A DNA stretch of 64,000 bases, taken from Candidatus Poribacteria bacterium (GTDB taxonomy: Bacteria; Poribacteria; WGA-4E; WGA-3G). This document shows, piece by piece, positions 1 through 64,000 of this stretch (its first letter is position 1; every line of letters starts with the position of its first letter). Both the position numbers and the translations under genes were made by a program. The DNA lies in NCBI GenBank assembly GCA_965198235.1, contig OZ240248.1, forward strand, positions 1,888,001 through 1,952,000, given 5' to 3'. The notes under the pieces are model-generated. The model was not told the DNA's origin. It saw only the letters and a program-made list of their open reading frames with translations, and made no database searches.

Positions 1-8
1 CATTAGAT

Positions 9-1040
9 TTAATTCTCCAAGCGCGTGAATAGATAAATCACACCACAACCGGCAAGAAAAGCCGCCATAGTGATAAGCAGGTTCATATCAAGTTGTGGTA
101 AGATATGAGCCGTATCTATCCGTTCCCCATCTATCATTGCAAACTCGCGAAAGGGCCATAACCCGTAAAGTGAACCCACCATCAGTCCAATGAGAAAGGT
201 GATCGTCAGGTTGCGGTAGCGTTCCAGCAGATAGTTGAGTAACCGTGTAAATGCTAAAAGTCCGAACAAGCACCCAACTGCTGTAAAACTAATGATTAGT
301 AAATTCCGCAGCATTGACGGCTCGAAAATACCTTTCAGCAATGCTGGAATACCCTCTAACACTGTATTTATTGCCGTCAAGAGAGGGAAGTAGACACCGA
401 GTGCGAGCATTAGAAACGAACCGCTAATGCCCGGCAGAATCATCGCTGAAATTGCCAATGCGCCGCTCCCGAAAAAGAGCACGAGTTCCCAGTACGTTGG
501 CAGCCCAGTCCCGCGTTCGGAAACTTCGCTACCCATCGTTGTCTCTATCCCGGATTTATACGCAACCCGATCTAACTGTTTTTCACCCGTACCGACAGAC
601 AAACTTAATATCAGTGCAACAGCAATCAATAGCACTAACACTTCTTTCCAACCGAACGCCTTTAGCATGCGCATCGGTATCAGGATAGACATCAGAATTA
701 GCCCGCTAAAGAAGCCGTAAGTCGCATCATGGTGATAGTTCAGTAGATAGACAATCAGTTTTGACGTGAGTAGAACGGCGGCTATCGCACCACTTCCTAA
801 CAGTGCCAGAAAGCTGAAATCAATTCGACGCAGTTCTGCCTGTGCTTCTACCAGAGCGTTTTTTCTGAATGTCGCACCTTCTAACAGTTTTTTTACCGTT
901 GAAAGTCCGATGCGCCGTAATGCACCGATGAGCCGTTCATAGATACCTAAAACGAGAGCGAGGGTGCCGCCACTCATGCCAGGGATGATGTTGGCGATGC
1001 CTATCAGAAAACCATTAATAAAGAGCCGGAGTGAATTCAT
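9..1040 (-). CDS. DUF368 family membrane protein (putative undecaprenyl-phosphate translocase)
   Basis: Repeated motifs IIPGMSGGTLALVLGIYE and ILPGISGSFLMLALGVY; many hydrophobic helices. Confidence 0.88.
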   Translation of the reverse strand: MNSLRLFINGFLIGIANIIPGMSGGTLALVLGIYERLIGALRRIGLSTVKKLLEGATFRKNALVEAQAELRRIDFSFLALLGSGAIAAVLLTSKLIVYLLNYHHDATYGFFSGLILMSILIPMRMLKAFGWKEVLVLLIAVALILSLSVGTGEKQLDRVAYKSGIETTMGSEVSERGTGLPTYWELVLFFGSGALAISAMILPGISGSFLMLALGVYFPLLTAINTVLEGIPALLKGIFEPSMLRNLLIISFTAVGCLFGLLAFTRLLNYLLERYRNLTITFLIGLMVGSLYGLWPFREFAMIDGERIDTAHILPQLDMNLLITMAAFLAGCGVIYLFTRLEN

Positions 1041-1059
1041 TTTTTAATTTATTGACCCC

Positions 1060-1110
1060 TGGACGTTGTTCCCTGTGCAAGCCTATAGAGGCTTGCAGGA
1101 CAATGTTCCA
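1060..1110. repeat. Palindromic intergenic repeat (CAAGCCTATAGAGGCTTG family)
   Basis: Hairpin with a reverse-complement sister copy at about 30551-30585. Confidence 0.65.
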
Positions 1111-1211
1111 CAACGGTTCTCGGTTAATTCCAACCCCTTTCAACATTGAGAGGGTGTTCAACTTTTGAAGTCAACCCCCTGTATCCCCTGCAAGCAGGGA
1201 AAGACTGTTCT

Positions 1212-1874
1212 TCACAAACTGCGAAGCAATAGCTTTGTAAAGAGCCATATCTCTCGAAGCGGTTTAATATGGCTGATCTCGTCGCCATACCGTGTCTGAA
1301 TCGGCAGACTTTCAATTCGGAACCCGAGTCGTCCGGCTTTTATCAGCAGTTCAGATTCCGTTTCATAACGCTCTGTCTCCAAACGAACCTGTCGTAGAAC
1401 CTCAGCACGGATAAGCCGATACCCCGATTGAAAATCGGACACCTGTTGCCCACACAGCTTTGAACCGACATAAGAAATTAAGCAGTTATTAACCCGTCTA
1501 TGGAGCGGCATTGATGTCCGCAAATCCTGTGTTTCTCTTGCCCCAATGAGTATATCGGGATGTGTGTTGTCAAAGTGTTCCAAAAAACGTGGTATATCCG
1601 CAGGCTGATGTTGTCCATCGCTATCCATCGTGAGAACCAGCTCGTACCCGCGCTCGAGGGCGTAAGCAAATCCTTTGCGTAAGGCGTTCCCTTTCCCACA
1701 ATTCGTGGCGTTTGTCAAGCAGACTGCACTACAGGCAACTGCGATCTCTGCTGTTTCATCTGATGAACCGTCGTTAATGACAACAATCTCATTGATAAAC
1801 TCAGAGGTCTCCTGAATTATCTGTCCAATTGTTTTAGATTCATTGTAAGCCGGTAACAGCAGACATGTTTTCAT
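1212..1874 (-). CDS. Glycosyltransferase family 2 (DPM1/polyprenol-phosphate mannosyltransferase-like)
   Basis: LPAYNE, INDGSSDET, GKGNA, MDSDGQH and DFQSGYR motifs. Confidence 0.9.
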   Translation of the reverse strand: MKTCLLLPAYNESKTIGQIIQETSEFINEIVVINDGSSDETAEIAVACSAVCLTNATNCGKGNALRKGFAYALERGYELVLTMDSDGQHQPADIPRFLEHFDNTHPDILIGARETQDLRTSMPLHRRVNNCLISYVGSKLCGQQVSDFQSGYRLIRAEVLRQVRLETERYETESELLIKAGRLGFRIESLPIQTRYGDEISHIKPLREIWLFTKLLLRSL

Positions 1875-1931
1875 ATTTCCGAATATTATACGCTAAAAAC
1901 GATTTTCTGTCAAACGGTTATATGTATCAAT

Positions 1932-2049
1932 TATAGTAAAGCCCGAAAATATGTAGACAGTTTTCAGTGGACAGCTCCGCCACCGCCGCTGGCGAGGTTT
2001 GTAACCTCGCCCTTCTGTCGGTGTATAGGTAATTGTGGGTTTTACTATA
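1932..2049. mobile_element. MITE-like element, ends TATAGTAAAGCC...GGTTTTACTATA, with internal REP hairpin GGCGAGGTT-TGT-AACCTCGCC (empty copy)
   Basis: Terminal inverted repeats; homologous copy at 16611-16795. Confidence 0.75.
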
Positions 2050-2214
2050 AGAACAATTGTCCGAATCTAACGACCCTATTTTCTCATAGAACTATTCTGT
2101 TTTCAGTATATCACAAAATACCGGGTCAGGCAAGTGTGAGTGTGGTTGGGGAATTGAATCAGTACAAGGGTAAAATCCAACACAGTTGTATCTATGAGAC
2201 AGCCCAATTTTCAC

Positions 2215-2243
2215 TTGCAATCTACAGTGAATTTATGTATAAT
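2215..2243 (+). promoter_or_regulatory. Sigma70-type promoter of the RM gene
   Basis: TTGCAA-17 bp-TATAAT, followed by GGAG RBS and GTG start at 2283. Confidence 0.7.
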
Positions 2244-2282
2244 ACTTCACATAAATTGATGAATTAGGGAGAGGAGCCAAGG

Positions 2283-5200
2283 GTGCGAAACATCAAACCG
2301 ACACACAGACCGGTAATAAATTTCTACGCCGAACTCAAACAATACGAAAGTCTCGACGCAACAAACGAAACCGAGATCCGACTCGCCTTCGCAACGCTTT
2401 TCCAACACTACGCTCGGCAAAACAACCTAACGCTTATCTGTGAAAAATCGCTCCGGACACCGAAAAACACTACTATTTATGTCGACGGTATGCTCATTGA
2501 TAACGACTTCGGCTTGCCTCGCGGCTACTGGGAAGCGAAGGACCTCCACGATAATCTCGCTATAGCAGTTAGGCAGAAATTCAACGCAGGCTATCCACAG
2601 GATAACATCCTCTTTACAACCCAAAAACGTGCCATCCTCTATCAGGATGGACAAGAGGTCATGGCTGTAGGTATTGCTGACCGAGACGCGTTTATCCGAG
2701 TGCTTCATGCCTTCTTCAGTTACGAACAAGTGGATATCGCCGATTGGGAACGCGCCGTCGTTGAATTCAAGGACAAAGTGCCAGCACTCGGCAAACGCGC
2801 AGCGGCGTTGATCCAAAAAGAAGAGGACACCAACGCCCGGTTTCAGGAGACATTTACCGACTTCCACCGTCACTGTCAGGAGGCGATTAACCCCAACCTC
2901 GCTAAGGCTGCCGTGGAGGAGATGCTCATCCAACACCTTTTGACAGAGGAAATCTTCTCCACTGTCTTTGACAATCGCGATTTTACACGCCGAAATATCA
3001 TCGCACGCGAAATTGAAAATGTGATTGACGCGCTTACAGAGCACGCCTATAACCGCGCCGAATTCCTCCGGGAACTGGCTCCCTTCTACAGTGCGATTCA
3101 ACGCGCCGCTGCAACCTTTATTGACTTCTCTCAGAAACAACACTTTCTCAATACCGTGTATGAGCAATTTTTTCAAGGTTTCTCCGTCAAGGTAGCAGAT
3201 ACACACGGCATCGTCTATACACCGCAGCCGATTGTTAATTTCATGGTGAAAAGCGTTTCTCATCTCCTTAAAACTGTGTTTGGACGTTCACTCTCCGATA
3301 GCGGGGTACATCTCATCGATCCGTTTGTCGGCACTGGCAACTTTATCGTGCGACTCATACAAGAAATAGATAAAACCGCGCTCAAGGCGAAATATAGTGA
3401 TGAACTTCACTGCAACGAAGTGTTGTTGATGCCCTATTACATTGCGAGTATGAACATTGAACACGAATTTTACGTTGCCACAAATCAGTATCAGCCTTTT
3501 GACAACCTCTGTCTCGTGGATACCTTCGATTTGACAGCGGAGCGCCAGTTATCCATGTTTGCACCTGAGAACACGCGTCGGGTTGAAAAACAGAAACAGA
3601 CGGAGATGTTTGTGGTGATTGGAAATCCACCCTACAACGCGCGGCAGATGGATGAGAACGATGCCAATAAGAATCGGAAGTATCCTGAACTGGATAAACA
3701 GATTCAGGAGACGTATGCTCAAGCCTCTAAAGCAACGAATAAAACATCACTCTATGATCCTTACGTCAAGGCGATTCTCTGGGCATTGGATCGGATTGAA
3801 GGGGAGGGAATTGTCGCATTTGTAACGAATCATAACTTTATTACCGGTCAAGCGTTCGATGGCATGCGGAAACACCTCGCCGATGCGTGTGATGCGATCT
3901 ATCTGCTGGATTTGGGTGGCAATGTCCGTAAAGGCCACGCTGGGGATTCTAATGTCTTTGATATTCAGGTCGGTGTGAGCATTAACCTATTTGTAAAGAC
4001 CAATCAGGACAGGGGCGAGGTTGGAAACCTCGCCAGCGAAGTGGCAGAGCCTGCGCGTATTTTTTACAACGGTGAGACGGTAGAGATGAACAAAGAAGCA
4101 ACGTTTGACTTTTTGGATGCGTGTGAACACATCGGGAATGTCAATTGGGACTCTATTCAACCCGATGCGCGACATACATGGCTCACCGAGGGGTTGCGTG
4201 AGGATTTCGAGACCTTTGTGCCGATGGGGAGTAAACAAGCAAAGGCAAAAAAGGGTGAGGTTTCAGGCGTAATCTTCCACCAATTCAGCAGTGGGGTCCA
4301 GACCAATCGGGACGCATGGGTGATTAACTTTAACCATGAGGCTCTTGCTGAAAATATCCAGCGGACAATCAAGTTCTACAATTCGCAAGTGTTCAACTGG
4401 GAACGTAGAGGGAATCCAGATGAAAATGTAGACGATTTTGTGAGTTATGATAACAAACAAATTAGTTGGAGTTCGGGCTTAAAGTCACAACTGGAAGGTG
4501 GACATATTGCGGAATTCGCACCATCAAAAATCAGACAACATCTCTACAGACCATTTACGAAAACAAATCTGTTTTTTGATAGAATCCTTAATCAGCGAGT
4601 CTTTGTCTTTCCACGTATCTTTCCGACACCTGATACAGAGGAGGAAAATCGGGTAATATGTGTCAATCGGTCACGGGAAAAACCTTTTACCTGTCTCATG
4701 GCTGACTGTATTGCTGAACATGTTATGACTGGAGGCTTTGGTTCAGCCGGGCAATACTTTCCGTTCTACATCTACAATGAAGATGGCACAAACAGACAGG
4801 AAAACATTACGGATTGGGCATTGACACAATTCCGTGAACATTACAGAGACGAGCAGATCACCAAGTGGAATATCTTCCATTATACCTACGCGATCTTGCA
4901 TCATCCTGCGTATCGCGAGCGGTATCAGGTGAATCTCAAGCGGGATTTACCGCATATCCCGTTCGCGCCCGAATTTTGGAAATTTGTCGAGGCGGGAAGG
5001 CGGTTGGCGGATATCCATGTCCATTATGAAGATCAGCCACAATATAAACTCGATTTGATTGAAACTGAGGGGATGTCACTGGATTGGCGTGTAGCGCAGA
5101 TGCGGTTTTCCAAAGACAAAACACAGATAAAATACAACGATTTTCTGACATTGGGCGGAATTCCTGCAGAGGTGTTTCAGTATCGGTTAGGACATCGATC

Positions 5201-5390
5201 GGCGTTGGAGTGGGTCGTTGATCAGTATCGTGTGAAAACGGATAAGCGGAGCGGTATTGTGAACGATCCGAATCGTACAGATGATGAGGAGTATATCGTA
5301 GATCTCATTCGGAAGGTTATCAGCGTAAGTTTGGAGACAGTGGATATTGTTGAAGGGTTGTCGGCGTTGGATATTGGTGGGGAGGCGTAG
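2283..5390 (+). CDS. Single-polypeptide restriction-modification enzyme (type ISP/IIG-like: nuclease, N6-adenine MTase, specificity domain; no helicase)
   Basis: N-terminal D..WEAK nuclease-like motif, GIVYTP, DPFVGTGNF (motif I), IGNPPY (motif IV), C-terminal YRPF / SALEWVVDQY..KTDKRSGIVNDPN typical of type ISP C-terminal domains. Confidence 0.88.
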   Translation: MRNIKPTHRPVINFYAELKQYESLDATNETEIRLAFATLFQHYARQNNLTLICEKSLRTPKNTTIYVDGMLIDNDFGLPRGYWEAKDLHDNLAIAVRQKFNAGYPQDNILFTTQKRAILYQDGQEVMAVGIADRDAFIRVLHAFFSYEQVDIADWERAVVEFKDKVPALGKRAAALIQKEEDTNARFQETFTDFHRHCQEAINPNLAKAAVEEMLIQHLLTEEIFSTVFDNRDFTRRNIIAREIENVIDALTEHAYNRAEFLRELAPFYSAIQRAAATFIDFSQKQHFLNTVYEQFFQGFSVKVADTHGIVYTPQPIVNFMVKSVSHLLKTVFGRSLSDSGVHLIDPFVGTGNFIVRLIQEIDKTALKAKYSDELHCNEVLLMPYYIASMNIEHEFYVATNQYQPFDNLCLVDTFDLTAERQLSMFAPENTRRVEKQKQTEMFVVIGNPPYNARQMDENDANKNRKYPELDKQIQETYAQASKATNKTSLYDPYVKAILWALDRIEGEGIVAFVTNHNFITGQAFDGMRKHLADACDAIYLLDLGGNVRKGHAGDSNVFDIQVGVSINLFVKTNQDRGEVGNLASEVAEPARIFYNGETVEMNKEATFDFLDACEHIGNVNWDSIQPDARHTWLTEGLREDFETFVPMGSKQAKAKKGEVSGVIFHQFSSGVQTNRDAWVINFNHEALAENIQRTIKFYNSQVFNWERRGNPDENVDDFVSYDNKQISWSSGLKSQLEGGHIAEFAPSKIRQHLYRPFTKTNLFFDRILNQRVFVFPRIFPTPDTEEENRVICVNRSREKPFTCLMADCIAEHVMTGGFGSAGQYFPFYIYNEDGTNRQENITDWALTQFREHYRDEQITKWNIFHYTYAILHHPAYRERYQVNLKRDLPHIPFAPEFWKFVEAGRRLADIHVHYEDQPQYKLDLIETEGMSLDWRVAQMRFSKDKTQIKYNDFLTLGGIPAEVFQYRLGHRSALEWVVDQYRVKTDKRSGIVNDPNRTDDEEYIVDLIRKVISVSLETVDIVEGLSALDIGGEA
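4014..4037. repeat. REP-like palindrome GGCGAGGTTGGAAACCTCGCCAGC inside the RM coding sequence
   Basis: Same hairpin as intergenic copies near 1990-2012, 16666-16757 and 63111-63137. Confidence 0.75.
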
Positions 5391-5411
5391 TATTTTCCCC
5401 ACGGCTGTTTT

Positions 5412-5440
5412 TTGACAGTTGGTTTTTTGTGTGGTATAAT
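5412..5440 (+). promoter_or_regulatory. Consensus sigma70 promoter of the higB operon
   Basis: TTGACA-17 bp-TATAAT with extended TG. Confidence 0.85.
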
Positions 5441-5499
5441 AGTTAGGCGCATAATCTGACGTGAACAGCCAAGGAGCAGGCATCCTCTGTAAATACCTA

Positions 5500-5832
5500 A
5501 TGTATATCACTGGACGAAATGTACTAAACAAATTTGCCCAGCAGCATCCGAATGACAGATCCGCACTTAACCGTTGGTATAACCTGATGCGTCAAGAAAC
5601 CTTCAATTCATTTGCTGATTTGCGCGAAATTTTTCCGCATGCGGATCAAGTAAAAGTGCGTAAAGGCAGATTCAATCAGATGCCTCATGATGAAATATGG
5701 ACAGTGTTTAACATTGGTGGTAACAACGTCCGCCTTATCGCTTCTATACAATATGCTGTAAATGAACAGAGAGTCACAATTAATAAGATTCTAACACATG
5801 CAGAATACAATAAAGGGAGATGGAAGGAGTAA
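5500..5832 (+). CDS. higB: HigB-family (RelE superfamily) toxin
   Basis: Family motifs F.DLR..FP.AD.V, VFNIGGN..RLI, ILTHAEY.KG.WK; toxin-first gene order. Confidence 0.85.
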   Translation: MYITGRNVLNKFAQQHPNDRSALNRWYNLMRQETFNSFADLREIFPHADQVKVRKGRFNQMPHDEIWTVFNIGGNNVRLIASIQYAVNEQRVTINKILTHAEYNKGRWKE

Positions 5833-5835
5833 ACG

Positions 5836-7698
5836 ATGTTGACAGATATACAAACTTTGCCTAAAGTGGCGTTAGCCCCTAGGTCCTTGGAAGCACCGAG
5901 TATGTCCCAATTGTTGGACAACTCTAAAGTGTTACAGACGCAAAACTCACAATCTGTTGTACTCCAGCCCTACTCGGAAAGCGATTATCATTGGCTTGTG
6001 GGGGTGTTAGATGCGTTAATCGAGTTTATGCGTCGTGACAAGAATCACAGCGCACCTGAATTGACCGAAAACGATTATGATTGGGCGCATGCATTGCTTG
6101 TAGAATTAGTCGATGCAGTAGGTGAAAGTGAGACGCATCCTTTGCGTCCCGTAATGGAATTTGTTTGTCGGCTCATTGATAACTATGAGGATAAATACGT
6201 TCCAGAACTAACAGAACTGTTTCCAGAGTTAGCAAAGGAGGCATCTATGGAAACAGCGGGTGAAAGCAGGCAGCCTGCCGCAAGCATTCCTAAACAGAGC
6301 GAAAGTGAACTCGCTACCCATGCCTTCTTCTCGATTGGTTATCTCCTCTATCAAGGGAACAAGACGGAAAAAGCACTTTCTGCTTACGACGGGGCAATTG
6401 CATTGAAATCTGATTCCTGGGAAGTCTTTTATAATCGGGGAATCGCGCTGTACGATTTTAAACAATATGCTAAGGCAATGACCGACTTTAACAGAGTAAT
6501 AGAATTGAACCACAGCGTTGCTAGTGCCTATCACAATCGAGGAATTCTGAAATCTGAATTGAAGGACTATGAAGGAGCAATTGCCGATTTTAATGAAGCA
6601 ATCATATTAAAACCTGATCATGTTGAAGCCTACAACCACCTAGGCATAGCAAAGTCTAAACTTAATCTACATGAATCTGCCCTCGCTGATTTTGATAAGG
6701 TGATTGAACTGCATCCAAATCATGCTAACGCCTACTACAATAGAGGAGTGGAAAATAATAAACTCGGTAACTACCAAGCCGCGATTGACGACTTTAACAT
6801 GGTAATTAATTTAAATCCAAATGACGCTGGAGCCCACTATAACAAGGGATATACAAATTATCAACTGGGCAACCATCAAGTTGCGATTGTCGACTTTAAT
6901 AAAACAATTGAATTGGATCCAAATAATTTTGCAGCATACTACTACAGAGGTACTGCAAAACAACTACTCAATAACTCTCAAGATGCAATTGACGATTTTG
7001 ATAAAGCCATTGAGTTGAAACCGGATATTGCCGAATCTTATTACTGTAGGGGAGTCGCAAAGAATCAGTTTGGTAATTCTCAAGCCGCGGTCGCTGATTT
7101 TGATAAAGCAATTAAATTAGGACTTAACTCTGCAGAAGTTTATTTCAATCGTGCGGGCTCTAGAGGAAACTTTGGACAGCACGATGATGCTTTAGCAGAC
7201 TACGCTGAAGCCATTCGTATAAAGCCTGATTATGCAGAAGCATACTACAATAGGGGAAATTTAAGACAAGAACATGGACAACACGATGGGGCCATCACTG
7301 ATTATACCGAAGCCATTCGTATAAAGCCTGATTTCGCGGAAGCATACCACAATCGAGGTAGTTTAAAACGGGAACTGGGACAGTATGACGATGCTATCGC
7401 TGACTATACTGAAGCCATTCGCATAAAGCCTGATTTCGCAATAGCTTACTACAATCGAGGTATCCAGAAAGCCCTATGTGGAGAACTTGATACTGCTATT
7501 GCCGACTATACTGAGGCTATGCGCATAAAGCCTGATTATGCAGAAGCATACTGCAATAGCGGAGTGGCGAAAGCCAAGTTGGATCGTATTGATGAAGCAG
7601 AATCGGATTTTCAGGTTGCTTTGGAACTGGCAGCGCAGCAAGAAAACTATAACCTCAAAGCCTTTATTGAGGAATGGCTTCAAGAACTGAATAACTAA
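5836..7698 (+). CDS. HigA-like antitoxin N-terminal domain fused to a long TPR array
   Basis: Starts 3 nt after higB; HigA-like E.DY...L..L.D.VGE.E.HPL..VM.....LI..YE segment, then about 13-14 TPR repeats (AYYNRG...AI.D...AI.LKPD); no HTH visible. Confidence 0.75.
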   Translation: MLTDIQTLPKVALAPRSLEAPSMSQLLDNSKVLQTQNSQSVVLQPYSESDYHWLVGVLDALIEFMRRDKNHSAPELTENDYDWAHALLVELVDAVGESETHPLRPVMEFVCRLIDNYEDKYVPELTELFPELAKEASMETAGESRQPAASIPKQSESELATHAFFSIGYLLYQGNKTEKALSAYDGAIALKSDSWEVFYNRGIALYDFKQYAKAMTDFNRVIELNHSVASAYHNRGILKSELKDYEGAIADFNEAIILKPDHVEAYNHLGIAKSKLNLHESALADFDKVIELHPNHANAYYNRGVENNKLGNYQAAIDDFNMVINLNPNDAGAHYNKGYTNYQLGNHQVAIVDFNKTIELDPNNFAAYYYRGTAKQLLNNSQDAIDDFDKAIELKPDIAESYYCRGVAKNQFGNSQAAVADFDKAIKLGLNSAEVYFNRAGSRGNFGQHDDALADYAEAIRIKPDYAEAYYNRGNLRQEHGQHDGAITDYTEAIRIKPDFAEAYHNRGSLKRELGQYDDAIADYTEAIRIKPDFAIAYYNRGIQKALCGELDTAIADYTEAMRIKPDYAEAYCNSGVAKAKLDRIDEAESDFQVALELAAQQENYNLKAFIEEWLQELNN

Positions 7699-7849
7699 GT
7701 GGATTTCCCAACCCTAATGTGTAAATCCGTGAGTCAGAACCGAACACATTTCGCCCCGCTGGGGCTGAAGAGGAAGAGCGCAAGCATGTTTTTATACAGA
7801 TGCTACTCTTGCAGGGACCGGAGCATAATTGGGTTTGGAGGTGAAACAA

Positions 7850-8092
7850 ATGCATATTGATATACATGAACAGACTGAAGACCGCTTGGCTCAGTTAGTC
7901 AAACGCGCCATTGCAGGAGAAAAGATTATTTTAGATAGCAATGGGAAATCTGTTGCCAAACTGGTATCCTTAAAGCAGGACAACAAGAAACCACGCCGCG
8001 GTGGACAGTGGAAAGGAAAAGTGAAGATAGCCGAGGATTTTGATGAACTCCCTGAATCTTTTATGGCACCCTATTGTCAGGAAAACGAATGA
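7850..8092 (+). CDS. Phd/YefM-type antitoxin with DUF2281-like tail
   Basis: LAQLVKRAIAGEKIIL...GKSVAKLV and R.GG.WKGKVKIAEDFDE.LP motifs. Confidence 0.8.
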   Translation: MHIDIHEQTEDRLAQLVKRAIAGEKIILDSNGKSVAKLVSLKQDNKKPRRGGQWKGKVKIAEDFDELPESFMAPYCQENE

Positions 8093-8124
8093 ATCTGCTA
8101 TGGTGGCTTGCTAACTCACCCAGT
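8089..8124 (+). pseudogene. Remnant of a VapC/PIN toxin
   Basis: ATGA overlap with antitoxin stop; reads MNLLWWLANSPS (typical MNLLLDTHxLLWWL with LDTH lost), then cut off by a MITE. Confidence 0.6.
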
Positions 8125-8504
8125 ACGTAGGTTGGGTTGAACGGGAACCTCCTAAAAATCGCACATAGAAAATGATTTTCGGGGGGCATCAAGAAACCTA
8201 AAATTACCGAAATACGAGTGAAACCCAACACATTCTCACGCCTACAGTGCCTGGATTGTTGGGTTTCGTTATATCTATCTACACCAATGGAACATCGAAA
8301 CGCGATATCCTCTGTATAAACGAGATGGACCTTTGTCTTTCATTGCTCAACCTGGGGGAAAAAGAAATACGCAGAAATACCCTATCAATACGCAGGGAAA
8401 TCCACAGAAATACCCTATCAAAAACCCCTATCAAAAACCCCAAGCAAAAACACCCCTATCAAAAACCCCTACGTCTACTTGAATTTTTATTATCGAACTC
8501 ACGT
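8125..8504. mobile_element. MITE/REP composite (CGTAGGTTGGGTTGA...TCAACC[insert]CCTACG), filled copy lacking its left end
   Basis: Colinear homology with 28315-28604; about 115 bp extra sequence at 8353-8467. Confidence 0.8.
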
Positions 8505-8579
8505 TAACAATAAATCCCTATCTTTTTCCAAATGTGATATATTAAAGAAAACTCTCATTTCACTAAGGTAAAATCGCTT

Positions 8580-9503
8580 ATGAACTTTCCGACGCTGTCA
8601 GAGTCAAAACGTGTAGAGATGCTCCAACCTCCGACAGGGCAGGTGCGTATGGTACTTGACACTGACACCTATAACGAAATTGACGACCAGTTTGCAGTTG
8701 TCCACGCACTCCTTTCACCTGGGAACCTCAACGTTGAGGCACTTTATGCCGCCCCCTTCCACAATAATCGCTCAGAGAGTGCTGAAGACGGCATGGAGAA
8801 AAGTTACGATGAAATTCTAAGGTTATTGGACTTCCTCAATGTCCCCGCCGACGGTTTCGCCTATCGCGGCTCCAGAGCATTTCTTTCTGATAGAGAGACC
8901 CCTGTACCGAGCGATGCCGCTACCGATATGATTGAACGCGCGATGACAGCAACTCCTGAAGACCCGCTTTACGTGGTTGCTGTCGGAGCGATAACGAACG
9001 TCGCTTCTGCTATCCTCATGGAGCCTGAAATTATCAAGCGTATCGTCGTCATCTGGCTTGGGGGGAATCCGTTGTACTGGCCCCACACCCGAGAGTTCAA
9101 CCTTATGCAAGATCTGCGGAGCGCGCAAGTGGTTTTGGATTGCGGTGTGCCATTCGTTTGGTTACCAGCACGTGGGGTCGTCTCACATCTACACACGACG
9201 GTTGCTGAGATGGAACGCTATGTGCAGGGTAGAGGCAAGGTCGGAGATTACCTCGTAAAAATCTTTAAAGACTACTCAAGCGACCACTTCGCTTGGTCGA
9301 AGGTGATATGGGATGTATCTGCAACAGCATACCTTGTCAACCCGGCGTGGGTACCGACAGAGATTGTCCACAGTCCTATCTTAACGGAAGCAGTGACATG
9401 GAGTTTTGATAACAGTCGCCACCTTATGCGCGTCGCGACGAGTGTTGATCGGGATGCGATTTTCCGGGATCTGTTTGAAAAATTACAACAACATACTCTC
9501 TAA
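8580..9503 (+). CDS. Inosine/uridine-preferring nucleoside hydrolase family protein
   Basis: LDTDTYNEIDDQFA, GAITNVA, EFNL..D and IWD motifs. Confidence 0.88.
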   Translation: MNFPTLSESKRVEMLQPPTGQVRMVLDTDTYNEIDDQFAVVHALLSPGNLNVEALYAAPFHNNRSESAEDGMEKSYDEILRLLDFLNVPADGFAYRGSRAFLSDRETPVPSDAATDMIERAMTATPEDPLYVVAVGAITNVASAILMEPEIIKRIVVIWLGGNPLYWPHTREFNLMQDLRSAQVVLDCGVPFVWLPARGVVSHLHTTVAEMERYVQGRGKVGDYLVKIFKDYSSDHFAWSKVIWDVSATAYLVNPAWVPTEIVHSPILTEAVTWSFDNSRHLMRVATSVDRDAIFRDLFEKLQQHTL

Positions 9504-9596
9504 TCGGTAGGCTTTTTGAAATCACATACGTGAAAGAGATTTTCAGGAACGCTTCGGTGCGGTTAGAAAACCGCACCTACCTTGGTTGGGGTGTCC

Positions 9597-10430
9597 TCAG
9601 GGAAGCGCAATGTTCCACTCGTCTTGGCAAATAACTTCAAGTTGATCGTGCGGTTTGAAGTAATCGGTTGGATGGTGGTTTTCACCCATGTCGCCGAATA
9701 ATCTCCGGCGGCGAGGGGTCATCCGGGCGAGAACGTCCGCGGGAAGCTTGTCGTAATCATAAGGACGGGACCACATCTGCCCATAACGGAAGGTCACGCT
9801 TTTGCGGATGCGTTCGGTTCGATTCGGACCGACACCGTGCCACATCGCCCACGGAAAGATGACCGCGTCACCAGCTTCCGCAAGGACCTGAATCGCGCCT
9901 TCGGGATACGTGCCTTTTGTAAATCCGTTCTCAGGAAAAGAGACCTTGTGACTGCCCGGTACACACATAAAGTTCCCTTGATTAGGTTCGGTCAGATCCG
10001 TTAAGAAAAATTGGATTTTGAATTGCAGCGGCAAACTATCTGGATGCGGATGAATACGTTGAAGTGAGGGACCAGCATCCGTATGAAACGCCATCAGAGC
10101 CTCTGCATCCGGGTGTCGGACATAGATTTGCGTTCCCATGATTTGGAGATACGGACCCATCATTGAAAGGATAGTTCCGAAGATGCGTGGATGATCGGTG
10201 AGTGGATCAAGGGCATCTGTTTGTTCAATGGCGCGGATAATCGTATAGGCTCCCTTTCCAAACCGTGTGCCTTGTAGACTCGGTGTCTCTTGGACATACG
10301 TTTCAATCACCGAATCCACAGACATCAAAAGTGTCTCAATCTCAGCTGGGGATAGTACGTTTTTGATGAGCAGAAACCCCTCTGTTTGCCACTCTTTTTG
10401 TTGGACCTCTGTCAAGTATGGAGATACCAT
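9597..10430 (-). CDS. Phytanoyl-CoA dioxygenase (PhyH) family Fe(II)/2OG oxygenase
   Basis: GFLLIKNVLS, FHTD, VPGSH, AGDAVIF...WHG; start placed at ATG 10430 after AAGGAG. Confidence 0.87.
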   Translation of the reverse strand: MVSPYLTEVQQKEWQTEGFLLIKNVLSPAEIETLLMSVDSVIETYVQETPSLQGTRFGKGAYTIIRAIEQTDALDPLTDHPRIFGTILSMMGPYLQIMGTQIYVRHPDAEALMAFHTDAGPSLQRIHPHPDSLPLQFKIQFFLTDLTEPNQGNFMCVPGSHKVSFPENGFTKGTYPEGAIQVLAEAGDAVIFPWAMWHGVGPNRTERIRKSVTFRYGQMWSRPYDYDKLPADVLARMTPRRRRLFGDMGENHHPTDYFKPHDQLEVICQDEWNIALP

Positions 10431-10572
10431 GTTGTTGCTCCTTTTATGGGGAATACGAGTCAATTGTTGCGAATTGATAAATTTAAAAAGATTATAGACA
10501 ATTTGCAAGGCTGTGTCAACCCCGTTTTGCCAAGAAAGCTCAACGTTTTCGCTGAATTTACGTCTAATCTAT

Positions 10573-10728
10573 TAACCCAAGTTGCTGCTAATAAATTTTG
10601 GACGTTCCAATAGGGTTCTTCAGGCACTCCCCACCCCGTAGGGGTGCTATGTCTATAGGAAACGGCGTATTCCAGCAACCGCACCCCGTAGGGGTGCCAT
10701 GTCTATAAATAGGTGACAACTTACGTTA
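10573..10728. mobile_element. 156-bp MITE/REP doublet (ends TAACCCAAGTTG / CAACTTACGTTA) with two CACCCCGTAGGGGTG hairpins
   Basis: Full inverted copy at 59125-59281; partial copies at 11280-11385 and 16797-16887. Confidence 0.8.
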
Positions 10729-10762
10729 GACATAGCGAATTCTAAGGGGAACACAAGAACTT

Positions 10763-11242
10763 ATGGCGAACACCTATACTCAACTCTATGTACATATCGT
10801 GTTTTCTGTAAAAGGTAGACACGCACTTATTCCCGAATGTCACAAAGCAGAACTTCATAAATATATCACTGGCATCATCACTAATAAGAAACAGAAATTG
10901 ATTCAAATCAATTCGATGCCAGATCACATCCATATCTTGGTTAGTATGACTCCGGATACTGCCCTGTCTGGTTTGGTGAAAGATATTAAAGTAAATTCGA
11001 CGCGCTTTATCAATCAGAAACGCTGGACTGCGGGGCAATTTGCGTGGCAAGAGGGGTTTGGTGCGTTCAGTTATTCCTATTCTCAGATACCTGAGGTCGC
11101 TGCATATATTGAAAATCAGGAGACACATCATTCACGACGGTCATTTCGTGAGGAATATCTTGCGTTCTTGGAGCGTTTTGGGGTTGTGTATGATGTAAAG
11201 TACGTTTTTGATTCAGTTGCAGATCTCCCACCTGAAGAATGA
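10763..11242 (+). CDS. tnpA: IS200/IS605-family HUH (Y1) transposase TnpA, REP-associated (RAYT-like)
   Basis: HIVFSVK.R, DHIHIL (HUH), F.WQEGFGAFS, YI.NQ..HH; bracketed by inverted pairs of palindromes; no tnpB. Confidence 0.9.
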   Translation: MANTYTQLYVHIVFSVKGRHALIPECHKAELHKYITGIITNKKQKLIQINSMPDHIHILVSMTPDTALSGLVKDIKVNSTRFINQKRWTAGQFAWQEGFGAFSYSYSQIPEVAAYIENQETHHSRRSFREEYLAFLERFGVVYDVKYVFDSVADLPPEE

Positions 11243-11279
11243 TTTATGGGCACAGCGTGGGTAAGCCACCTTTTTATTC

Positions 11280-11385
11280 ACATAGCACCCCTACGGGGTG
11301 CGGGCCCCTGAGAAACGGTTTTTCTATAGACATAGCACCCCTACGGGGTGGAGAAAGTACCTAAAGAACCTTATTGAAGTGCCCA
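11280..11385. repeat. Inverted REP doublet downstream of tnpA
   Basis: CACCCCTACGGGGTG at 11286-11300 and 11336-11350. Confidence 0.85.
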
Positions 11386-11399
11386 AAAATAGAAAAAAT

Positions 11400-14249
11400 A
11401 TGAACAATTTTACAAAAATCCTTACCACTATCCGTCGTCCCTTTCAACAAGAACTCCGAAAGGGGTGCCGCGACGATGTTGTCGTCAATGGATTGGGGAA
11501 CTATGTCCAGTTGTGGGTAAAGAATGGAGAGACCTTCACATTGGAGGCAGCTGAAAAAGAGGTACTCAACGATTTGTCAAACCTTTTTGAAAATTATGCC
11601 GACGCATCGTCCACCGAACGCCAACGCATACTTGGGGATGCGACAAAACGAATTGACACGGCACTCGGGCACGGACAACGAAACGTCTCGGATAGAGTCG
11701 GGACAGGTGTCGAACCGTCGCAAACACGCCAGCAGCCAAAGTCGCAACGTACAAATTCCAAAAAGAGTGCCCAAACGGATATGTTGTCTCTCTTTGCGGA
11801 AGTAGAAAGTAGCCCGAAAAGCGCGCCTCCAGCGCAGGAACAGGCAGTGGAACGTCCAGCTTCTACGGTGCCAACGGAGCATTTATCCCTTCTCCAAGAC
11901 ACAGACACTTCGTCACAGCGAAATAGCCATCAGTCATCGGTTTCCATCGGAAACCATCAGCAAGAAGTAGCCGTCAGCAGGCCCGCTGACCGCCGACTGC
12001 TGACGGCTGACCGCCAATCAGAATCTGTCCCAATCTCAGATACCCCTGTTTCAACAGACATCGATTTGCTTGACTTTCTATCCCAACCGCTTCAGTATCT
12101 CAAAGGGATTGGTCCGCGTCGCGCCGAAATGCTTTCGACAGAACTCAATATCCAAACGGTTGGCGAATTACTGGCATATTACCCGCGCGATTACATTGAC
12201 CGCTCCAAAATGGTAGAGATTTATAGGGTGGGTAGAACAGAAGATGACGAACCGGAAACAATACAAGGCAAGGTCGTCAATCATACCTCGTCTCCGACAG
12301 CGAAAGGGAAACGCATCGGTAAGATCTCAATTTACGACGGGACTGGTATCGCATTGCTCGTTAATTTCGGCAGGCGTATCGGCATTATGAAAGCACTACT
12401 CCCCGTTGACACCGAGGTTGTCGTCAGCGGTAAATTCTCTCGCCGCTACAATGAAATCCAAGCCACGGACTATGAATTTGAACTGTTTGAAGAAGAAAAC
12501 TTAATCCACACAAATCGAATCGTTCCGAAATATCCGCTCACGGCGAAACTCACGGCGAAGATGCTGCGTGCTTGGATGCGGACCGCATTAGATGAACATG
12601 GACAGCAGATACCTGAGATCTTGCCACTCACACTTCGCCAACGGCAACGCTTGGTTGACAGACAATCCGCCATTAACGAGATCCATTTTCCGACATCGGA
12701 GGCACATCGGGAGGCGGCGCAAAAACGGCTCGCTTTTGAGGAGTTTTTTCTGCTCAGTGTCGGGATGGAGATGAAAAAGGAACGTCGTATCTCGGAGGAC
12801 GGTATCGCGTTTCGAGTTGGAATGGAAGGGAAACCTGAAACGTCTCCGTCCCTGTTACAGGATTTTCTTGCTTCGCTTCCTTATGAACTCACAGGGGCGC
12901 AAAAACGAGTTTTCGCTGAAATCCAAAACGATATGCAGCAGAAAACCGTCATGAATAGACTCATTCAAGGGGATGTCGGTTCGGGAAAGACGGTTGTTGC
13001 AGCGATGGCGTTGCTCTGTGCTATCGAAAACGGGTATCAAGGCGCGCTGATGGTTCCTACTGAAATCCTCGCCGAACAACACTATTATAATCTCTCAGAG
13101 ATGCTCAAGGATTTGCGCAGGGATGCTGAACAAGCCGGTAACGAGAACATAAACGTTGTGCTTCTTAAAAGTGACCTGCCAAAACCAGAACGCGAAGAGG
13201 CACTGGCGGCAATCGCCGATGGCACCGCAGACCTCATCGTTGGAACACAGGCGTTGATACAGGAAGGGGTCGATTTTCACAGACTCGGGCTCGTTATCAT
13301 CGACGAACAGCATCGGTTCGGTGTGATGCAACGCGCAACGCTCCGTAACAAGGCACAATCAGCAAATGGAACGCAAAAGCAAGATGCCGCAACCCCTCCA
13401 ACACCGGACGTACTCGTCATGACCGCGACCCCGATTCCAAGAACACTGGCATTGACGCTCTATGGGGATCTGAACGTCTCTGTTATCGATGAGATGCCCC
13501 CCGGTAGACAGACGATTAAGACCTATTGGATAAAAGAGAAAGAACGAGAGAAATTATACAGCACTGTTCGGAAGGAAATTCAACGCGGCAGACAGGCATA
13601 CATCGTCTACCCACTCGTTGAGGAGTCCGAAAAACTGGAAGAACTCAAAGCCGCCACAGAAATGGCATCGCATCTTCAAAGTGAGATATTCCCCGATCTG
13701 CGTCTCGGGCTTCTGCATGGGCAAATGAAATCCATTGAGAAACAGGAAGTGATGACGAACTTCAAGGATCGACACATAGATATCCTTGTCTCAACAACGG
13801 TGATTGAGGTAGGCATTGATGTTCCAAACGCGACGTTGATGATCATTGAGAATGCAGAACGGTTTGGGTTGTCGCAATTACATCAATTGCGTGGACGTGT
13901 CGGACGTGGTGAGCATCAATCGACGTGTTACCTTGTCGGTTCACCCAGGGGTGACGACTCTTTTCAGCGCATTCAAGCGATGATTCGGACAAACAACGGC
14001 TTTCGGATTGCAGAAACGGACTTGAACATCCGCGGTCCGGGGGAGTTCTTCGGTACACGCCAATCGGGCATCCCAAATTTCAAGATTGCGAATATCATCC
14101 ACGATGCTACACTTTTGGAAGCGGCGAAAAAAGAGGCGGAGTTGCTAATCAAAGCCGATCCAGTACTGAACGCACCTGCGCATCAATTGCTGAAGCGGAT
14201 GTTACAGAAACACTGGCGAGACAATTTGGAGATTGCATCCGTAGGTTAG
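11400..14249 (+). CDS. recG: ATP-dependent DNA helicase RecG with N-terminal extension
   Basis: LKGIGP, RLIQGDVGSGKT, IIDEQHRFGV, MTATPIPRTL, QLRGRVGRG, RGPGEFFGTRQSG. Confidence 0.96.
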   Translation: MNNFTKILTTIRRPFQQELRKGCRDDVVVNGLGNYVQLWVKNGETFTLEAAEKEVLNDLSNLFENYADASSTERQRILGDATKRIDTALGHGQRNVSDRVGTGVEPSQTRQQPKSQRTNSKKSAQTDMLSLFAEVESSPKSAPPAQEQAVERPASTVPTEHLSLLQDTDTSSQRNSHQSSVSIGNHQQEVAVSRPADRRLLTADRQSESVPISDTPVSTDIDLLDFLSQPLQYLKGIGPRRAEMLSTELNIQTVGELLAYYPRDYIDRSKMVEIYRVGRTEDDEPETIQGKVVNHTSSPTAKGKRIGKISIYDGTGIALLVNFGRRIGIMKALLPVDTEVVVSGKFSRRYNEIQATDYEFELFEEENLIHTNRIVPKYPLTAKLTAKMLRAWMRTALDEHGQQIPEILPLTLRQRQRLVDRQSAINEIHFPTSEAHREAAQKRLAFEEFFLLSVGMEMKKERRISEDGIAFRVGMEGKPETSPSLLQDFLASLPYELTGAQKRVFAEIQNDMQQKTVMNRLIQGDVGSGKTVVAAMALLCAIENGYQGALMVPTEILAEQHYYNLSEMLKDLRRDAEQAGNENINVVLLKSDLPKPEREEALAAIADGTADLIVGTQALIQEGVDFHRLGLVIIDEQHRFGVMQRATLRNKAQSANGTQKQDAATPPTPDVLVMTATPIPRTLALTLYGDLNVSVIDEMPPGRQTIKTYWIKEKEREKLYSTVRKEIQRGRQAYIVYPLVEESEKLEELKAATEMASHLQSEIFPDLRLGLLHGQMKSIEKQEVMTNFKDRHIDILVSTTVIEVGIDVPNATLMIIENAERFGLSQLHQLRGRVGRGEHQSTCYLVGSPRGDDSFQRIQAMIRTNNGFRIAETDLNIRGPGEFFGTRQSGIPNFKIANIIHDATLLEAAKKEAELLIKADPVLNAPAHQLLKRMLQKHWRDNLEIASVG

Positions 14250-14255
14250 TTATAT

Positions 14256-14378
14256 AGGACTTACGCATGATGCTCATTTGTAGCATAGGAAACTGTTAGC
14301 CTGTGTCAAAAGAGGGTGTGCGTTTTTTGGGCATCCCCCTATAGAAGAACGTGCTACGGCAAAAATTGCGTAAGTCCT
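14256..14378. mobile_element. MITE with 12-bp TIR AGGACTTACGCA / TGCGTAAGTCCT
   Basis: Perfect terminal inverted repeat; TTATA close to both ends (possible target duplication). Confidence 0.75.
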
Positions 14379-14400
14379 GTTATAGTTAAAGGAGAAATCA

Positions 14401-15096
14401 ATGCCACACGACATAACAGATATGACTCACGCACAGTTCAGTACTTGGCTTATGCCGATTGTAGAGTGTTCGCTTTTTGAATCCCGCGAACGACTGATGA
14501 CACTGCTTGCCGAGAACGCTGATCGAAATGCATTGGAAGCCGAGTTCCGTGAGTTTTATGAAGGCTATTGTGGTCTGGCATTTGAGTTAGAGGAACATGA
14601 GGAATCACTGCTTTCAATACTGCTGGCGTACGACACATTTGCATCGCTGCAGCAACGGGTTGCTGTCGTAGAAGCGGCGCGAAAGACATCTTCTTTAGGA
14701 CGGCAGGCGCGACGGATGAGCGACAAGCCTTTACTTACCGATCCCCAACCAGAAATAAAGGTGTCAGCGTTACCCGATGATGCATTCCGTGCACTGATGG
14801 AGACACTTGCGAATTGGGAACTTTTTGCAGCGCGTGAGCGAATTGTGAAACTACAGAAGGCAGTGCCATCGGTTGAAGGGACAGAGCCGTTGAAATTGGC
14901 ATTCTTTGAATTTTTTGTGTGCTACCTGAAGTTAGAGCAGTTTCTTGAAGATTACGACTATGATCCAGATGAGGGATTAGAATTGCGTCCGGAGGTGGCT
15001 GAGAGGTTAGAACAGAGTGTTGCAGCGTATGAATCGGGGGAAGTCAAACCGACTCCAATAGAAGAAGTCGCGAAAAAACTGGGACTAAAGTGGTAA
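14401..15096 (+). CDS. Putative antitoxin with a duplicated helical N-terminal domain
   Basis: TAATG overlap with a RelE-like gene; C-terminus DPDEGLELRPEV...IEEVAKKLGL.W resembles RelE-partner antitoxins; internal repeat LF..RER...L...F.EF...Y..L...LE. Confidence 0.6.
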   Translation: MPHDITDMTHAQFSTWLMPIVECSLFESRERLMTLLAENADRNALEAEFREFYEGYCGLAFELEEHEESLLSILLAYDTFASLQQRVAVVEAARKTSSLGRQARRMSDKPLLTDPQPEIKVSALPDDAFRALMETLANWELFAARERIVKLQKAVPSVEGTEPLKLAFFEFFVCYLKLEQFLEDYDYDPDEGLELRPEVAERLEQSVAAYESGEVKPTPIEEVAKKLGLKW

Positions 15097-15336
15097 TGTA
15101 CCGTTTGGAAATTATGCCAAAAGCGGAAGCAGGCTTTGCGCGTTTAGATGCCACGATTGAACAGCGAATTCTTGATAAGCTGAGATCACTCTGCGAAAAT
15201 TGCGACACACATCGCCACGAGGCTCTCCGAGGAGCACATAGAGGAAAGTTCTGCTTACCGAGTTATCTATACCTTCAATCGACAAACACGAGTGATTGTT
15301 GTTCACGAAATTGGACATCGGAGCAGCGTCTATTAG
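15096..15336 (+). pseudogene. RelE/ParE-family toxin, frameshifted by a small deletion
   Basis: MYRLEI...RILDKL...L.G..RGKF continues in another frame as YRVIYTF...VHEIGHRSSVY*; the usual LRVGD segment is missing at about 15250. Confidence 0.8.
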
Positions 15337-15391
15337 CATAGACGTGAAATATACACTTTATCCAGAACAATGACAGAACAAATGCAGCCAT

Positions 15392-16360
15392 CTACGTAAA
15401 CGTAGTTATCAGACGGTATAACTGTGGGACAGTCACCGAGAAATCGCCGGAGATGTGGTAGCCTTCACCTCCGTCTTTCACTGTACGGATGAGAATTGTT
15501 TTCTTGGGGCGATGGTAGTAGTGAGCATCGGTAGGTGCGCCCTCGTCTTGAAAATCGGGAAAATCGATTAAGTCAAAGTTTGCAGTCGTGAAGTGTCGAA
15601 TCTCCTCACCGCGCTGGGTTGCGATGTTGCGAGCCATTGAAAGGCTTTTGAGGTAGACTTCAGGTCCCATAACAGCGGAGCCTAAATTCAGAAAAACGCC
15701 GCCTTCTAACTGAGAGACACTGTGCGCAAAACGGAGAAAATCCTCACCTGTTGTCCATCCCATCGCGGCGTAATCGGCAGCAGGATGTTGGTCGATGATA
15801 TCGTATCCGATACCTTTGTGAACAGTAAACGGTACGTCTAACCGATACGCTGCGGCAAACATGCTCACATCGCGATGTGGAAAGGGGATGTCCATTTCGC
15901 TTTCTTGGATTAATCTTCCTACGGCTTCTCCAAAACCGATCTTGTCTCGGTAACCCCGAATAATCGCTTCGTTCAGGTAGCGTCCGGTTTCCTCCCAATT
16001 GCCAAACTTCCCGTCCCAAATGTAGTCCTCTACATCTTCGAGCGTTGCCCCGATGTGGGCAAGTTCAAAATCGTGGATAGCACACGCGCCATTCGTAGCG
16101 ACATGCGTGATGATGCCGCGTTCCATCAAGTCGATGATGAAACGGGAATTGCCGCGCCGCATGACGTGCGCGCCCATCATCCAGATCACCTGTTTCCCAC
16201 CATGATGTGCCTCAACAATACGATCTGCAACGGCAGAGAGGTGCGGGTTTTCATAGCGCGGTGTCTCCACGTCTAACGGGTAGACATCCGCTACCGCCAT
16301 CTTGTGCTGACGTTCAGGAAGCGGAAGAATTGTGAGTAGGTCTCGATTCAATTTGTCCAT
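15392..16360 (-). CDS. Conserved protein, possibly deoxyhypusine-synthase-like fold
   Basis: MMGAHV, ATNGA..IHDFE, VFLNLGSAVMGPEVYLK motifs; function not assignable. Confidence 0.55.
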   Translation of the reverse strand: MDKLNRDLLTILPLPERQHKMAVADVYPLDVETPRYENPHLSAVADRIVEAHHGGKQVIWMMGAHVMRRGNSRFIIDLMERGIITHVATNGACAIHDFELAHIGATLEDVEDYIWDGKFGNWEETGRYLNEAIIRGYRDKIGFGEAVGRLIQESEMDIPFPHRDVSMFAAAYRLDVPFTVHKGIGYDIIDQHPAADYAAMGWTTGEDFLRFAHSVSQLEGGVFLNLGSAVMGPEVYLKSLSMARNIATQRGEEIRHFTTANFDLIDFPDFQDEGAPTDAHYYHRPKKTILIRTVKDGGEGYHISGDFSVTVPQLYRLITTFT

Positions 16361-16449
16361 TTTTTTAACTATGTGCTTCTGATCATCGTTCCAAATGTAA
16401 AGCATTCTCGCTGCGAAGCAAAATTATGCCATTTAAGGAAACCTAATTT

Positions 16450-16591
16450 CGTTCCACGATGGTTTTTGGTGAATTCCGATGCGACTGAAGATATGTACGA
16501 TTCTTAAGAGGGTAGGAGAACCTAAGACTGATCCCTACTACCCATTGTAATCCAGAGACGGTTAGACTTAGCCGAAAACCACCGTGGAACG
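16450..16591. repeat. Element with imperfect 20-bp terminal inverted repeats
   Basis: CGTTCCACGATGGTTTTTGG ... CCGAAAACCACCGTGGAACG. Confidence 0.55.
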
Positions 16592-16610
16592 ATGCCCAGA
16601 TTTAATAGTT

Positions 16611-16795
16611 TATAGTAAAGCCCGAAAATATGTGCACATAGAGGATTTAGGGACCTCCCGCCTCGCTGGCGAGGTTTCCTTGGGGAAATCCGCAGAAATA
16701 CCCTATCAATACGCAGAAATACCCAAGCAAAAACACCCCTATCAAAAACACCTCGCCAACTCTAATGTGTATAGGTAATTATAGGCTTTACTATA
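16611..16795. mobile_element. MITE-like element TATAGTAAAGCC...GGCTTTACTATA, filled copy
   Basis: Homologous to 1932-2049 but with about 70 bp inserted in the REP hairpin. Confidence 0.8.
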
Positions 16796-16890
16796 ATAAC
16801 CCAAGTTGCTACTAAAAAGTTTAGGGCATTTCAAGAAGAGGTTTAGACAATTTCCCCACCCCGTAGGGGTGCTATGTCTGTAGAAAACTG

Positions 16891-19800
16891 CTACTCGGCA
16901 AACTTAGCAGAGACAATTTTCGAGATACCCGCCTGTTCCATCGTCACGCCATACATGGCATCAGCGATTTCCATCGTGCGACGGTTGTGCGTGATAATGA
17001 CGAACTGCGTGTTCTCGGCGTAGGCACGGATAAGATTGGTGAAGCGGAGGACATTTGCTTCGTCGAGTGTGGCATCAACTTCATCGAGCACACAGAAAGG
17101 ACTCGGCTTGATTTTGAAGACAGCGAACAGGAGTCCAATCGCCACCAACGAACGTTCTCCACCGGAAAGTTGCGTGATACTCTGTGGACGTTTGCCGGGG
17201 GGACGAGCGATAATATCAATGCCCGAATCAAGCACGTCGGACGTATCCGCCAATAGCAATTCGGTTTCGCCGCCACCGAAGAGTTGTGTGAAAACCTCTT
17301 GGAAGTTCGTCTGCACCTGTTCAAACGTCTTAAGAAACACGTCTTTCGATGTCTGGTTAATTTTCTCTATCGCCTGATAAGTGGCTTGCATTGACTGTTC
17401 GACATCAGTGCGCTGGGCAGTCAGGAAGTCGTGGCGTTTCTTATGTTCCTCGTAAGCCTCAATCGCTTTGAGATTCACTGCGCCCATTCCAGAAAGTTCT
17501 GCCTTCAACTTTTCAATGCCATCCAACAGGTCAATCTCGTCCATAGTTTGTTCGTTATCCATTAACGGCGGCAACGCATCGATCGAGACTTGGTATTTAT
17601 CGTGAATGCGGGTTGAAACCGATTTTATGCGCATCTCAAGTTGTGTTGTGGCGACTTCGAGTTTATGGCGCGCGCGGTTCTGTTTCTCAAAGTATCTACG
17701 GGTTGCGCGCATCTCCTTTTGGAGGACCTCTACTTCCTGAAGGAGCGTCTCACGTTCTTCAGTCAGTTCATCAACGCGTGATTCAGCTTCGGCGCGGTCC
17801 CCCTCTAAACGGAGGAACTCGCGTTGCGCTGCGGCTACCTGCTCCACGAGGTCACTTTTTCTCTGTTCATCTGTGTCAATAATTGCTTGTTGTTCAGCGA
17901 TATCCTTTGCTGTTCGCTGTTGTGTCTCCTTGAGCGTTTGGAGTTCGGACGCGAAACCCTCCAGTTTCTGGCGCTGTCCTGCCAAGAAGACTTCCATATC
18001 CTGACAACTGCTCACGACCTCAGCATGTTTCCGGTTTTCGCTCTCAATCTGCTCGGACATCCGTTCGATCCATCGCTGGGTACGGGTACTCTTTTGCGTC
18101 AACGTCTGAATTTCAGTTTCAAGTGCCTGTTGTTCTTCGCGCGATGCCGCTACTGCGCTATCCAATTCACGGTTTTCGACCTCAACTTTAGTGAGTTGTT
18201 GTTCGAGCCGGGTAACTTGAAGGTTTGCCTGCTCTAAGTCTTTCGTCAACGACGCTTTTTCAACCCGCTTATCCTGCCACTGTACGGTGAGCGTCTGCCG
18301 CGTTTTTTGTAAGTTCGCTATTGCTGCAGCGTACGCCTTGCGCTTCTGATTCTTCTGATTGGAGCTCTGTGTCAGCTTCCCGATCTCGTCCTCAAGCGTC
18401 TCAAGTTCACGCGAACGACTGAGGAGTCCGCTTTTTTTCTGGTCTGTTTGACCGCCAGTGATCGCACCAGATGTATTAATGACTTCACCGTCTAATGTGA
18501 CGAAGCGTGCACTTGGACGAAACCGACGGGCCAGTGCGATTGCCGAATCCAAATCTTCAATAACGAGCGTGTTGCCCAAGAGATGTCGCATTGCAATCTC
18601 GTATTTGAGGTCGTAATCGATGAGTTCCTCAGCGATTCCGATAACACCGGGCTGGTCCAGCAGTTCCTCATCATCAAATCTACGTCCACGTAAAATATCC
18701 AGTGGGAGGAACGTTACCCTACCTGCGCGATGCTGTTTGAGAAAAGCGATTCCCTTTTGGGCATCCTCAGCGGTTTCAGTAATGACATTCTGGATAGCAC
18801 TACCGAGAGCCACCTCTATTGCAACCTCATACTCGGTATCCGTTGTGAGGAGTTCGGCAACAACGCCGCACACGCCCTGAAACTGATCGGAATAGTGGGT
18901 TTTCGCCCGCATTATTGCCCGAACACCCGTATAGTATCCTTCATAAGCGGATTGCAATTCCTGTAGTGATTTAAGCCGTGAGACGTTGGTGCCCAAGGTA
19001 TTCTGTAGACCTTGGATTTCGGATTCAAGCTTACGGAGTGTGTCTTGATTCTCGTCGAGGTCTGTCTCTACCTCGTTTTTCTCGGCTTCGATTTGAACGA
19101 GTGCTGCTTTTAGTTGTGTTTCGGCATATTGGGCTTCATCGCGAGTATCAGTGGCGGTGCTGAGTTCAGCCGCTAATGCCGTCTTATTTTCTTTGAGACG
19201 GTTGAGATTCCCTTCGGTATTTGTCAACGTATGCTCGATCGCTAAGTGTTCGCGTTCGCGTTCTGTCAACTCCGTTGTGATCTCTTGCAAGGCAGTTTGT
19301 GTTTCCTGCACAGACTCTTTGGCTCTGCTGATCCGTCCAGCGAGTTCTGTTAAAAGTTGCTGACGCGCTGCCAATCGGCTCTCTTCTATCTTGCAGGATG
19401 CTTCAAGTTTTTGATACTCTTGGTTCCGTTCTCGATGCTGCGTGAGTAGGGCTGTTTGCTGTGCTTTTAGGGATTCAAGCGTTTGGAGTGCCCGCTCCCG
19501 TTGCCGTTGAATGTTGAGTTGACGTTCCTTGTGAAGGACTATCTGACGTTCAATTTGCTCAATTTGTGATTCAATCTCGCGAAGTGCGATCTGTCCTTCA
19601 CGTATAACTTCATCCAACTCAGATCGACGGTTTGTGGAGTTCTCGATGCGTTCTTCAGAAGCTTTAAGGGTTTCAGAAGCACCCGCGACAGTGGTTAAAA
19701 CCTCATCCAAGTCGGCTTGGGCTTGGTCATAATCTATCCGGAGTTTATCATATTCCTTGTGCGCGAGTTCTAACTCAAGCTGCTTCAACTGCGCTTGTTG

Positions 19801-20475
19801 TGTATTATAGTGCCGTGCCTGTTCTGCCTGTTCCTTGAGCGACTCGGTTTCGCGCTGTAACTCCTGAATCACGTCGTTGATACGGGCGAGGTTTTGTTCG
19901 GTCTGTTCAAGTTTACGGAGTGCTGTTTTCTTACGATGTTTATACTTGGTAATGCCGGCGACCTCATCGAAGAGGAACCGACGTTCTTCGGGGCGGACAT
20001 TCAAGATCAAATCAATCTTGCTCTGCTCCATAACGGAGTAAGCATCTACGCCGATACCTGTGTCCATAAAGAGTTCGCTGATGTCTCGGAGACGACACGG
20101 GTTCTGATTAATCAGATAGCGGCTTTCACCATTGCGGGCAAGGTGACGAGACACCTCAACTTCTGGAGATGCGAAGGCAAGTTTAGGAGCATCTTGTGTC
20201 GGGGTATCAGGATTTCCATTTGAAAAGCGCAGTGCGACCTCTGTTTTCTGTGCGGGTGCAAAATTAGCACCACCGTTGAAAAGTAGGTCGCGCATAGAAC
20301 TACACCGAAGCGAGCGGGCACTCTGTTCCCCAAGCACCCACCGAATCGCATCGGAGACGTTGCTTTTCCCGCAGCCATTGGGTCCGACAATAGTCGTGAT
20401 GCCGGGTTCAAGTATAAGCTCAATTTCTTCGGCGAAACTCTTAAATCCACGAATTTTGATGCTATTTAAGTGCAA
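16891..20475 (-). CDS. smc: Chromosome segregation protein SMC
   Basis: GFKSFA, GPNGCGKSN Walker A, hinge GRVTFLPL, LSGGE signature, VLDEVDA, IITHN; long coiled coils; TTG start. Confidence 0.97.
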   Translation of the reverse strand: MHLNSIKIRGFKSFAEEIELILEPGITTIVGPNGCGKSNVSDAIRWVLGEQSARSLRCSSMRDLLFNGGANFAPAQKTEVALRFSNGNPDTPTQDAPKLAFASPEVEVSRHLARNGESRYLINQNPCRLRDISELFMDTGIGVDAYSVMEQSKIDLILNVRPEERRFLFDEVAGITKYKHRKKTALRKLEQTEQNLARINDVIQELQRETESLKEQAEQARHYNTQQAQLKQLELELAHKEYDKLRIDYDQAQADLDEVLTTVAGASETLKASEERIENSTNRRSELDEVIREGQIALREIESQIEQIERQIVLHKERQLNIQRQRERALQTLESLKAQQTALLTQHRERNQEYQKLEASCKIEESRLAARQQLLTELAGRISRAKESVQETQTALQEITTELTEREREHLAIEHTLTNTEGNLNRLKENKTALAAELSTATDTRDEAQYAETQLKAALVQIEAEKNEVETDLDENQDTLRKLESEIQGLQNTLGTNVSRLKSLQELQSAYEGYYTGVRAIMRAKTHYSDQFQGVCGVVAELLTTDTEYEVAIEVALGSAIQNVITETAEDAQKGIAFLKQHRAGRVTFLPLDILRGRRFDDEELLDQPGVIGIAEELIDYDLKYEIAMRHLLGNTLVIEDLDSAIALARRFRPSARFVTLDGEVINTSGAITGGQTDQKKSGLLSRSRELETLEDEIGKLTQSSNQKNQKRKAYAAAIANLQKTRQTLTVQWQDKRVEKASLTKDLEQANLQVTRLEQQLTKVEVENRELDSAVAASREEQQALETEIQTLTQKSTRTQRWIERMSEQIESENRKHAEVVSSCQDMEVFLAGQRQKLEGFASELQTLKETQQRTAKDIAEQQAIIDTDEQRKSDLVEQVAAAQREFLRLEGDRAEAESRVDELTEERETLLQEVEVLQKEMRATRRYFEKQNRARHKLEVATTQLEMRIKSVSTRIHDKYQVSIDALPPLMDNEQTMDEIDLLDGIEKLKAELSGMGAVNLKAIEAYEEHKKRHDFLTAQRTDVEQSMQATYQAIEKINQTSKDVFLKTFEQVQTNFQEVFTQLFGGGETELLLADTSDVLDSGIDIIARPPGKRPQSITQLSGGERSLVAIGLLFAVFKIKPSPFCVLDEVDATLDEANVLRFTNLIRAYAENTQFVIITHNRRTMEIADAMYGVTMEQAGISKIVSAKFAE

Positions 20476-20641
20476 AGGTTCAACCCTCCCACTACAAGTT
20501 TAGATGATTATCGAAGTGATAAGCAGTTTTAAGGTGCAACTTTTAAACGTTCGCCTTGCAATGCGAATGCGCGTCTGCAACCTTATGATAGCGTGAACGT
20601 TCATATAATACGTAAAATAAACGGGAAAAGTTTCACGATTC

Positions 20642-21394
20642 TTAAGTGTCCAAAGTTCTTGCCAGTGTCAAAACATCGACCTCGGCAGGATCGGCAGTCC
20701 ATAGGACGTTAACGACTTCACGAATCGTAGCACCGGTCGTGAAAACGTCGTCAATGACCAAAAGCTGCTTTCCACGAATAACATCTGGGTTTCGGACTTC
20801 AAAAGCACCGACGATGTTCTGTTGGCGGGCTTCTCTGTCCAAACTGCTTTGTGCGATTGTGTGTCGCTTCCGAACCAGAGTATTCGTGAGAATTGGTACA
20901 CCTTCCGCTTTTGCTATTCCATTGGCGAGTAGCGTCGCCTGATTAAAACCGCGTTCCTGCATCCGTTTCTTATGAATCGGAATTGGGAGAACAAAGTCGT
21001 ATTCCGCAATGCTACAGTCCAGGGGTATATGTGCATTTACCAGTTGAGTCAGGTGTCGCGCAAACACCTTTTTCTTTTCAAATTTAAAGAAATGTATTGC
21101 TTGTTGGAGTGTGGTTTGATAAAATGCTACGGATCTCAGTTTTCCATAGCGCGGTGGGGTGATAGCACACGCATCGCAGAGTCCATTGATGCTCGGCGTA
21201 CCACATATATCGCACCAAGGCGGTTCGAGGAATTGGATATCCTGCCAGCAGTTATTACAGATATAGGGTATAGACGTAGCCCCAAGAAATTCCTTGCAAA
21301 CCCGACATTCTGCGGGATAGAGGAAGGTTATTGCGGTTTCGGACATATCCCGCAATACAATGGGTAGGCGTAAGCCGATTGACTTTGATCCCAT
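20642..21394 (-). CDS. comF: ComF family protein (zinc ribbon + phosphoribosyltransferase domain)
   Basis: CxxC pairs, RGFNQA, LVIDDVFTTGAT. Confidence 0.9.
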   Translation of the reverse strand: MGSKSIGLRLPIVLRDMSETAITFLYPAECRVCKEFLGATSIPYICNNCWQDIQFLEPPWCDICGTPSINGLCDACAITPPRYGKLRSVAFYQTTLQQAIHFFKFEKKKVFARHLTQLVNAHIPLDCSIAEYDFVLPIPIHKKRMQERGFNQATLLANGIAKAEGVPILTNTLVRKRHTIAQSSLDREARQQNIVGAFEVRNPDVIRGKQLLVIDDVFTTGATIREVVNVLWTADPAEVDVLTLARTLDT

Positions 21395-21423
21395 GAAACG
21401 CTACCTTGGAAAGATTCTATTTA

Positions 21424-21470
21424 TCTGAATCACGGATTATCGCGGATTTCGCAGATTCCACGGATTTTAG
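21424..21470. repeat. ATCCGCG/ATCCGTG-type short-period repeat (reverse orientation)
   Basis: Reverse complement of the AATCCGCGATTCAGAC motifs at 23198-23300 and 23403-23440. Confidence 0.6.
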
Positions 21471-21940
21471 ATATTCTGTTTCTTTTGCGTCTTTCGTAAA
21501 GATGCGATGTGTTTTACCGATGTTGATGCCTTAAAATGTTACACCAGTGTAACATTGCAGGGGCAGCGGTCAGTATCTCTAACCTCAGGTGCCGTCTGGA
21601 TTCCGGGACATTTTCAGGACTGATGTTCTGCCGCGAAAAAAATAATTTGGCGGAGGTGTAACATTTTCTTTGTTTTTGTTGCATCTGAATACTAATTCAA
21701 GTTTACATTATATATGATAACATATTCAATTTAGAAATGCAAATTTATTTTTGACGATTGTGGGCATTTTTATACGGGTGCTGTCCATCTGGAAGCAATA
21801 TGAGAGGGAAAACGGAACCCGATGCACCTAACTGAAAACCGAGTATCTCTGATTCAGGTATTATATTTTATGCTTTTGACAAAAAAGAATAAACGATGTA
21901 TTGTAGTGCATACGCTTATTTAGACCACAATTTCGCAAAG

Positions 21941-22792
21941 TTAAGATAAGGTTTGTCGTTGAAATTCCATAGGTGTCAAATACCCTAACGCCGAATGTGG
22001 GCGTTTCAGATTATAGACGTGTGTGATAAAATGCCCGATGCGATCTCTGGCCTCGGTGATGTTTTGATAGTCATTGATGTGAACTTCTTCCTCTTTGAGG
22101 GTGCGTATGAGTCTTTCAGCATATTCGTTCTCCCAAGGCCGTCCGCGCTGTGCGACGGAAATCTCGATGCGATGTTCTTGGAGTGTTGCGATATAAGCCT
22201 TTGAAAGATACTGCACGCCTTGATCGGAATGATGAATCTCAGGGACGCTGTGGCAGAATGCCTCTTCGAGCGGTTTGAGCGTCAGAGATTGGAAACCCAA
22301 GTGCTGACTGATCTGCCAAGCTTTGATCATTCGGGTGAAAACATCCATGAGTAGGCAGACATAGATGAAACGTCCATTGAGACGAACATAGGTAATATCG
22401 CCCACCCAGACCTGATCCTGACGAGAGACCTCAACGTTTTCGAGGCGGTTGCTCCAAGGCTTTTCACCCTGAAGCGATTTTGTTGTTTGACACGCACGCT
22501 TGACAGTGACCAAGAGATTACTATTTTTCATCAATCGAGCGACGCGTCGCGTCCCAACGGTGTATCCCATACGCAGTAGCAACTGCGTGATACGCCTATA
22601 CCCGTATCTCGGATACCGTCCGGCAAGTTTCTCTATTTCCGATCGTAGCAGATCTTCGGACGGATCCTCTTGGGGGTGATAATAGAAACTGCTGCGGTTG
22701 AAACCCAGCGTTTCACAAATCTCTCGCACGGAATACTCCGTGTGCAATGCCGAAATGAGGCTTCGCTTTTCGGATAAGGTCATTTCAACCAA
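21941..22792 (-). CDS. IS3-family transposase OrfB (DDE integrase core)
   Basis: YGYRR, WVGDITY, HHSDQGVQY, AER..RTLKEE, YN.KRPHSALGYLTP. Confidence 0.92.
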   Translation of the reverse strand: MVEMTLSEKRSLISALHTEYSVREICETLGFNRSSFYYHPQEDPSEDLLRSEIEKLAGRYPRYGYRRITQLLLRMGYTVGTRRVARLMKNSNLLVTVKRACQTTKSLQGEKPWSNRLENVEVSRQDQVWVGDITYVRLNGRFIYVCLLMDVFTRMIKAWQISQHLGFQSLTLKPLEEAFCHSVPEIHHSDQGVQYLSKAYIATLQEHRIEISVAQRGRPWENEYAERLIRTLKEEEVHINDYQNITEARDRIGHFITHVYNLKRPHSALGYLTPMEFQRQTLS

Positions 22793-23071
22793 TCCAAGGC
22801 TTTTTTTTGGATGTCTAACGCCACCGTTAATCTCCCAACAAGCTGCTCAAGGTGAGCGATACGCTTCTCGGAAACCTCACTCGACTGCTTATCAGTAGAG
22901 TCAAACAGCGTAGACGCATTTTCAACGAGCTGTTGCTTCCACTGTGAGAGTTGATTTTCGTTGAGATTAGGTTCTCCGCCGACACACTTCTGCTTGGGAA
23001 GTCGCACCGCTGAGGACTTCGAGAACAAGTTCAGCTTTAAACTCAGGGGTGATTTTTCTTCGTTTCGCCAT
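22780..23071 (-). pseudogene. IS3 OrfA, frameshifted
   Basis: MAKRRKITPEFKAELVLEVLSG..SQAEVCRR hits a stop near 22970; NENQLSQWKQQ...LEQLVGRL continues in another frame. Confidence 0.8.
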
Positions 23072-23197
23072 CGGATAACTCCTTTCTAATGAGATTGTAT
23101 TGTAGCACAATCTTCCTTTAGGGTGTGGTCTAAAAAACCGATGGCAGTACAGTTCTTATCCCGATGGCCCCGTAGGCTTGACGGGAGGAGTCTCCAA

Positions 23198-23445
23198 AAA
23201 TCCGCGAAATCCGTGTCATCCGCGATAATCCGCGATTCAGACGAATCAGCCACCGCTCTTATCCTGAAAATCCTTTAATCCTGTAAATCCTGATTCAGAC
23301 AACTCTTACTGTGAGGCAAACCAACGAACCACAACCTAACAAGTTTATGCTACAAAACACCCCTTTATCTATATCCCGGTGCCGACAACGGACACCCCTT
23401 AAAAAATCCGTGAAATCCGCGACAATCCGCGATTCAGATAATTGA
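23198..23445. repeat. Cluster of AATCCG/AATCCT short-period repeats ending in GATTCAGAC
   Basis: Three related units at about 23198-23242, 23260-23300 and 23403-23440. Confidence 0.65.
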
Positions 23446-23676
23446 GATCCGGTCTGAAAAACACTGATACAATAAGTTAAATGTAATTTCACAATTGTTT
23501 TTTCACGGAGAACAGGCATGTTGTGTTCTGGGGAGCCACGGCCCGCCTATGCCGGTAAAAATCTCCGTGAAACCTCCGTGAAAACCGGAATATTCCTGCG
23601 TTTTTTCGGAGTACCGTTTTGCACAAAAATGCCGATAACTGAAAACTGAGCACTTCTTCAAAGGAGAACGAGAAAT

Positions 23677-24456
23677 ATGATAGAAAAACCGATAGTGTTT
23701 TACAACCAAGGACAACAATTGAACGGAATACTGCATTCACCAATAGGTTACGAGGCACCCTGTCCGGCAGTTGCCTTTTTTCACGGATTCACTGGAACGA
23801 AAGTTGAGCCGCACAGAATATTCGTTAAGACTGCACGGGAACTCGCTTCTATTGGGTTCTATGTGCTTCGCTTCGATTTTCGGGGTTGCGGGGACAGTGC
23901 GGGCGATTTCTCAGAGATGACGATCGGTGGTGAGATTTCCGATGCCATCAAGTCAATTGACGTTCTCACCGCTATGCAAGGGGTGGACCCTGAACGCATC
24001 GGTATTTTGGGATTGAGCATGGGTGGCTGTGTTGCGGCGTGTGTCTCTGGGCAAGATACACGTGTGAAATCGACGGTGATGTGGGCACCGCTCTCGGACG
24101 ATCCACCGGATCGGAAACAGGAAATTTTGGAGAGAGCCAAAAACACACCGACACCAGAGGAAATCGCACTCGCAAACCCAAACATTGTTGGGAAAGCGTT
24201 CTATGAAGAACTCCCTAACCTATCTCCTTCTGTCTCAATTCAGCAGTCTACAGGCGCGCTCCTCGTAATCCACGGCAGCGGCGATGATGTCGTGCCGGTC
24301 TCTCACGGCAGACGCTACTACGAATTGATGCGCGGGCGCGACACTTTGACGGAGCTTGAAATCGTTGATAAAGCTGATCATACTTTCAATACTGTCGCAT
24401 CGGAGCAGGCGGTAATCGCCAAATCGGTCGCATGGTTTCAACGGACATTGACATAA
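23677..24456 (+). CDS. Alpha/beta hydrolase
   Basis: HGFTG, RFDFRG.GDS.G, GLSMGG nucleophile elbow, IHG..D.VVP, ADH. Confidence 0.9.
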   Translation: MIEKPIVFYNQGQQLNGILHSPIGYEAPCPAVAFFHGFTGTKVEPHRIFVKTARELASIGFYVLRFDFRGCGDSAGDFSEMTIGGEISDAIKSIDVLTAMQGVDPERIGILGLSMGGCVAACVSGQDTRVKSTVMWAPLSDDPPDRKQEILERAKNTPTPEEIALANPNIVGKAFYEELPNLSPSVSIQQSTGALLVIHGSGDDVVPVSHGRRYYELMRGRDTLTELEIVDKADHTFNTVASEQAVIAKSVAWFQRTLT

Positions 24457-24600
24457 CAGTGTTGACGTGCGAAATCGGTTACATAAAAAAATAATTTGTC
24501 AAAAGCCACAAATGTGTGGTAAAATGATTTATTCTTAATAGCTCCGAAATCTGATAACACAACCTTCCGTGACAAAGACATAAATAGTTAAGATTTAACC

Positions 24601-24948
24601 ATGCGTGAGGCATATCCGCGAGAAATACGACGCTACCGGGCTCCAAACGGCAGCGAACCTTTCACTGAATGGGTTGAATCCATGCAAGATCAACGGACAC
24701 AAGACAGAATTCTTGCACGAATTGAATCCATTGAAAGCGGAGGCAATTTTGGCGATTGTGAACCTATTCGCGGTAGCGGTGGTGTCTTTGAACTGCGTTT
24801 CCACTTCGGTCCAGGCTATCGTATCTATTTTGGTGAGGTAGATAACACGATTGTTCTTCTACTTTGTGGGGGTGCCAAATCGTCACAGGCACAGGATATT
24901 GCCCGTGCAAAAAACTATTGGCGAGAATATAAGGAGACACAACGATGA
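24601..24948 (+). CDS. RelE/HigB-like addiction module killer toxin
   Basis: PF.EW, GNFGDC.P, ELR.HFGPGYRIYF, LLLCGG.KS.Q..DI..A..YW. Confidence 0.9.
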   Translation: MREAYPREIRRYRAPNGSEPFTEWVESMQDQRTQDRILARIESIESGGNFGDCEPIRGSGGVFELRFHFGPGYRIYFGEVDNTIVLLLCGGAKSSQAQDIARAKNYWREYKETQR

Positions 24949-25298
24949 GAAATTCGGGAACATGGCGAGAATACATGGTTCAACGCCTCGCTTCCGATCC
25001 GGAACGGATAAAGGGCTATCTCCAAGCGATTATGGAAGAATACCAAACTTTTGGAGACCTGCGAGTAGTCCTGCTGGCACTCCGAACCGTTGCCGAGGCG
25101 GAGGGGGGTATATCAGTACTTGCCCAGAGAATTAACGCTGAGCCGAAGGTGCTCTCGGAAGAACTATCAAGCGACAAGGCTTTAACGATTGACACGCTTA
25201 GAACCATTCTTAACGCATTTGGATGCAGACTTTCAATTGAGCCTCTGGAGGCGGAAAATCTCCACCATCCTACACTTATTCTCCAAACCCAAGACTGA
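24945..25298 (+). CDS. Addiction module antidote (HTH antitoxin)
   Basis: ATGA overlap with toxin; YL....E....L.ALR.VAEA.GGIS.LA, LS......TL..IL.A.G..L. Confidence 0.85.
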   Translation: MRNSGTWREYMVQRLASDPERIKGYLQAIMEEYQTFGDLRVVLLALRTVAEAEGGISVLAQRINAEPKVLSEELSSDKALTIDTLRTILNAFGCRLSIEPLEAENLHHPTLILQTQD

Positions 25299-26220
25299 TA
25301 CGGATTGCCTCTAACGCAACCGCTGCGTCCTCTAAGCATGGCGGTTGATCGGCAGCATCTCGGATCTCAGAAAGCCACAACTCCTGAAGCGTCGGCTGCG
25401 GTGAATCCGGTATAGAAAGCGGTGTCACGCCGGAGGGTGTTGTGCAGTGCCACTCGCCACCTGCGTCGCTTATCGTGCCTTCGGTGAGGACGTATCGCTC
25501 GTGTTCTTCGGGGGCGTTAATGGCGATGCCACCTGCCCATGTCCACTGTCCGATACCGCCGCGTTTGAATTCAACAATGAGTGTGTTGATAAACCGGTCG
25601 TATTGTCCGTTTTCCCTTAATCCTTCATAGACAGCATTCCTTTTAACAGACGACGCACCACCGAAGAAATCCACAATCGGATAGATATGGTAGATGAAAA
25701 AGTGCGCGGGTGTTCCTGACACCGATAGATTGAAGAGGATTTCAGGACGCGCACCGCGACCGGGTGTGAGGCGTACGAAAGAAGTGAGCAACAGATCGCC
25801 GAGTTCGCCTATCTTTTGCTTGAGTGCTTTGTGGGTGTTGGAGACTGCCTCTGGATGCGACACCCGAAGGACACGATGCCGTGCTTTGGCAAGTTGCAAT
25901 GATGCCTCCCCTTCACTGACATCGCTGGCGAGAGGGTATTCTACGAAGACATGTTTATCCGCTTGCAACGCCGCGAGCGTCATCTCACCGTGACTGTCGT
26001 TGTGGGTGCAGATGACGACGCCATCTATATCTTCGCGTTCAACCAGACGCTTCCATTCAGGCATAAAGACTGCCTCATGTTCTTTGGCGAGTTGGGTTCC
26101 TGTCTGTTCATTTCTGGAGGCAATCGCCACGACTTCGGTGGCTTCCATTGAGGCAAATCGTGTGAGGTGGTGCCGTGCCATCCCACCTGAACCGATAATT
26201 CCGATTTTAATTTTAGTCAT
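25276..26220 (-). CDS. Gfo/Idh/MocA family oxidoreductase (C-terminus possibly truncated)
   Basis: IGIIGSGGMA, ICT.N..H, KHVFVEYPLA. Confidence 0.85.
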   Translation of the reverse strand: MTKIKIGIIGSGGMARHHLTRFASMEATEVVAIASRNEQTGTQLAKEHEAVFMPEWKRLVEREDIDGVVICTHNDSHGEMTLAALQADKHVFVEYPLASDVSEGEASLQLAKARHRVLRVSHPEAVSNTHKALKQKIGELGDLLLTSFVRLTPGRGARPEILFNLSVSGTPAHFFIYHIYPIVDFFGGASSVKRNAVYEGLRENGQYDRFINTLIVEFKRGGIGQWTWAGGIAINAPEEHERYVLTEGTISDAGGEWHCTTPSGVTPLSIPDSPQPTLQELWLSEIRDAADQPPCLEDAAVALEAIRISLGFGE

Positions 26221-26321
26221 ATTTTCTTTTATTTGGTGTGAGATTTGAAACCTCGTTGGTTTTAATTGAAAAGGCGCGCTTGCCAAACGCGCCTACAAGT
26301 TATTACCGTTCCTAAACGTGC

Positions 26322-27536
26322 CTATGCCCAGCCTTGGCTTTCGCCACCGACACGCGCAGCACTAATCTTCTCATAATAGCCACTCTTCCGATAGGCTGTC
26401 AGCGGATGTGGATCGCGTCCCATCTCCAAGCGGACCTGTTCTAATAGGGGGTTTACATCCGTTTCATAGGCGCGTTGGAGGATGGATTCTGCTTCAACCA
26501 AATCGGCGGCATCTTGTGCAGCTGCGAGTGCTTCTCGGTCAACGAGCAGTGCCTTCGTGTATGCCTTCTGCAGATTGCACACGGATTGGATGCTCGCTTC
26601 CACCTTCGGTTTCAGATTATGGCTCTGATCGATCATGTAAGCGATGTCGGTTTCCGTATCAGGGTCGAGTTCTGCGGCGACCAGTTCGGTATAAATCAGG
26701 AAGAGTTCCTGTGGATTGATAGAACCGACTGTCAGATCGTCGTCTGCGTATTTCCGGCAGTTGAAATGGAACCCGCCGAGTTTTCCCTCATCAATCAGAT
26801 AGGCGACGATGAATTCAATGTTCGTGCTTTGTGGGTGATGTCCTAAGTCAATGAGGACTTGCGCTTTCTCACCGAGTTTCGTTGCCATCAAATAGGCGGT
26901 TCCCCAATCCGGGAGGTCGGTATGATAGAATGCGGGTTCAAAGAACTTATACTCGATAAGCATACGGGTGGCATCTGGAAGTGCATCGTAGACCTCGGCT
27001 AATGCCTCCGCCATCCACTGTTTGCGTTTCCTGAAGTTTGACTGTCCCGGAAAGTTAGTCCCGTCTGCGAACCACAAACTGAGCAGATCGGAGCCTGTTT
27101 TCTCCATGATGTCAACACACTCAAGCATGTGATCTACTGCAAGTCGGCGAATATCGGCATCCGGATTGCAGACGCTTCCGAGTTTATACGCCTGATCCTG
27201 GAAGACGTTCGGATTGATTGCGCCTATACCGATACCGACATCCGCGGCGTACTGTTTCAATGCCCCCCAATCGTCCGTTTTGTCCCACGGAATGTGGAGC
27301 GCAACGGTGGGAGCGATACCGGTGAAACGATGAACAGTGGCTGCGTCTTCCAGACGTTCGGCGGCATTTCGCGCTGCACCGGGTTGTTCAAAGACCCCGA
27401 ACCGAGTACCGGAATTACCGTAACCCCATGACGGCGTTTCGATGTGCTGTTCCTTGAGATGGGCTTTGACAGCCTCTACCTGAATCCCCTGTTTCTCCAA
27501 CGTCTCAGCGAGGAGATCATATGCGAGATTGCTCAT
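26322..27536 (-). CDS. rhaI: L-rhamnose isomerase (RhaI type)
   Basis: [61 protein letters not shown]. Confidence 0.9.
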
Positions 27537-27635
27537 TCTGCTTTTTCCTTTCTTGAAGAATAGTTGTCAGTTATCAGTTATCGGTTTTCAGTTAAGAGCA
27601 TTTCTTGTAACAATCAATTTAACCCCAATTGATAA

Positions 27636-28130
27636 CTATATTGTCAATTCCTGAAAAATTTGTACAAGTTTTTCCTGCGTCGCGTTCGGATCTTCAATGA
27701 TGATGCGTGCACCGCCGATAACGTCCATGAATCCCAATTCACGCGGATATCGAGGGACAACGTGCAGGTGAAAATGCGGGATGCTCGCACCGGAGGCATC
27801 CCCCATGTTATAACCAACGTTGTAGCCGCGTGGCTGATAAGCGCATGTCAATGCCTCAAAACAGAGACATTGGAGTTCGTGAAGGTCTTGAACCTCTTCC
27901 TGATCCAGCTCCCGTACGTCAAGCACATGCCGATTCGGAAAAATTAAGAGGTGTCCCGGACTGTAAGGATAAAGATTAAGCGAGATGGTAAAGCGTTCGG
28001 TTCGATGTACCTCAAGTCGTTGGACTTTATCATTTTTCTCGACAATAGCACACAGGATACACGGTACATCTGGACGATTTTTTCCTTTGGCATAAGGCAT
28101 TTTATTCGGTACGAAGAGGTTGTGTCGCAT
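27636..28130 (-). CDS. HIT family hydrolase
   Basis: CILC, LNLYPY.PGHL, GASIPHFHLHVVPR (HxHxH). Confidence 0.9.
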   Translation of the reverse strand: MRHNLFVPNKMPYAKGKNRPDVPCILCAIVEKNDKVQRLEVHRTERFTISLNLYPYSPGHLLIFPNRHVLDVRELDQEEVQDLHELQCLCFEALTCAYQPRGYNVGYNMGDASGASIPHFHLHVVPRYPRELGFMDVIGGARIIIEDPNATQEKLVQIFQELTI

Positions 28131-28314
28131 AAAGAGGTTCCCTATTTCTTCTACAGCACGCCGTGTTATATAATTTTGGGTTTTCTAAGCGGCAAAAAAG
28201 ATTAAATTTCGACACATATATGATATACTATTTCGGCAAAGCTTGCAAGCACATATTTGGCACTCACGATTTCTTTTCTGACCGTAATCTTCCCATCAAG
28301 GACTTTGTAGATTA

Positions 28315-28604
28315 ACGTGAATTTCGACTTAAGCGCGTAGGTTGGGTTGAACGGAAATGGACTAAAAAACCGCCCCCAGAAAATGATTTTCAAAATTCAT
28401 CGAGAGACCTGAAATCACCAAAATACGAGTGAAACCCAACGCATTTTCATACCTCCAGTGCTTGAGTGTTGGGTTTCGCTATATCTAATTATACGAATAG
28501 GTCATCGAAAAGTAGAATTCTCTGTATAAACAAGGTAGATCTTGGCCTTCTACCGCTCAACCCAACCTACGTCCACACTCGCAATTTTATTATCGAACTC
28601 ACGT
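28315..28604. mobile_element. MITE/REP composite, ends ACGTGAATTTCGA / TCGAACTCACGT, inner CGTAGGTTGGGTTGA...TCAACCCAACCTACG (empty copy)
   Basis: Nested inverted repeats; homologous to 8125-8504. Confidence 0.8.
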
Positions 28605-28685
28605 GAGATTACACACTTTCCACGCCAATAGAAGTAAAAAGGGGTTTACGACTCACAGATTGCGGGCATTCCATAGGAGAATTTG

Positions 28686-29569
28686 ATGGAAAATAAAAAT
28701 CCCTTAGACTCTGAGCAAATCAACACAAGCGAAGATGATGTGACGGCTTGGGCATTACCCGAAGGCGCGATTGCGCGATTGGGACACGGTCTTTTGCAGG
28801 TGCTGGCATTTTCCGCAGACGGACACTACCTCGCCATCGGAACAAGGGTCGGACTCTGGTTGTATGAAGTGGTAACAATGTCGCCTGTCGCATTATGGGG
28901 AACGGAGCGCGGTGCATGGAGAGCCACTTTTTCGCCAAGTGGAAAGTGGATAGCCACCAGCGATTGGGATGAGAATATAAAAGTGTGGGATACACATCGC
29001 TGGACGTGCCTCACAGAGATAACAATGGAGAATTACCCCTCGACATTGGCATTTTCGCCGACACTCAATGGCTCGCTACAAGCCACAGCGAAACTGCTAC
29101 TATCAACATCTGGCACCCGGAAACGGGCGAGATGCTCACAAAATTCACCGGTGAAGCCGAAAAAGGTGGTCGTTTCATGCCTATTGCCTTCTCGCCTGAC
29201 ACTCACCTGATTGCGTCTACAGGTCGTGAGGGTGTAGATAGCAACGGCGAGTCGGTGTTAGTGTGGAGTGTGAAACAACGGGAGTAAATTGCCCGCTTCA
29301 TAGGATACACCAGTTCGATTTATAGCCTCTGCTTTTCTCCGTGCGGTCGTTTCCTTGCCTCCGGTGGCAGAAAAGACGGCACGGTCCGCGTCTGGGACAT
29401 GGTTAATTGTCAACAGACAAAAGCATATACAGGTTACGGTGCCGCTTGCATGGTCCCCTCCTATTCACCAGAGGGCATCCTCCGTGCCACAGCGATCTCT
29501 TATGACGGAATGTTCAAAGACAACGCTATTATCACGGTGTGGAACTTGGAAGATGGGGAAAAACTGTGA
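28686..29569 (+). pseudogene. WD40-repeat protein, fragmented
   Basis: WALPEGAIARLG.G leader and AFSP/IKVWD repeats split over three frames with an internal stop near 29285. Confidence 0.8.
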
Positions 29570-29653
29570 CTTTTTTTCAATTTGGGTGTATACTATTATC
29601 TCAACCCCACAAAACCGACGCAAAACGGTTGAGAGACTGTTTTGCCGTGCCTG

Positions 29654-30484
29654 ATGAGGACAAACGAAATGCCTACGCGGCATCCACTTCTGGAAGTTTC
29701 GGAAGTTGATACAAATATCGAAGCATACCTGAAGCAGATCGGCGAAATCACGTATCGGTTTCCGGAGCACGATTCAAGATGTCAATCATTCCGAGCGGTG
29801 GTGGATAACCAACGTTGGTTCGTCAAACACGGTGACACATCACAAACCATCACATGGCTCAAGCAAGCCGTTCGTTTCCACACGGCTGTCCAGCATGAGG
29901 CACTCCCTCGATTGCACAACGCCTTCGTTACATCCGATGGGTTCGCACTGGTCTACAATTGGATAGATGGCGAGGGTTTACGTCCTGAAAGGGAACTGGA
30001 TCCCAATGAAATACACCCGCGTGACAGGTTCTGTGCGTTGCCAGCAGCTGAGATAATTGATGCACTCAACGTCATCTATGATGTCCATATCCTTATTGAA
30101 AAACGAGGGTTTATCGCTGAAGACTTTTACGACGGCTGCATCATTTATGACTTTGAGAAGAGGCGGATACACCTGTTCGATTTCGACTTCTACCATCCGG
30201 GACCGTTCATAAATGATCAGGGGCAGTTATACGGCTCAAGTCGATTCATGGCACCGGAGGAATTCCAAAAAGGCGCGCACATTGACGAAAGGACGAACGT
30301 TTTTATGTTAGGACGGACAGCGTTCGTGTTGCTTGCCAACAACAGCGACTCACGAGATGACTGGAAAGGGAACGATGCCATGTGGCACGTCGCGAGAAAA
30401 GCAACAAATCCAGACAAACAGCTGAGGCATCAATCTGTCCAAGAGTTCGTTTCGGCGTGGCATACCGCAATTGCTGATTTTTAA
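29654..30484 (+). CDS. Ser/Thr protein kinase-like protein
   Basis: WFVK, DFYDG catalytic-loop variant, DFD, GSSRFMAPEE, NVF.LG. Confidence 0.75.
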   Translation: MRTNEMPTRHPLLEVSEVDTNIEAYLKQIGEITYRFPEHDSRCQSFRAVVDNQRWFVKHGDTSQTITWLKQAVRFHTAVQHEALPRLHNAFVTSDGFALVYNWIDGEGLRPERELDPNEIHPRDRFCALPAAEIIDALNVIYDVHILIEKRGFIAEDFYDGCIIYDFEKRRIHLFDFDFYHPGPFINDQGQLYGSSRFMAPEEFQKGAHIDERTNVFMLGRTAFVLLANNSDSRDDWKGNDAMWHVARKATNPDKQLRHQSVQEFVSAWHTAIADF

Positions 30485-30696
30485 TTTATTGGCCTCTGGG
30501 CCGCTCTCCATTCCATTACGAGCGGGTTTTCGATTAACTCCAACTGCCCATATTGTCCCGTAAGCCTCTATAGGCTTGCGCAGAAAGGTGTTTGGACTTA
30601 ATCAGAAACCATCGCGTTTCGTAGTGGATCGGTGCCCAGGTGCCCATAGTTAAGAAAATCAAATGGAATGATGCCCAGGAGGCCCATAGTTAAAAA

Positions 30697-31557
30697 ATGC
30701 GAAAAATTACTGACAACGAAATCCAATTCTTCAACGATAACGGCTATCTCATCCTGAAAGGTGTAATCCAATCGGATGAACTTGCCGTTATACAACGCGA
30801 AAGTCAACGGCTGATTGATGAGATTTTGGCGGGTGGACCGGCAGATCCATGGTGTAACCGTGGACCAGAAGGGATTCCTTACTACCTGACCTATCTGCAC
30901 TCTCATCCGAACGAGTTCTCTCTGCGACTGTTAGGGCATCCATCCGTCGGCGATCTGCTCCATCGGATAGTCGGACCCGATTTCATTCCATGTTATGAAT
31001 CTCTTGTCTTCAAATTGCCGAAACACGGTTCCTCCGTTCGGTGGCATAGAGACGGCAACGCAATCCGTGAGAATCATCCGATTTTCAACATCGATATATA
31101 CATAGACGACTCCACCGTCGATAACGGATGTGTCTGGGTAATCCCGAAGAGCCACCTCTGGGGGATCGAAGAGGCGCAGGAGGTTATTGACAGGGGTGAA
31201 GTCAATTTTGAACGCGAAGACGCAGTGCCAGCAGAAGTTGAACCGGGTGACATTCTGCTCCACCATACCAAGGTCTTGCACGGCAGTAAAATCAACACGA
31301 GCGGTACGCTTCGTCGGGTCATTTACTTCGATCAGCGGACACCGCGATGGAACGAACGGTATAAATGGTGGCAAACGGAGTTCTTGACACAACGCTGCAA
31401 ACTCTATCAACGCGCCCTTCACGAACGCCGAACGAATCCTTATCCGTTGGATACCGAGCAGTTTGATTACAAGGTGCCATCAGATATGCCGACCTGGGAT
31501 CCGGAGGAGAATTTCGATCTGCGGATTCAGCACCGTGCATATGCGTATCAAGAGTAG
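30697..31557 (+). CDS. PhyH family dioxygenase
   Basis: F..NGYLIL, WHRD, NGC.WVIPKSH, PGDILLH...LHGS..N.S...RR. Confidence 0.88.
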   Translation: MRKITDNEIQFFNDNGYLILKGVIQSDELAVIQRESQRLIDEILAGGPADPWCNRGPEGIPYYLTYLHSHPNEFSLRLLGHPSVGDLLHRIVGPDFIPCYESLVFKLPKHGSSVRWHRDGNAIRENHPIFNIDIYIDDSTVDNGCVWVIPKSHLWGIEEAQEVIDRGEVNFEREDAVPAEVEPGDILLHHTKVLHGSKINTSGTLRRVIYFDQRTPRWNERYKWWQTEFLTQRCKLYQRALHERRTNPYPLDTEQFDYKVPSDMPTWDPEENFDLRIQHRAYAYQE

Positions 31558-31624
31558 CACAAAGCTCCTATAGATGCGGCTCAAAGCCGTGCCTACGACT
31601 AACTTGCACGCTACGCTGACAAGA

Positions 31625-31687
31625 GATGAAAACGTTGCAGACTTCGTGAATTGTGATAACGACCAGATCAGTTGGAGTTCAGACTTA
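31625..31687 (+). pseudogene. Orphan fragment of a type ISP RM specificity domain
   Basis: DENVADFVNCDNDQISWSSDL versus DENVDDFVSYDNKQISWSSGL encoded at 4419-4481 (16/21 aa identical). Confidence 0.7.
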
Positions 31688-31771
31688 GTTAAAATCTCAA
31701 TCGGTAGAAGAGACGTGAAGGTTGCGAGAAACCGCCTGCCGACAACGGAAGACAGGCGAGCAGAAAGGCAC

Positions 31772-32521
31772 ATGGTTAAAAAAATGAACGTTCTACTTGT
31801 AGGTGGTTCGGGACACGTTGGAACGATGACGCTCCCTTACATGAAGAGCCATCACAATTTTCGAGTCCTTGACCTCAATCCGCCCAAAGACACATCTATT
31901 GATTACATCCAAGGATCCGTTACCGATCCCGTTATCGTTCAGGAAGCGTTGAGAGGGATGGACACGTTAGTCTATATGGTGATGCTGCAACCGACGAGCG
32001 ACCGGTCCTCTGTCGCAGATTTTAGCGACATTGTTGCAAACTACGAGGTGAACGCGAAAGGACTGCATATCGTCTTACATGCCGCGAAGGAAGCGGGCAT
32101 CCGACACGCCGTCTACACAAGCACTTTCACCGTACATGAGCGGACACGAAACAATTTCCCGTATGAAGATGTAATGCCGCGCGATAATCCGGGTGTCTAT
32201 GGGTTAACCAAAGGCTTCGGCGAGCAGGTCTGTGAATACTTTACGCGGGAACACGGCATGTCGCTTATTGCTCTGCGGATCACGGGTCCCTCTACACGCC
32301 AACAGTGGCTTGAACGTTACGCCCAACCGAAAGATTCGTCAGTGCACATCTGGTGGACGGATGAAGAAGATCTGGCGAGCGCGTATCTCGCCGCTATTTC
32401 GGTTGAACACGAGGGTTTTGATGCTTTCTTTATTGCGGGAGATCACGAACAGAAGGAAATTAATCTCTCAAAAGCGAAACGACTGCTCGGTTGGGAACCG
32501 CTGACGCACACACGTGTGTGA
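31772..32521 (+). CDS. NAD-dependent epimerase/dehydratase (uronate dehydrogenase-like)
   Basis: GGSGHVG, YGLTKGFGE (YxxxK), AKRLLGWEP. Confidence 0.85.
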   Translation: MVKKMNVLLVGGSGHVGTMTLPYMKSHHNFRVLDLNPPKDTSIDYIQGSVTDPVIVQEALRGMDTLVYMVMLQPTSDRSSVADFSDIVANYEVNAKGLHIVLHAAKEAGIRHAVYTSTFTVHERTRNNFPYEDVMPRDNPGVYGLTKGFGEQVCEYFTREHGMSLIALRITGPSTRQQWLERYAQPKDSSVHIWWTDEEDLASAYLAAISVEHEGFDAFFIAGDHEQKEINLSKAKRLLGWEPLTHTRV

Positions 32522-32543
32522 ATGATGTGGATGACTCCGTAAT

Positions 32544-32572
32544 TTGACAAAAACCTTGTTGCATGATACAAT
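32544..32572 (+). promoter_or_regulatory. Sigma70 promoter overlapping the 5' end of the PIN ORF
   Basis: TTGACA-17 bp-TACAAT. Confidence 0.7.
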
Positions 32573-33255
32573 ATAACACGGACAAACCGAAAGTCTACGT
32601 TGAAACAACAGTCGTTAGTTAATTGGTCGCTCGGCCTAGCTACGATGTAATGGTCGCCGCTCGACAACAAGCAACGCAACAACTGTGGACAGAATATGCT
32701 GATAACTTTGAATTTATGATTTCAGATATAGTCCTCAACGAGGTCAGCCGAGGTGATGTAGTAGCAGCTCAGCATCGGCTTGAGATGTTAGCAGATCTAC
32801 CAGTATTAGATGTCTCATCGGAGTCTATAATGCTTGAGGAAAATCTGATAGATGCTGGTGCCGTGCCACAACACTCGCGCCCAGACGCACAGCATATCGC
32901 CATTGCCACGGTGAATAGTATTGAATATCTAATCTCTTGGAACTACAGGCATATTGTGAATGAAACCAAGCGGAATCTGATAAACGAGGTTTGTCACGCC
33001 GCAGGATTTCAACCCACAAGCCTTTGCACACTCATTGAGCTGATTGAGGAGATTCAAATGAAAGAGGAACATGATACACGCATGGATCCAGTACTGGAAG
33101 AGTGCTATCGGATGAAAGAAGAATTTGCCTCCCAATTTAAATCTTCGCAAGAACTCTACGATTATTTGAAGGCGGAACAGCAAAAATTTAAAGCACTCGG
33201 TTGGAAATATCTGTCTCCACCACCGCCCCGAACCGAATCTGGTAAAAAAGACTAA
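32563..33255 (+). pseudogene. PIN-domain toxin with nonsense codon, fused to a putative antitoxin tail
   Basis: KPKVYVETTVVS*LVARPS (TAA at 32620-32622), DAQHIAIA, YLISWN..HI.N; tail from MKEE (33058) preceded by GAGGAG. Confidence 0.78.
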
Positions 33256-33281
33256 ACTGTTCACACGAAGGAAAATTGCCT

Positions 33282-34094
33282 ATGACGCACCCTGAACTCA
33301 CCTTAACGGAACGTCGCCCGTTTCAAACCCAACGCCGAGATACATGGTGGTTGCAACCCTTAGCCGTATTTGTCGGGTTGGGACTCTTCATCGTTTATAC
33401 CACCTTTCGGGTTTTTGAAGGCAATCATTTCATTCACGGACCCTACTTGTCGCCTTTCTATTCACCGTTGCTTTTTGGTACTGAAAAGGCGGTGCATAGC
33501 CTCGATCACAGTTGGTTTGGCATGATGCCGTCTTGGATACCGGGTTTCATTACGCCGGCTGTTCTCATTTTGTGGGCACCGCTCGGATTTCGCTTTACAT
33601 GCTACTATTACCGTGGGGCGTATTACAAAGCGTTTTGGGCAGATCCACCCTCCTGCACGGTATCAGAACCGCGTAATAACTACCGAGGTGAACACTCTTT
33701 CCCCTTACTTGTTCAGAATATTCACAGATATTTCCTCTACGTTGCCTTCATCATTTGGATTATTCTCGCTATTGATGTATGGAAAGCACTATGGTTTGAC
33801 GATGGTAACGGCGGGACAACCTTCGGCATCGGCGTAGGCACCATCATCTTGGCAGGCAATATTGTGCTTTTAGGCGGTTATACCTTCGGATGCCACTCTT
33901 TACGCCACTTGGTCGGTGGGGTTGTCGACCTGCTCTCCAAAGCACCAGTCCGTCGGGGAGCCTATAACTGTGTCAGTTGCTTGAACCGTCGGCATATGCT
34001 TTGGGCATGGATGAGTCTCTGTTGGGTCGGTGTTTCTGATCTCTATGTCCGTATCGCTGCCACAACAGGTTTTAAAGACTGGATTACTTTTTAA
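33282..34094 (+). CDS. Succinate dehydrogenase membrane anchor (mycobacterial Sdh1/Rv0249c-like)
   Basis: YLSPFYSP, FR.TCYYYR.AYY..F..DPP.C.V.E, QN.HRYF, GCHS.RH motifs; first gene of the sdh operon. Confidence 0.8.
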   Translation: MTHPELTLTERRPFQTQRRDTWWLQPLAVFVGLGLFIVYTTFRVFEGNHFIHGPYLSPFYSPLLFGTEKAVHSLDHSWFGMMPSWIPGFITPAVLILWAPLGFRFTCYYYRGAYYKAFWADPPSCTVSEPRNNYRGEHSFPLLVQNIHRYFLYVAFIIWIILAIDVWKALWFDDGNGGTTFGIGVGTIILAGNIVLLGGYTFGCHSLRHLVGGVVDLLSKAPVRRGAYNCVSCLNRRHMLWAWMSLCWVGVSDLYVRIAATTGFKDWITF

Positions 34095-34132
34095 AAAACA
34101 TCTATTGTAGAGAAGAAAGAGGAAACATTAGC

Positions 34133-35965
34133 GTGTCATCTTACGAAACTCATGAATATGATGTATTGATAATCGGAGCCGGTGGTGCTGGACTTCGGGC
34201 AGCTATTGAAGCCGCCACAGGTGACCTAAAAGTAGGGCTCGTGTGCAAATCTTTGCTCGGCAAGGCGCACACTGTTATGGCGGAAGGTGGAGTCGCCGCT
34301 GCTTTGGCGAACGTTGATGAAAGAGATAGTTGGCGTGTGCATTTCGCTGATACCATGCGCGGTGGACAGTACCTCTCTAACGCACGAATGGCGGAACTTC
34401 ACGCCCAAGAAGCACCAGACAGAGTGCGTGAGCTTGAAGCGTGGGGGGCTCTATTTGACCGAACACAAGATGGAGGCATCCTTCAGCGGAACTTTGGTGG
34501 ACACCAATACCCGCGCCTCGCACACGTCGGCGATCGAACTGGATTGGAAATGATCCGCGCGCTACAGGACCACGGTATTCATCAAGGTATTGAGGTGCAC
34601 ATGGAGAATACCGTCGTTTCACTCCTCAAAACGGGTGAGAGAGTCTCAGGGGCATTCGGTTACGAACGTGAGAAAGGACGATTCAAGGTCTTTTCCGCCA
34701 AAACTGTCGTTTTAGCAACAGGCGGTGTCGGAAAGGCATATAAGATCACAAGCAATAGTTGGGAATATACCGGCGATGGCCATTCCCTCGCATACCACGC
34801 CGGGGCGGAACTCATAGATATGGAATTCGTCCAATTCCATCCCACTGGCATGGTGTGGCCCCCCAGTGTCCGAGGTATCTTGGTCACGGAGGGGGTACGT
34901 GGCGAAGGTGGTATCCTCCAAAACAGTGAGGGTAAACGCTTCATGTTCGATGATATCCCGGAACTCTATGTGAACCAGACGGCGGATAACCCTGAAGAAG
35001 GCTGGCGATATACACAAGGCGACCGAGATGCCCGCCGTCCACCTGAGCTTCTCACGCGCGATCATGTTGCACGGTGCATCGTCCGAGAGGTCCAAGAGGG
35101 GCGGGGAAGTCCACACGGTGGTGTATTCTTGGATATAGCGTGGATTAAGGAAAAAATTTCGAGTGCTCCAGAGCATATCCGTAGGAAGTTACCGAGTATG
35201 TACCATCAATTCAAGGAGCTCGCCGACATTGACATCACACAAGAACCTATGGAGGTAGGTCCCACAACCCACTACATCATGGGCGGCATTCGGGTCGATG
35301 CTGATTCACAGATGACAGCAGTTCCAGGGCTTTTCGCCGCGGGTGAATGTGCAGCGGGATTACACGGTGCCAACAGACTCGGTGGTAATTCATTGTCGGA
35401 TCTGCTCGTTTTCGGTAAACGCGCCGGAGAATACGCCGCACAGTTTGCGGAGGAGAACGAGGCAGCCCCACTTGATGAAGCAGAAATTGATGCAATCGCT
35501 GCACACACACTAAAACCCTTTGAGAACCCGGCAGACGATGGCAATGCAGACAATACGGGACCCTACGGCATTCAAGCACAACTCCAAGAAAAGATGCAGG
35601 AACTGGTAGGTATTGCCCGAAGCCAGGAAAGTCTCAGGCAAGCCTTGGAAGAGATCCAAAACCTGCGCGAGCAGGCAGAGAGCGTTCATGCTGTCGGCAA
35701 TCGGGAATATAACGCTGGATGGCATACCGCACTTGATCTCGACTGCTTGATCACGATCTCCGAAGCGATTGCACTCGCAGCACTTGAACGCAAGGCGAGC
35801 ATCGGTGCACATTCACGGGACGATTATCCTGAGAAAGAGGAACCCGGTGCAGGCAAATATAACACCATCGTTAAGAAGGCATCCGATGGCACAATGGAGA
35901 TTCGCCGGCAATCGGTTGAGGAACCCCGAGCCGATCTGCAGGAGATCATAGACGAAATCGGATAG
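34133..35965 (+). CDS. sdhA: Succinate dehydrogenase/fumarate reductase flavoprotein subunit
   Basis: GAGGAG, AHTVMAEGG, QFHPTG, TEGVRGEGG, HYIMGG, HGANRLGGNSL. Confidence 0.95.
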   Translation: MSSYETHEYDVLIIGAGGAGLRAAIEAATGDLKVGLVCKSLLGKAHTVMAEGGVAAALANVDERDSWRVHFADTMRGGQYLSNARMAELHAQEAPDRVRELEAWGALFDRTQDGGILQRNFGGHQYPRLAHVGDRTGLEMIRALQDHGIHQGIEVHMENTVVSLLKTGERVSGAFGYEREKGRFKVFSAKTVVLATGGVGKAYKITSNSWEYTGDGHSLAYHAGAELIDMEFVQFHPTGMVWPPSVRGILVTEGVRGEGGILQNSEGKRFMFDDIPELYVNQTADNPEEGWRYTQGDRDARRPPELLTRDHVARCIVREVQEGRGSPHGGVFLDIAWIKEKISSAPEHIRRKLPSMYHQFKELADIDITQEPMEVGPTTHYIMGGIRVDADSQMTAVPGLFAAGECAAGLHGANRLGGNSLSDLLVFGKRAGEYAAQFAEENEAAPLDEAEIDAIAAHTLKPFENPADDGNADNTGPYGIQAQLQEKMQELVGIARSQESLRQALEEIQNLREQAESVHAVGNREYNAGWHTALDLDCLITISEAIALAALERKASIGAHSRDDYPEKEEPGAGKYNTIVKKASDGTMEIRRQSVEEPRADLQEIIDEIG

Positions 35966-36026
35966 CATTTTAATTGTTCGCAAGGCGTTAAATCAGGTGT
36001 TTTGTTTATCAAAGGGTTCTGCTCAT

Positions 36027-36316
36027 ATCCGCCTGCGCCGTTGTTGCAGGCTGCCGTTTTGAGTAAAATTAAAAGCCGTAGCCCGTAATGTAATGGAGGG
36101 GTTTTTGCTTGGGTGTTTCTTCAGATCTACGGAAGATAACGTGAAATCCCAAACCCGCCTCAACGAACCGCAAGGAAAATTAAAAAAACCGCAAGGAAAA
36201 ATTCAATCCTTGTGAATCCACCAAACCTGTAGCCCGTAACGTAGTGGAGGGCGGATCTACGGAGAGGCACTTCATTCATCAAACTGACTTGATCGAACCG
36301 CAAGGAACATTAAAAA
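36027..36316. repeat. Cluster of AACCGCAAGG-ended / GTAGCCCGTAA REP-like elements between sdhA and sdhB
   Basis: Two related units; relatives at 48043-48250, 55340-55520 and 62980-63075. Confidence 0.7.
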
Positions 36317-36317
36317 G

Positions 36318-37058
36318 ATGGCGAAAACAACATTTAGAATCTGGCGTGGTAATGCGGATGGAGCGGAATTTGTCGATTATGACACCGAGGTTTCTGAAGG
36401 TATGGTAGTTTTAGATGCCGTCCATCGTATCCAAGCCGAGCAAGCAAACGACATGGCTGTTCGATGGAATTGTAAAGCGGGAAAATGCGGATCCTGCTCC
36501 GCTGAAGTCAACGGACAACCAAAATTGATGTGCATGACGCGTCTCAACGACTTACCCCTTGATGAACCTGTCACGGTCGAACCGATGCGTGCATTCCCGC
36601 TCATCAAAGACCTCGTTACAGACGTATCATGGAACTTCAGAGTTAAAGAGAGAATGAAGCCTTTCACGCCACGACCTCCTGATGCCGAAGATGGCACATG
36701 GCGGATGGAACAGGAAGACATCGATCACATCCAGGAGTTTCGGAAATGCATTGAGTGCTTCCTCTGCCAGGATGTCTGCCATGTCCTTCGGGAACACGAT
36801 CTTCATGACGAATTCATCGGACCGAGATTCTTCGTTTACGCCGCTTCCTTGGAAATGCATCCGATTGACACTGAAAACCGGTTGGAAGAATTGAAGGATT
36901 CGGATGGTATCGGGTATTGTAACATTACCAAATGTTGTACGAAGGTCTGCCCGGAACATATCACGATTACGGACAACGCCATTATCCCGCTCAAAGAACG
37001 CGTCGTTGACCAATTCTACGATCCGGTTAAAAAATTGTTCCGCGTTTTTAGTGGCTGA
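36318..37058 (+). CDS. sdhB: Succinate dehydrogenase iron-sulfur subunit
   Basis: CKAGKCGSC, CIECFLCQDVC, CNITKCCTKVCP. Confidence 0.95.
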   Translation: MAKTTFRIWRGNADGAEFVDYDTEVSEGMVVLDAVHRIQAEQANDMAVRWNCKAGKCGSCSAEVNGQPKLMCMTRLNDLPLDEPVTVEPMRAFPLIKDLVTDVSWNFRVKERMKPFTPRPPDAEDGTWRMEQEDIDHIQEFRKCIECFLCQDVCHVLREHDLHDEFIGPRFFVYAASLEMHPIDTENRLEELKDSDGIGYCNITKCCTKVCPEHITITDNAIIPLKERVVDQFYDPVKKLFRVFSG

Positions 37059-37168
37059 AAGACTCACTGCCACGTCTAAACCGCAGTGAATGCGAATCAC
37101 CGTTCTCAAATTGGCGTAACAAGCACGAAAATTTCTTTTGATATATATAATTCGGAGATGTTAGAATC

Positions 37169-38305
37169 ATGGGAACCAGCAAAAATGATATTTTAAGAGT
37201 TGGTGTGATTGGACCCGGCGGTGCAGGACGAGGGAACACACTCGGTTTCGCAACCCGTCCCGACGCTGAAGTCGTCGCCGCTGTGGACACCCACGAAGCG
37301 AGTTTGGACGCTTTAGAAAACGCGCTCCAAGAACGCGTTGACGGCTATAAAGCGAATAGTTTCAACCGCTACCTCGGTGAATACGAGTTCGTGGAGATGC
37401 TCAATCACGAAGATTTGGATATAGTCGGTGTATTCTCGCCCCACTCCCTTCACGATATTCACACGAAATACGCCCTCCGCGCCGGATGCCACGTTATCGT
37501 CGAAAAACCGATGGCAAATATCGTTGGCGATGCAATCACGGTAACCAAAATCGCAATGGGCAGCGGATTACACCTCGTCGGTGGGTATCAACGACATTAC
37601 GAGGATACCTACATGGCAACCAGGCGCGCAATCGCTGAAGGACGCATCGGAAACCTCCAGAAATTTGAGGTTTACATGGCGCAGCGGTGGGGGGCGGGTG
37701 GATGGCGAGGGGATCCACGCTTCTCCGGCGGTGGGCAACCCAACGACTCAGGAAGCCACCTCCAAGATATATTCTTATGGATGACGGGTGCCTTGCCCGC
37801 TGAGGTCTACGGAACGACTGACATGAAATTTGAGGACGACGATGGAAACCTCGTTCCAAAGTTCGTTGAAATTAATTCCTACTCAGATGTAACGCTGGAT
37901 AACGGTGCCGAAGGCACAATCACTATCCTCGGGAACACGCGCGTTGGGTTTGAAGAATGGGTAATTCTGGAAGGTGATGAAGGAACGATCGAAATCAAAA
38001 ATGGCATTCGTTACACTCCCCAAGGTGGCGAGCCAGAATCCCTTGCTTATCCGCGTCCGGAAGGGTATCCCCGCAACAAGGTCGACCAACTCGTCGGTTT
38101 AGTAAAAGGTGAGTACCAGACAAACTACACCTCTGGCATCAATGGGGTACGTACCAGTTGGTTGACAAATTCAATTCTCGAAGCAGGTAAGGGACCCGAC
38201 GCGAAAAATAGGGTGAATTGCGATAACCTCATCCAGAAAGATGGATACACTCGGCAAGAGGTTTTAGAATTGATTGATGAATGCGCATCCAAATCATGTT
38301 ATTAA
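37169..38305 (+). CDS. Gfo/Idh/MocA family oxidoreductase
   Basis: VGVIGPGGAG, SPHSLH, HVIVEKPMA, WR.DP..SGGG...D.GSH..D. Confidence 0.88.
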   Translation: MGTSKNDILRVGVIGPGGAGRGNTLGFATRPDAEVVAAVDTHEASLDALENALQERVDGYKANSFNRYLGEYEFVEMLNHEDLDIVGVFSPHSLHDIHTKYALRAGCHVIVEKPMANIVGDAITVTKIAMGSGLHLVGGYQRHYEDTYMATRRAIAEGRIGNLQKFEVYMAQRWGAGGWRGDPRFSGGGQPNDSGSHLQDIFLWMTGALPAEVYGTTDMKFEDDDGNLVPKFVEINSYSDVTLDNGAEGTITILGNTRVGFEEWVILEGDEGTIEIKNGIRYTPQGGEPESLAYPRPEGYPRNKVDQLVGLVKGEYQTNYTSGINGVRTSWLTNSILEAGKGPDAKNRVNCDNLIQKDGYTRQEVLELIDECASKSCY

Positions 38306-38368
38306 AGCACGGATGCCTATTCACGTAGGTGACTTCAGACCGAGTCAATATAAAAAAGGAGAAAGACC

Positions 38369-40368
38369 GTGAAATTTTCGGCACAACTCGCAACCAAGAT
38401 TTATGATGGCTGGCAAAAACTCGCTGTTAAAAGTATGAAGTATTGTCCGCTCGTCGCTATTATTTTGGTAGTATTGGTCCAAATTAGTTGCGTACCCGGT
38501 AGCGCGCTGCGCCCTGCGGAAAAACTCGTTGAGCAGAAAGATTACCCAGGTGCGGTAGAGGCTTATCAAAGTATTGTGGATGCCCAACCCGGCACACCCG
38601 AAGCACTTCAGGCACAACTCGCTATAGGCAAACTTTTCATCGATCGGATGAACCAACCTGCAGAAGGGATTAAAGCCTATGAAGCAGTCATTGCCGCTGC
38701 AGCGGAAAGCGACGAAGCTGCTGAAGCACATTATGAACTCGGCATGCACTACTATCGACAAAAGGATTTTAAAGCCGCTCAAACCCAATTTGACGCAGTC
38801 ATCAACAACTTTCCGCAGCTCGAATTGAGCCACAACTCGCAACTGATGCTGGCGAAAAGTTATGAAGAGGCAAAGGACTTTGAGCAGGCAGTAGAGGTTT
38901 TCGATAACTTCGCAAACCGGAACCCTCGTAGTGAACGCGCCGCACTGGCTATTGCCAATAAAGGGCGAATCCAACGGCAGCACCTCAAAAACGAAGAGGA
39001 AGCGAAACGCACTTATCAATCACTCGTTAAGAGATATGGTAAGGTCGAAGGTGCTGAAAAAGAAATTGAGAAAGCGAAACAGGAACTGACAGACCTCAAG
39101 GCAAGCATTCCAAAACCTGATGACCCACTGGCAACACAGCTTGACAGAGCCTATGCACAGCGGGAAGCGAGGCGTGAACTGGATCGACCTCGCGGGGGTG
39201 TTGAGAGAAGCCGCGCAATGGGAAATATTAATTTACAAGTCGCGGACTCCGGATTCGGGGTTGGTGCGTCAGAGGTCATGCGGAATTTCGGCGGTCAAGG
39301 TGGTATCGTAGGTGATGCACAGGGCAGCTACTTCGATGCTGAACTTATGATTGCCAACTTCTTCTATGGTGATGAAAGTTACCGTGACGCAGGTGCCTTA
39401 TACTACGATGCAATTGCCCGCGCCGAAGCAATACAGGTGAAAATCGACCCGTATACCTACCTCAAACTCTCAATTTGCTACCGAAAAATCGGGATGCATC
39501 AACGGGCGAAAGAGGTTCTCAAAAAGGCAGCGCGCCGAGATGGTGGGGTCATTCAAGCCGTCATCGACACCGGACGGAATCACTACACTTCCGATTCGTA
39601 TGAGAAAGCGATAGAAACCTACAATTCTGTTCTTGGAATGGCTCAACGCAAAGATTCCGAGATTTACTGGTTACTCTCGCTCGCCCACAAAAGTTAGGTG
39701 AACCCGAGAAGGAGCGAGAGGTTCTTGAGCGATCTGTCGCGGCGAACACGCAGAATGTGGATGCGCTACAAAGCCTTGCCGAAGTCCTCCACTATCGGTT
39801 GAAGGATCGGAAAACCGCCATAATCTTTCAGGATCTCGTTGATCAGAAAGGCGATTCATACATCGGGTCTAAAACCCTCGGTGACCTCACCTATAAGTAC
39901 GGGAATTATGTGCAATCCCGTGCGAAATATAGAGCCGCCGCACGGACAGCGAAACGGTTGCTCAACAAATCGGAAAGCGAAGTCGAAAAGAAAAAACTTC
40001 GCAATCAGGTCGTTTATGCGACTATCTTCGCTGCACGTGCTACCTATCACCTGAAGAAACTGGAAGACGCGCAGAAGATGATAGATGAATTGGCAGCAGA
40101 GTATCCCGAACACGCCTTAATCCCTTACGGTAGGGGTGAGTTAGCACTTTTAGACGGCGATGCGGAAACTGCTGTTGCTGAATTCAAAGCGTCGATTGAG
40201 AAGAACCCGCTTTCTGACATTTCACTGATAGCACTTGGAGAGTACTATGTCTCACAAGGGTTTAATGACGACGCTATAGCCCTGTGGGAAGGCTATTTGG
40301 CGAAAAATCAATATAATCAGAAAGTCCGTCGCAGCCTTAATAAGTTGAAAGGTGAAGACGCGGAATAA
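38369..40368 (+). CDS. TPR/BamD-like lipoprotein, split by one frameshift near 39690
   Basis: Lipobox-like VQISC, TPR repeats; ORFs 38369-39697 and 39757-40368 join if one A is added to CACAAAAG (HKKLGEPEKERE...). Confidence 0.7.
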
Positions 40369-40444
40369 GTGTTGTAAACCGCGCGGTTGAAAAACCGCGC
40401 GATACATCATGATTTCGGAATAATCAGTCTTTTTAGAAAAAAAC

Positions 40445-40473
40445 TTGACCTTTTATTGCCAATTGTGTATAAT
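40445..40473 (+). promoter_or_regulatory. Sigma70 promoter upstream of a long rho leader
   Basis: TTGACC-17 bp-TATAAT with extended TG. Confidence 0.7.
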
Positions 40474-41151
40474 TAACAGTTAAGGTTCTTAACTTCCTAA
40501 GCGCAAGCATGCTTTAAGGGTGCAATTCGCAGCTTTCCCCTGATGAAACAGTGTAAACCCCGAAAAAAGCGTATTTTGAGGAAAAACGAGTCACTGGTTG
40601 TAAGGCAATGTGTGCAACGCCAGTTTTGATATGGAAAACCAAGTGGCACCTTTAGGTCGAAACCACCTTCTAAGACGTATCTCGAAGCAACTATACAAGA
40701 AACACTCCCACGGGCAACGTTGCACCTACTCTATCGCTATCCCTGTATACCCTGCATTTTGCTTTGTTGCATATCTCAACGGCAATTTCTCATGCGTTTG
40801 GTTGGAGTGTCATGCCAGATTAACCGACTTTGTGGTAAAACCCTGTTTTTGTGCCCCGGTTCTGTTACGCGATTTATTAAACGACAGAGTAGAGAAACCC
40901 GGTAGATGTGGTTTTCAATCGCGAACCGAAAGTGATAGAAACTAACTTCAGTAAATTATTCTATAGAATTTGCCCCGATTCCATTTTAACCTCTTCTTTG
41001 TATCCTCTTTTAGCGACTGCTTTCAAATTGGGAACCCATTTTTAAGAGAACGCGTATTTGAGTGGAGGCAAAGAATTCGCTGGGTGGTTAGATGAACGCC
41101 ATGGTGGAACGATTACCTTGGAACCGGGCACAATGAGGAGTATTAGAAACT

Positions 41152-42480
41152 ATGGAGAGCTTGGACATTGGCAAGCTCCAAGAAATGGAGTTCTCGGAAC
41201 TCAAAGACTTCGCCCTGACTCTCGGAGTGACCGAATACAACGGGTCTCGGAAAGAGGAATTGATTAACGAAATTATAGAGGCTAAATCTGAGGGTGATGC
41301 CCAATTTTACGGGGGTGGAGTCTTGGAAATCCTTGATGACCGAGACCAGCACTACGGTTTTCTCCGCTCATCGCGCTCCAATTATTTGCAGAGTAACGAG
41401 GATATTTATGTGTCCTCATCGCAAATTCGGCGTTTCGATTTACAAACCGGACACGTCGTTGAAGGGGTAATTCGACCCCCCAAGAAGACGGAAAACAAAG
41501 CAGAGCGCTACTTCGCAATGCTACAAATTGAGAAGGTTAACGGAGAAACACCTGAAGCCGTCAAACAGAAAATCCTTTTCAATAACCTCACCCCTATCCA
41601 CCCGTACGAAAAATTGAAACTCGAACATAGTCAGTCAGAGTACGGGACTCGCATCGTGGATCTAATAGCACCGATCGGGAAGGGACAACGCGGTTTGATT
41701 GTCGCTCCACCTTACAGTGGTAAGACCACGCTGTTGAAGAATATTGCCGCCGGCATTGAAGCTAACCATCCAGAGGTCATTCTCATCTTTTTACTCATTG
41801 ATGAACGTCCCGAGGAAGTTACAGATGTCGCTCGTTCTGTCAAAGGAGAAGTCATTAGTTCTACTTTTGATGAACATCCAGAACGGCACATCCAGGTCGC
41901 AGAGATGGCGATTGGAAAGGCGAAACGGTGGGCGGAGTACGGAAAAGATGTCGTCGTTCTCTTAGATAGCATGACCCGACTGGCACGTGCGCACAATGTC
42001 ATGACACCCCACAGTGGAAAAACGTTGTCCGGTGGCTTAGATGCCATGGCATTTGTGAAGCCGCGTCAATTCTGCGGCGCAGCTCGGAAATTTGAAGAGG
42101 GCGGAAGTCTAACGGTTATTGCATCCGTACTCGTCGATACGGAAAGCCGACAAGATGAATACATCTATGAAGAATTCAAAGGCACTGCCAACATGGAAAT
42201 CCACATGGAGCGTTCTTTGTTAGATCTCCGCATCTATCCACCGATTAACATCGAAAAGTCGAAAACACGCCGTGAGGAACTCTTATTGGCACCAGATGTT
42301 CTTAACAAAGTCTGGGTGCTGCGGAAATTCACGAGCCAGATGGACGACGCGGAATCGCTGGAAATGCTCATTGAACAATTCGGCAAAACGGGTACAAACG
42401 CAGAATTCCTCGAACGGATGGTAGACAATGCGACTTACAGTAATGCGTCAGTAAGAACCAACGCTCGTCTGAAGCGATGA
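41152..42480 (+). CDS. rho: Transcription termination factor Rho
   Basis: YGFLR, DIYVS.SQIRRF.L, PIGKGQRGLIVAPP..GKT, LIDERPEEVTD, EEFKGT.NME. Confidence 0.98.
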   Translation: MESLDIGKLQEMEFSELKDFALTLGVTEYNGSRKEELINEIIEAKSEGDAQFYGGGVLEILDDRDQHYGFLRSSRSNYLQSNEDIYVSSSQIRRFDLQTGHVVEGVIRPPKKTENKAERYFAMLQIEKVNGETPEAVKQKILFNNLTPIHPYEKLKLEHSQSEYGTRIVDLIAPIGKGQRGLIVAPPYSGKTTLLKNIAAGIEANHPEVILIFLLIDERPEEVTDVARSVKGEVISSTFDEHPERHIQVAEMAIGKAKRWAEYGKDVVVLLDSMTRLARAHNVMTPHSGKTLSGGLDAMAFVKPRQFCGAARKFEEGGSLTVIASVLVDTESRQDEYIYEEFKGTANMEIHMERSLLDLRIYPPINIEKSKTRREELLLAPDVLNKVWVLRKFTSQMDDAESLEMLIEQFGKTGTNAEFLERMVDNATYSNASVRTNARLKR

Positions 42481-42862
42481 GCGTGAATTCCTACACGTCT
42501 ACTCTTCCGCGTCTCAAAAGCGCGGCTCGGCTATAGGAATGTTGGAGCATTTCCTATAGCCATCAAAATCTGGAGAATAAGAGATTTATCTGTGGAAAAG
42601 CGATAAAAAGCAGATAAATCTGGGCGAAGTGTTGATGTGAGTAAAATTGTAAACCCTGGCTTTGCTAAAGAACCACACAACCCGCGCCACCCGCGACGTT
42701 GAAGCGGTATAGAAACATCCGATAATTCGCAGCATAGAAGTTAACAGGCGTTAGCATTTAGGTACTAACTTTGTAGGTTCCACCAATCTATTGGTGATTG
42801 CAAACCGAGATTTCTATAAAACAAATCAGTAGAAATACTCAGGTTCAAAGGAACAGAACTTG

Positions 42863-43078
42863 ATGAAAACCGAAATACATCCGGAAATGGTAGAATGTGT
42901 TATTACATGCGTTTGCGGTGCAACCCATAAAACGCTCGCTATTCAACCAGCGATGCGGGTAGATATTTGTGGAAAATGCCACCCATTCTACACTGGACAA
43001 CAAGCTCGATTTATCGACACTGCCGGACGCGTTGAAAGTTTCCGCCGACGTTATGGACTCACCGAAGACGATAATTAG
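42863..43078 (+). CDS. rpmE: 50S ribosomal protein L31 (zinc-binding type)
   Basis: MK.EIHP, C.CG, C..CHPFYTG.Q, DTAGRVE.F..RYG. Confidence 0.97.
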   Translation: MKTEIHPEMVECVITCVCGATHKTLAIQPAMRVDICGKCHPFYTGQQARFIDTAGRVESFRRRYGLTEDDN

Positions 43079-43284
43079 AAATATTGTTTCGCGGGTAAGT
43101 TTATTGGTCGGTGTTCCAAGAAGAGAGACCATGCCTTAACAATAGTAGGCACGGGAAATGCCTGATGCTTACGGAACAGTAATCAAGCAGGACAGAAACC
43201 TACCCTACGTCCGAAAGTATAGGCGGGTCTTTCTTAGCTTTTAACAGTTAACCGCAAGTTTTGACTTGCAAGCGGTGACAAAAC

Positions 43285-44352
43285 ATGTTTGAGAAACTCA
43301 AGGATATTGAAAACAAATACGCTGAAGTCGAAAGGTCACTCGGAGACCCAGCGCAAATTTCAAATCAACAACGATTAATGGAGTTATCTAAAACTCACGC
43401 CGAGCTCTCGCCAATTGTGTCCACTTATCAGGAGTACCAGCAGTTAGAATCAGCACTTGAAGAGACGCTTCTCCTCATAGAATCGGAAACGGATGCGGAA
43501 ATGCTCGGATTAGTGCAAGAAGAGTGCGATGCTCTCGCTGCGAAAAAAGAAAAACTGACTGAGGAGCTTAAGGTTCTCCTCGTTCCAAAAGATCCGAACG
43601 ATGCAAAGAACGTCATCATCGAAATTCGGGCAGGGACGGGTGGTGAAGAAGCCAGTCTTTTCGCAGCCGAATTGTTTCGAATGTACACCCGCTATGCTGA
43701 ACGTCGGAACTGGAGACTGGAACTACTCAGTTCAAATGCAACTGGCTTAAAAGGATTTAAAGAGGTTGTCTTCTCAATTGAAGGGCAGAACGCATACAGT
43801 CAACTGAAATTTGAGGGCGGTATACATCGTGTGCAGCGAATTCCGGCAACCGAGGCAAGTGGACGCATTCATACATCTGCCGCCACGGTAGCCGTTCTCC
43901 CTGAAGCAGAAGCACTCGATTTGGCGATTGATGAGGCAACCGAATTACGTATTGATACCTACCGATCTTCAGGTCCCGGCGGACAAAGTGTTAACACAAC
44001 CGACTCCGCTATTCGTATTACTTACCTGCCAACGGGTCTGGTTGTGACATGCCAAGACGAAAAATCTCAACATAAAAATCGTTCCAAGGCGATGAAGATT
44101 CTCCGTGCCCGCCTCCAAGAACAAAAACAATCTGAACTTAACAATGAAAGAGCCGAAACCCGCAGATCTATGGTTGGCAGTGGCGACAGAAGCCAGAAAA
44201 TTCGCACCTATAACTTCCCACAATCTCGTGTAACTGACCACCGGATCCAATTCAGTTCCTATCAACTTGACACCGTTTTAGATGGTGCCCTACAAATGTT
44301 TATTGAACGGCTAACAACTGCCGATCAAGCGGAGAGGTTGAAAGAGGCTTAA
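43285..44352 (+). CDS. prfA: Peptide chain release factor 1
   Basis: EIRAGTGGEEA, HRVQRIPATE, GGQ, IRTYNFPQ.RVTDHRI. Confidence 0.97.
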   Translation: MFEKLKDIENKYAEVERSLGDPAQISNQQRLMELSKTHAELSPIVSTYQEYQQLESALEETLLLIESETDAEMLGLVQEECDALAAKKEKLTEELKVLLVPKDPNDAKNVIIEIRAGTGGEEASLFAAELFRMYTRYAERRNWRLELLSSNATGLKGFKEVVFSIEGQNAYSQLKFEGGIHRVQRIPATEASGRIHTSAATVAVLPEAEALDLAIDEATELRIDTYRSSGPGGQSVNTTDSAIRITYLPTGLVVTCQDEKSQHKNRSKAMKILRARLQEQKQSELNNERAETRRSMVGSGDRSQKIRTYNFPQSRVTDHRIQFSSYQLDTVLDGALQMFIERLTTADQAERLKEA

Positions 44353-44379
44353 AGCCTTCCAGTTAAGGAACACGGAACT

Positions 44380-45258
44380 ATGCCGGATAAAATGTGGCGC
44401 GTAATGGATCTACTCGATTGGACAGTGGGGTACTTTCAACAGCACGGCATCCCGAATCCGAGATTAGATGCTGAGGTATTGCTTGGACACCTGCTCGAAA
44501 AAAGCCGCCTGCAGCTCTATCTCCACTTTGAAATGCCTGTCTTTCAAGAACACCTCACACCGTTCCGAGAACTGATAAAAAAGAGAATCGCGCACACACC
44601 TGTTAGTTACCTAACGAATCGCAAGGAGTTTATGTCCTTGGATTTCTATGTGGATGAACGAGTCCTCATTCCGCGCCCAGAGACAGAACAACTCGTTGAA
44701 ACTATTCTCGCAACAAAAACCGGAGATTTCCAGCGTTTACTGGAACTCGGTACAGGGAGTGGTGTGATTGTTACGAGTCTTGCGGTGCAACAACCGGAAT
44801 GGGAGATCGTTGCAACAGACATCTCTGAACCTGCCCTCGCTGTTGCTCGGAAGAACGCTGAAACACACGCGTGCGCAGCGCAAATTGAGTTTTTGTCTGG
44901 AGATCTGTTTGAGCCGATAGAAGCAATAAACACGAATGGGGACACACGATTTGATTGGATTGTTTGCAATCCACCCTATATCAAAAATACAGAGCGTGAT
45001 ACTTTGAGTCCGGATGTCCGCGACTATGAACCGGAGATTGCTCTCTTTGCTGGAGATGACGGTCTTTCCGTTATTCGTCGATTAATTGCTGAGGCACCTA
45101 AATACCTCGCACCCACTGGAAAACTTATCCTTGAAATCGGGGCAACACAAGCCGACACCGTTCGAGCTCTTCTTGACGCTGAATCTGCGTACGCCACGTA
45201 TGAACTGCTCAAGGACTATGCAGAGAAGGAACGGGTTGTTCTGGCAGGGGTCTCATAG
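44380..45258 (+). CDS. prmC: Release factor glutamine methyltransferase
   Basis: VLIPRPETE, ELGTGSG, NPPY, EP..ALF.G.DGL; follows prfA. Confidence 0.96.
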   Translation: MPDKMWRVMDLLDWTVGYFQQHGIPNPRLDAEVLLGHLLEKSRLQLYLHFEMPVFQEHLTPFRELIKKRIAHTPVSYLTNRKEFMSLDFYVDERVLIPRPETEQLVETILATKTGDFQRLLELGTGSGVIVTSLAVQQPEWEIVATDISEPALAVARKNAETHACAAQIEFLSGDLFEPIEAINTNGDTRFDWIVCNPPYIKNTERDTLSPDVRDYEPEIALFAGDDGLSVIRRLIAEAPKYLAPTGKLILEIGATQADTVRALLDAESAYATYELLKDYAEKERVVLAGVS

Positions 45259-45619
45259 AGACGCATTTTAGTTTTTATACTGCAGTCATGATCGTCCGAT
45301 CGTGACTTTCCAATGTAAATTAAAAACTGAATTTTGGCTGACTGTCCGCGCTTTTATGACGCTACTGGCGCGTTTTTTGGGTGCGACTCAGGCAATTATC
45401 CATAAATTTTGAAAAAATTTGTTTTTTTCTTGGCATATTTTGTGAAAATATTATATAATAAATTAACCTTTCTCTCATGGGTCTTTTAGGGAACGTTGGT
45501 AGCGCGTTAATTCTCCACGGCGTGCCACTCTTTTCGTTTTTGAAACGTAATAGGATTTGTTGACGTTACATTGCATAGCCTGCTGAAAAGAATCCTTATA
45601 GGCGAAGGAGCAGATTTGA

Positions 45620-46234
45620 ATGGCGCGCCAAATATCTAATGATTTATCTGCTGTCGAAGATACCTATCTCGCGACGCAAGCGAAAGCAGGCAATGAAGCC
45701 GCATTTAGGCAATTGTTCGACAAGCATTATAAGTGGGTTTATAACAAAGCCTACCGGATGCTTGGAAATTATCAAGATGCTGAGGAGGTTGCCTCCGATG
45801 TGTTCGTTAAAGTTTGGCAGAAGCTGGGCAAATGGGACACAGAGCAGGGTAGTTTTCAAGCATGGTTAAATACGGTAGCTCGAAATACTATTATCGATGC
45901 AATACGGAAGCGGGACAGGATTCGGGAACACCCTCTCAGTGGTTCGCCTGATGAGGATGAACAACCGCTGAGTAAATACGAAGACCCGCGCCCGGGTCCC
46001 GAGCAAGAATTAGAAGCCGCAGAAGCGCAACAGATTTTGGAGAGTGCCCTTGAACAGGTAACGAAACCAAATCATCGGATTGCGTGGATGTTGCGGCACT
46101 TAGAAGGCTATAGTATTGCAGAGATTGCCCGCATCCTCAACCGCAAGGATGGCACTGTGAAAATCTGGATTTTTCGGTGCACCGAGGAATTGCGGAAGAT
46201 TCTGATTGCCAAAGGCATTCAGTGGATATATTAA
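45620..46234 (+). CDS. ECF-type RNA polymerase sigma factor
   Basis: AF..L...H, DAEEV..DVF.K.W, F..WL..VARN..ID..RK, EG.S..EIA.IL....GTVK. Confidence 0.92.
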   Translation: MARQISNDLSAVEDTYLATQAKAGNEAAFRQLFDKHYKWVYNKAYRMLGNYQDAEEVASDVFVKVWQKLGKWDTEQGSFQAWLNTVARNTIIDAIRKRDRIREHPLSGSPDEDEQPLSKYEDPRPGPEQELEAAEAQQILESALEQVTKPNHRIAWMLRHLEGYSIAEIARILNRKDGTVKIWIFRCTEELRKILIAKGIQWIY

Positions 46235-46250
46235 TTTGGAGGATTAACTT

Positions 46251-46913
46251 ATGCGCTTCTGGAAGAAATGGCGGAGGGCCGGCATCTCGGCAGACGACTT
46301 GAGAAAGGCGGAGATGTTGGAAGCTTATACGTGCTGGCTGAAAAATGCGAAGTTATCACGTAAGCAGAAACGTCTTCTAAAGGAAATTCACAACTTTCCG
46401 GAACTTCAGTCATTGAAACAATTAATAGACTTCTCACACTACCGATTTGAAGAGAGAGAGAACATTGTGCCGCCGCCTGGTGCCGAGCAGCGCGCTCGCG
46501 AACGTGTGATGGCGGAAATTCGGGGCGAAGCAGTAGAAACCGATACTATGGATGTAGACGGACAGGAACTGCAACCCGGTTATAGCCCACAGGGTATGGG
46601 CAGTGAAACTACCGAAATCATGCAGGTCGATGCGTCTTTACCCGATGCCGATGCACTACAGAAGTGGGATACTGAACAACAAACACCTGAATCCCCAGAG
46701 ATGTTGAAGCGTTACAACGCAATCCGGACGCTTTCTCGTTTACACGTCCGATTTGAGCAGAAGGATGACGATGTCTACGTCACGGATTTGGGTAGTTCTG
46801 ATACGACTTATCTTGATAACGCACGTGTTGAAGCATCGACCCTCATTCAAGACGGTTCTACGCTAAAATGTGGAAAAGTTAGTTTCAAAGTCGTCGATAT
46901 TGAACGGTCATAA
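46251..46913 (+). CDS. Putative cytoplasmic anti-sigma partner with degenerate C-terminal FHA domain
   Basis: Directly after the ECF gene; LSRLH.RF......YVTDLGSS..TY.......L..DG..L..G pattern. Confidence 0.6.
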   Translation: MRFWKKWRRAGISADDLRKAEMLEAYTCWLKNAKLSRKQKRLLKEIHNFPELQSLKQLIDFSHYRFEERENIVPPPGAEQRARERVMAEIRGEAVETDTMDVDGQELQPGYSPQGMGSETTEIMQVDASLPDADALQKWDTEQQTPESPEMLKRYNAIRTLSRLHVRFEQKDDDVYVTDLGSSDTTYLDNARVEASTLIQDGSTLKCGKVSFKVVDIERS

Positions 46914-46977
46914 TTATACACGGAGAAGGATTGCGTTGTGCATTGAGGGGTAAACCCTTAATGCACCACCGTTCCTT

Positions 46978-48048
46978 ATGAAGGCTGTGCACCTTGGGCA
47001 TACCAATTCATTGGCATTATCACATTTTCAACAAGCAACGCTCAGTTATGGACAGGCGTGCTATGTTGAAGCTATCCAACACTATCTCGCTGGCTTGAAA
47101 TTGGGCGCGGCACAGCATCACTATATCTATGCCGACCTCGCGAAAGCCTATGAGATGGTTGGAGAGTGGGATACAGCATTGGCGTGTTTAGACATTGCCC
47201 TTCGATTATGTCCTGATTCGCCAACAGCTCTTAGGCGCAAAGCGCGCATTCTTGATGAGAAAGCGTGTTACAATACTCTTATCTCTTTCGATGACTTTCA
47301 GGAACCACCTCCCGTCCAATTCCTTGAACAGTTACACGTGAGACCTACGAAGTTCCCTAAACAGGTTGTCCATTCGGAATTTTTCGATCTCACTTGTCAT
47401 CCTGAAATGAATTCCCAGACAGTCTGGAACATCTGTCGACTGATTTATCGAACTTACTCGGAATTGGGTGAAATGTTAGGGGACTATCCCGCTTCACCGG
47501 TTTCTATATCGATTGCAAATACAAACGGGCGGGCTGTCTCTCAACGTTCGATGCCGAGATGGGCGAGTGGATGCTACGATGGTGGCATCCGTCTGGCATA
47601 CTGCGCAGCGGGTGAGCCAGTGCTAAGCATTTTATATGCCCTGCTACGGCATGAATGGGTACATCTGTTGATTCATCATTTAGCACGCGGACATTGTCCT
47701 GTATGGCTTGACGAAGGAATCGCACAAAGCATTGCCCGCCCTATGTTCCAGTCCGAACGCCTTGACTTGCAGCAGGCGGTTCAGATGGAATGTTTACTCC
47801 CTTTTGCTGTCCTGAACAAACCGTTTAAACAACTCCCCGCAAAATATCGGAAATTGGCGTATATCCAATCCACTGCAGTAGCAGAATTTCTCATCCAGCA
47901 ATTCGGTTTCCCCAAAATTCGCAAGTTGCTTCACCAATTAGGCAACGGCACTCCGATAGAGATTGCAATTGAACAGGTATTTGGGTGCAGTTTGACGGAA
48001 ATTCCTTTTCTTCAAGAGAGCGAACAGATGCCCAACCCAGTTTTTTAA
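46978..48048 (+). CDS. TPR + peptidase MA-like zinc metalloprotease
   Basis: N-terminal TPRs; HEWVH (HExxH) and P.WLDEGIA. Confidence 0.8.
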   Translation: MKAVHLGHTNSLALSHFQQATLSYGQACYVEAIQHYLAGLKLGAAQHHYIYADLAKAYEMVGEWDTALACLDIALRLCPDSPTALRRKARILDEKACYNTLISFDDFQEPPPVQFLEQLHVRPTKFPKQVVHSEFFDLTCHPEMNSQTVWNICRLIYRTYSELGEMLGDYPASPVSISIANTNGRAVSQRSMPRWASGCYDGGIRLAYCAAGEPVLSILYALLRHEWVHLLIHHLARGHCPVWLDEGIAQSIARPMFQSERLDLQQAVQMECLLPFAVLNKPFKQLPAKYRKLAYIQSTAVAEFLIQQFGFPKIRKLLHQLGNGTPIEIAIEQVFGCSLTEIPFLQESEQMPNPVF

Positions 48049-48257
48049 TTATACCTTGCGGTTCGGTCAGGACAGTTGAGAGTTGACGTTCCCCTCTGTA
48101 TATCTGAAGAAACACCCAAGCAAAAACCCCTCCGTTACGTTATGGGCTAAGGTTTTGGTTTAATGTTTCCAAAAAAAAGAAACGTTGAGACTTAACCAGA
48201 AACCTGCGCGTAACGAAGTGGAGCGCAGCCCAGAGTCCCAGAAATTAAAAATCAAAA

Positions 48258-48752
48258 ATGACGAAACTCGATATTGGTATTCTCATTCTTGTTGGATTGG
48301 CTGGTGTAAGTTGCTACCGTGCGGGTTTCACCCGAAGTGTATGGGGTATATTCGTAATCGGCATCGGATTCTTTACTGCTTGTCAATTTTGGGGTCAACT
48401 TGCGATAGTTGTCCAAAAATTGGTAGCAAATCCCAGTTGGGCGAAATGGCTGAGCATTGTTGCTATTGTGCTGGTCGTCTCTATTCTTGTTGACTCGCTT
48501 TTTGAGCGTATTCAGCGGATTCTTGAAAGAGGGGTTTTGGGCTGGGTAAACCATCTACTTGGACTTGGCTTTGGTATTGCTTCTGGTGGGCTTGTTATAG
48601 CCTTCGCGCTCATCCTTCTCAACGCACATGGCGGCGATGGCTTCAAAAACGAGATTGCAAATTCTCGATTTGCTCCATACCTCACAGATATCGGAAATCG
48701 CGTTTGGGCAGTTAGCAAGGAGCATGTGCAAAAGCAACTTAATACCGAATGA
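48258..48752 (+). CDS. cvpA: CvpA (colicin V production) family membrane protein
   Basis: LDI.I, GF.RS, LG..N..LG..FG, S..AP pattern. Confidence 0.8.
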   Translation: MTKLDIGILILVGLAGVSCYRAGFTRSVWGIFVIGIGFFTACQFWGQLAIVVQKLVANPSWAKWLSIVAIVLVVSILVDSLFERIQRILERGVLGWVNHLLGLGFGIASGGLVIAFALILLNAHGGDGFKNEIANSRFAPYLTDIGNRVWAVSKEHVQKQLNTE

Positions 48753-49696
48753 AAACCTTTCTCTCCGTTTTAGGGCAATATAGGCGTGTAGGTTGTGCCT
48801 TACACCTCGTTTTCTTATGTGCACTTCCGTTACCAGCTGCAGCTGTTGAGTCCACTTTTGCAGATTCACTCTTTCAAGAAGGTGATTATCTCAACGCCGC
48901 TCACGAGTATAAGCGACTCCTCTTTTTACACCCCAATACCTCTCGAATTGATTTCATAGCGTTTCGTGTTGCTGCATCCTACCAGAATGCAGGCAAATTG
49001 GAGAACGCGATCCGCGCCTACCAACTTCTGATTGATACCTATCCGAAAAGTATTCTTGTCGAGCGAGCGAAAAACAATATTGCGCAGTGTCATGTTCTGT
49101 CGGGCGATAGCGAGAAGGGACTTGCATCACTCAAACGGTTTCTTTCGGAACATAAGGAGAGTAGCTTAGCACCACGCGTGCACTTTACAATTGGAATGCT
49201 CCATGTGGATAAGGGAGAATGGGCACAAGCAAGCAGCGCGTGGAACGTGGTCTATTTAACCTACCCGGAGAGTCCTTTTGCTAAAGTGAGCGATAGATTG
49301 GCGCGGACGATAAAAAACGCTAACGCGCTTCCGCACCGTTCTCCGACGGTCGCCGGTGTGCTTTCAGCGTTAGTTCCCGGGAGTGGACAGATTTATAGTG
49401 GGAGGACGGCTGACGGACTTTACACCTTTGTTGGTATGGTGGTGTTGGGTAGTGCGAGCCTCTATTATGCTGACCAAGAGCGTTACGAAGTTGCGATACC
49501 TATTGGGATGGTTAGTATGTTTTTCTATGGAAATGGTATCTATCAGAGTATTCAATCGGCGCGAGTTTTCAATGTCCAACGCGAGGCACAATTTCGTAAT
49601 CGACTCCAACAGGAAATTCAAAGTTCGGGGCTATTCGGGGCAATATCGCCCCTAAAAGACAAGATGGAATTAGTAGTGTGGAAGCATAGGTTTTAG
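48749..49696 (+). CDS. TPR protein with C-terminal membrane (TM2-like) domain
   Basis: Signal peptide, TPRs, SP..AG.LS..VPGSGQ.Y.GR. Confidence 0.72.
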   Translation: MKTFLSVLGQYRRVGCALHLVFLCALPLPAAAVESTFADSLFQEGDYLNAAHEYKRLLFLHPNTSRIDFIAFRVAASYQNAGKLENAIRAYQLLIDTYPKSILVERAKNNIAQCHVLSGDSEKGLASLKRFLSEHKESSLAPRVHFTIGMLHVDKGEWAQASSAWNVVYLTYPESPFAKVSDRLARTIKNANALPHRSPTVAGVLSALVPGSGQIYSGRTADGLYTFVGMVVLGSASLYYADQERYEVAIPIGMVSMFFYGNGIYQSIQSARVFNVQREAQFRNRLQQEIQSSGLFGAISPLKDKMELVVWKHRF

Positions 49697-49697
49697 T

Positions 49698-50564
49698 ATG
49701 GCAACTGCAAGTTTTTTAATTTCTCTCATAGTCTTTGCGGCTAGCGGGACTACTGAGGAGACAATCCAGCAATATCGTTACGCAGAGCAACTTTTTGAAT
49801 CGGGCGATTATCAAGCGGCAAGACTGGCATACAAACGTCTCCTTTTCTATCAACCTGACACAGAATTCCGGGATGTAGCGGATTACCGGGTTGCACAGAG
49901 TTATTACTATCAAAACCAACCTGAACGTGCTGAACATCTATTTCGTGAATTTTCAGTCGTTCATCCCAATTCACCTTTTCGGTTTCGGAGTCAGTTGATG
50001 ATTGGGCAGCTCCATTTTGATGCCGGTGTGTATTCACTGGCGCGAACGACGCTCTTTGAACTTCTGCACTCAAGTAAGGATACAGAAGTAGTGGCAGCAG
50101 CGCACTATCTGCGCGGTTGGTGCTACGTTTATACAGACGATTGGAACAGGGCTATTGCGGAATTGCGGCGAGTAGATACTTTCCAAACTGATACACCTCA
50201 CGGAAAAAATGCGCGTCGGTTGGCGGACATGCTTCTTGAAAAAACACCACTCCCACACAAATCGCCGCAAATAGCAGGATGGCTCTCCACAGTCGTTCCC
50301 GGGAGCGGGCAGCTCTATGTAGGAAGAGTCAAAGAAGGTGTCCTTGCAGCAGTCTTGGGTGGGACGTTCATTTATCTTGTAGCAGATGCGATTCGTGAAC
50401 GCCGTTATGTTGACTGTGCTGGTATCTCCTTGATTGGGTGGCAATTTTATTGGGGCAATCGCGTCGATGCCCAACGATTTGCATCCGAATATAACTTGCA
50501 TCGTGAGCGCGAATTGATTGAGACATTGAAAAATCAAGCGGGCGGAGTTTCGCCGTGGCAGTAG
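49698..50564 (+). CDS. TPR protein with C-terminal membrane domain (paralog of upstream gene)
   Basis: Same YKRLLF and LPHKSP..AG.LS.VVPGSGQLY.GR motifs. Confidence 0.72.
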   Translation: MATASFLISLIVFAASGTTEETIQQYRYAEQLFESGDYQAARLAYKRLLFYQPDTEFRDVADYRVAQSYYYQNQPERAEHLFREFSVVHPNSPFRFRSQLMIGQLHFDAGVYSLARTTLFELLHSSKDTEVVAAAHYLRGWCYVYTDDWNRAIAELRRVDTFQTDTPHGKNARRLADMLLEKTPLPHKSPQIAGWLSTVVPGSGQLYVGRVKEGVLAAVLGGTFIYLVADAIRERRYVDCAGISLIGWQFYWGNRVDAQRFASEYNLHRERELIETLKNQAGGVSPWQ

Positions 50565-50576
50565 ATACGATTCCTG

Positions 50577-50701
50577 TTCTGTAGGAGCGAGCTGTGCTCG
50601 CGATTCTTTAGTTTACTTCTGTAGGAGCGAGCTGTGCTCGCGATTCTTTAGTTCACCAGATGACTTCTGTAGGAGCGAGCTGTGCTCGCGATTCTTTAGT
50701 T
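50577..50701. repeat. Three identical 37-bp direct repeats containing GTAG-type REP GTAGGAGCGAGCTGTGCTCGCGA
   Basis: Copies at 50577, 50617 and 50665, between convergent genes. Confidence 0.9.
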
Positions 50702-51336
50702 CACCACGCGGCTTGCTTAAGAAATTCCAGTGCCATTAAAGTATGACCCTCTGCATTTGGGTGGACACCGTCTTGAGTTGTCCAGAGTGCGCCGGGGCGG
50801 GCGGCGACCGCGTTGTCAAAGGCGGTACTGGTTGGAATCAACCGTGCGTCGAACTCTTCCGCGAGTCTATGGATGCTTGCGTTGTAAGCATCTACGTCTA
50901 ATGGGCGCGGCGTATCAACATCTTCTTCGATATAGAAAATTTCAAAGAGGAAAAGTGCCGCGTCTAATTCAGTCTTCGCACGTGTGAGAATCCGTCGATA
51001 ACAATTCTCCCAAATCGGTAGATAGTCCGCTGTTGAAACGCCTTCCGCGTGCTGTCGGCTCGCATTGTTAATGCCGATCTTCACCGAGAGCCACTTCGGT
51101 TTTGCGTCAATGACATCGATGTCCCACCGATTTTCCAAACCCTCAACGATATCCCCACCAATGCCTTTATTGACATAGGTAATATGACGTTCCGGGTATT
51201 TTGCGGTGATGAGTTCGGTTATTTTGCGGACATAACCGTGTCCCAATGGGGCGTGCGCATCTCGTCGCCCACAATCTGTAATGCTATCCCCGATAAAAAG
51301 TACTTTATCTCCAGATTCAAACAATAAATTATTCAC
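50701..51336 (-). CDS. SGNH/GDSL hydrolase
   Basis: FIGDSITD, N.GIGG, IGINN, DGVHPN..GH. Confidence 0.92.
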   Translation of the reverse strand: MNNLLFESGDKVLFIGDSITDCGRRDAHAPLGHGYVRKITELITAKYPERHITYVNKGIGGDIVEGLENRWDIDVIDAKPKWLSVKIGINNASRQHAEGVSTADYLPIWENCYRRILTRAKTELDAALFLFEIFYIEEDVDTPRPLDVDAYNASIHRLAEEFDARLIPTSTAFDNAVAARPGALWTTQDGVHPNAEGHTLMALEFLKQAAW

Positions 51337-51365
51337 AAAGGTCTCCTAAATATGATATACTAAAT

Positions 51366-51482
51366 TAGTTATCGGCTATCGGCTTGCTTCGCAGTGAGAA
51401 TTATCAGTTAAGTTTCCTTGAAGTATTACTGACGACTGACTGCTGACCGCTGATGGCTATTAAGATTGCTGATTACTGACTA
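51366..51482. repeat. Heptamer-based repeat (TTATCAG / CTGACCG type)
   Basis: ACTGACGACTGACTGCTGACCGCTGATGGCTAT; related tracts at 27561-27597 and inside recG. Confidence 0.65.
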
Positions 51483-51559
51483 CTATTCTATGGAAATTAT
51501 ATTGAGTAAAAATTATATTGAGTAACTTTAATCTATCACATTTTGAGTTATATGCCAAC

Positions 51560-52189
51560 ATGAAAGACATCGGTGTTCTACACGTCATCACGGATACGAT
51601 GCTACAATCTCGATTTACGCACGCCGAATTAGCGCAACTGGCAATCGAGGGCGGCGCAGATACGGTGCAATTCCGGCAGAAACACGGAACGACGCGCGAA
51701 TTAATCGCAACGGCACAGTCCATGCAAGCGGTATGCGCAAAACACAATGTGCCACTGATTGTAAACGATAGAGCCGATATCGCGCTGGCTGTCGGGGCGA
51801 CAGGCGCGCACTTTGGACAAGACGATATGCCTGTTTCTATCGGAAGGCAGATTCTATCCGCAGAAGCGATCCTTGGCGCATCTGCTCGAACCGAAGAGAA
51901 AATACTCGCGGCGATTTCAGAAGGTGCTGACTATATTGGATTTGGACCGATCTATGGAACCTCTTCAAAGCCGGACGCGGAAACGGCTAAGGGATTAGAG
52001 AGGCTCCGCCGGATGTGCGACATCGCGGCGTGTCCGGTTATCGCGATTGGCGGTATTGGTATTCAGACTGCAGGTGAAGTTATTCAAGCGGGAGCGCACG
52101 GCATCGCGGTCATCTCTGCTGTTTGCGCCCACCCTGAGCCACAGGTCGCAACACAGGCATTGCTGAACGAAATTCAGGAGGCGAAGTAG
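51560..52189 (+). CDS. thiE: Thiamine-phosphate synthase
   Basis: VQFRQK, LIVNDRADIA, H.GQDD, ADYIGFGPIY.T.SK, AIGGI, GIAVISA. Confidence 0.95.
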   Translation: MKDIGVLHVITDTMLQSRFTHAELAQLAIEGGADTVQFRQKHGTTRELIATAQSMQAVCAKHNVPLIVNDRADIALAVGATGAHFGQDDMPVSIGRQILSAEAILGASARTEEKILAAISEGADYIGFGPIYGTSSKPDAETAKGLERLRRMCDIAACPVIAIGGIGIQTAGEVIQAGAHGIAVISAVCAHPEPQVATQALLNEIQEAK

Positions 52190-52196
52190 TTATAAT

Positions 52197-53657
52197 ATGG
52201 ATGACAGAGCCGTAGTCGAACGCCTCTCTAAACTGTTCAGAGAAATTGATGAGACTTATAATCCTGACCTTGATAAGATCGACGAGGTGTTCGTTCAGAA
52301 ATTGTGGCATGAGCAACGCTTTTTCGATACCAATATGGAGTCGATTGATAGGCGGGCAATTCGCGTGCTAAAGCCTGGGGTCTGGAATCATAACGAAGGT
52401 CCCGACTTTATGCACGCCGAGGTTGAAATTGATGGAAAACTACACGTCGGCGATGTCGAGATTCATGTCCAATCTTCGGAGTGGTATGCCCACAAACATC
52501 ACCTCAATTCCAGATATAACCGCGTTATTTTACATGCGGTGTTCTTTAACGACGACTTCAATCTGCGAACGCGGCTCCAGAACAATAGGCGCGTTCCGAC
52601 CCTGGAACTACTGAAATGGGTTGCCGTAGATACCGGTGATCTCCATGATGATACGCAAGACGCAGCAACAGCGGATGGGCTTTGTCGAGTAACGGGAAAG
52701 CAGCTGAACATAGAGGTACTGAAAGGTGTTTTTGAATCCTTAGGACGGGAACGGTTTTTGGAAAAGACGGAGTCGATGCGTTTGTTAAGAACGCGTCTTG
52801 ATTTCGAGCAACTTCTCTACGAAAGTATCATGGAAGCGTTGGGATACCAACGCAACAGCAAAGCGTTGAGAGAATTAGCACAGCATGTCCCGTTCACTGA
52901 TCTTGACCAGAAATCTGAACTGGAGATTCAAGCGATCCTTTTTGGAGTCGCCGGACTCTTACCCTCACAAAAGGAGAAACCACTGCCGCCGGAAGTAACA
53001 GATGATCCGAGCGTTGTAGCGTTAGAGGAATTGTGGCGTGGGTCAGAATATGCTGAACTTCCCCCACGTATGACGGAAGCACGCTGGAGTTTCACTGGGA
53101 GACCTCTGAACCATCCTACCCGACGTATTGCCGCGATAAGCCAGTTAATCCATCGCTCCCACGGAAGTCTGATGATGTATTTTCTGCCGACATGTGAAAA
53201 GGCGGCATCGGCAGACACACCAAAGTTGTTACGAACTATTGAAAGAGAACTTCGCTCGCTACTGATGATTAAACCCGTAGGCTACTGGGAAAAGCACTCT
53301 AACTTCGGGACAGGCGGCGCTCGGAATGCAGTATTGGTTGGAAAGGATCGGGCTATAGACATCATCGTCAATAAAATTCTGCCGGTCGCCTATATTTGGG
53401 CAATCGAAGCGGATAGTCAGAAGTTGCAGGAGGGAATCCTAAAACTTTACAGTGTCGTTTCCAAGTCAATAGGGAACCAGATTGTCCGTAAAATTGATGA
53501 ACAAATTTTCACAGAGGCGCAGCAGATGCGTCTTCTGAAGCCGACAGCTAAAATTGAACAGGGAATCATCCGTCTCCATAAAAATTATTGTGCTGACTGG
53601 CTCTGTGACCTATGCCCTATTTTAGAGCATGGCGCGGTTTCCTTGGAGGAAAGTTAG
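52197..53657 (+). CDS. DUF2851 family protein
   Basis: PG.WN...GPDF..A, GDVEIH..SS.W..H.H....Y..VILH, N.P.RR.A, C..C.I tail. Confidence 0.8.
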   Translation: MDDRAVVERLSKLFREIDETYNPDLDKIDEVFVQKLWHEQRFFDTNMESIDRRAIRVLKPGVWNHNEGPDFMHAEVEIDGKLHVGDVEIHVQSSEWYAHKHHLNSRYNRVILHAVFFNDDFNLRTRLQNNRRVPTLELLKWVAVDTGDLHDDTQDAATADGLCRVTGKQLNIEVLKGVFESLGRERFLEKTESMRLLRTRLDFEQLLYESIMEALGYQRNSKALRELAQHVPFTDLDQKSELEIQAILFGVAGLLPSQKEKPLPPEVTDDPSVVALEELWRGSEYAELPPRMTEARWSFTGRPLNHPTRRIAAISQLIHRSHGSLMMYFLPTCEKAASADTPKLLRTIERELRSLLMIKPVGYWEKHSNFGTGGARNAVLVGKDRAIDIIVNKILPVAYIWAIEADSQKLQEGILKLYSVVSKSIGNQIVRKIDEQIFTEAQQMRLLKPTAKIEQGIIRLHKNYCADWLCDLCPILEHGAVSLEES

Positions 53658-53658
53658 T

Positions 53659-54456
53659 ATGGGTTCGCACGTTACACCCTTAACGGATGAATCCTATTGG
53701 ACGACGCTTTGGGACGGTCAACGGCATAAGATTCGTCACCTACGGTGGGTTTATGTAGCGAACCGTCAGCTCGCTAAGTTGTTCGACCGAGCACTTTCAA
53801 GTTTTAAGCAACCGACGCTAATTGAGTTGGGATGCGCCGATTCTTTGTGGCTCCCTTACCTCGCTCAGAATTATGAAAGTGACTGCTATGGTGTTGATTT
53901 TTCGGAGTTAGGATGTCAACTTGCACGACGGAACCTTGCGCTTGCAGGTGTGGAGGGAACAATTCTCTGTGAAGATCTGTTCGCGTTTACGAAAAAATCT
54001 CACTCTACGTTTGACTTCGTTTACTCAATGGGATTGATTGAACATTTTAGTACACCGCAAGCAGTCTTAGAAGATATGTACAGCCTACTCAGACCGGGTG
54101 GAACAATGCTCACGGTAACGCCGAACCTGCGTGGTATGTATACACCGATAGCCCGCGTCGCGAGTCCGAAACTTCTTGCGACACACAAGGTAATTCCGCC
54201 AGCTGACCTCGCTTCGGCATTGCGAGACGCTGGATTTCAGGTCACGGAATTTGGATATACAGGCGGTCCCTTGAAATTGAGCGTTGTTGATTACTCGCCG
54301 TGGCGGGCAGTCATCGGTAGATGGGGGCATGAAGTACTTTGTAAGTGTGTCAATCTGACAGATATTATTCTTGGCAATCTATTAGTAGGGTTTCGTGTAC
54401 CGAACCAGCAGTTGACATCGCCTTATGTCTACGCACTTTGCACAAAACCAAAGTGA
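53659..54456 (+). CDS. Class I SAM-dependent methyltransferase
   Basis: IELGCA, GVDFS, FDFVYS.GLIEHF, LLRPGG. Confidence 0.88.
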   Translation: MGSHVTPLTDESYWTTLWDGQRHKIRHLRWVYVANRQLAKLFDRALSSFKQPTLIELGCADSLWLPYLAQNYESDCYGVDFSELGCQLARRNLALAGVEGTILCEDLFAFTKKSHSTFDFVYSMGLIEHFSTPQAVLEDMYSLLRPGGTMLTVTPNLRGMYTPIARVASPKLLATHKVIPPADLASALRDAGFQVTEFGYTGGPLKLSVVDYSPWRAVIGRWGHEVLCKCVNLTDIILGNLLVGFRVPNQQLTSPYVYALCTKPK

Positions 54457-54617
54457 GAGTGACGCAAGCGCAATTCTTTATTTTTCATATTACCGAAACG
54501 GTGATAGGACTGTCAACATTCTGAATTTAGTCAATGTTACAAGTTCGTTTGGTTCATTGTCTGTGGAGTGGCCAAAACGCTCGCTTCCACAATCTAACCT
54601 AAATAGGAGGATGTCTC

Positions 54618-55337
54618 ATGAAAACATTGTGTCTTTTGACGATCACGTTGCTTTGTGTCTCTGTGGCTATGGCAGAGGAGACCTTCTTTTCTGCATTGGA
54701 GAGCAAAGCGGAAGTTGAAAAAGAGGGCGGCACCGTTGATGGCGGAAGCTTCAAGCCCGGTAAATTTGGCAACGGTTTCGTTAGCGAAGCGGTTGGCGAT
54801 GTTATCCATTTCCCTGTGGATGATCGGTTCGTCAACCTCGACGAAGGTACCGTTGAGTTGTGGGTAACGATGGGTATGGATACCAGCTCCATCACGGGTG
54901 AACTTTTCACGTTCATGACTTACAAACGTGGCACCGACGCAGTATTTCTGCAGTTTAACACTGGCGGGATCGCACAGATGCGGATTAAAAGCGCGGGTTC
55001 ATGGCATAACGCCAACAGTGCTGCACTCAAGTGGCAAGAGGGAGAGCACCACCACATGGCAGGAACATGGGGACCTAACGGCTTGAAACTCTACTTAGAT
55101 GGCAAACTTGAGGGGGAAGCTCCCTTCAAAAAGGGACCTACCGTCTTCTCTGAAACCTTCGAGATTAACAACGCCTCTCCGCCCGATCCCAAATTCCCGA
55201 CGAATAGTGTCGTTGATGGGTTGCGACTCTCCGATCATCAGAAGGAACTCGATGAGTTTGTAATGGATGATCCGGCGTCTGTCGAGCCGATCGAAAAACT
55301 CACAACGACGTGGGCACGGATTAAGCGCGTCAGGTAA
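54618..55337 (+). CDS. Secreted LamG/concanavalin-like domain protein
   Basis: Signal peptide, GTVELW, HH.AGTW, LYLDG, C-terminal KLTTTWARIK. Confidence 0.8.
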   Translation: MKTLCLLTITLLCVSVAMAEETFFSALESKAEVEKEGGTVDGGSFKPGKFGNGFVSEAVGDVIHFPVDDRFVNLDEGTVELWVTMGMDTSSITGELFTFMTYKRGTDAVFLQFNTGGIAQMRIKSAGSWHNANSAALKWQEGEHHHMAGTWGPNGLKLYLDGKLEGEAPFKKGPTVFSETFEINNASPPDPKFPTNSVVDGLRLSDHQKELDEFVMDDPASVEPIEKLTTTWARIKRVR

Positions 55338-55574
55338 CAATTTTTAATGATTCCTTGCGGTTAAATGGCGGGCGTTGAGTATTGATGTGCCTTTTTTAGG
55401 AGTCGCCCTCCATTTCATTACGGGCTTGGTTTTTGATTTTTTAATTAAGATGGACGCAATTCCCTTTTTAATGATACTTTGCGGTTAAATGGTGCGCGTT
55501 GAGTCCCGAACCGCAAGAGACCTAGCTTCGGGCGTTTCATAGCATCAAAACCTTACACAAGGGGGCTTATAAGC

Positions 55575-56642
55575 ATGTACAAAATGGAGAGTCCGCTTTT
55601 CACGGCGGGGACAGAGGGATACCATACGTTCCGGATTCCCGCGCTTGTCCGGTCGAATGAGGAAACGCTATTGGCGTTCTGTGAGGGTAGGCGTACAGGT
55701 GGCGGGGATTCAGGGAACATCGATATTGTCCTGAAACGGAGTTTCGACAACGGCGAGAGTTGGCAACCGATGCAAATCGCTGTTTCCACGGGAACCGATA
55801 CGGATGGCAACCCCGCACCAGTGGTTGATCGGGACACGGGGACAATCTGGCTACTTTTCTGCAAGAATCTCGCTGACGGTGCCGAAGGAAAGATTGTTGC
55901 CGGAGAAGCACCGCGCACCGTTTGGGTGACCTCCAGTAACGACGATGGGGAAACCTGGTCGGAACCGAGAGAGGTCACAGCCACGACGAAAGGCGAGGAG
56001 TGGACGTGGTATGCAACCGGTCCCTGCCACGGGATTCAATTGGCAAATGGCAGATTCGTCATTCCGTGTGACCATGTGCTTGGAAACAACCGGGACTACG
56101 CCCAATATGGCTACTCACACCTGATTATCAGCGACGATCATGGTGAAACGTGGCGGATAGCTGGCAAAGCGCAACCGGGGACCAATGAATCGGTTGTCGT
56201 TGAAACGGTGGGCGGTGGACTCTATTTTAACTGTCGGAACTACGTCGCGCCGAAGCGGCGTGCCTATGCAAGAAGCAGTGACAGCGGCGATACATTCACA
56301 GAATTCGGTTATGAAGAGGACCTTATTGAACCCATCTGTCAGGCGAGTATGGTGCGCTATACGGATGCGAATCAACATGACAAGAACCGCGTCTTGTTCT
56401 CTAATCCCGCCAGCACGAGTCGTGAACGGATGACGATTCGCATCAGTTACGATGAGTGTCAAAGTTGGAGTAGCGGCAAAGTCTTGCACGCGGGTCCCGC
56501 GGCGTATTCTGATCTCTGTATCGCCTCGGACATGCGTATATGCTGTCTCTATGAGCGTGGTGAGAACGGTGCTTACGAGACGTTGTCGTTCGCAAAGTTC
56601 GATCTGGCGTGGCTGACAGATGGAGAGGATACGTTGGCGTGA
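55575..56642 (+). CDS. Sialidase (GH33)
   Basis: FRIP motif, Asp-boxes S.D.GETW, AAYS, LYE.G. Confidence 0.92.
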   Translation: MYKMESPLFTAGTEGYHTFRIPALVRSNEETLLAFCEGRRTGGGDSGNIDIVLKRSFDNGESWQPMQIAVSTGTDTDGNPAPVVDRDTGTIWLLFCKNLADGAEGKIVAGEAPRTVWVTSSNDDGETWSEPREVTATTKGEEWTWYATGPCHGIQLANGRFVIPCDHVLGNNRDYAQYGYSHLIISDDHGETWRIAGKAQPGTNESVVVETVGGGLYFNCRNYVAPKRRAYARSSDSGDTFTEFGYEEDLIEPICQASMVRYTDANQHDKNRVLFSNPASTSRERMTIRISYDECQSWSSGKVLHAGPAAYSDLCIASDMRICCLYERGENGAYETLSFAKFDLAWLTDGEDTLA

Positions 56643-56744
56643 TGCTCTTTTTCTGTTGTAGTGCGGGGTCTTGTGCCCCGCCAAACGCTCCGCTTTACAA
56701 GGTTCTCACTATCCGTAAACTTGATTTGAAAGCAACAGCATTTC

Positions 56745-57479
56745 ATGCTAAAATATGTAACGATAAAGCCGAGAGTTTATATTGAGCCAACGGTTATTAG
56801 CCACTTAGTAGCACGTCCAAGTGATGATGCAATCTTGGCTTCCTGGCAAAGAGCAAGTCGGAGGCTATGGGAGAATTATGCAGATAGGTTTGAGTTCGTT
56901 ATTTCACGCGTAGTTCGCGCCGAAATACGACAGGGTGATGCAACCGCAGCACAGCAGCGACTTGCAGTGGTATCCGCGCTAACCGTATTAGAAAGTTTAC
57001 CTGAGGTGGATACGCTTGTGCAAAAACTGCTTAATTCTGGTGCAGTGCCGCGGAATTCTCCGCTTGATGCATAGCATATCGCTATTGCAACGGTACATGG
57101 TATTGAATATTTGGTATCATGGAACCATAAACATATTGTAAATGAAAACAAGCGTGAGCATATTAATCGAGTCTGCCAAGCGGCAGGATTTCAACCCATA
57201 ACCCTCTGCACACCGATAGAACTGATGGAGGACATTCAGATGAAAGAAAAAGAAACCTCAGAAAAGCAGGTAGAATTTGACCCTGAAACGTACACAAATC
57301 CTATCCTCGAAGAATGTTATCGAATTAAAGCAGAGATTAGTGCTCAATTCAAAACCCTGGAGGAATTCTTTGCGTATGTGAAAGCCGGAGAGGAAGAGGA
57401 TAAACGGAACGGCATAAAATATGTCTCGTACTTTGATCCGTCCAAACACACACCGCCAGAAAAATCTGAAGACGACTAA
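56745..57479 (+). pseudogene. PIN-domain toxin with nonsense codon, fused to a putative antitoxin tail (paralog of 32563-33255)
   Basis: KPRVYIEPTVIS...DA*HIAIATVHGIEYLVSWNHKHI (TAG at 57072-57074); tail from MKEK (57240) preceded by GGAGGA. Confidence 0.8.
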
Positions 57480-57567
57480 CCACGAGCGGGAACTCTGGTT
57501 CCCGCTGTTTTTGTGACGAATTATTGTAATGTGCCAGAAGCTTCCGAAAATAGGTTAGGATATTCTA

Positions 57568-59127
57568 TTGAAAAATAAAAACAAATTGTCCTATAAGCGA
57601 TCGCTTCGTTCTGTACAATATCTGACTGCTGTGACAGTCCTACTGCTTTGTCTAACCACTGCAGCGCCTGCCCAGACTGGCGAACAGATCGCCGAAAAAG
57701 CATTAGCCGCTACTGTGTACTTAGAGATGCAGGGTAGCAATGGAAGGACACTCGGATTTGGCAGCGGATTCTTTGTGAGAGAAAATCTGATTGCCACCAA
57801 CTATCATGTCATTGAAGGAGCTACACGAGGCACAGCAAAGTTAGTTGGTAAGTACACGACATACGCGATTGAAGGCATCACAGCAACTGATGAAACAAAC
57901 GACCTTGCACTTCTAAAGGTCAACGCCTATGGAGTTAAACCCCTTCCGCTCGGTGATAGTGACAATGTTAGAATCGGCGCGACAGTGTACGTCGCAGGCA
58001 ATCCGAAAGGATTAGAAGGCACATTCTCAGATGGCATCATCAGTAGTCGTCGCGACAGATACACAAAAGAACGCCTCCAGATGACTGCACCTATCTCTCC
58101 AGGAAGCAGTGGGGGTCCCGTGCTAAACAGAATAGGAGAAGTTATCGGGGTATCAGTAGCGAGTTACCATAATCTGGCTTCCCAAAATCTAAATTTCGCC
58201 ATTCCATCAAACTGCCTCAAAGCACTACTCACCCACTCTGTCACAAACAACCCTTTGTGGCAAGGCAGTCAATCAATATCTGCTGAAACCTACTTCAAGT
58301 GGGGAAATACGAAGTATAATATTGGGCTATATCAGGAAGCTATCTTGGATTATGACAAGGCTATCAATTTAAAGCCTGGCTATGCTGAAACATACAACAA
58401 TCGAGGATTTGCAAAGAATAACTTAGGACAACATTTTCCTGCTATCTTTGACTTTGACATAGCTATCCAACTCAAACCTGATTTTGCTGATGCATATAAC
58501 AATCGGGGAAATGCAAAGGCAAATTTGAATCAACACTTCGCTGCTATCTCTGACTATGATACTGTCATTCGTCTCAGACCGGACTACGCCGGAGGTTACT
58601 ACAACCGCGGAATTGAGAAGTACTATCTAGGACAGTATAAAGAAGCTATAACAGATTACGATACGGCTATCCATCTAAAACCGGATTTAGTAGAAACCTA
58701 TGTCAATAGGGGAATTGCGAAGGATAGACTAAGGCAACACTTTGCTGCTATCTCTGACTATGACGTGGCCATCCGATTAAAACCGAATTATCCAGATGCC
58801 TACCATGCTCGAGGAAATGCAAAGATAAAGTTGGAGCAATACGATGCGGCCGTAACAGACTATAACCAAGCTATCCACCTAAAATCAGATTATGCCGAGG
58901 CCTACAATGGTAGGGGAATTGCAAAGGCTTTAGCTGACTTTGACATAGTACTCCAACTCAACCCCAATTTAGCCGAGCCTTACTATAATAGGGGACTTGC
59001 CCAGGCTTCGCAGGAGCACATTGGGGAGGCGAAGAAAGATTTCCAGACAGCATTAAGGCTAGCGGAAGAAGGCGGCGATGAGAGGTTAAGATTACTAATT
59101 GAAAGGGCACTTCGTATATTAGGATAA
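57568..59127 (+). CDS. Trypsin-like serine protease + TPR repeats
   Basis: GSGFF, TNYHV, DLALL, ISPGSSGGPV, then about 8 TPRs. Confidence 0.9.
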   Translation: MKNKNKLSYKRSLRSVQYLTAVTVLLLCLTTAAPAQTGEQIAEKALAATVYLEMQGSNGRTLGFGSGFFVRENLIATNYHVIEGATRGTAKLVGKYTTYAIEGITATDETNDLALLKVNAYGVKPLPLGDSDNVRIGATVYVAGNPKGLEGTFSDGIISSRRDRYTKERLQMTAPISPGSSGGPVLNRIGEVIGVSVASYHNLASQNLNFAIPSNCLKALLTHSVTNNPLWQGSQSISAETYFKWGNTKYNIGLYQEAILDYDKAINLKPGYAETYNNRGFAKNNLGQHFPAIFDFDIAIQLKPDFADAYNNRGNAKANLNQHFAAISDYDTVIRLRPDYAGGYYNRGIEKYYLGQYKEAITDYDTAIHLKPDLVETYVNRGIAKDRLRQHFAAISDYDVAIRLKPNYPDAYHARGNAKIKLEQYDAAVTDYNQAIHLKSDYAEAYNGRGIAKALADFDIVLQLNPNLAEPYYNRGLAQASQEHIGEAKKDFQTALRLAEEGGDERLRLLIERALRILG

Positions 59128-59281
59128 CGCAAGTTGCCACCTATTTATAGACATAGCACCCCTACGGGGTGCAGTCGCTTTAATACACCGTTTTCTATAG
59201 ACATATCACCCCTATGGGGTGGGAAAGTGCATGAAAAACCTTGTTGAAACGTCCAAGATTTGTTAGTAGCAACTTGGGTTA
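59125..59281. mobile_element. Non-autonomous copy of the tnpA-flanking REP doublet element
   Basis: Reverse complement of 10573-10728; its first TAA is the stop codon of the protease gene. Confidence 0.8.
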
Positions 59282-59372
59282 GGATAGCAAATTGGAGGCG
59301 TGAGAAAACTAAATGTTCCCGATAGGCGCAAAGGTACGAGGACTCATCCTTATGAGTAAGGATATGAGAATC

Positions 59373-59465
59373 CTACCGCAAATATTCCTCTCCCCGATGC
59401 TCTGCAATCCATGTCTTCAGCGGAACATCTGCATCTGTGGGTTGCCACCAGCCCTTGAAATCCAC
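59373..59465 (-). pseudogene. Orphan duplicate of the last 30 codons and stop of the PhyH gene at 60014-60871
   Basis: Encodes VDFKGWWQPTDADVPLKTWIAEHRGEEYLR* versus VDIKGWW...YLR*. Confidence 0.92.
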
Positions 59466-59467
59466 GA

Positions 59468-59884
59468 CTAGGAAAAGAAAAACGACTTGATGAGTGCCAA
59501 AATCGCTATAACAGTAGAGACAATAATACCGCCGATTTTCCACCGTTCATTGGTATCCGTCTTACGCTCACTGATGTTGGGGACAACGCTGTCAATTTTG
59601 GATTCCACCCGTTGTGAATCTGTTGTTAACTTGGACTCCATCCCTTGCAAATCTGCTGTTAGTTTGGACTCCACGCGGTCCAAACCTCCATCAATTTTGG
59701 ATTCTAACCGTTGCAAATCTCCAGCTAACTTTATATCTGCAGTTTCCGACCGGCGACGATCGTCAGCTTGTTGTAATTTCACATCGGTTATATCTCTCTG
59801 TAGACCGCCTACATTCTTTCGTAGGTCTTTTACGTCCTCTGCAAGTTCAGATAACTTTTGTAGAATCAATTCATCTCTATCCAT
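59468..59884 (-). CDS. Small coiled-coil protein with 11-aa repeats and C-terminal membrane anchor
   Basis: KLAGDLQRLES/KIDGGLDRVES/KLTADLQGMES/KLTTDSQRVES; hydrophobic C-terminus; GGAG RBS. Confidence 0.7.
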   Translation of the reverse strand: MDRDELILQKLSELAEDVKDLRKNVGGLQRDITDVKLQQADDRRRSETADIKLAGDLQRLESKIDGGLDRVESKLTADLQGMESKLTTDSQRVESKIDSVVPNISERKTDTNERWKIGGIIVSTVIAILALIKSFFFS

Positions 59885-60013
59885 TTTGGTGTTCTCCCAT
59901 TTTTACCATCACGAATCTCGTTTAAACATTTCTTCTAATTATCCGATATTCAACACCAAAATTCAAGAAAAAACGCCAAACGAGAAACAAACATGGTGAG
60001 ATGTACAAAGTTT

Positions 60014-60871
60014 CTACCGCAAGTATTCCTCCCCACGATGCTCCGCAATCCATGTCTTTAAAGGCACATCCGCATCTGTGGGTTGCCACCATCCCTTAAT
60101 GTCTACGCCATCACCCAGCAACTGCCGTCGAATCGGGTCGCATTTCTCAAGGATTTCAGGCGGCATGAGGTTGTAATCCAAACCACGCAACCAGCGGTAG
60201 CTATAGCCCATAAACAGAACCTTCCGAGTTTCATCAGAGAAATTCCAACCCCGTGAGTGCCACATCCGTCGATCGAAAAGGACTGCCGTGCCGCGTTTGA
60301 CGAGCAGATCTATCGCACCTTCCGGATCGCCATCAGGATCGTTGTCGCTGTTTGGCGGGCGGGTGTCGAGTTTATGGCTACACGGAACAATACGCATTGC
60401 CCCGTTGTCACGGGCGGTAACATCGCTCAACCAGTAGCTGACCTTCAATGAAAGTCGCGGGTGTGGACGTTCCATCTCCGGCACAGGTCTGCCCCCATCT
60501 TGATGCCAATGTGCGCCTTTACGAACCTGCGGCTTATCGGGAGGTTCGGGAGGATACATGATGAGGTGCGAGATGTAAAGTTGGATGTTCCAGCCGAGGA
60601 TGTCCCAGAGTAGCGGAAATACCTTCTTGTTATCAAGCAGTTCCAGCAAGACATCGTCTTCAATAACGGTGCGGAACTTTGATAACAATTCGTGAGGTGC
60701 CAAGCCCGTTTTGACGCGCTCCTCAGCATCAAGTCGATCTGCGACCTCCTCTAATGCATCTACCATCTCGGGACTTATAGCATCCTCAACAATAAGGTAA
60801 CCGGTATCGTTGAATGCTTTGAGTTGTTCGTCTGTGGCGCAGTATTCAAGCCAATTTGTATCCATTGTCAT
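60014..60871 (-). CDS. PhyH family dioxygenase
   Basis: F...GYLIVEDA, WHQD, NGAMRIVP.SH, G.AVLFDRR.WH. Confidence 0.88.
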   Translation of the reverse strand: MTMDTNWLEYCATDEQLKAFNDTGYLIVEDAISPEMVDALEEVADRLDAEERVKTGLAPHELLSKFRTVIEDDVLLELLDNKKVFPLLWDILGWNIQLYISHLIMYPPEPPDKPQVRKGAHWHQDGGRPVPEMERPHPRLSLKVSYWLSDVTARDNGAMRIVPCSHKLDTRPPNSDNDPDGDPEGAIDLLVKRGTAVLFDRRMWHSRGWNFSDETRKVLFMGYSYRWLRGLDYNLMPPEILEKCDPIRRQLLGDGVDIKGWWQPTDADVPLKTWIAEHRGEEYLR

Positions 60872-60883
60872 TTCCTCCAGATG

Positions 60884-61642
60884 CTAACGGTGGACTTGCG
60901 TTTTTATCCGTCCCCATGTCGTTGTAAGTTTTCCAGTGACCTCAACAGCGAACGGAATACCTTCCATATCCGCCTGAATCTGCTCTTCCGTGATTGCGAT
61001 GTTGAGAATTCGGAGTTCATCAAGCGTGCCATCGAGCCAGATGTTCTCATTCGCCTTCTTGCCGATCCAGACGGAGGCTTCGTTCTCGTTGATGTCTCCC
61101 TTTCGAGCGACTTCTCCGTCCAGTTCACCGTCCAGATATATGCGAATCTCTGAGCCATCGTAGACCATAGCGAGGTGATGCCATGTGTCCACCTTCATAG
61201 GTGTCGCGCCTTGTACGACAGCGGCGGCACCGGGTGCGGTATAGACAAATCCGCGAATTTTTCCGCCGGGTGTATCAAAGCCCCATCCGCTTTCAGGAAC
61301 AGACCCCTTTCTTGCAATCGGTGGATGTCCGCCCGGAAACGAAGCCGGTTTGAACCATGCCTCAATTGTTAACGCATCGCCTCCAGGAAAGAGACTCTCG
61401 TGGTGTGGTACTTCAATAAGACTACTCGCGCCATCGAAAACCAACGCACCACCGAGCTTCCCATCCTTTGTCCATTCAGCATCGGTGATTTCCCCATGAT
61501 TCTCAAACTCGGAGAGGTCTGTCGCTTCATCGGCTACCTCTTCATCGAAAAGGTATAGCAACACAGTGTTTTCTTCGAGTGCCGCGAAACAATCCACTGC
61601 AAGATAGAACAAGAGTCCAACAACTGTTAGAATTCGAACCAT
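60884..61642 (-). CDS. Secreted LamG domain protein
   Basis: Signal peptide, GK.GGAL.FDG, TIEAW, WHHLA.VYDG, G.LDELRI, C-terminal KLTTTWGRIK. Confidence 0.85.
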   Translation of the reverse strand: MVRILTVVGLLFYLAVDCFAALEENTVLLYLFDEEVADEATDLSEFENHGEITDAEWTKDGKLGGALVFDGASSLIEVPHHESLFPGGDALTIEAWFKPASFPGGHPPIARKGSVPESGWGFDTPGGKIRGFVYTAPGAAAVVQGATPMKVDTWHHLAMVYDGSEIRIYLDGELDGEVARKGDINENEASVWIGKKANENIWLDGTLDELRILNIAITEEQIQADMEGIPFAVEVTGKLTTTWGRIKTQVHR

Positions 61643-61763
61643 TTGGAATGCCTCCTTTAGTGATCAAGGGTGGTTGGGAAATAGTAGCGGCGCGATCATT
61701 AATTGCCTTACTAAAAACCGAGTGTCACCCGTAAATCAAATCGCGATGATACACCACCCTCAT

Positions 61764-62978
61764 TTAGTCTTCTACCCTTTCAATAATCTGTCCTGTTTCC
61801 CGATCCCTGAAGATACGTTTCATTCTACCATCAGGCATCCGTTCACTCTTGAGAGGGACATATCGCTCATCAGCGTCCGACTGACTTGTGGGAGGGGTTT
61901 GTAACCCCGATGCGGTTTCGGTTGTGCCTCGCCAATCCTGAATTTCAACGGTTTCCCACTGTTTCGATTTCGCGGATTTATAGCAGGCATCGATAATAGC
62001 GTTCACGACATAACCGTCATAGAAGGTTTCCAGCGGTTCACGTCCCTCGTCAATTGCGTTGAACATATCAAGGAACATGTCCCGATAACCCAGTTCCGCG
62101 ACCTCATCGCCAACGGGGAAGAGCCAACCGGTGTCGCTCTCTGCTTTTTCAGCAACATAGCCACCCTGCCCGACAGCCGTGAACATCTCATAACCTGTGC
62201 GGAGCCAGTGGTTGAGCCAGATAGTTCCTTCACTACCGGAAACCTCATCACGTAAATCCATGCCACCTCGGAATGCCCATCCGACCTCAAATTGCCCCAT
62301 TGCCCCGCTCTCAAATCGGATGAGTGCGATGCCGTGGTCCTCCGCATCAATGGGATGCACAAGCGTGTCTGCCCAGCACATCACCTCAAGCGGTTTATTG
62401 TTTTTCCCAACGAAATTTCGGATGATCTCAATGCAGTGGCATCCCATATCGACGATGGCACCGCCGCCTGCTTGTTCCAGATCCCAGAACCAGTCACTAT
62501 GGGGACCCGGATGTGTCTCGCGGGAGCGCACCCATAAAATCTTACCGAGTGCGCCGTTTTGGACGGACTCTAACGCTTTCAGGGTTTTTGGAGGGTAGAC
62601 CAAGTCTTCAAGGTAACCCCCAAACACACCTGCGTTTTCAACGATGTTCAACATCGCTTTTGCCTCTTCAGCGGTACGTCCAAGCGGTTTCGTACAGAGA
62701 ATGCCTTTGCCGGCTTCCGCAGCGAGTTCGACCGCCTTCAGGTGCAAGTTGTTGGGTAATCCGATGACAACAGTATCCGTTTCAGGATGGTTGATGGCTT
62801 CTGCTAAATCGGTTGTTGCGTGAGGGATGTTCCACTCTTCAGCGAACGCCGTTGCGCGTTCCTCGCGCCGAGAGTAGGCGATGTGAACGCGGTCTGCGCC
62901 GCGTTGATTGTGGAGCGTCATCGTGTAGAACATTCCGATGAGTCCGGTACCGAGCATCGTGACTTTATGACTTTTCAT
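61764..62978 (-). CDS. Gfo/Idh/MocA family oxidoreductase
   Basis: LGTGLIG, LPN.LH, CTKPLG, AGGGA..D.GCH. Confidence 0.88.
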
Positions 62979-63170
62979 TTTTTTAATTATACCTTGCGGA
63001 GAAACGACGATCGTTATGTCAATTACGTGCATTTCTCAAATCCGCCTGCGCCGTTGTTGCAGGCTACAATTTGGGTTTAATGTTCTATTCCTAACCAGAA
63101 ATCTGCGCGTGCTGGCGAGGTTTGCAACCTCGCCAGCAAAGGATAGGCGGTGGCAGCCGATAGCCATTAA

Positions 63171-64000
63171 CTATTTTGCTTTATATCCTGCGATGACACC
63201 CCAATCGTTAATTGTCCAACAGTTGTTCTGATCCGTTGCATGAACCCCCTTGAGGTTCGCGCTTCCGGGTATGTTCGATATCGTCCAGGTTTTACCGCCA
63301 TCGGTGGTGTGCAAAACGGAATTAAAACCGCCGACTGCCCAACCGACCATCGCATCAACGAAGGTAATATCGTGGAGATCGTCATAGGATTCGGTTTTTT
63401 GCTGATTCCAGGTTGCACCGCCATCGGTGGTATGCAGGATTAAGCCCTCCTGCCCGGAAATCCAGCCAGTGTTTTCATCGAGGAAATAGATACCGAACAA
63501 GTTGTTATCAAAGCCAGGATCACGTTTTTCCCACGTTTCGCCACCATCTGCGGTATGCAGGAGCGTCCCGAATGAACCGATAATCCAACCCGTTGTGGGG
63601 GAAACAAACCAGATTCCTTCAAGATTGTTTCGTGTCTCACCAACGCGTGCGCGCTCCGAGCTGCCTACCCAAGTTTCACCGCCATCGGTTGTTTTGAGAA
63701 TCGTATTCTCCGATCCGGCGATGAAACCAGTGGTTTCACTAATCATCTGGATACCCATCAAATTGGCACGCATTCCGCGTGGGTTGCCACCGCGTCCAGG
63801 GGTATCGCTCGTTGCCATTTTCCGTGCCCAGGTCTTGCCACCGTCTTCGGTTTTTAGGATAGTGGCTCTACCACCGATAATATACCCAACGTTTTCATCT
63901 ACAAAGTCGATATTGTAGAGAGGCGCGGGACCACCGCGACCAAAGCCTGGTGGGGGACCACCACCACCACCGGGAGGTCCGCCCGGTCTTTGTCCGGCAC
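63171..64000 (-). CDS. YCF48/BNR-repeat beta-propeller protein (5' end beyond window)
   Basis: Repeated ILxTxDGGxTW motifs; frame open to the window edge with a Gly/Pro-rich loop. Confidence 0.85.
   Translation of the reverse strand, partial: AGQRPGGPPGGGGGPPPGFGRGGPAPLYNIDFVDENVGYIIGGRATILKTEDGGKTWARKMATSDTPGRGGNPRGMRANLMGIQMISETTGFIAGSENTILKTTDGGETWVGSSERARVGETRNNLEGIWFVSPTTGWIIGSFGTLLHTADGGETWEKRDPGFDNNLFGIYFLDENTGWISGQEGLILHTTDGGATWNQQKTESYDDLHDITFVDAMVGWAVGGFNSVLHTTDGGKTWTISNIPGSANLKGVHATDQNNCWTINDWGVIAGYKAK

Follow-up and report, generated by a model that had tools for sequence, protein, structure and literature searches.

Very small dispersed modules in repeats and genes across a genus of Candidatus Poribacteria

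Small dispersed repeats (SDR1-8) of Nostoc punctiforme and its relatives were reportedly described by Elhai and colleagues in Genome Research in 2008, and SDR4-6 are said to share a hairpin. To our knowledge, the mechanism by which repeats of ~20-27 nt move has been an open question since that cyanobacterial description. Y1 enzymes of IS200/IS605 leave neither target duplications nor terminal inverted repeats (TIRs), and IS200/IS605 and REP substrates require a hairpin. Templated insertions of the FoSTeS/MMBIR and Pol theta types, found in eukaryotes and E. coli, are sporadic and take nearby sequence as their source. A paper citing Elhai et al. places SDR5 precisely inside a palindrome, between bases 3 and 4 of HIP1.

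We analysed a 64,000-nt stretch of DNA (hereafter, the window) from the genome of a Candidatus Poribacteria sponge symbiont (labelled G000). An insert of this window, array A, belongs to a family of very small modules that is dispersed throughout the genus. We read these modules as a variant of the cyanobacterial SDRs, on a comparison of the two by description.

Filled sites, empty sisters and the module family

The four filled sites A to D of the preliminary description, and their empty sisters, all read as it had stated (Table 1). In alignment, the MITE copy carrying array A and its sister are identical at 172 of 220 positions on the left (78%) and at 31 of 35 on the right, and GCTCAACC-CAA-CCTACG of the sister corresponds to GCTCAACC-[115 nt]-CCTACG of the filled copy. 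Tandem Repeats Finder gave a period of 10 for the 5' part of array A (8363-8413, 4.8 copies, 65% matches) and of 13 for its 3' part (8413-8471, 4.4 copies, 83% matches). The host of array B (16611-16795) aligns with its sister with 55 of 60 and 38 of 42 positions identical, and the empty copies of sites C and D have CG(C) where the filled copies have TGAAGAAACACCCAAGCAAAAAC. Allowing at most one mismatch, CCCAAGCAAAAAC matched the window four times against a mean of 0.09 (0 of 100 shuffles reached four). An Rfam scan of the window returned no family at gathering score.

Table 1. Filled sites, empty sister sites and the neighbouring Y1 gene in the window
Feature	Position	Strand	Description
Array A	8353..8467	+	115-nt C/A-rich module array in MITE right terminal repeat, replacing CAA
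Host MITE copy of array A	8125..8504	+	ends CGTAGGTTGGGTTGAACG and GCTCAACC..CCTACG
Empty sister MITE	28315..28604	+	intact site GCTCAACCCAACCTACG
Array B	16680..16750	+	~71 nt, same modules, at apex of GGCGAGGTT/AACCTCGCC hairpin of a second repeat family
Empty sister of array B host	1932..2049	+	hairpin GGCGAGGTTTGTAACCTCGCC
Single unit C, TGAAGAAACACCCAAGCAAAAAC	36101..36123	-	third host family, between ..CCGTAGATC and CCCTCCATTACATTACGGGCTAC
Empty site, third host family	36246..36262	-	CCGTAGATC-CGC-CCTCC; 120 nt from unit C
Single unit D, TGAAGAAACACCCAAGCAAAAAC	48105..48127	+	another copy of the third host family
Empty site, third host family	55400..55411	+	GAGT-CG-CCCTCC
Empty hairpin apex sequence			GGCGAGGTTTTAAACCTCGCC
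Y1 (HUH) transposase gene, RAYT type	10775..11119	+	flanked by REP hairpins, CACCCCGTAGGGGTG then CTATGTCTATAG; context only

Array A is genuine and not an assembly or adapter artefact, as its left junction (8352/8353) is bridged without differences by short-read contigs X1 (7984-8420), X2 (8125-8408) and X4 (8128-8434), which represent two studies with three runs between them, and the source sample may be among these runs. The right junction (8467/8468) is bridged by no contig among those listed, because the contigs break within the repeat. The same modules are present in Poribacteria assemblies of several submitters. Relatives contain no orthologue of the MITE copy and align only from ~8506 onward; the copy is thus species-specific, which is uninformative on array A itself. 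Contig joints 8066->8505 (X2) and 8066->8570 (X1), one contig each with unknown letters between, hint at a related strain that lacks the MITE. In a metatranscriptome run, contigs lie over array bins; such repeats number hundreds in several co-resident genomes, and these contigs are hence uninformative on transcription of this locus.

In the 5.17-Mb genome CCCAAGCAAAAAC, which belongs to the genome's commonest 12-mer, has 256 exact copies (reversed control, 1) versus ~50 copies with one mismatch (control, 13). Units are ~99% uniform, whereas host copies are ~78-93% alike (MITE A, 78%; median BLAST flank identity, 93%). Judged from these sequences, the predominance of exact copies may reflect either youth or homogenisation of the units. 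The motif was found in all 18 same-genus genomes (5-146 copies) and at 0-2 copies in each of 12 genomes of other genera. Among the matches listed, loci bearing the word had kb-scale matches (78-90% identity) to this genome in 39 of 40 Poribacteria and in 1 of 40 others. That the inserts form a real, non-random family of a few short modules, as proposed at the outset, is upheld by counts of CCCAAGCAAAAAC far over controls in both window and genome.

A vocabulary scan with 10-mers, which defines the tracts, yielded 300 of them, 17-200 nt long with a bimodal distribution and 12,750 nt in total. The minimal independent unit is ~23-27 nt, TGRRG-AAAC-ACCC-AAGC-AAAAAC-(A)CC, and has a conserved core of ~22 nt with random flanks around it. 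Tokenising succeeded for 276 tracts, among which are 128 single units and 113 multi-module arrays in 70 different orders. Modules of 10-15 nt and of at least four types are combined in the longer tracts, which are polar and C/A-rich, with GAAATCCGCAG-type modules on the 5' side (first in 79 and last in 4 of 104 mixed arrays) and CCC(AAGC/TATC)AAAAAC-type modules on the 3' side. The constant 3' end seen in the window is general, a CCC(AAGC/TATC)AA module being terminal in 252 of the 276 tokenised tracts. The 5' linker is constant in neither length nor sequence (GAAG, TGAAG, TGGGG, CTAGGGG, TTAGAGG), and whole units, GGGG linker included, are found nested in other units.

No secondary structure was detected in units or arrays (MFE 0 to -3 kcal/mol; z -0.07 to +1.44 versus shuffles), and with an MFE of 0 kcal/mol on both strands the unit has no stable hairpin of the REP type. 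The lack of TIRs and target duplications, claimed for the first inserts, was confirmed in the filled/empty pairs; with lengths of 17-200 nt added to this, the tracts are not MITEs or the fixed end of an ordinary IS/MITE, a possibility raised in the preliminary description. Sub-arrays of period 10 and period 13 exist, as VNTR slippage would give; for the dispersal, mixed module order and empty sites, slippage by itself would probably not be enough.

Target sites and copies inside genes

The number of hosts far exceeds the three families originally proposed: the tracts fall into ~104 flank clusters (62 singletons), among them protein-coding genes. These >100 contexts comprise REP-like hairpins (at the apex), RAYT-type REPs (at the stem foot), a MITE terminal repeat and real genes, and an empty paralogous partner is known for 50 tracts. 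Insertion sites lie immediately 5' of a C-run, where the tract takes the place of 1-3 nt (in rare cases as many as 9) without a target duplication; in clean filled/empty pairs the bases replaced are A, AA, TAA, AAT, CAA(C), CG or G. The (A/C)CC(T) noted next to the inserts recurs across these pairs, and the rule of a C-run on the 3' side is based on ~10 independent host families. Left flanks, however, are diverse, and do not show the insertion at a fixed tetranucleotide that marks IS200/IS605. Thirteen units occupy one fixed position, CTATAGACAT-GT-[unit]-CCCCGCTGGGG, in REPs of the RAYT type found beside the RAYT-like Y1 genes. Host family 'X' has ~36 copies of 60-70 nt each.

The suggestion that hairpins are the targets stands for some hosts but not for many others, since flank stems of at least 7 bp were found at just 42 of 300 tracts, compared with ~22 of shuffled pairs and ~14 of random places. 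The hairpin apex was accordingly rejected as the general target and is one class among several. No replichore or strand bias of tracts was seen in what is a weak test, the cumulative GC skew being weak and irregular. Regulatory placement was likewise rejected: the split of tracts among tandem, convergent and divergent intergenic regions equals background, and their orientation relative to neighbouring genes is weakly skewed (98 opposite, 72 same).

In Pfam-supported genes with tracts, the C/A strand is the sense strand in 8 of 8 cases and the insertions are in frame. Over all tracts the C/A strand contains 46 stop triplets and the other strand 328, with ~330 expected from composition by our own arithmetic. 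One 64-nt array, 97-100% identical, is present in the maf, TPR, peptidase C25 and AAA_15 genes of G000. G018, which is the nearest species, carries one unit at the maf, TPR and C25 sites where G000 carries the 64-nt array; 1-2 drifted units are seen in other species, and more distant ones are empty or nearly so. At maf, one metagenome contig matches the state of G018. Identical 64-nt arrays in place of the single units of a sister species suggest that arrays are overwritten from other loci. In addition, the piece inserted in maf brings with it GTAGGAG at one end and CCGAT at the opposite end, which are the flanks of a common array host family and would be expected if a piece had been copied from a donor locus, an argument drawn from one site. 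The three overwritten gene sites could equally reflect re-insertion, with resident units as the homing target of an active element.

In most species the in-gene copies drift like neutral linker sequence. A single orthologous filled/empty pair was found between species, filled in L028 and empty in G000. When tracts in 8-kb loci from named assemblies were compared with G000, an interval could be aligned for 17 of 60, and the host repeat was missing or different in 15 of the 17.

Candidate mechanisms and enzymes

Templated, directional copying is a fair description of the inserts, and to this extent the idea of iterative templated copying survives; a telomerase-like polymerase and a single template find no support here. 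We regard it as an evenly balanced proposition that the modules spread by short-homology, DNA-templated copy-and-replace between arrays. At an exposed site that mimics the array ends (5' G/GAAA, 3' AAAC/ACC), a nascent or broken 3' end would pair by short homology with an array elsewhere, copy part of it, possibly switching modules, and then return. New sites would thereby be seeded, arrays lengthened and old arrays overwritten, and copies of the host MITE or REP would spread arrays further, as passengers. A reverse transcriptase would not be needed. Against such copying, the homology of ~3-6 nt at a new site and ~8-20 nt at a resident unit is short for RecA-type conversion. Copying from array to array should also let the consensus diverge between species, yet one and the same 13-mer predominates in 18 of 18 genus genomes and among named Poribacteria assemblies, which a conserved trans-acting factor or selection would explain better.

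It is possible, but in our view rather doubtful, that a dedicated enzyme (a Y1/HUH transposase or another nuclease or integrase) moves the units as discrete micro-elements. Such an enzyme would recognise the ends 5' TGRRGAAA and 3' CAAAAAC and insert single-stranded copies by C-runs in exposed DNA, such as hairpin loops or feet, and arrays would grow by nested insertion into target-bearing units. The strict conservation of the unit across species, its fixed orientation to the target, the constant 3' end, the 13 units at one REP position and the nesting of whole units with their GGGG linker would all fit, as would the lack of target duplications and TIRs, which is shared with Y1 enzymes of IS200/IS605. 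The genome has six Y1 genes, three of them RAYT-like and three IS200/605-like, and Y1_Tnp occurs in 41 of 41 genus genomes. However, the units lack the hairpin of their own that IS200/IS605 and REP substrates require, the 5' linker varies, and the loss of 1-9 target bases is not clean insertion 3' of a fixed tetranucleotide. A replichore strand bias is absent too, though the GC skew is weak. Nor does Y1 copy number track motif copy number (10 genes and 95 copies in G008, 6 and 256 in G000, 1 and 75 in G001). The preliminary description had suggested action at HUH-transposase nicks, but tracts are not clustered at Y1 genes: just two of the six have a tract within 3 kb, one ~1.5 kb from an IS200/605-like gene and the other, array A, at a distance of 2.3 kb from the RAYT-like gene of the window, neither of them flanking its gene. 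The hairpins that do flank the RAYT-like genes differ from the units, so the arrangement of REPINs, whose copies flank RAYT, was not found. A telomerase-like reverse transcriptase, or else a primase-polymerase, had also been proposed to act at a nick in a REP hairpin, where it would copy one short template again and again. This would account for polar arrays with a constant 3' and a variable 5' end, for a G/T strand of GGGG(T)5-type units, for unit-unit junctions that resemble realignment at GGG/CCC, and for one consensus in all species, as a conserved template would yield. We nevertheless consider it very improbable. RVT_1, searched with one Pfam model, had no match in G000 (estimated 96% complete) and is patchy in the genus, being present in 24 of 41 genomes and missing from the complete, high-copy G006, G014 and G018 (118-146 motif copies). 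Prim-Pol, Ku and the IS110 DEDD domain had no match in the genome either, and reverse transcriptase, Prim-Pol, Ku and IS110 were rejected as the responsible enzymes. At least four module types in 70 orders would call for several templates, and many targets are not hairpins. Nothing points to a single-copy template; identical 64-nt arrays at unlinked loci, and flank bases of a donor, fit the copying of existing DNA from array to array.

Selection could keep the words uniform, as protein-binding sites, as unstructured spacers in repeat hairpins or as flexible K/P/S/T-rich linkers in proteins, with spread by recombination or hitch-hiking. This is compatible with any copying model, and it would explain why units are ~99% uniform against drifting hosts, as well as the shortage of stop triplets on the C/A strand and its sense orientation in genes. 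On the other hand, in-gene copies drift in most species, gene orientation is weakly skewed and the intergenic split equals background, species differ in copy number (5 to 256), and purifying selection that removes stop codons would produce just such a sense-strand bias. We hold selection as the main explanation to be improbable. That the inserts are immobile, whether as assembly or adapter artefacts, as a fixed IS/MITE end or as local slippage converging by chance, is refuted for practical purposes. The tandem sub-repeats within arrays and the breaks of short-read contigs inside them are what such an account could draw on. Against it stand the left junction spanned exactly by contigs from three runs, the same modules in >40 genomes from different submitters, identical words in ~104 unrelated flank contexts with empty sister sites, the 17-200 nt range of lengths without TIRs or duplications, and IS-like spacings that are not enriched among same-strand tract pairs.

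Significance and relation to known systems

Tentatively, and with failure the likelier outcome, we propose an active system independent of reverse transcriptase that may write a conserved ~23-nt word and arrays of modules beside C-runs in exposed DNA and rewrite older copies, also in housekeeping genes. If so, it would add in-frame K/P/S/T-rich linkers to such genes. The family does alter proteins, with 20-odd in-frame residues gained by maf, the TPR protein and the C25 peptidase. The system would constitute a very small mobile element with undescribed enzymology, possibly a new activity of REP-associated Y1/HUH transposases. After the SDRs of cyanobacteria, which are themselves unexplained, it would be the second known case, apparently independent and from a different phylum. 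The genus is represented by dozens of genomes, several complete, in which the same orthologous sites can be followed through every stage, from empty through one unit and a drifted unit to a long array and an overwritten array. Rates, target rules and conversion tracts should therefore be measurable, and candidate genes approachable by phylogenetic profiling. The interruption of REP and MITE hairpins by arrays also matters for the annotation and assembly of sponge-symbiont genomes. Among the papers searched, none dealt with these words or with Poribacteria DNA repeats, and the papers containing the 12-mer, among those listed, had titles on unrelated animal, virus, cancer and Helicobacter pylori topics.

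Like VNTRs and minisatellites, the arrays have short periods (10 and 13 nt) and copy numbers that differ at paralogous and orthologous sites; unlike them, they are dispersed to >100 sites with empty sisters and vary in module order and by wholesale replacement. With FoSTeS/MMBIR and Pol theta-type repair they share the loss of few target bases, short junction homology, mosaic inserts and the carrying of donor flanks. Those events, however, are sporadic and use nearby templates, whereas the arrays reuse one vocabulary hundreds of times across the genus. A G/T strand of short GGGG(T)n-type units, a variable number of units and polarity recall telomerase repeats, from which the arrays differ by their position inside a bacterial chromosome, their several module types, the absence of a reverse transcriptase gene and their copying between loci. 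REP/REPIN-RAYT systems are also short, abundant and mostly intergenic; some units lie at a fixed place in REPs of this kind, and three REP-flanked RAYT-like genes are present here. The units, in contrast, are not palindromic, do not flank RAYT genes and occur in many non-REP contexts, genes included.

By description, the closest likeness is to the SDRs. Both are ~21-27 nt long, highly iterated and dispersed, both are embedded in other repeats (mini-transposons and tandem heptamers for the SDRs) of which empty copies exist, and in both units adjoin one another. In both, filled and empty sites between relatives suggest recent mobility, with no transposase and no known mechanism. The Poribacteria units show these features as a ~22-nt core in 256 exact copies, 128 single units, 50 empty partners, and orthologous presence and absence at the maf, TPR and C25 sites and between L028 and G000. 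Compared by description, they differ from SDRs in belonging to a sponge symbiont of a different phylum and in being unstructured, where SDR4-6 reportedly share a hairpin. Unlike SDRs, furthermore, the Poribacteria modules are joined in polar arrays as long as 200 nt and in 70 orders, replace 1-3 target bases, lie in frame within housekeeping genes and appear to be overwritten in concert between loci.

Modules in the window, the genome and the genus

At the four filled sites of the window and at their empty sisters, the sequence reads as in the preliminary description (see the table). The empty MITE copy at 28315-28604 is 78% identical to the host of array A over 220 aligned positions, and Tandem Repeats Finder divided array A into one period-10 part and one period-13 part. 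The core of the modules, CCCAAGCAAAAAC, occurs four times in the window against 0.09 expected. Around array A (8066-8570), single contigs in two metagenome runs link 8066 to 8505 or 8570; they may stem from a relative (strain or species) in those sponge samples that lacks the whole MITE and its array.

Positions of the module inserts and of the RAYT-like gene (bare numbers, window; C1, coordinates of G000, the genome holding the window)
Feature	Position	Strand	Site
Array A	8353-8467		CAA replaced, right end of MITE copy
Array B	16680-16750		Apex of GGCGAGGTT/AACCTCGCC hairpin
Single unit	36101-36123	minus	CG(C) replaced, before CCCTCC
Single unit	48105-48127	plus	CG(C) replaced, before CCCTCC
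RAYT-like Y1 (HUH) transposase gene	10775-11119 (ORF 10763-11242)	plus	
Shared array, 64-66 nt, maf	C1:1098218-1098283		In frame
Shared array, 64-66 nt, TPR gene	C1:4768744-4768809		In frame
Shared array, 64-66 nt, peptidase C25 gene	C1:2775701-2775764		In frame
Shared array, 64-66 nt, AAA_15 gene	C1:1415070-1415133		In frame

G000 (5.17 Mb, two contigs, 48% G+C) holds 256 exact and about 50 one-mismatch copies of the core (1 and 13 for the control). Its most frequent 12-mer is CCCAAGCAAAAA, and the sister words CCCTATCAAAAAC (112 exact), GAAATCCGCAGAA (92) and AATACGCAGAAAT (47) are among the top 12-mers. The core was present in all 18 same-genus genomes, at 5-146 copies each, whereas 12 genomes from other genera in the order had 0-2 copies; the reversed control gave 0-2. 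In a cross-species scan with one genome per species, 40 of the 80 loci among the matches listed were titled Candidatus or uncultured Poribacteria; kilobase matches with 78-90% identity to G000 were found at 39 of these 40, versus 1 of the 40 other-titled loci. Some locus-holding runs are labelled sponge metagenome.

Other abundant words of G000, present for example at 36160-36200 and 48050-48070 of the window, represent other repeat families (CCTTGCGGTTCGG, about 141 copies; AGGACTTACGCA, about 126; GAAACGAAGTGGAAC, about 104; CAACCCAACCTACG, about 116), several of them belonging to array host elements. Overlapping 12-mers, each in 56-58 copies, join into a repeat of about 37 nt, GTTTCAATCTCGTAATCGAGATGCTTTTCGTTTCAAG, that looks like a CRISPR repeat.

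The position profile around the core comprises about 22 conserved bases, (G)AAA(C)(A)CCCAAGCAAAAAC(A)CC, between random flanks. Scanning G000 with a 10-mer vocabulary (cut-off at least 17 nt; grown from seeds, so that some host words are included at tract ends) gave 300 tracts totalling 12,750 nt, with lengths peaking at 20-30 nt and tailing to 200 nt. Among the 276 tracts that were tokenised, 128 are single AAGC-type units and 113 are multi-module arrays, in 70 different orders. The arrays are polar: where both module classes occur (104 arrays), the GAAATCCGCAG-type module is first in 79 and last in 4, and a CCC(AAGC/TATC)AA module ends 252 of the 276 tracts. G almost always precedes AAA, and terminal linkers are TGAAG, TGGGG, GGGGG, CGAAG, AGAGG and similar. 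No secondary structure was predicted for units or arrays on either strand. Tracts contain 45% A, 34% C, 13% G and 8% T, with 46 stop triplets in any frame on the C/A strand versus 328 on the complementary strand; 254 of the 300 tracts have none on the C/A strand.

Copies inside genes

Eight tracts lie in Pfam-supported ORFs (Maf, TPR/HEAT, Peptidase_C25, AAA_15, Reg_prop, guanylate cyclase/AAA_16, histidine kinase and glycosyl hydrolase 2), each with the C/A strand as its sense strand; two more, in long ORFs outside this set, have the opposite orientation. One 64-nt array, GGGGAAATCCGCAGAGG...CCCCAAGCAAAAAC, is shared with 97-100% identity by the maf, TPR, C25 and AAA_15 genes, adding about 22 K/P/S/T/Q-rich residues to each. 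It is translated in at least two frames, as GEIRRGNTLSKTPSKNPKQK in maf and, in the C25 peptidase, as GKSAEETPYQKPQAKTPSKNP following the signal peptide.

We compared these sites with orthologues from relatives (one genome per species). At the maf site, GTAGGAGGGGTTTC and one unit are present in G018, the nearest species, and in an independent metagenome contig; the remaining 28 genomes in the comparison lack an array. At the TPR site G018 has one canonical unit; a single drifted unit occurs in G036, G006, G012, G041 and G052, two or three in G050, and only a stump in G004 and G014. At the C25 site one unit with 2-6 changes is found in G018, G014, G032, G006, G004 and G036, two drifted units in G052, G041, G050 and G012, and none in the more distant G013, G042 and G001. 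These states indicate that the insertions happened long ago and usually drift as linker codons do, and that the G000 sites were rewritten with one identical long array. Within G000 the core shows roughly 1% change per base, and host copies are 78-93% alike.

The N-terminal region of the C25 gene (C1:2775297-2775650) also carries a repeat of another kind, about 90 nt long and with no relation to the arrays, of which G000 has about 10 copies elsewhere (89-97% identity). The orthologues lack it: their alignments pass over query positions 320-447.

Host sites and possible routes of spread

A crude ORF call, which takes up 86.6% of the chromosome, places 214 of 297 tracts between genes and 71 wholly inside an ORF, mostly at its ends. 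Tracts showed no replichore pattern, nor did they favour any one of the tandem, convergent and divergent classes of intergenic region. Their right flanks group into about 104 clusters, of which 62 have a single member. Hosts include the apices of at least four hairpin families (GGCGAGGTT.., GGCGAGGAT.., GGAGCGGTT.., GCGGTTTCC..), a MITE terminal repeat, a 60-70-nt element ('X'), a large family ending ..GTAGATC-CG-CCCTCCATTTCATTACGGGC, and 13 REPs of the RAYT-flanking kind, always as CTATAGACAT-GY-unit-CCCC..GGGG. The earlier proposal that REP hairpins are the target fits these apices and REPs but not the tracts at large: hairpin-forming flanks, at 42 of 300 tracts versus 14-22 in controls, are enriched, not general. 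Many host elements end ..CCCAGGAGNCCATAGTTAAAAAA right before ATG (for example, C1 near 4518190 and 2815330). These ends may mark a leader or promoter-proximal element that recurs in front of many genes, and arrays lie just upstream of its AGGAG.

Comparison of clean filled/empty pairs shows that the array takes the place of 1-3 bases (A, AA, TAA, AAT, CAA, CG or G) just 5' of (A)CC or ACT; in one host family, 8 bases are replaced. As described previously, there is no target duplication, in any clean pair. Empty sites often resemble the array 3' end (CAAACC, CCAACC, TAAACC or GAACCC, in about 10 independent families), and this mimicry by the target site provides a lead. One host family has fills of 25-33, 50, 73 and 83 nt at the same site; the 50-nt fill is identical in several copies, so arrays also travel with their hosts.

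The modules are a genus-wide family of very small elements that enter many kinds of site by replacing few bases, and form polar, nearly uniform arrays that are lengthened, shortened and overwritten. We give an even chance to DNA-templated copying between arrays by short homology, which would proceed by template switching where ends are stalled or broken, or by short-tract conversion. In its favour are the lack of a reverse transcriptase gene, the identical long arrays at unlinked resident sites, the few target bases lost, and the maf insert, which carries GTAGGAG and CCGAT at its two sides, the bases that flank arrays in a common host family. That the words are strictly conserved between species counts against DNA copying and is better explained by a dedicated enzyme (a conserved protein) or by selection. 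An enzyme such as a Y1 transposase is a possible but less probable mover. All 41 genus genomes have Y1_Tnp, and G000 has six such genes, three IS200/605-like and three RAYT-like (REP-associated) with REP flanks; hairpins of the form CACCCCGTAGGGGTG then CTATGTCTATAG enclose the window gene, and the two similar genes have their own variants. Y1 copy number did not track word copy number, and no arrays flank Y1 genes. Selection for function, which is compatible with the other models, seems improbable as the explanation.

Copying by a reverse transcriptase, telomerase-like as the preliminary description proposed, is very unlikely: RVT_1, found in 24 of 41 genus genomes, was detected neither in G000 nor in the complete, high-copy G006, G014 and G018. 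The primase-polymerase offered as another agent fares no better, as Prim-Pol was not found in G000; nor were Ku and the IS110 DEDD domain. An artefact is scarcely credible, as contigs from three public runs of two studies cross the left junction of array A with no differences; none of the contig pieces listed crosses the right junction, because contigs break within the repeat.

Relation to known repeats

Tested against REP/REPIN, MITE or IS ends, IS200/IS605 elements and repeats made by reverse transcriptases, the units belonged to none of them. Among the papers searched, no description of these words or of Poribacteria DNA repeats was found. The closest known counterpart is the small dispersed repeats (SDRs) of Nostoc, which a 2008 study reportedly described as 21-27 nt long, lying inside mini-transposons and heptamer arrays, and recently mobile by a mechanism not known. 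The Poribacteria units share their size, dispersal, embedding and orthologous presence or absence. According to a later paper, the HIP1 palindrome receives SDR5 precisely between its bases 3 and 4, and another counts SDRs among short repeats of unknown origin. New relative to SDRs are the phylum and the polarity and combinatorial make-up of the arrays, as well as the lost target bases, the copies lying in frame within housekeeping genes, and overwriting in concert.
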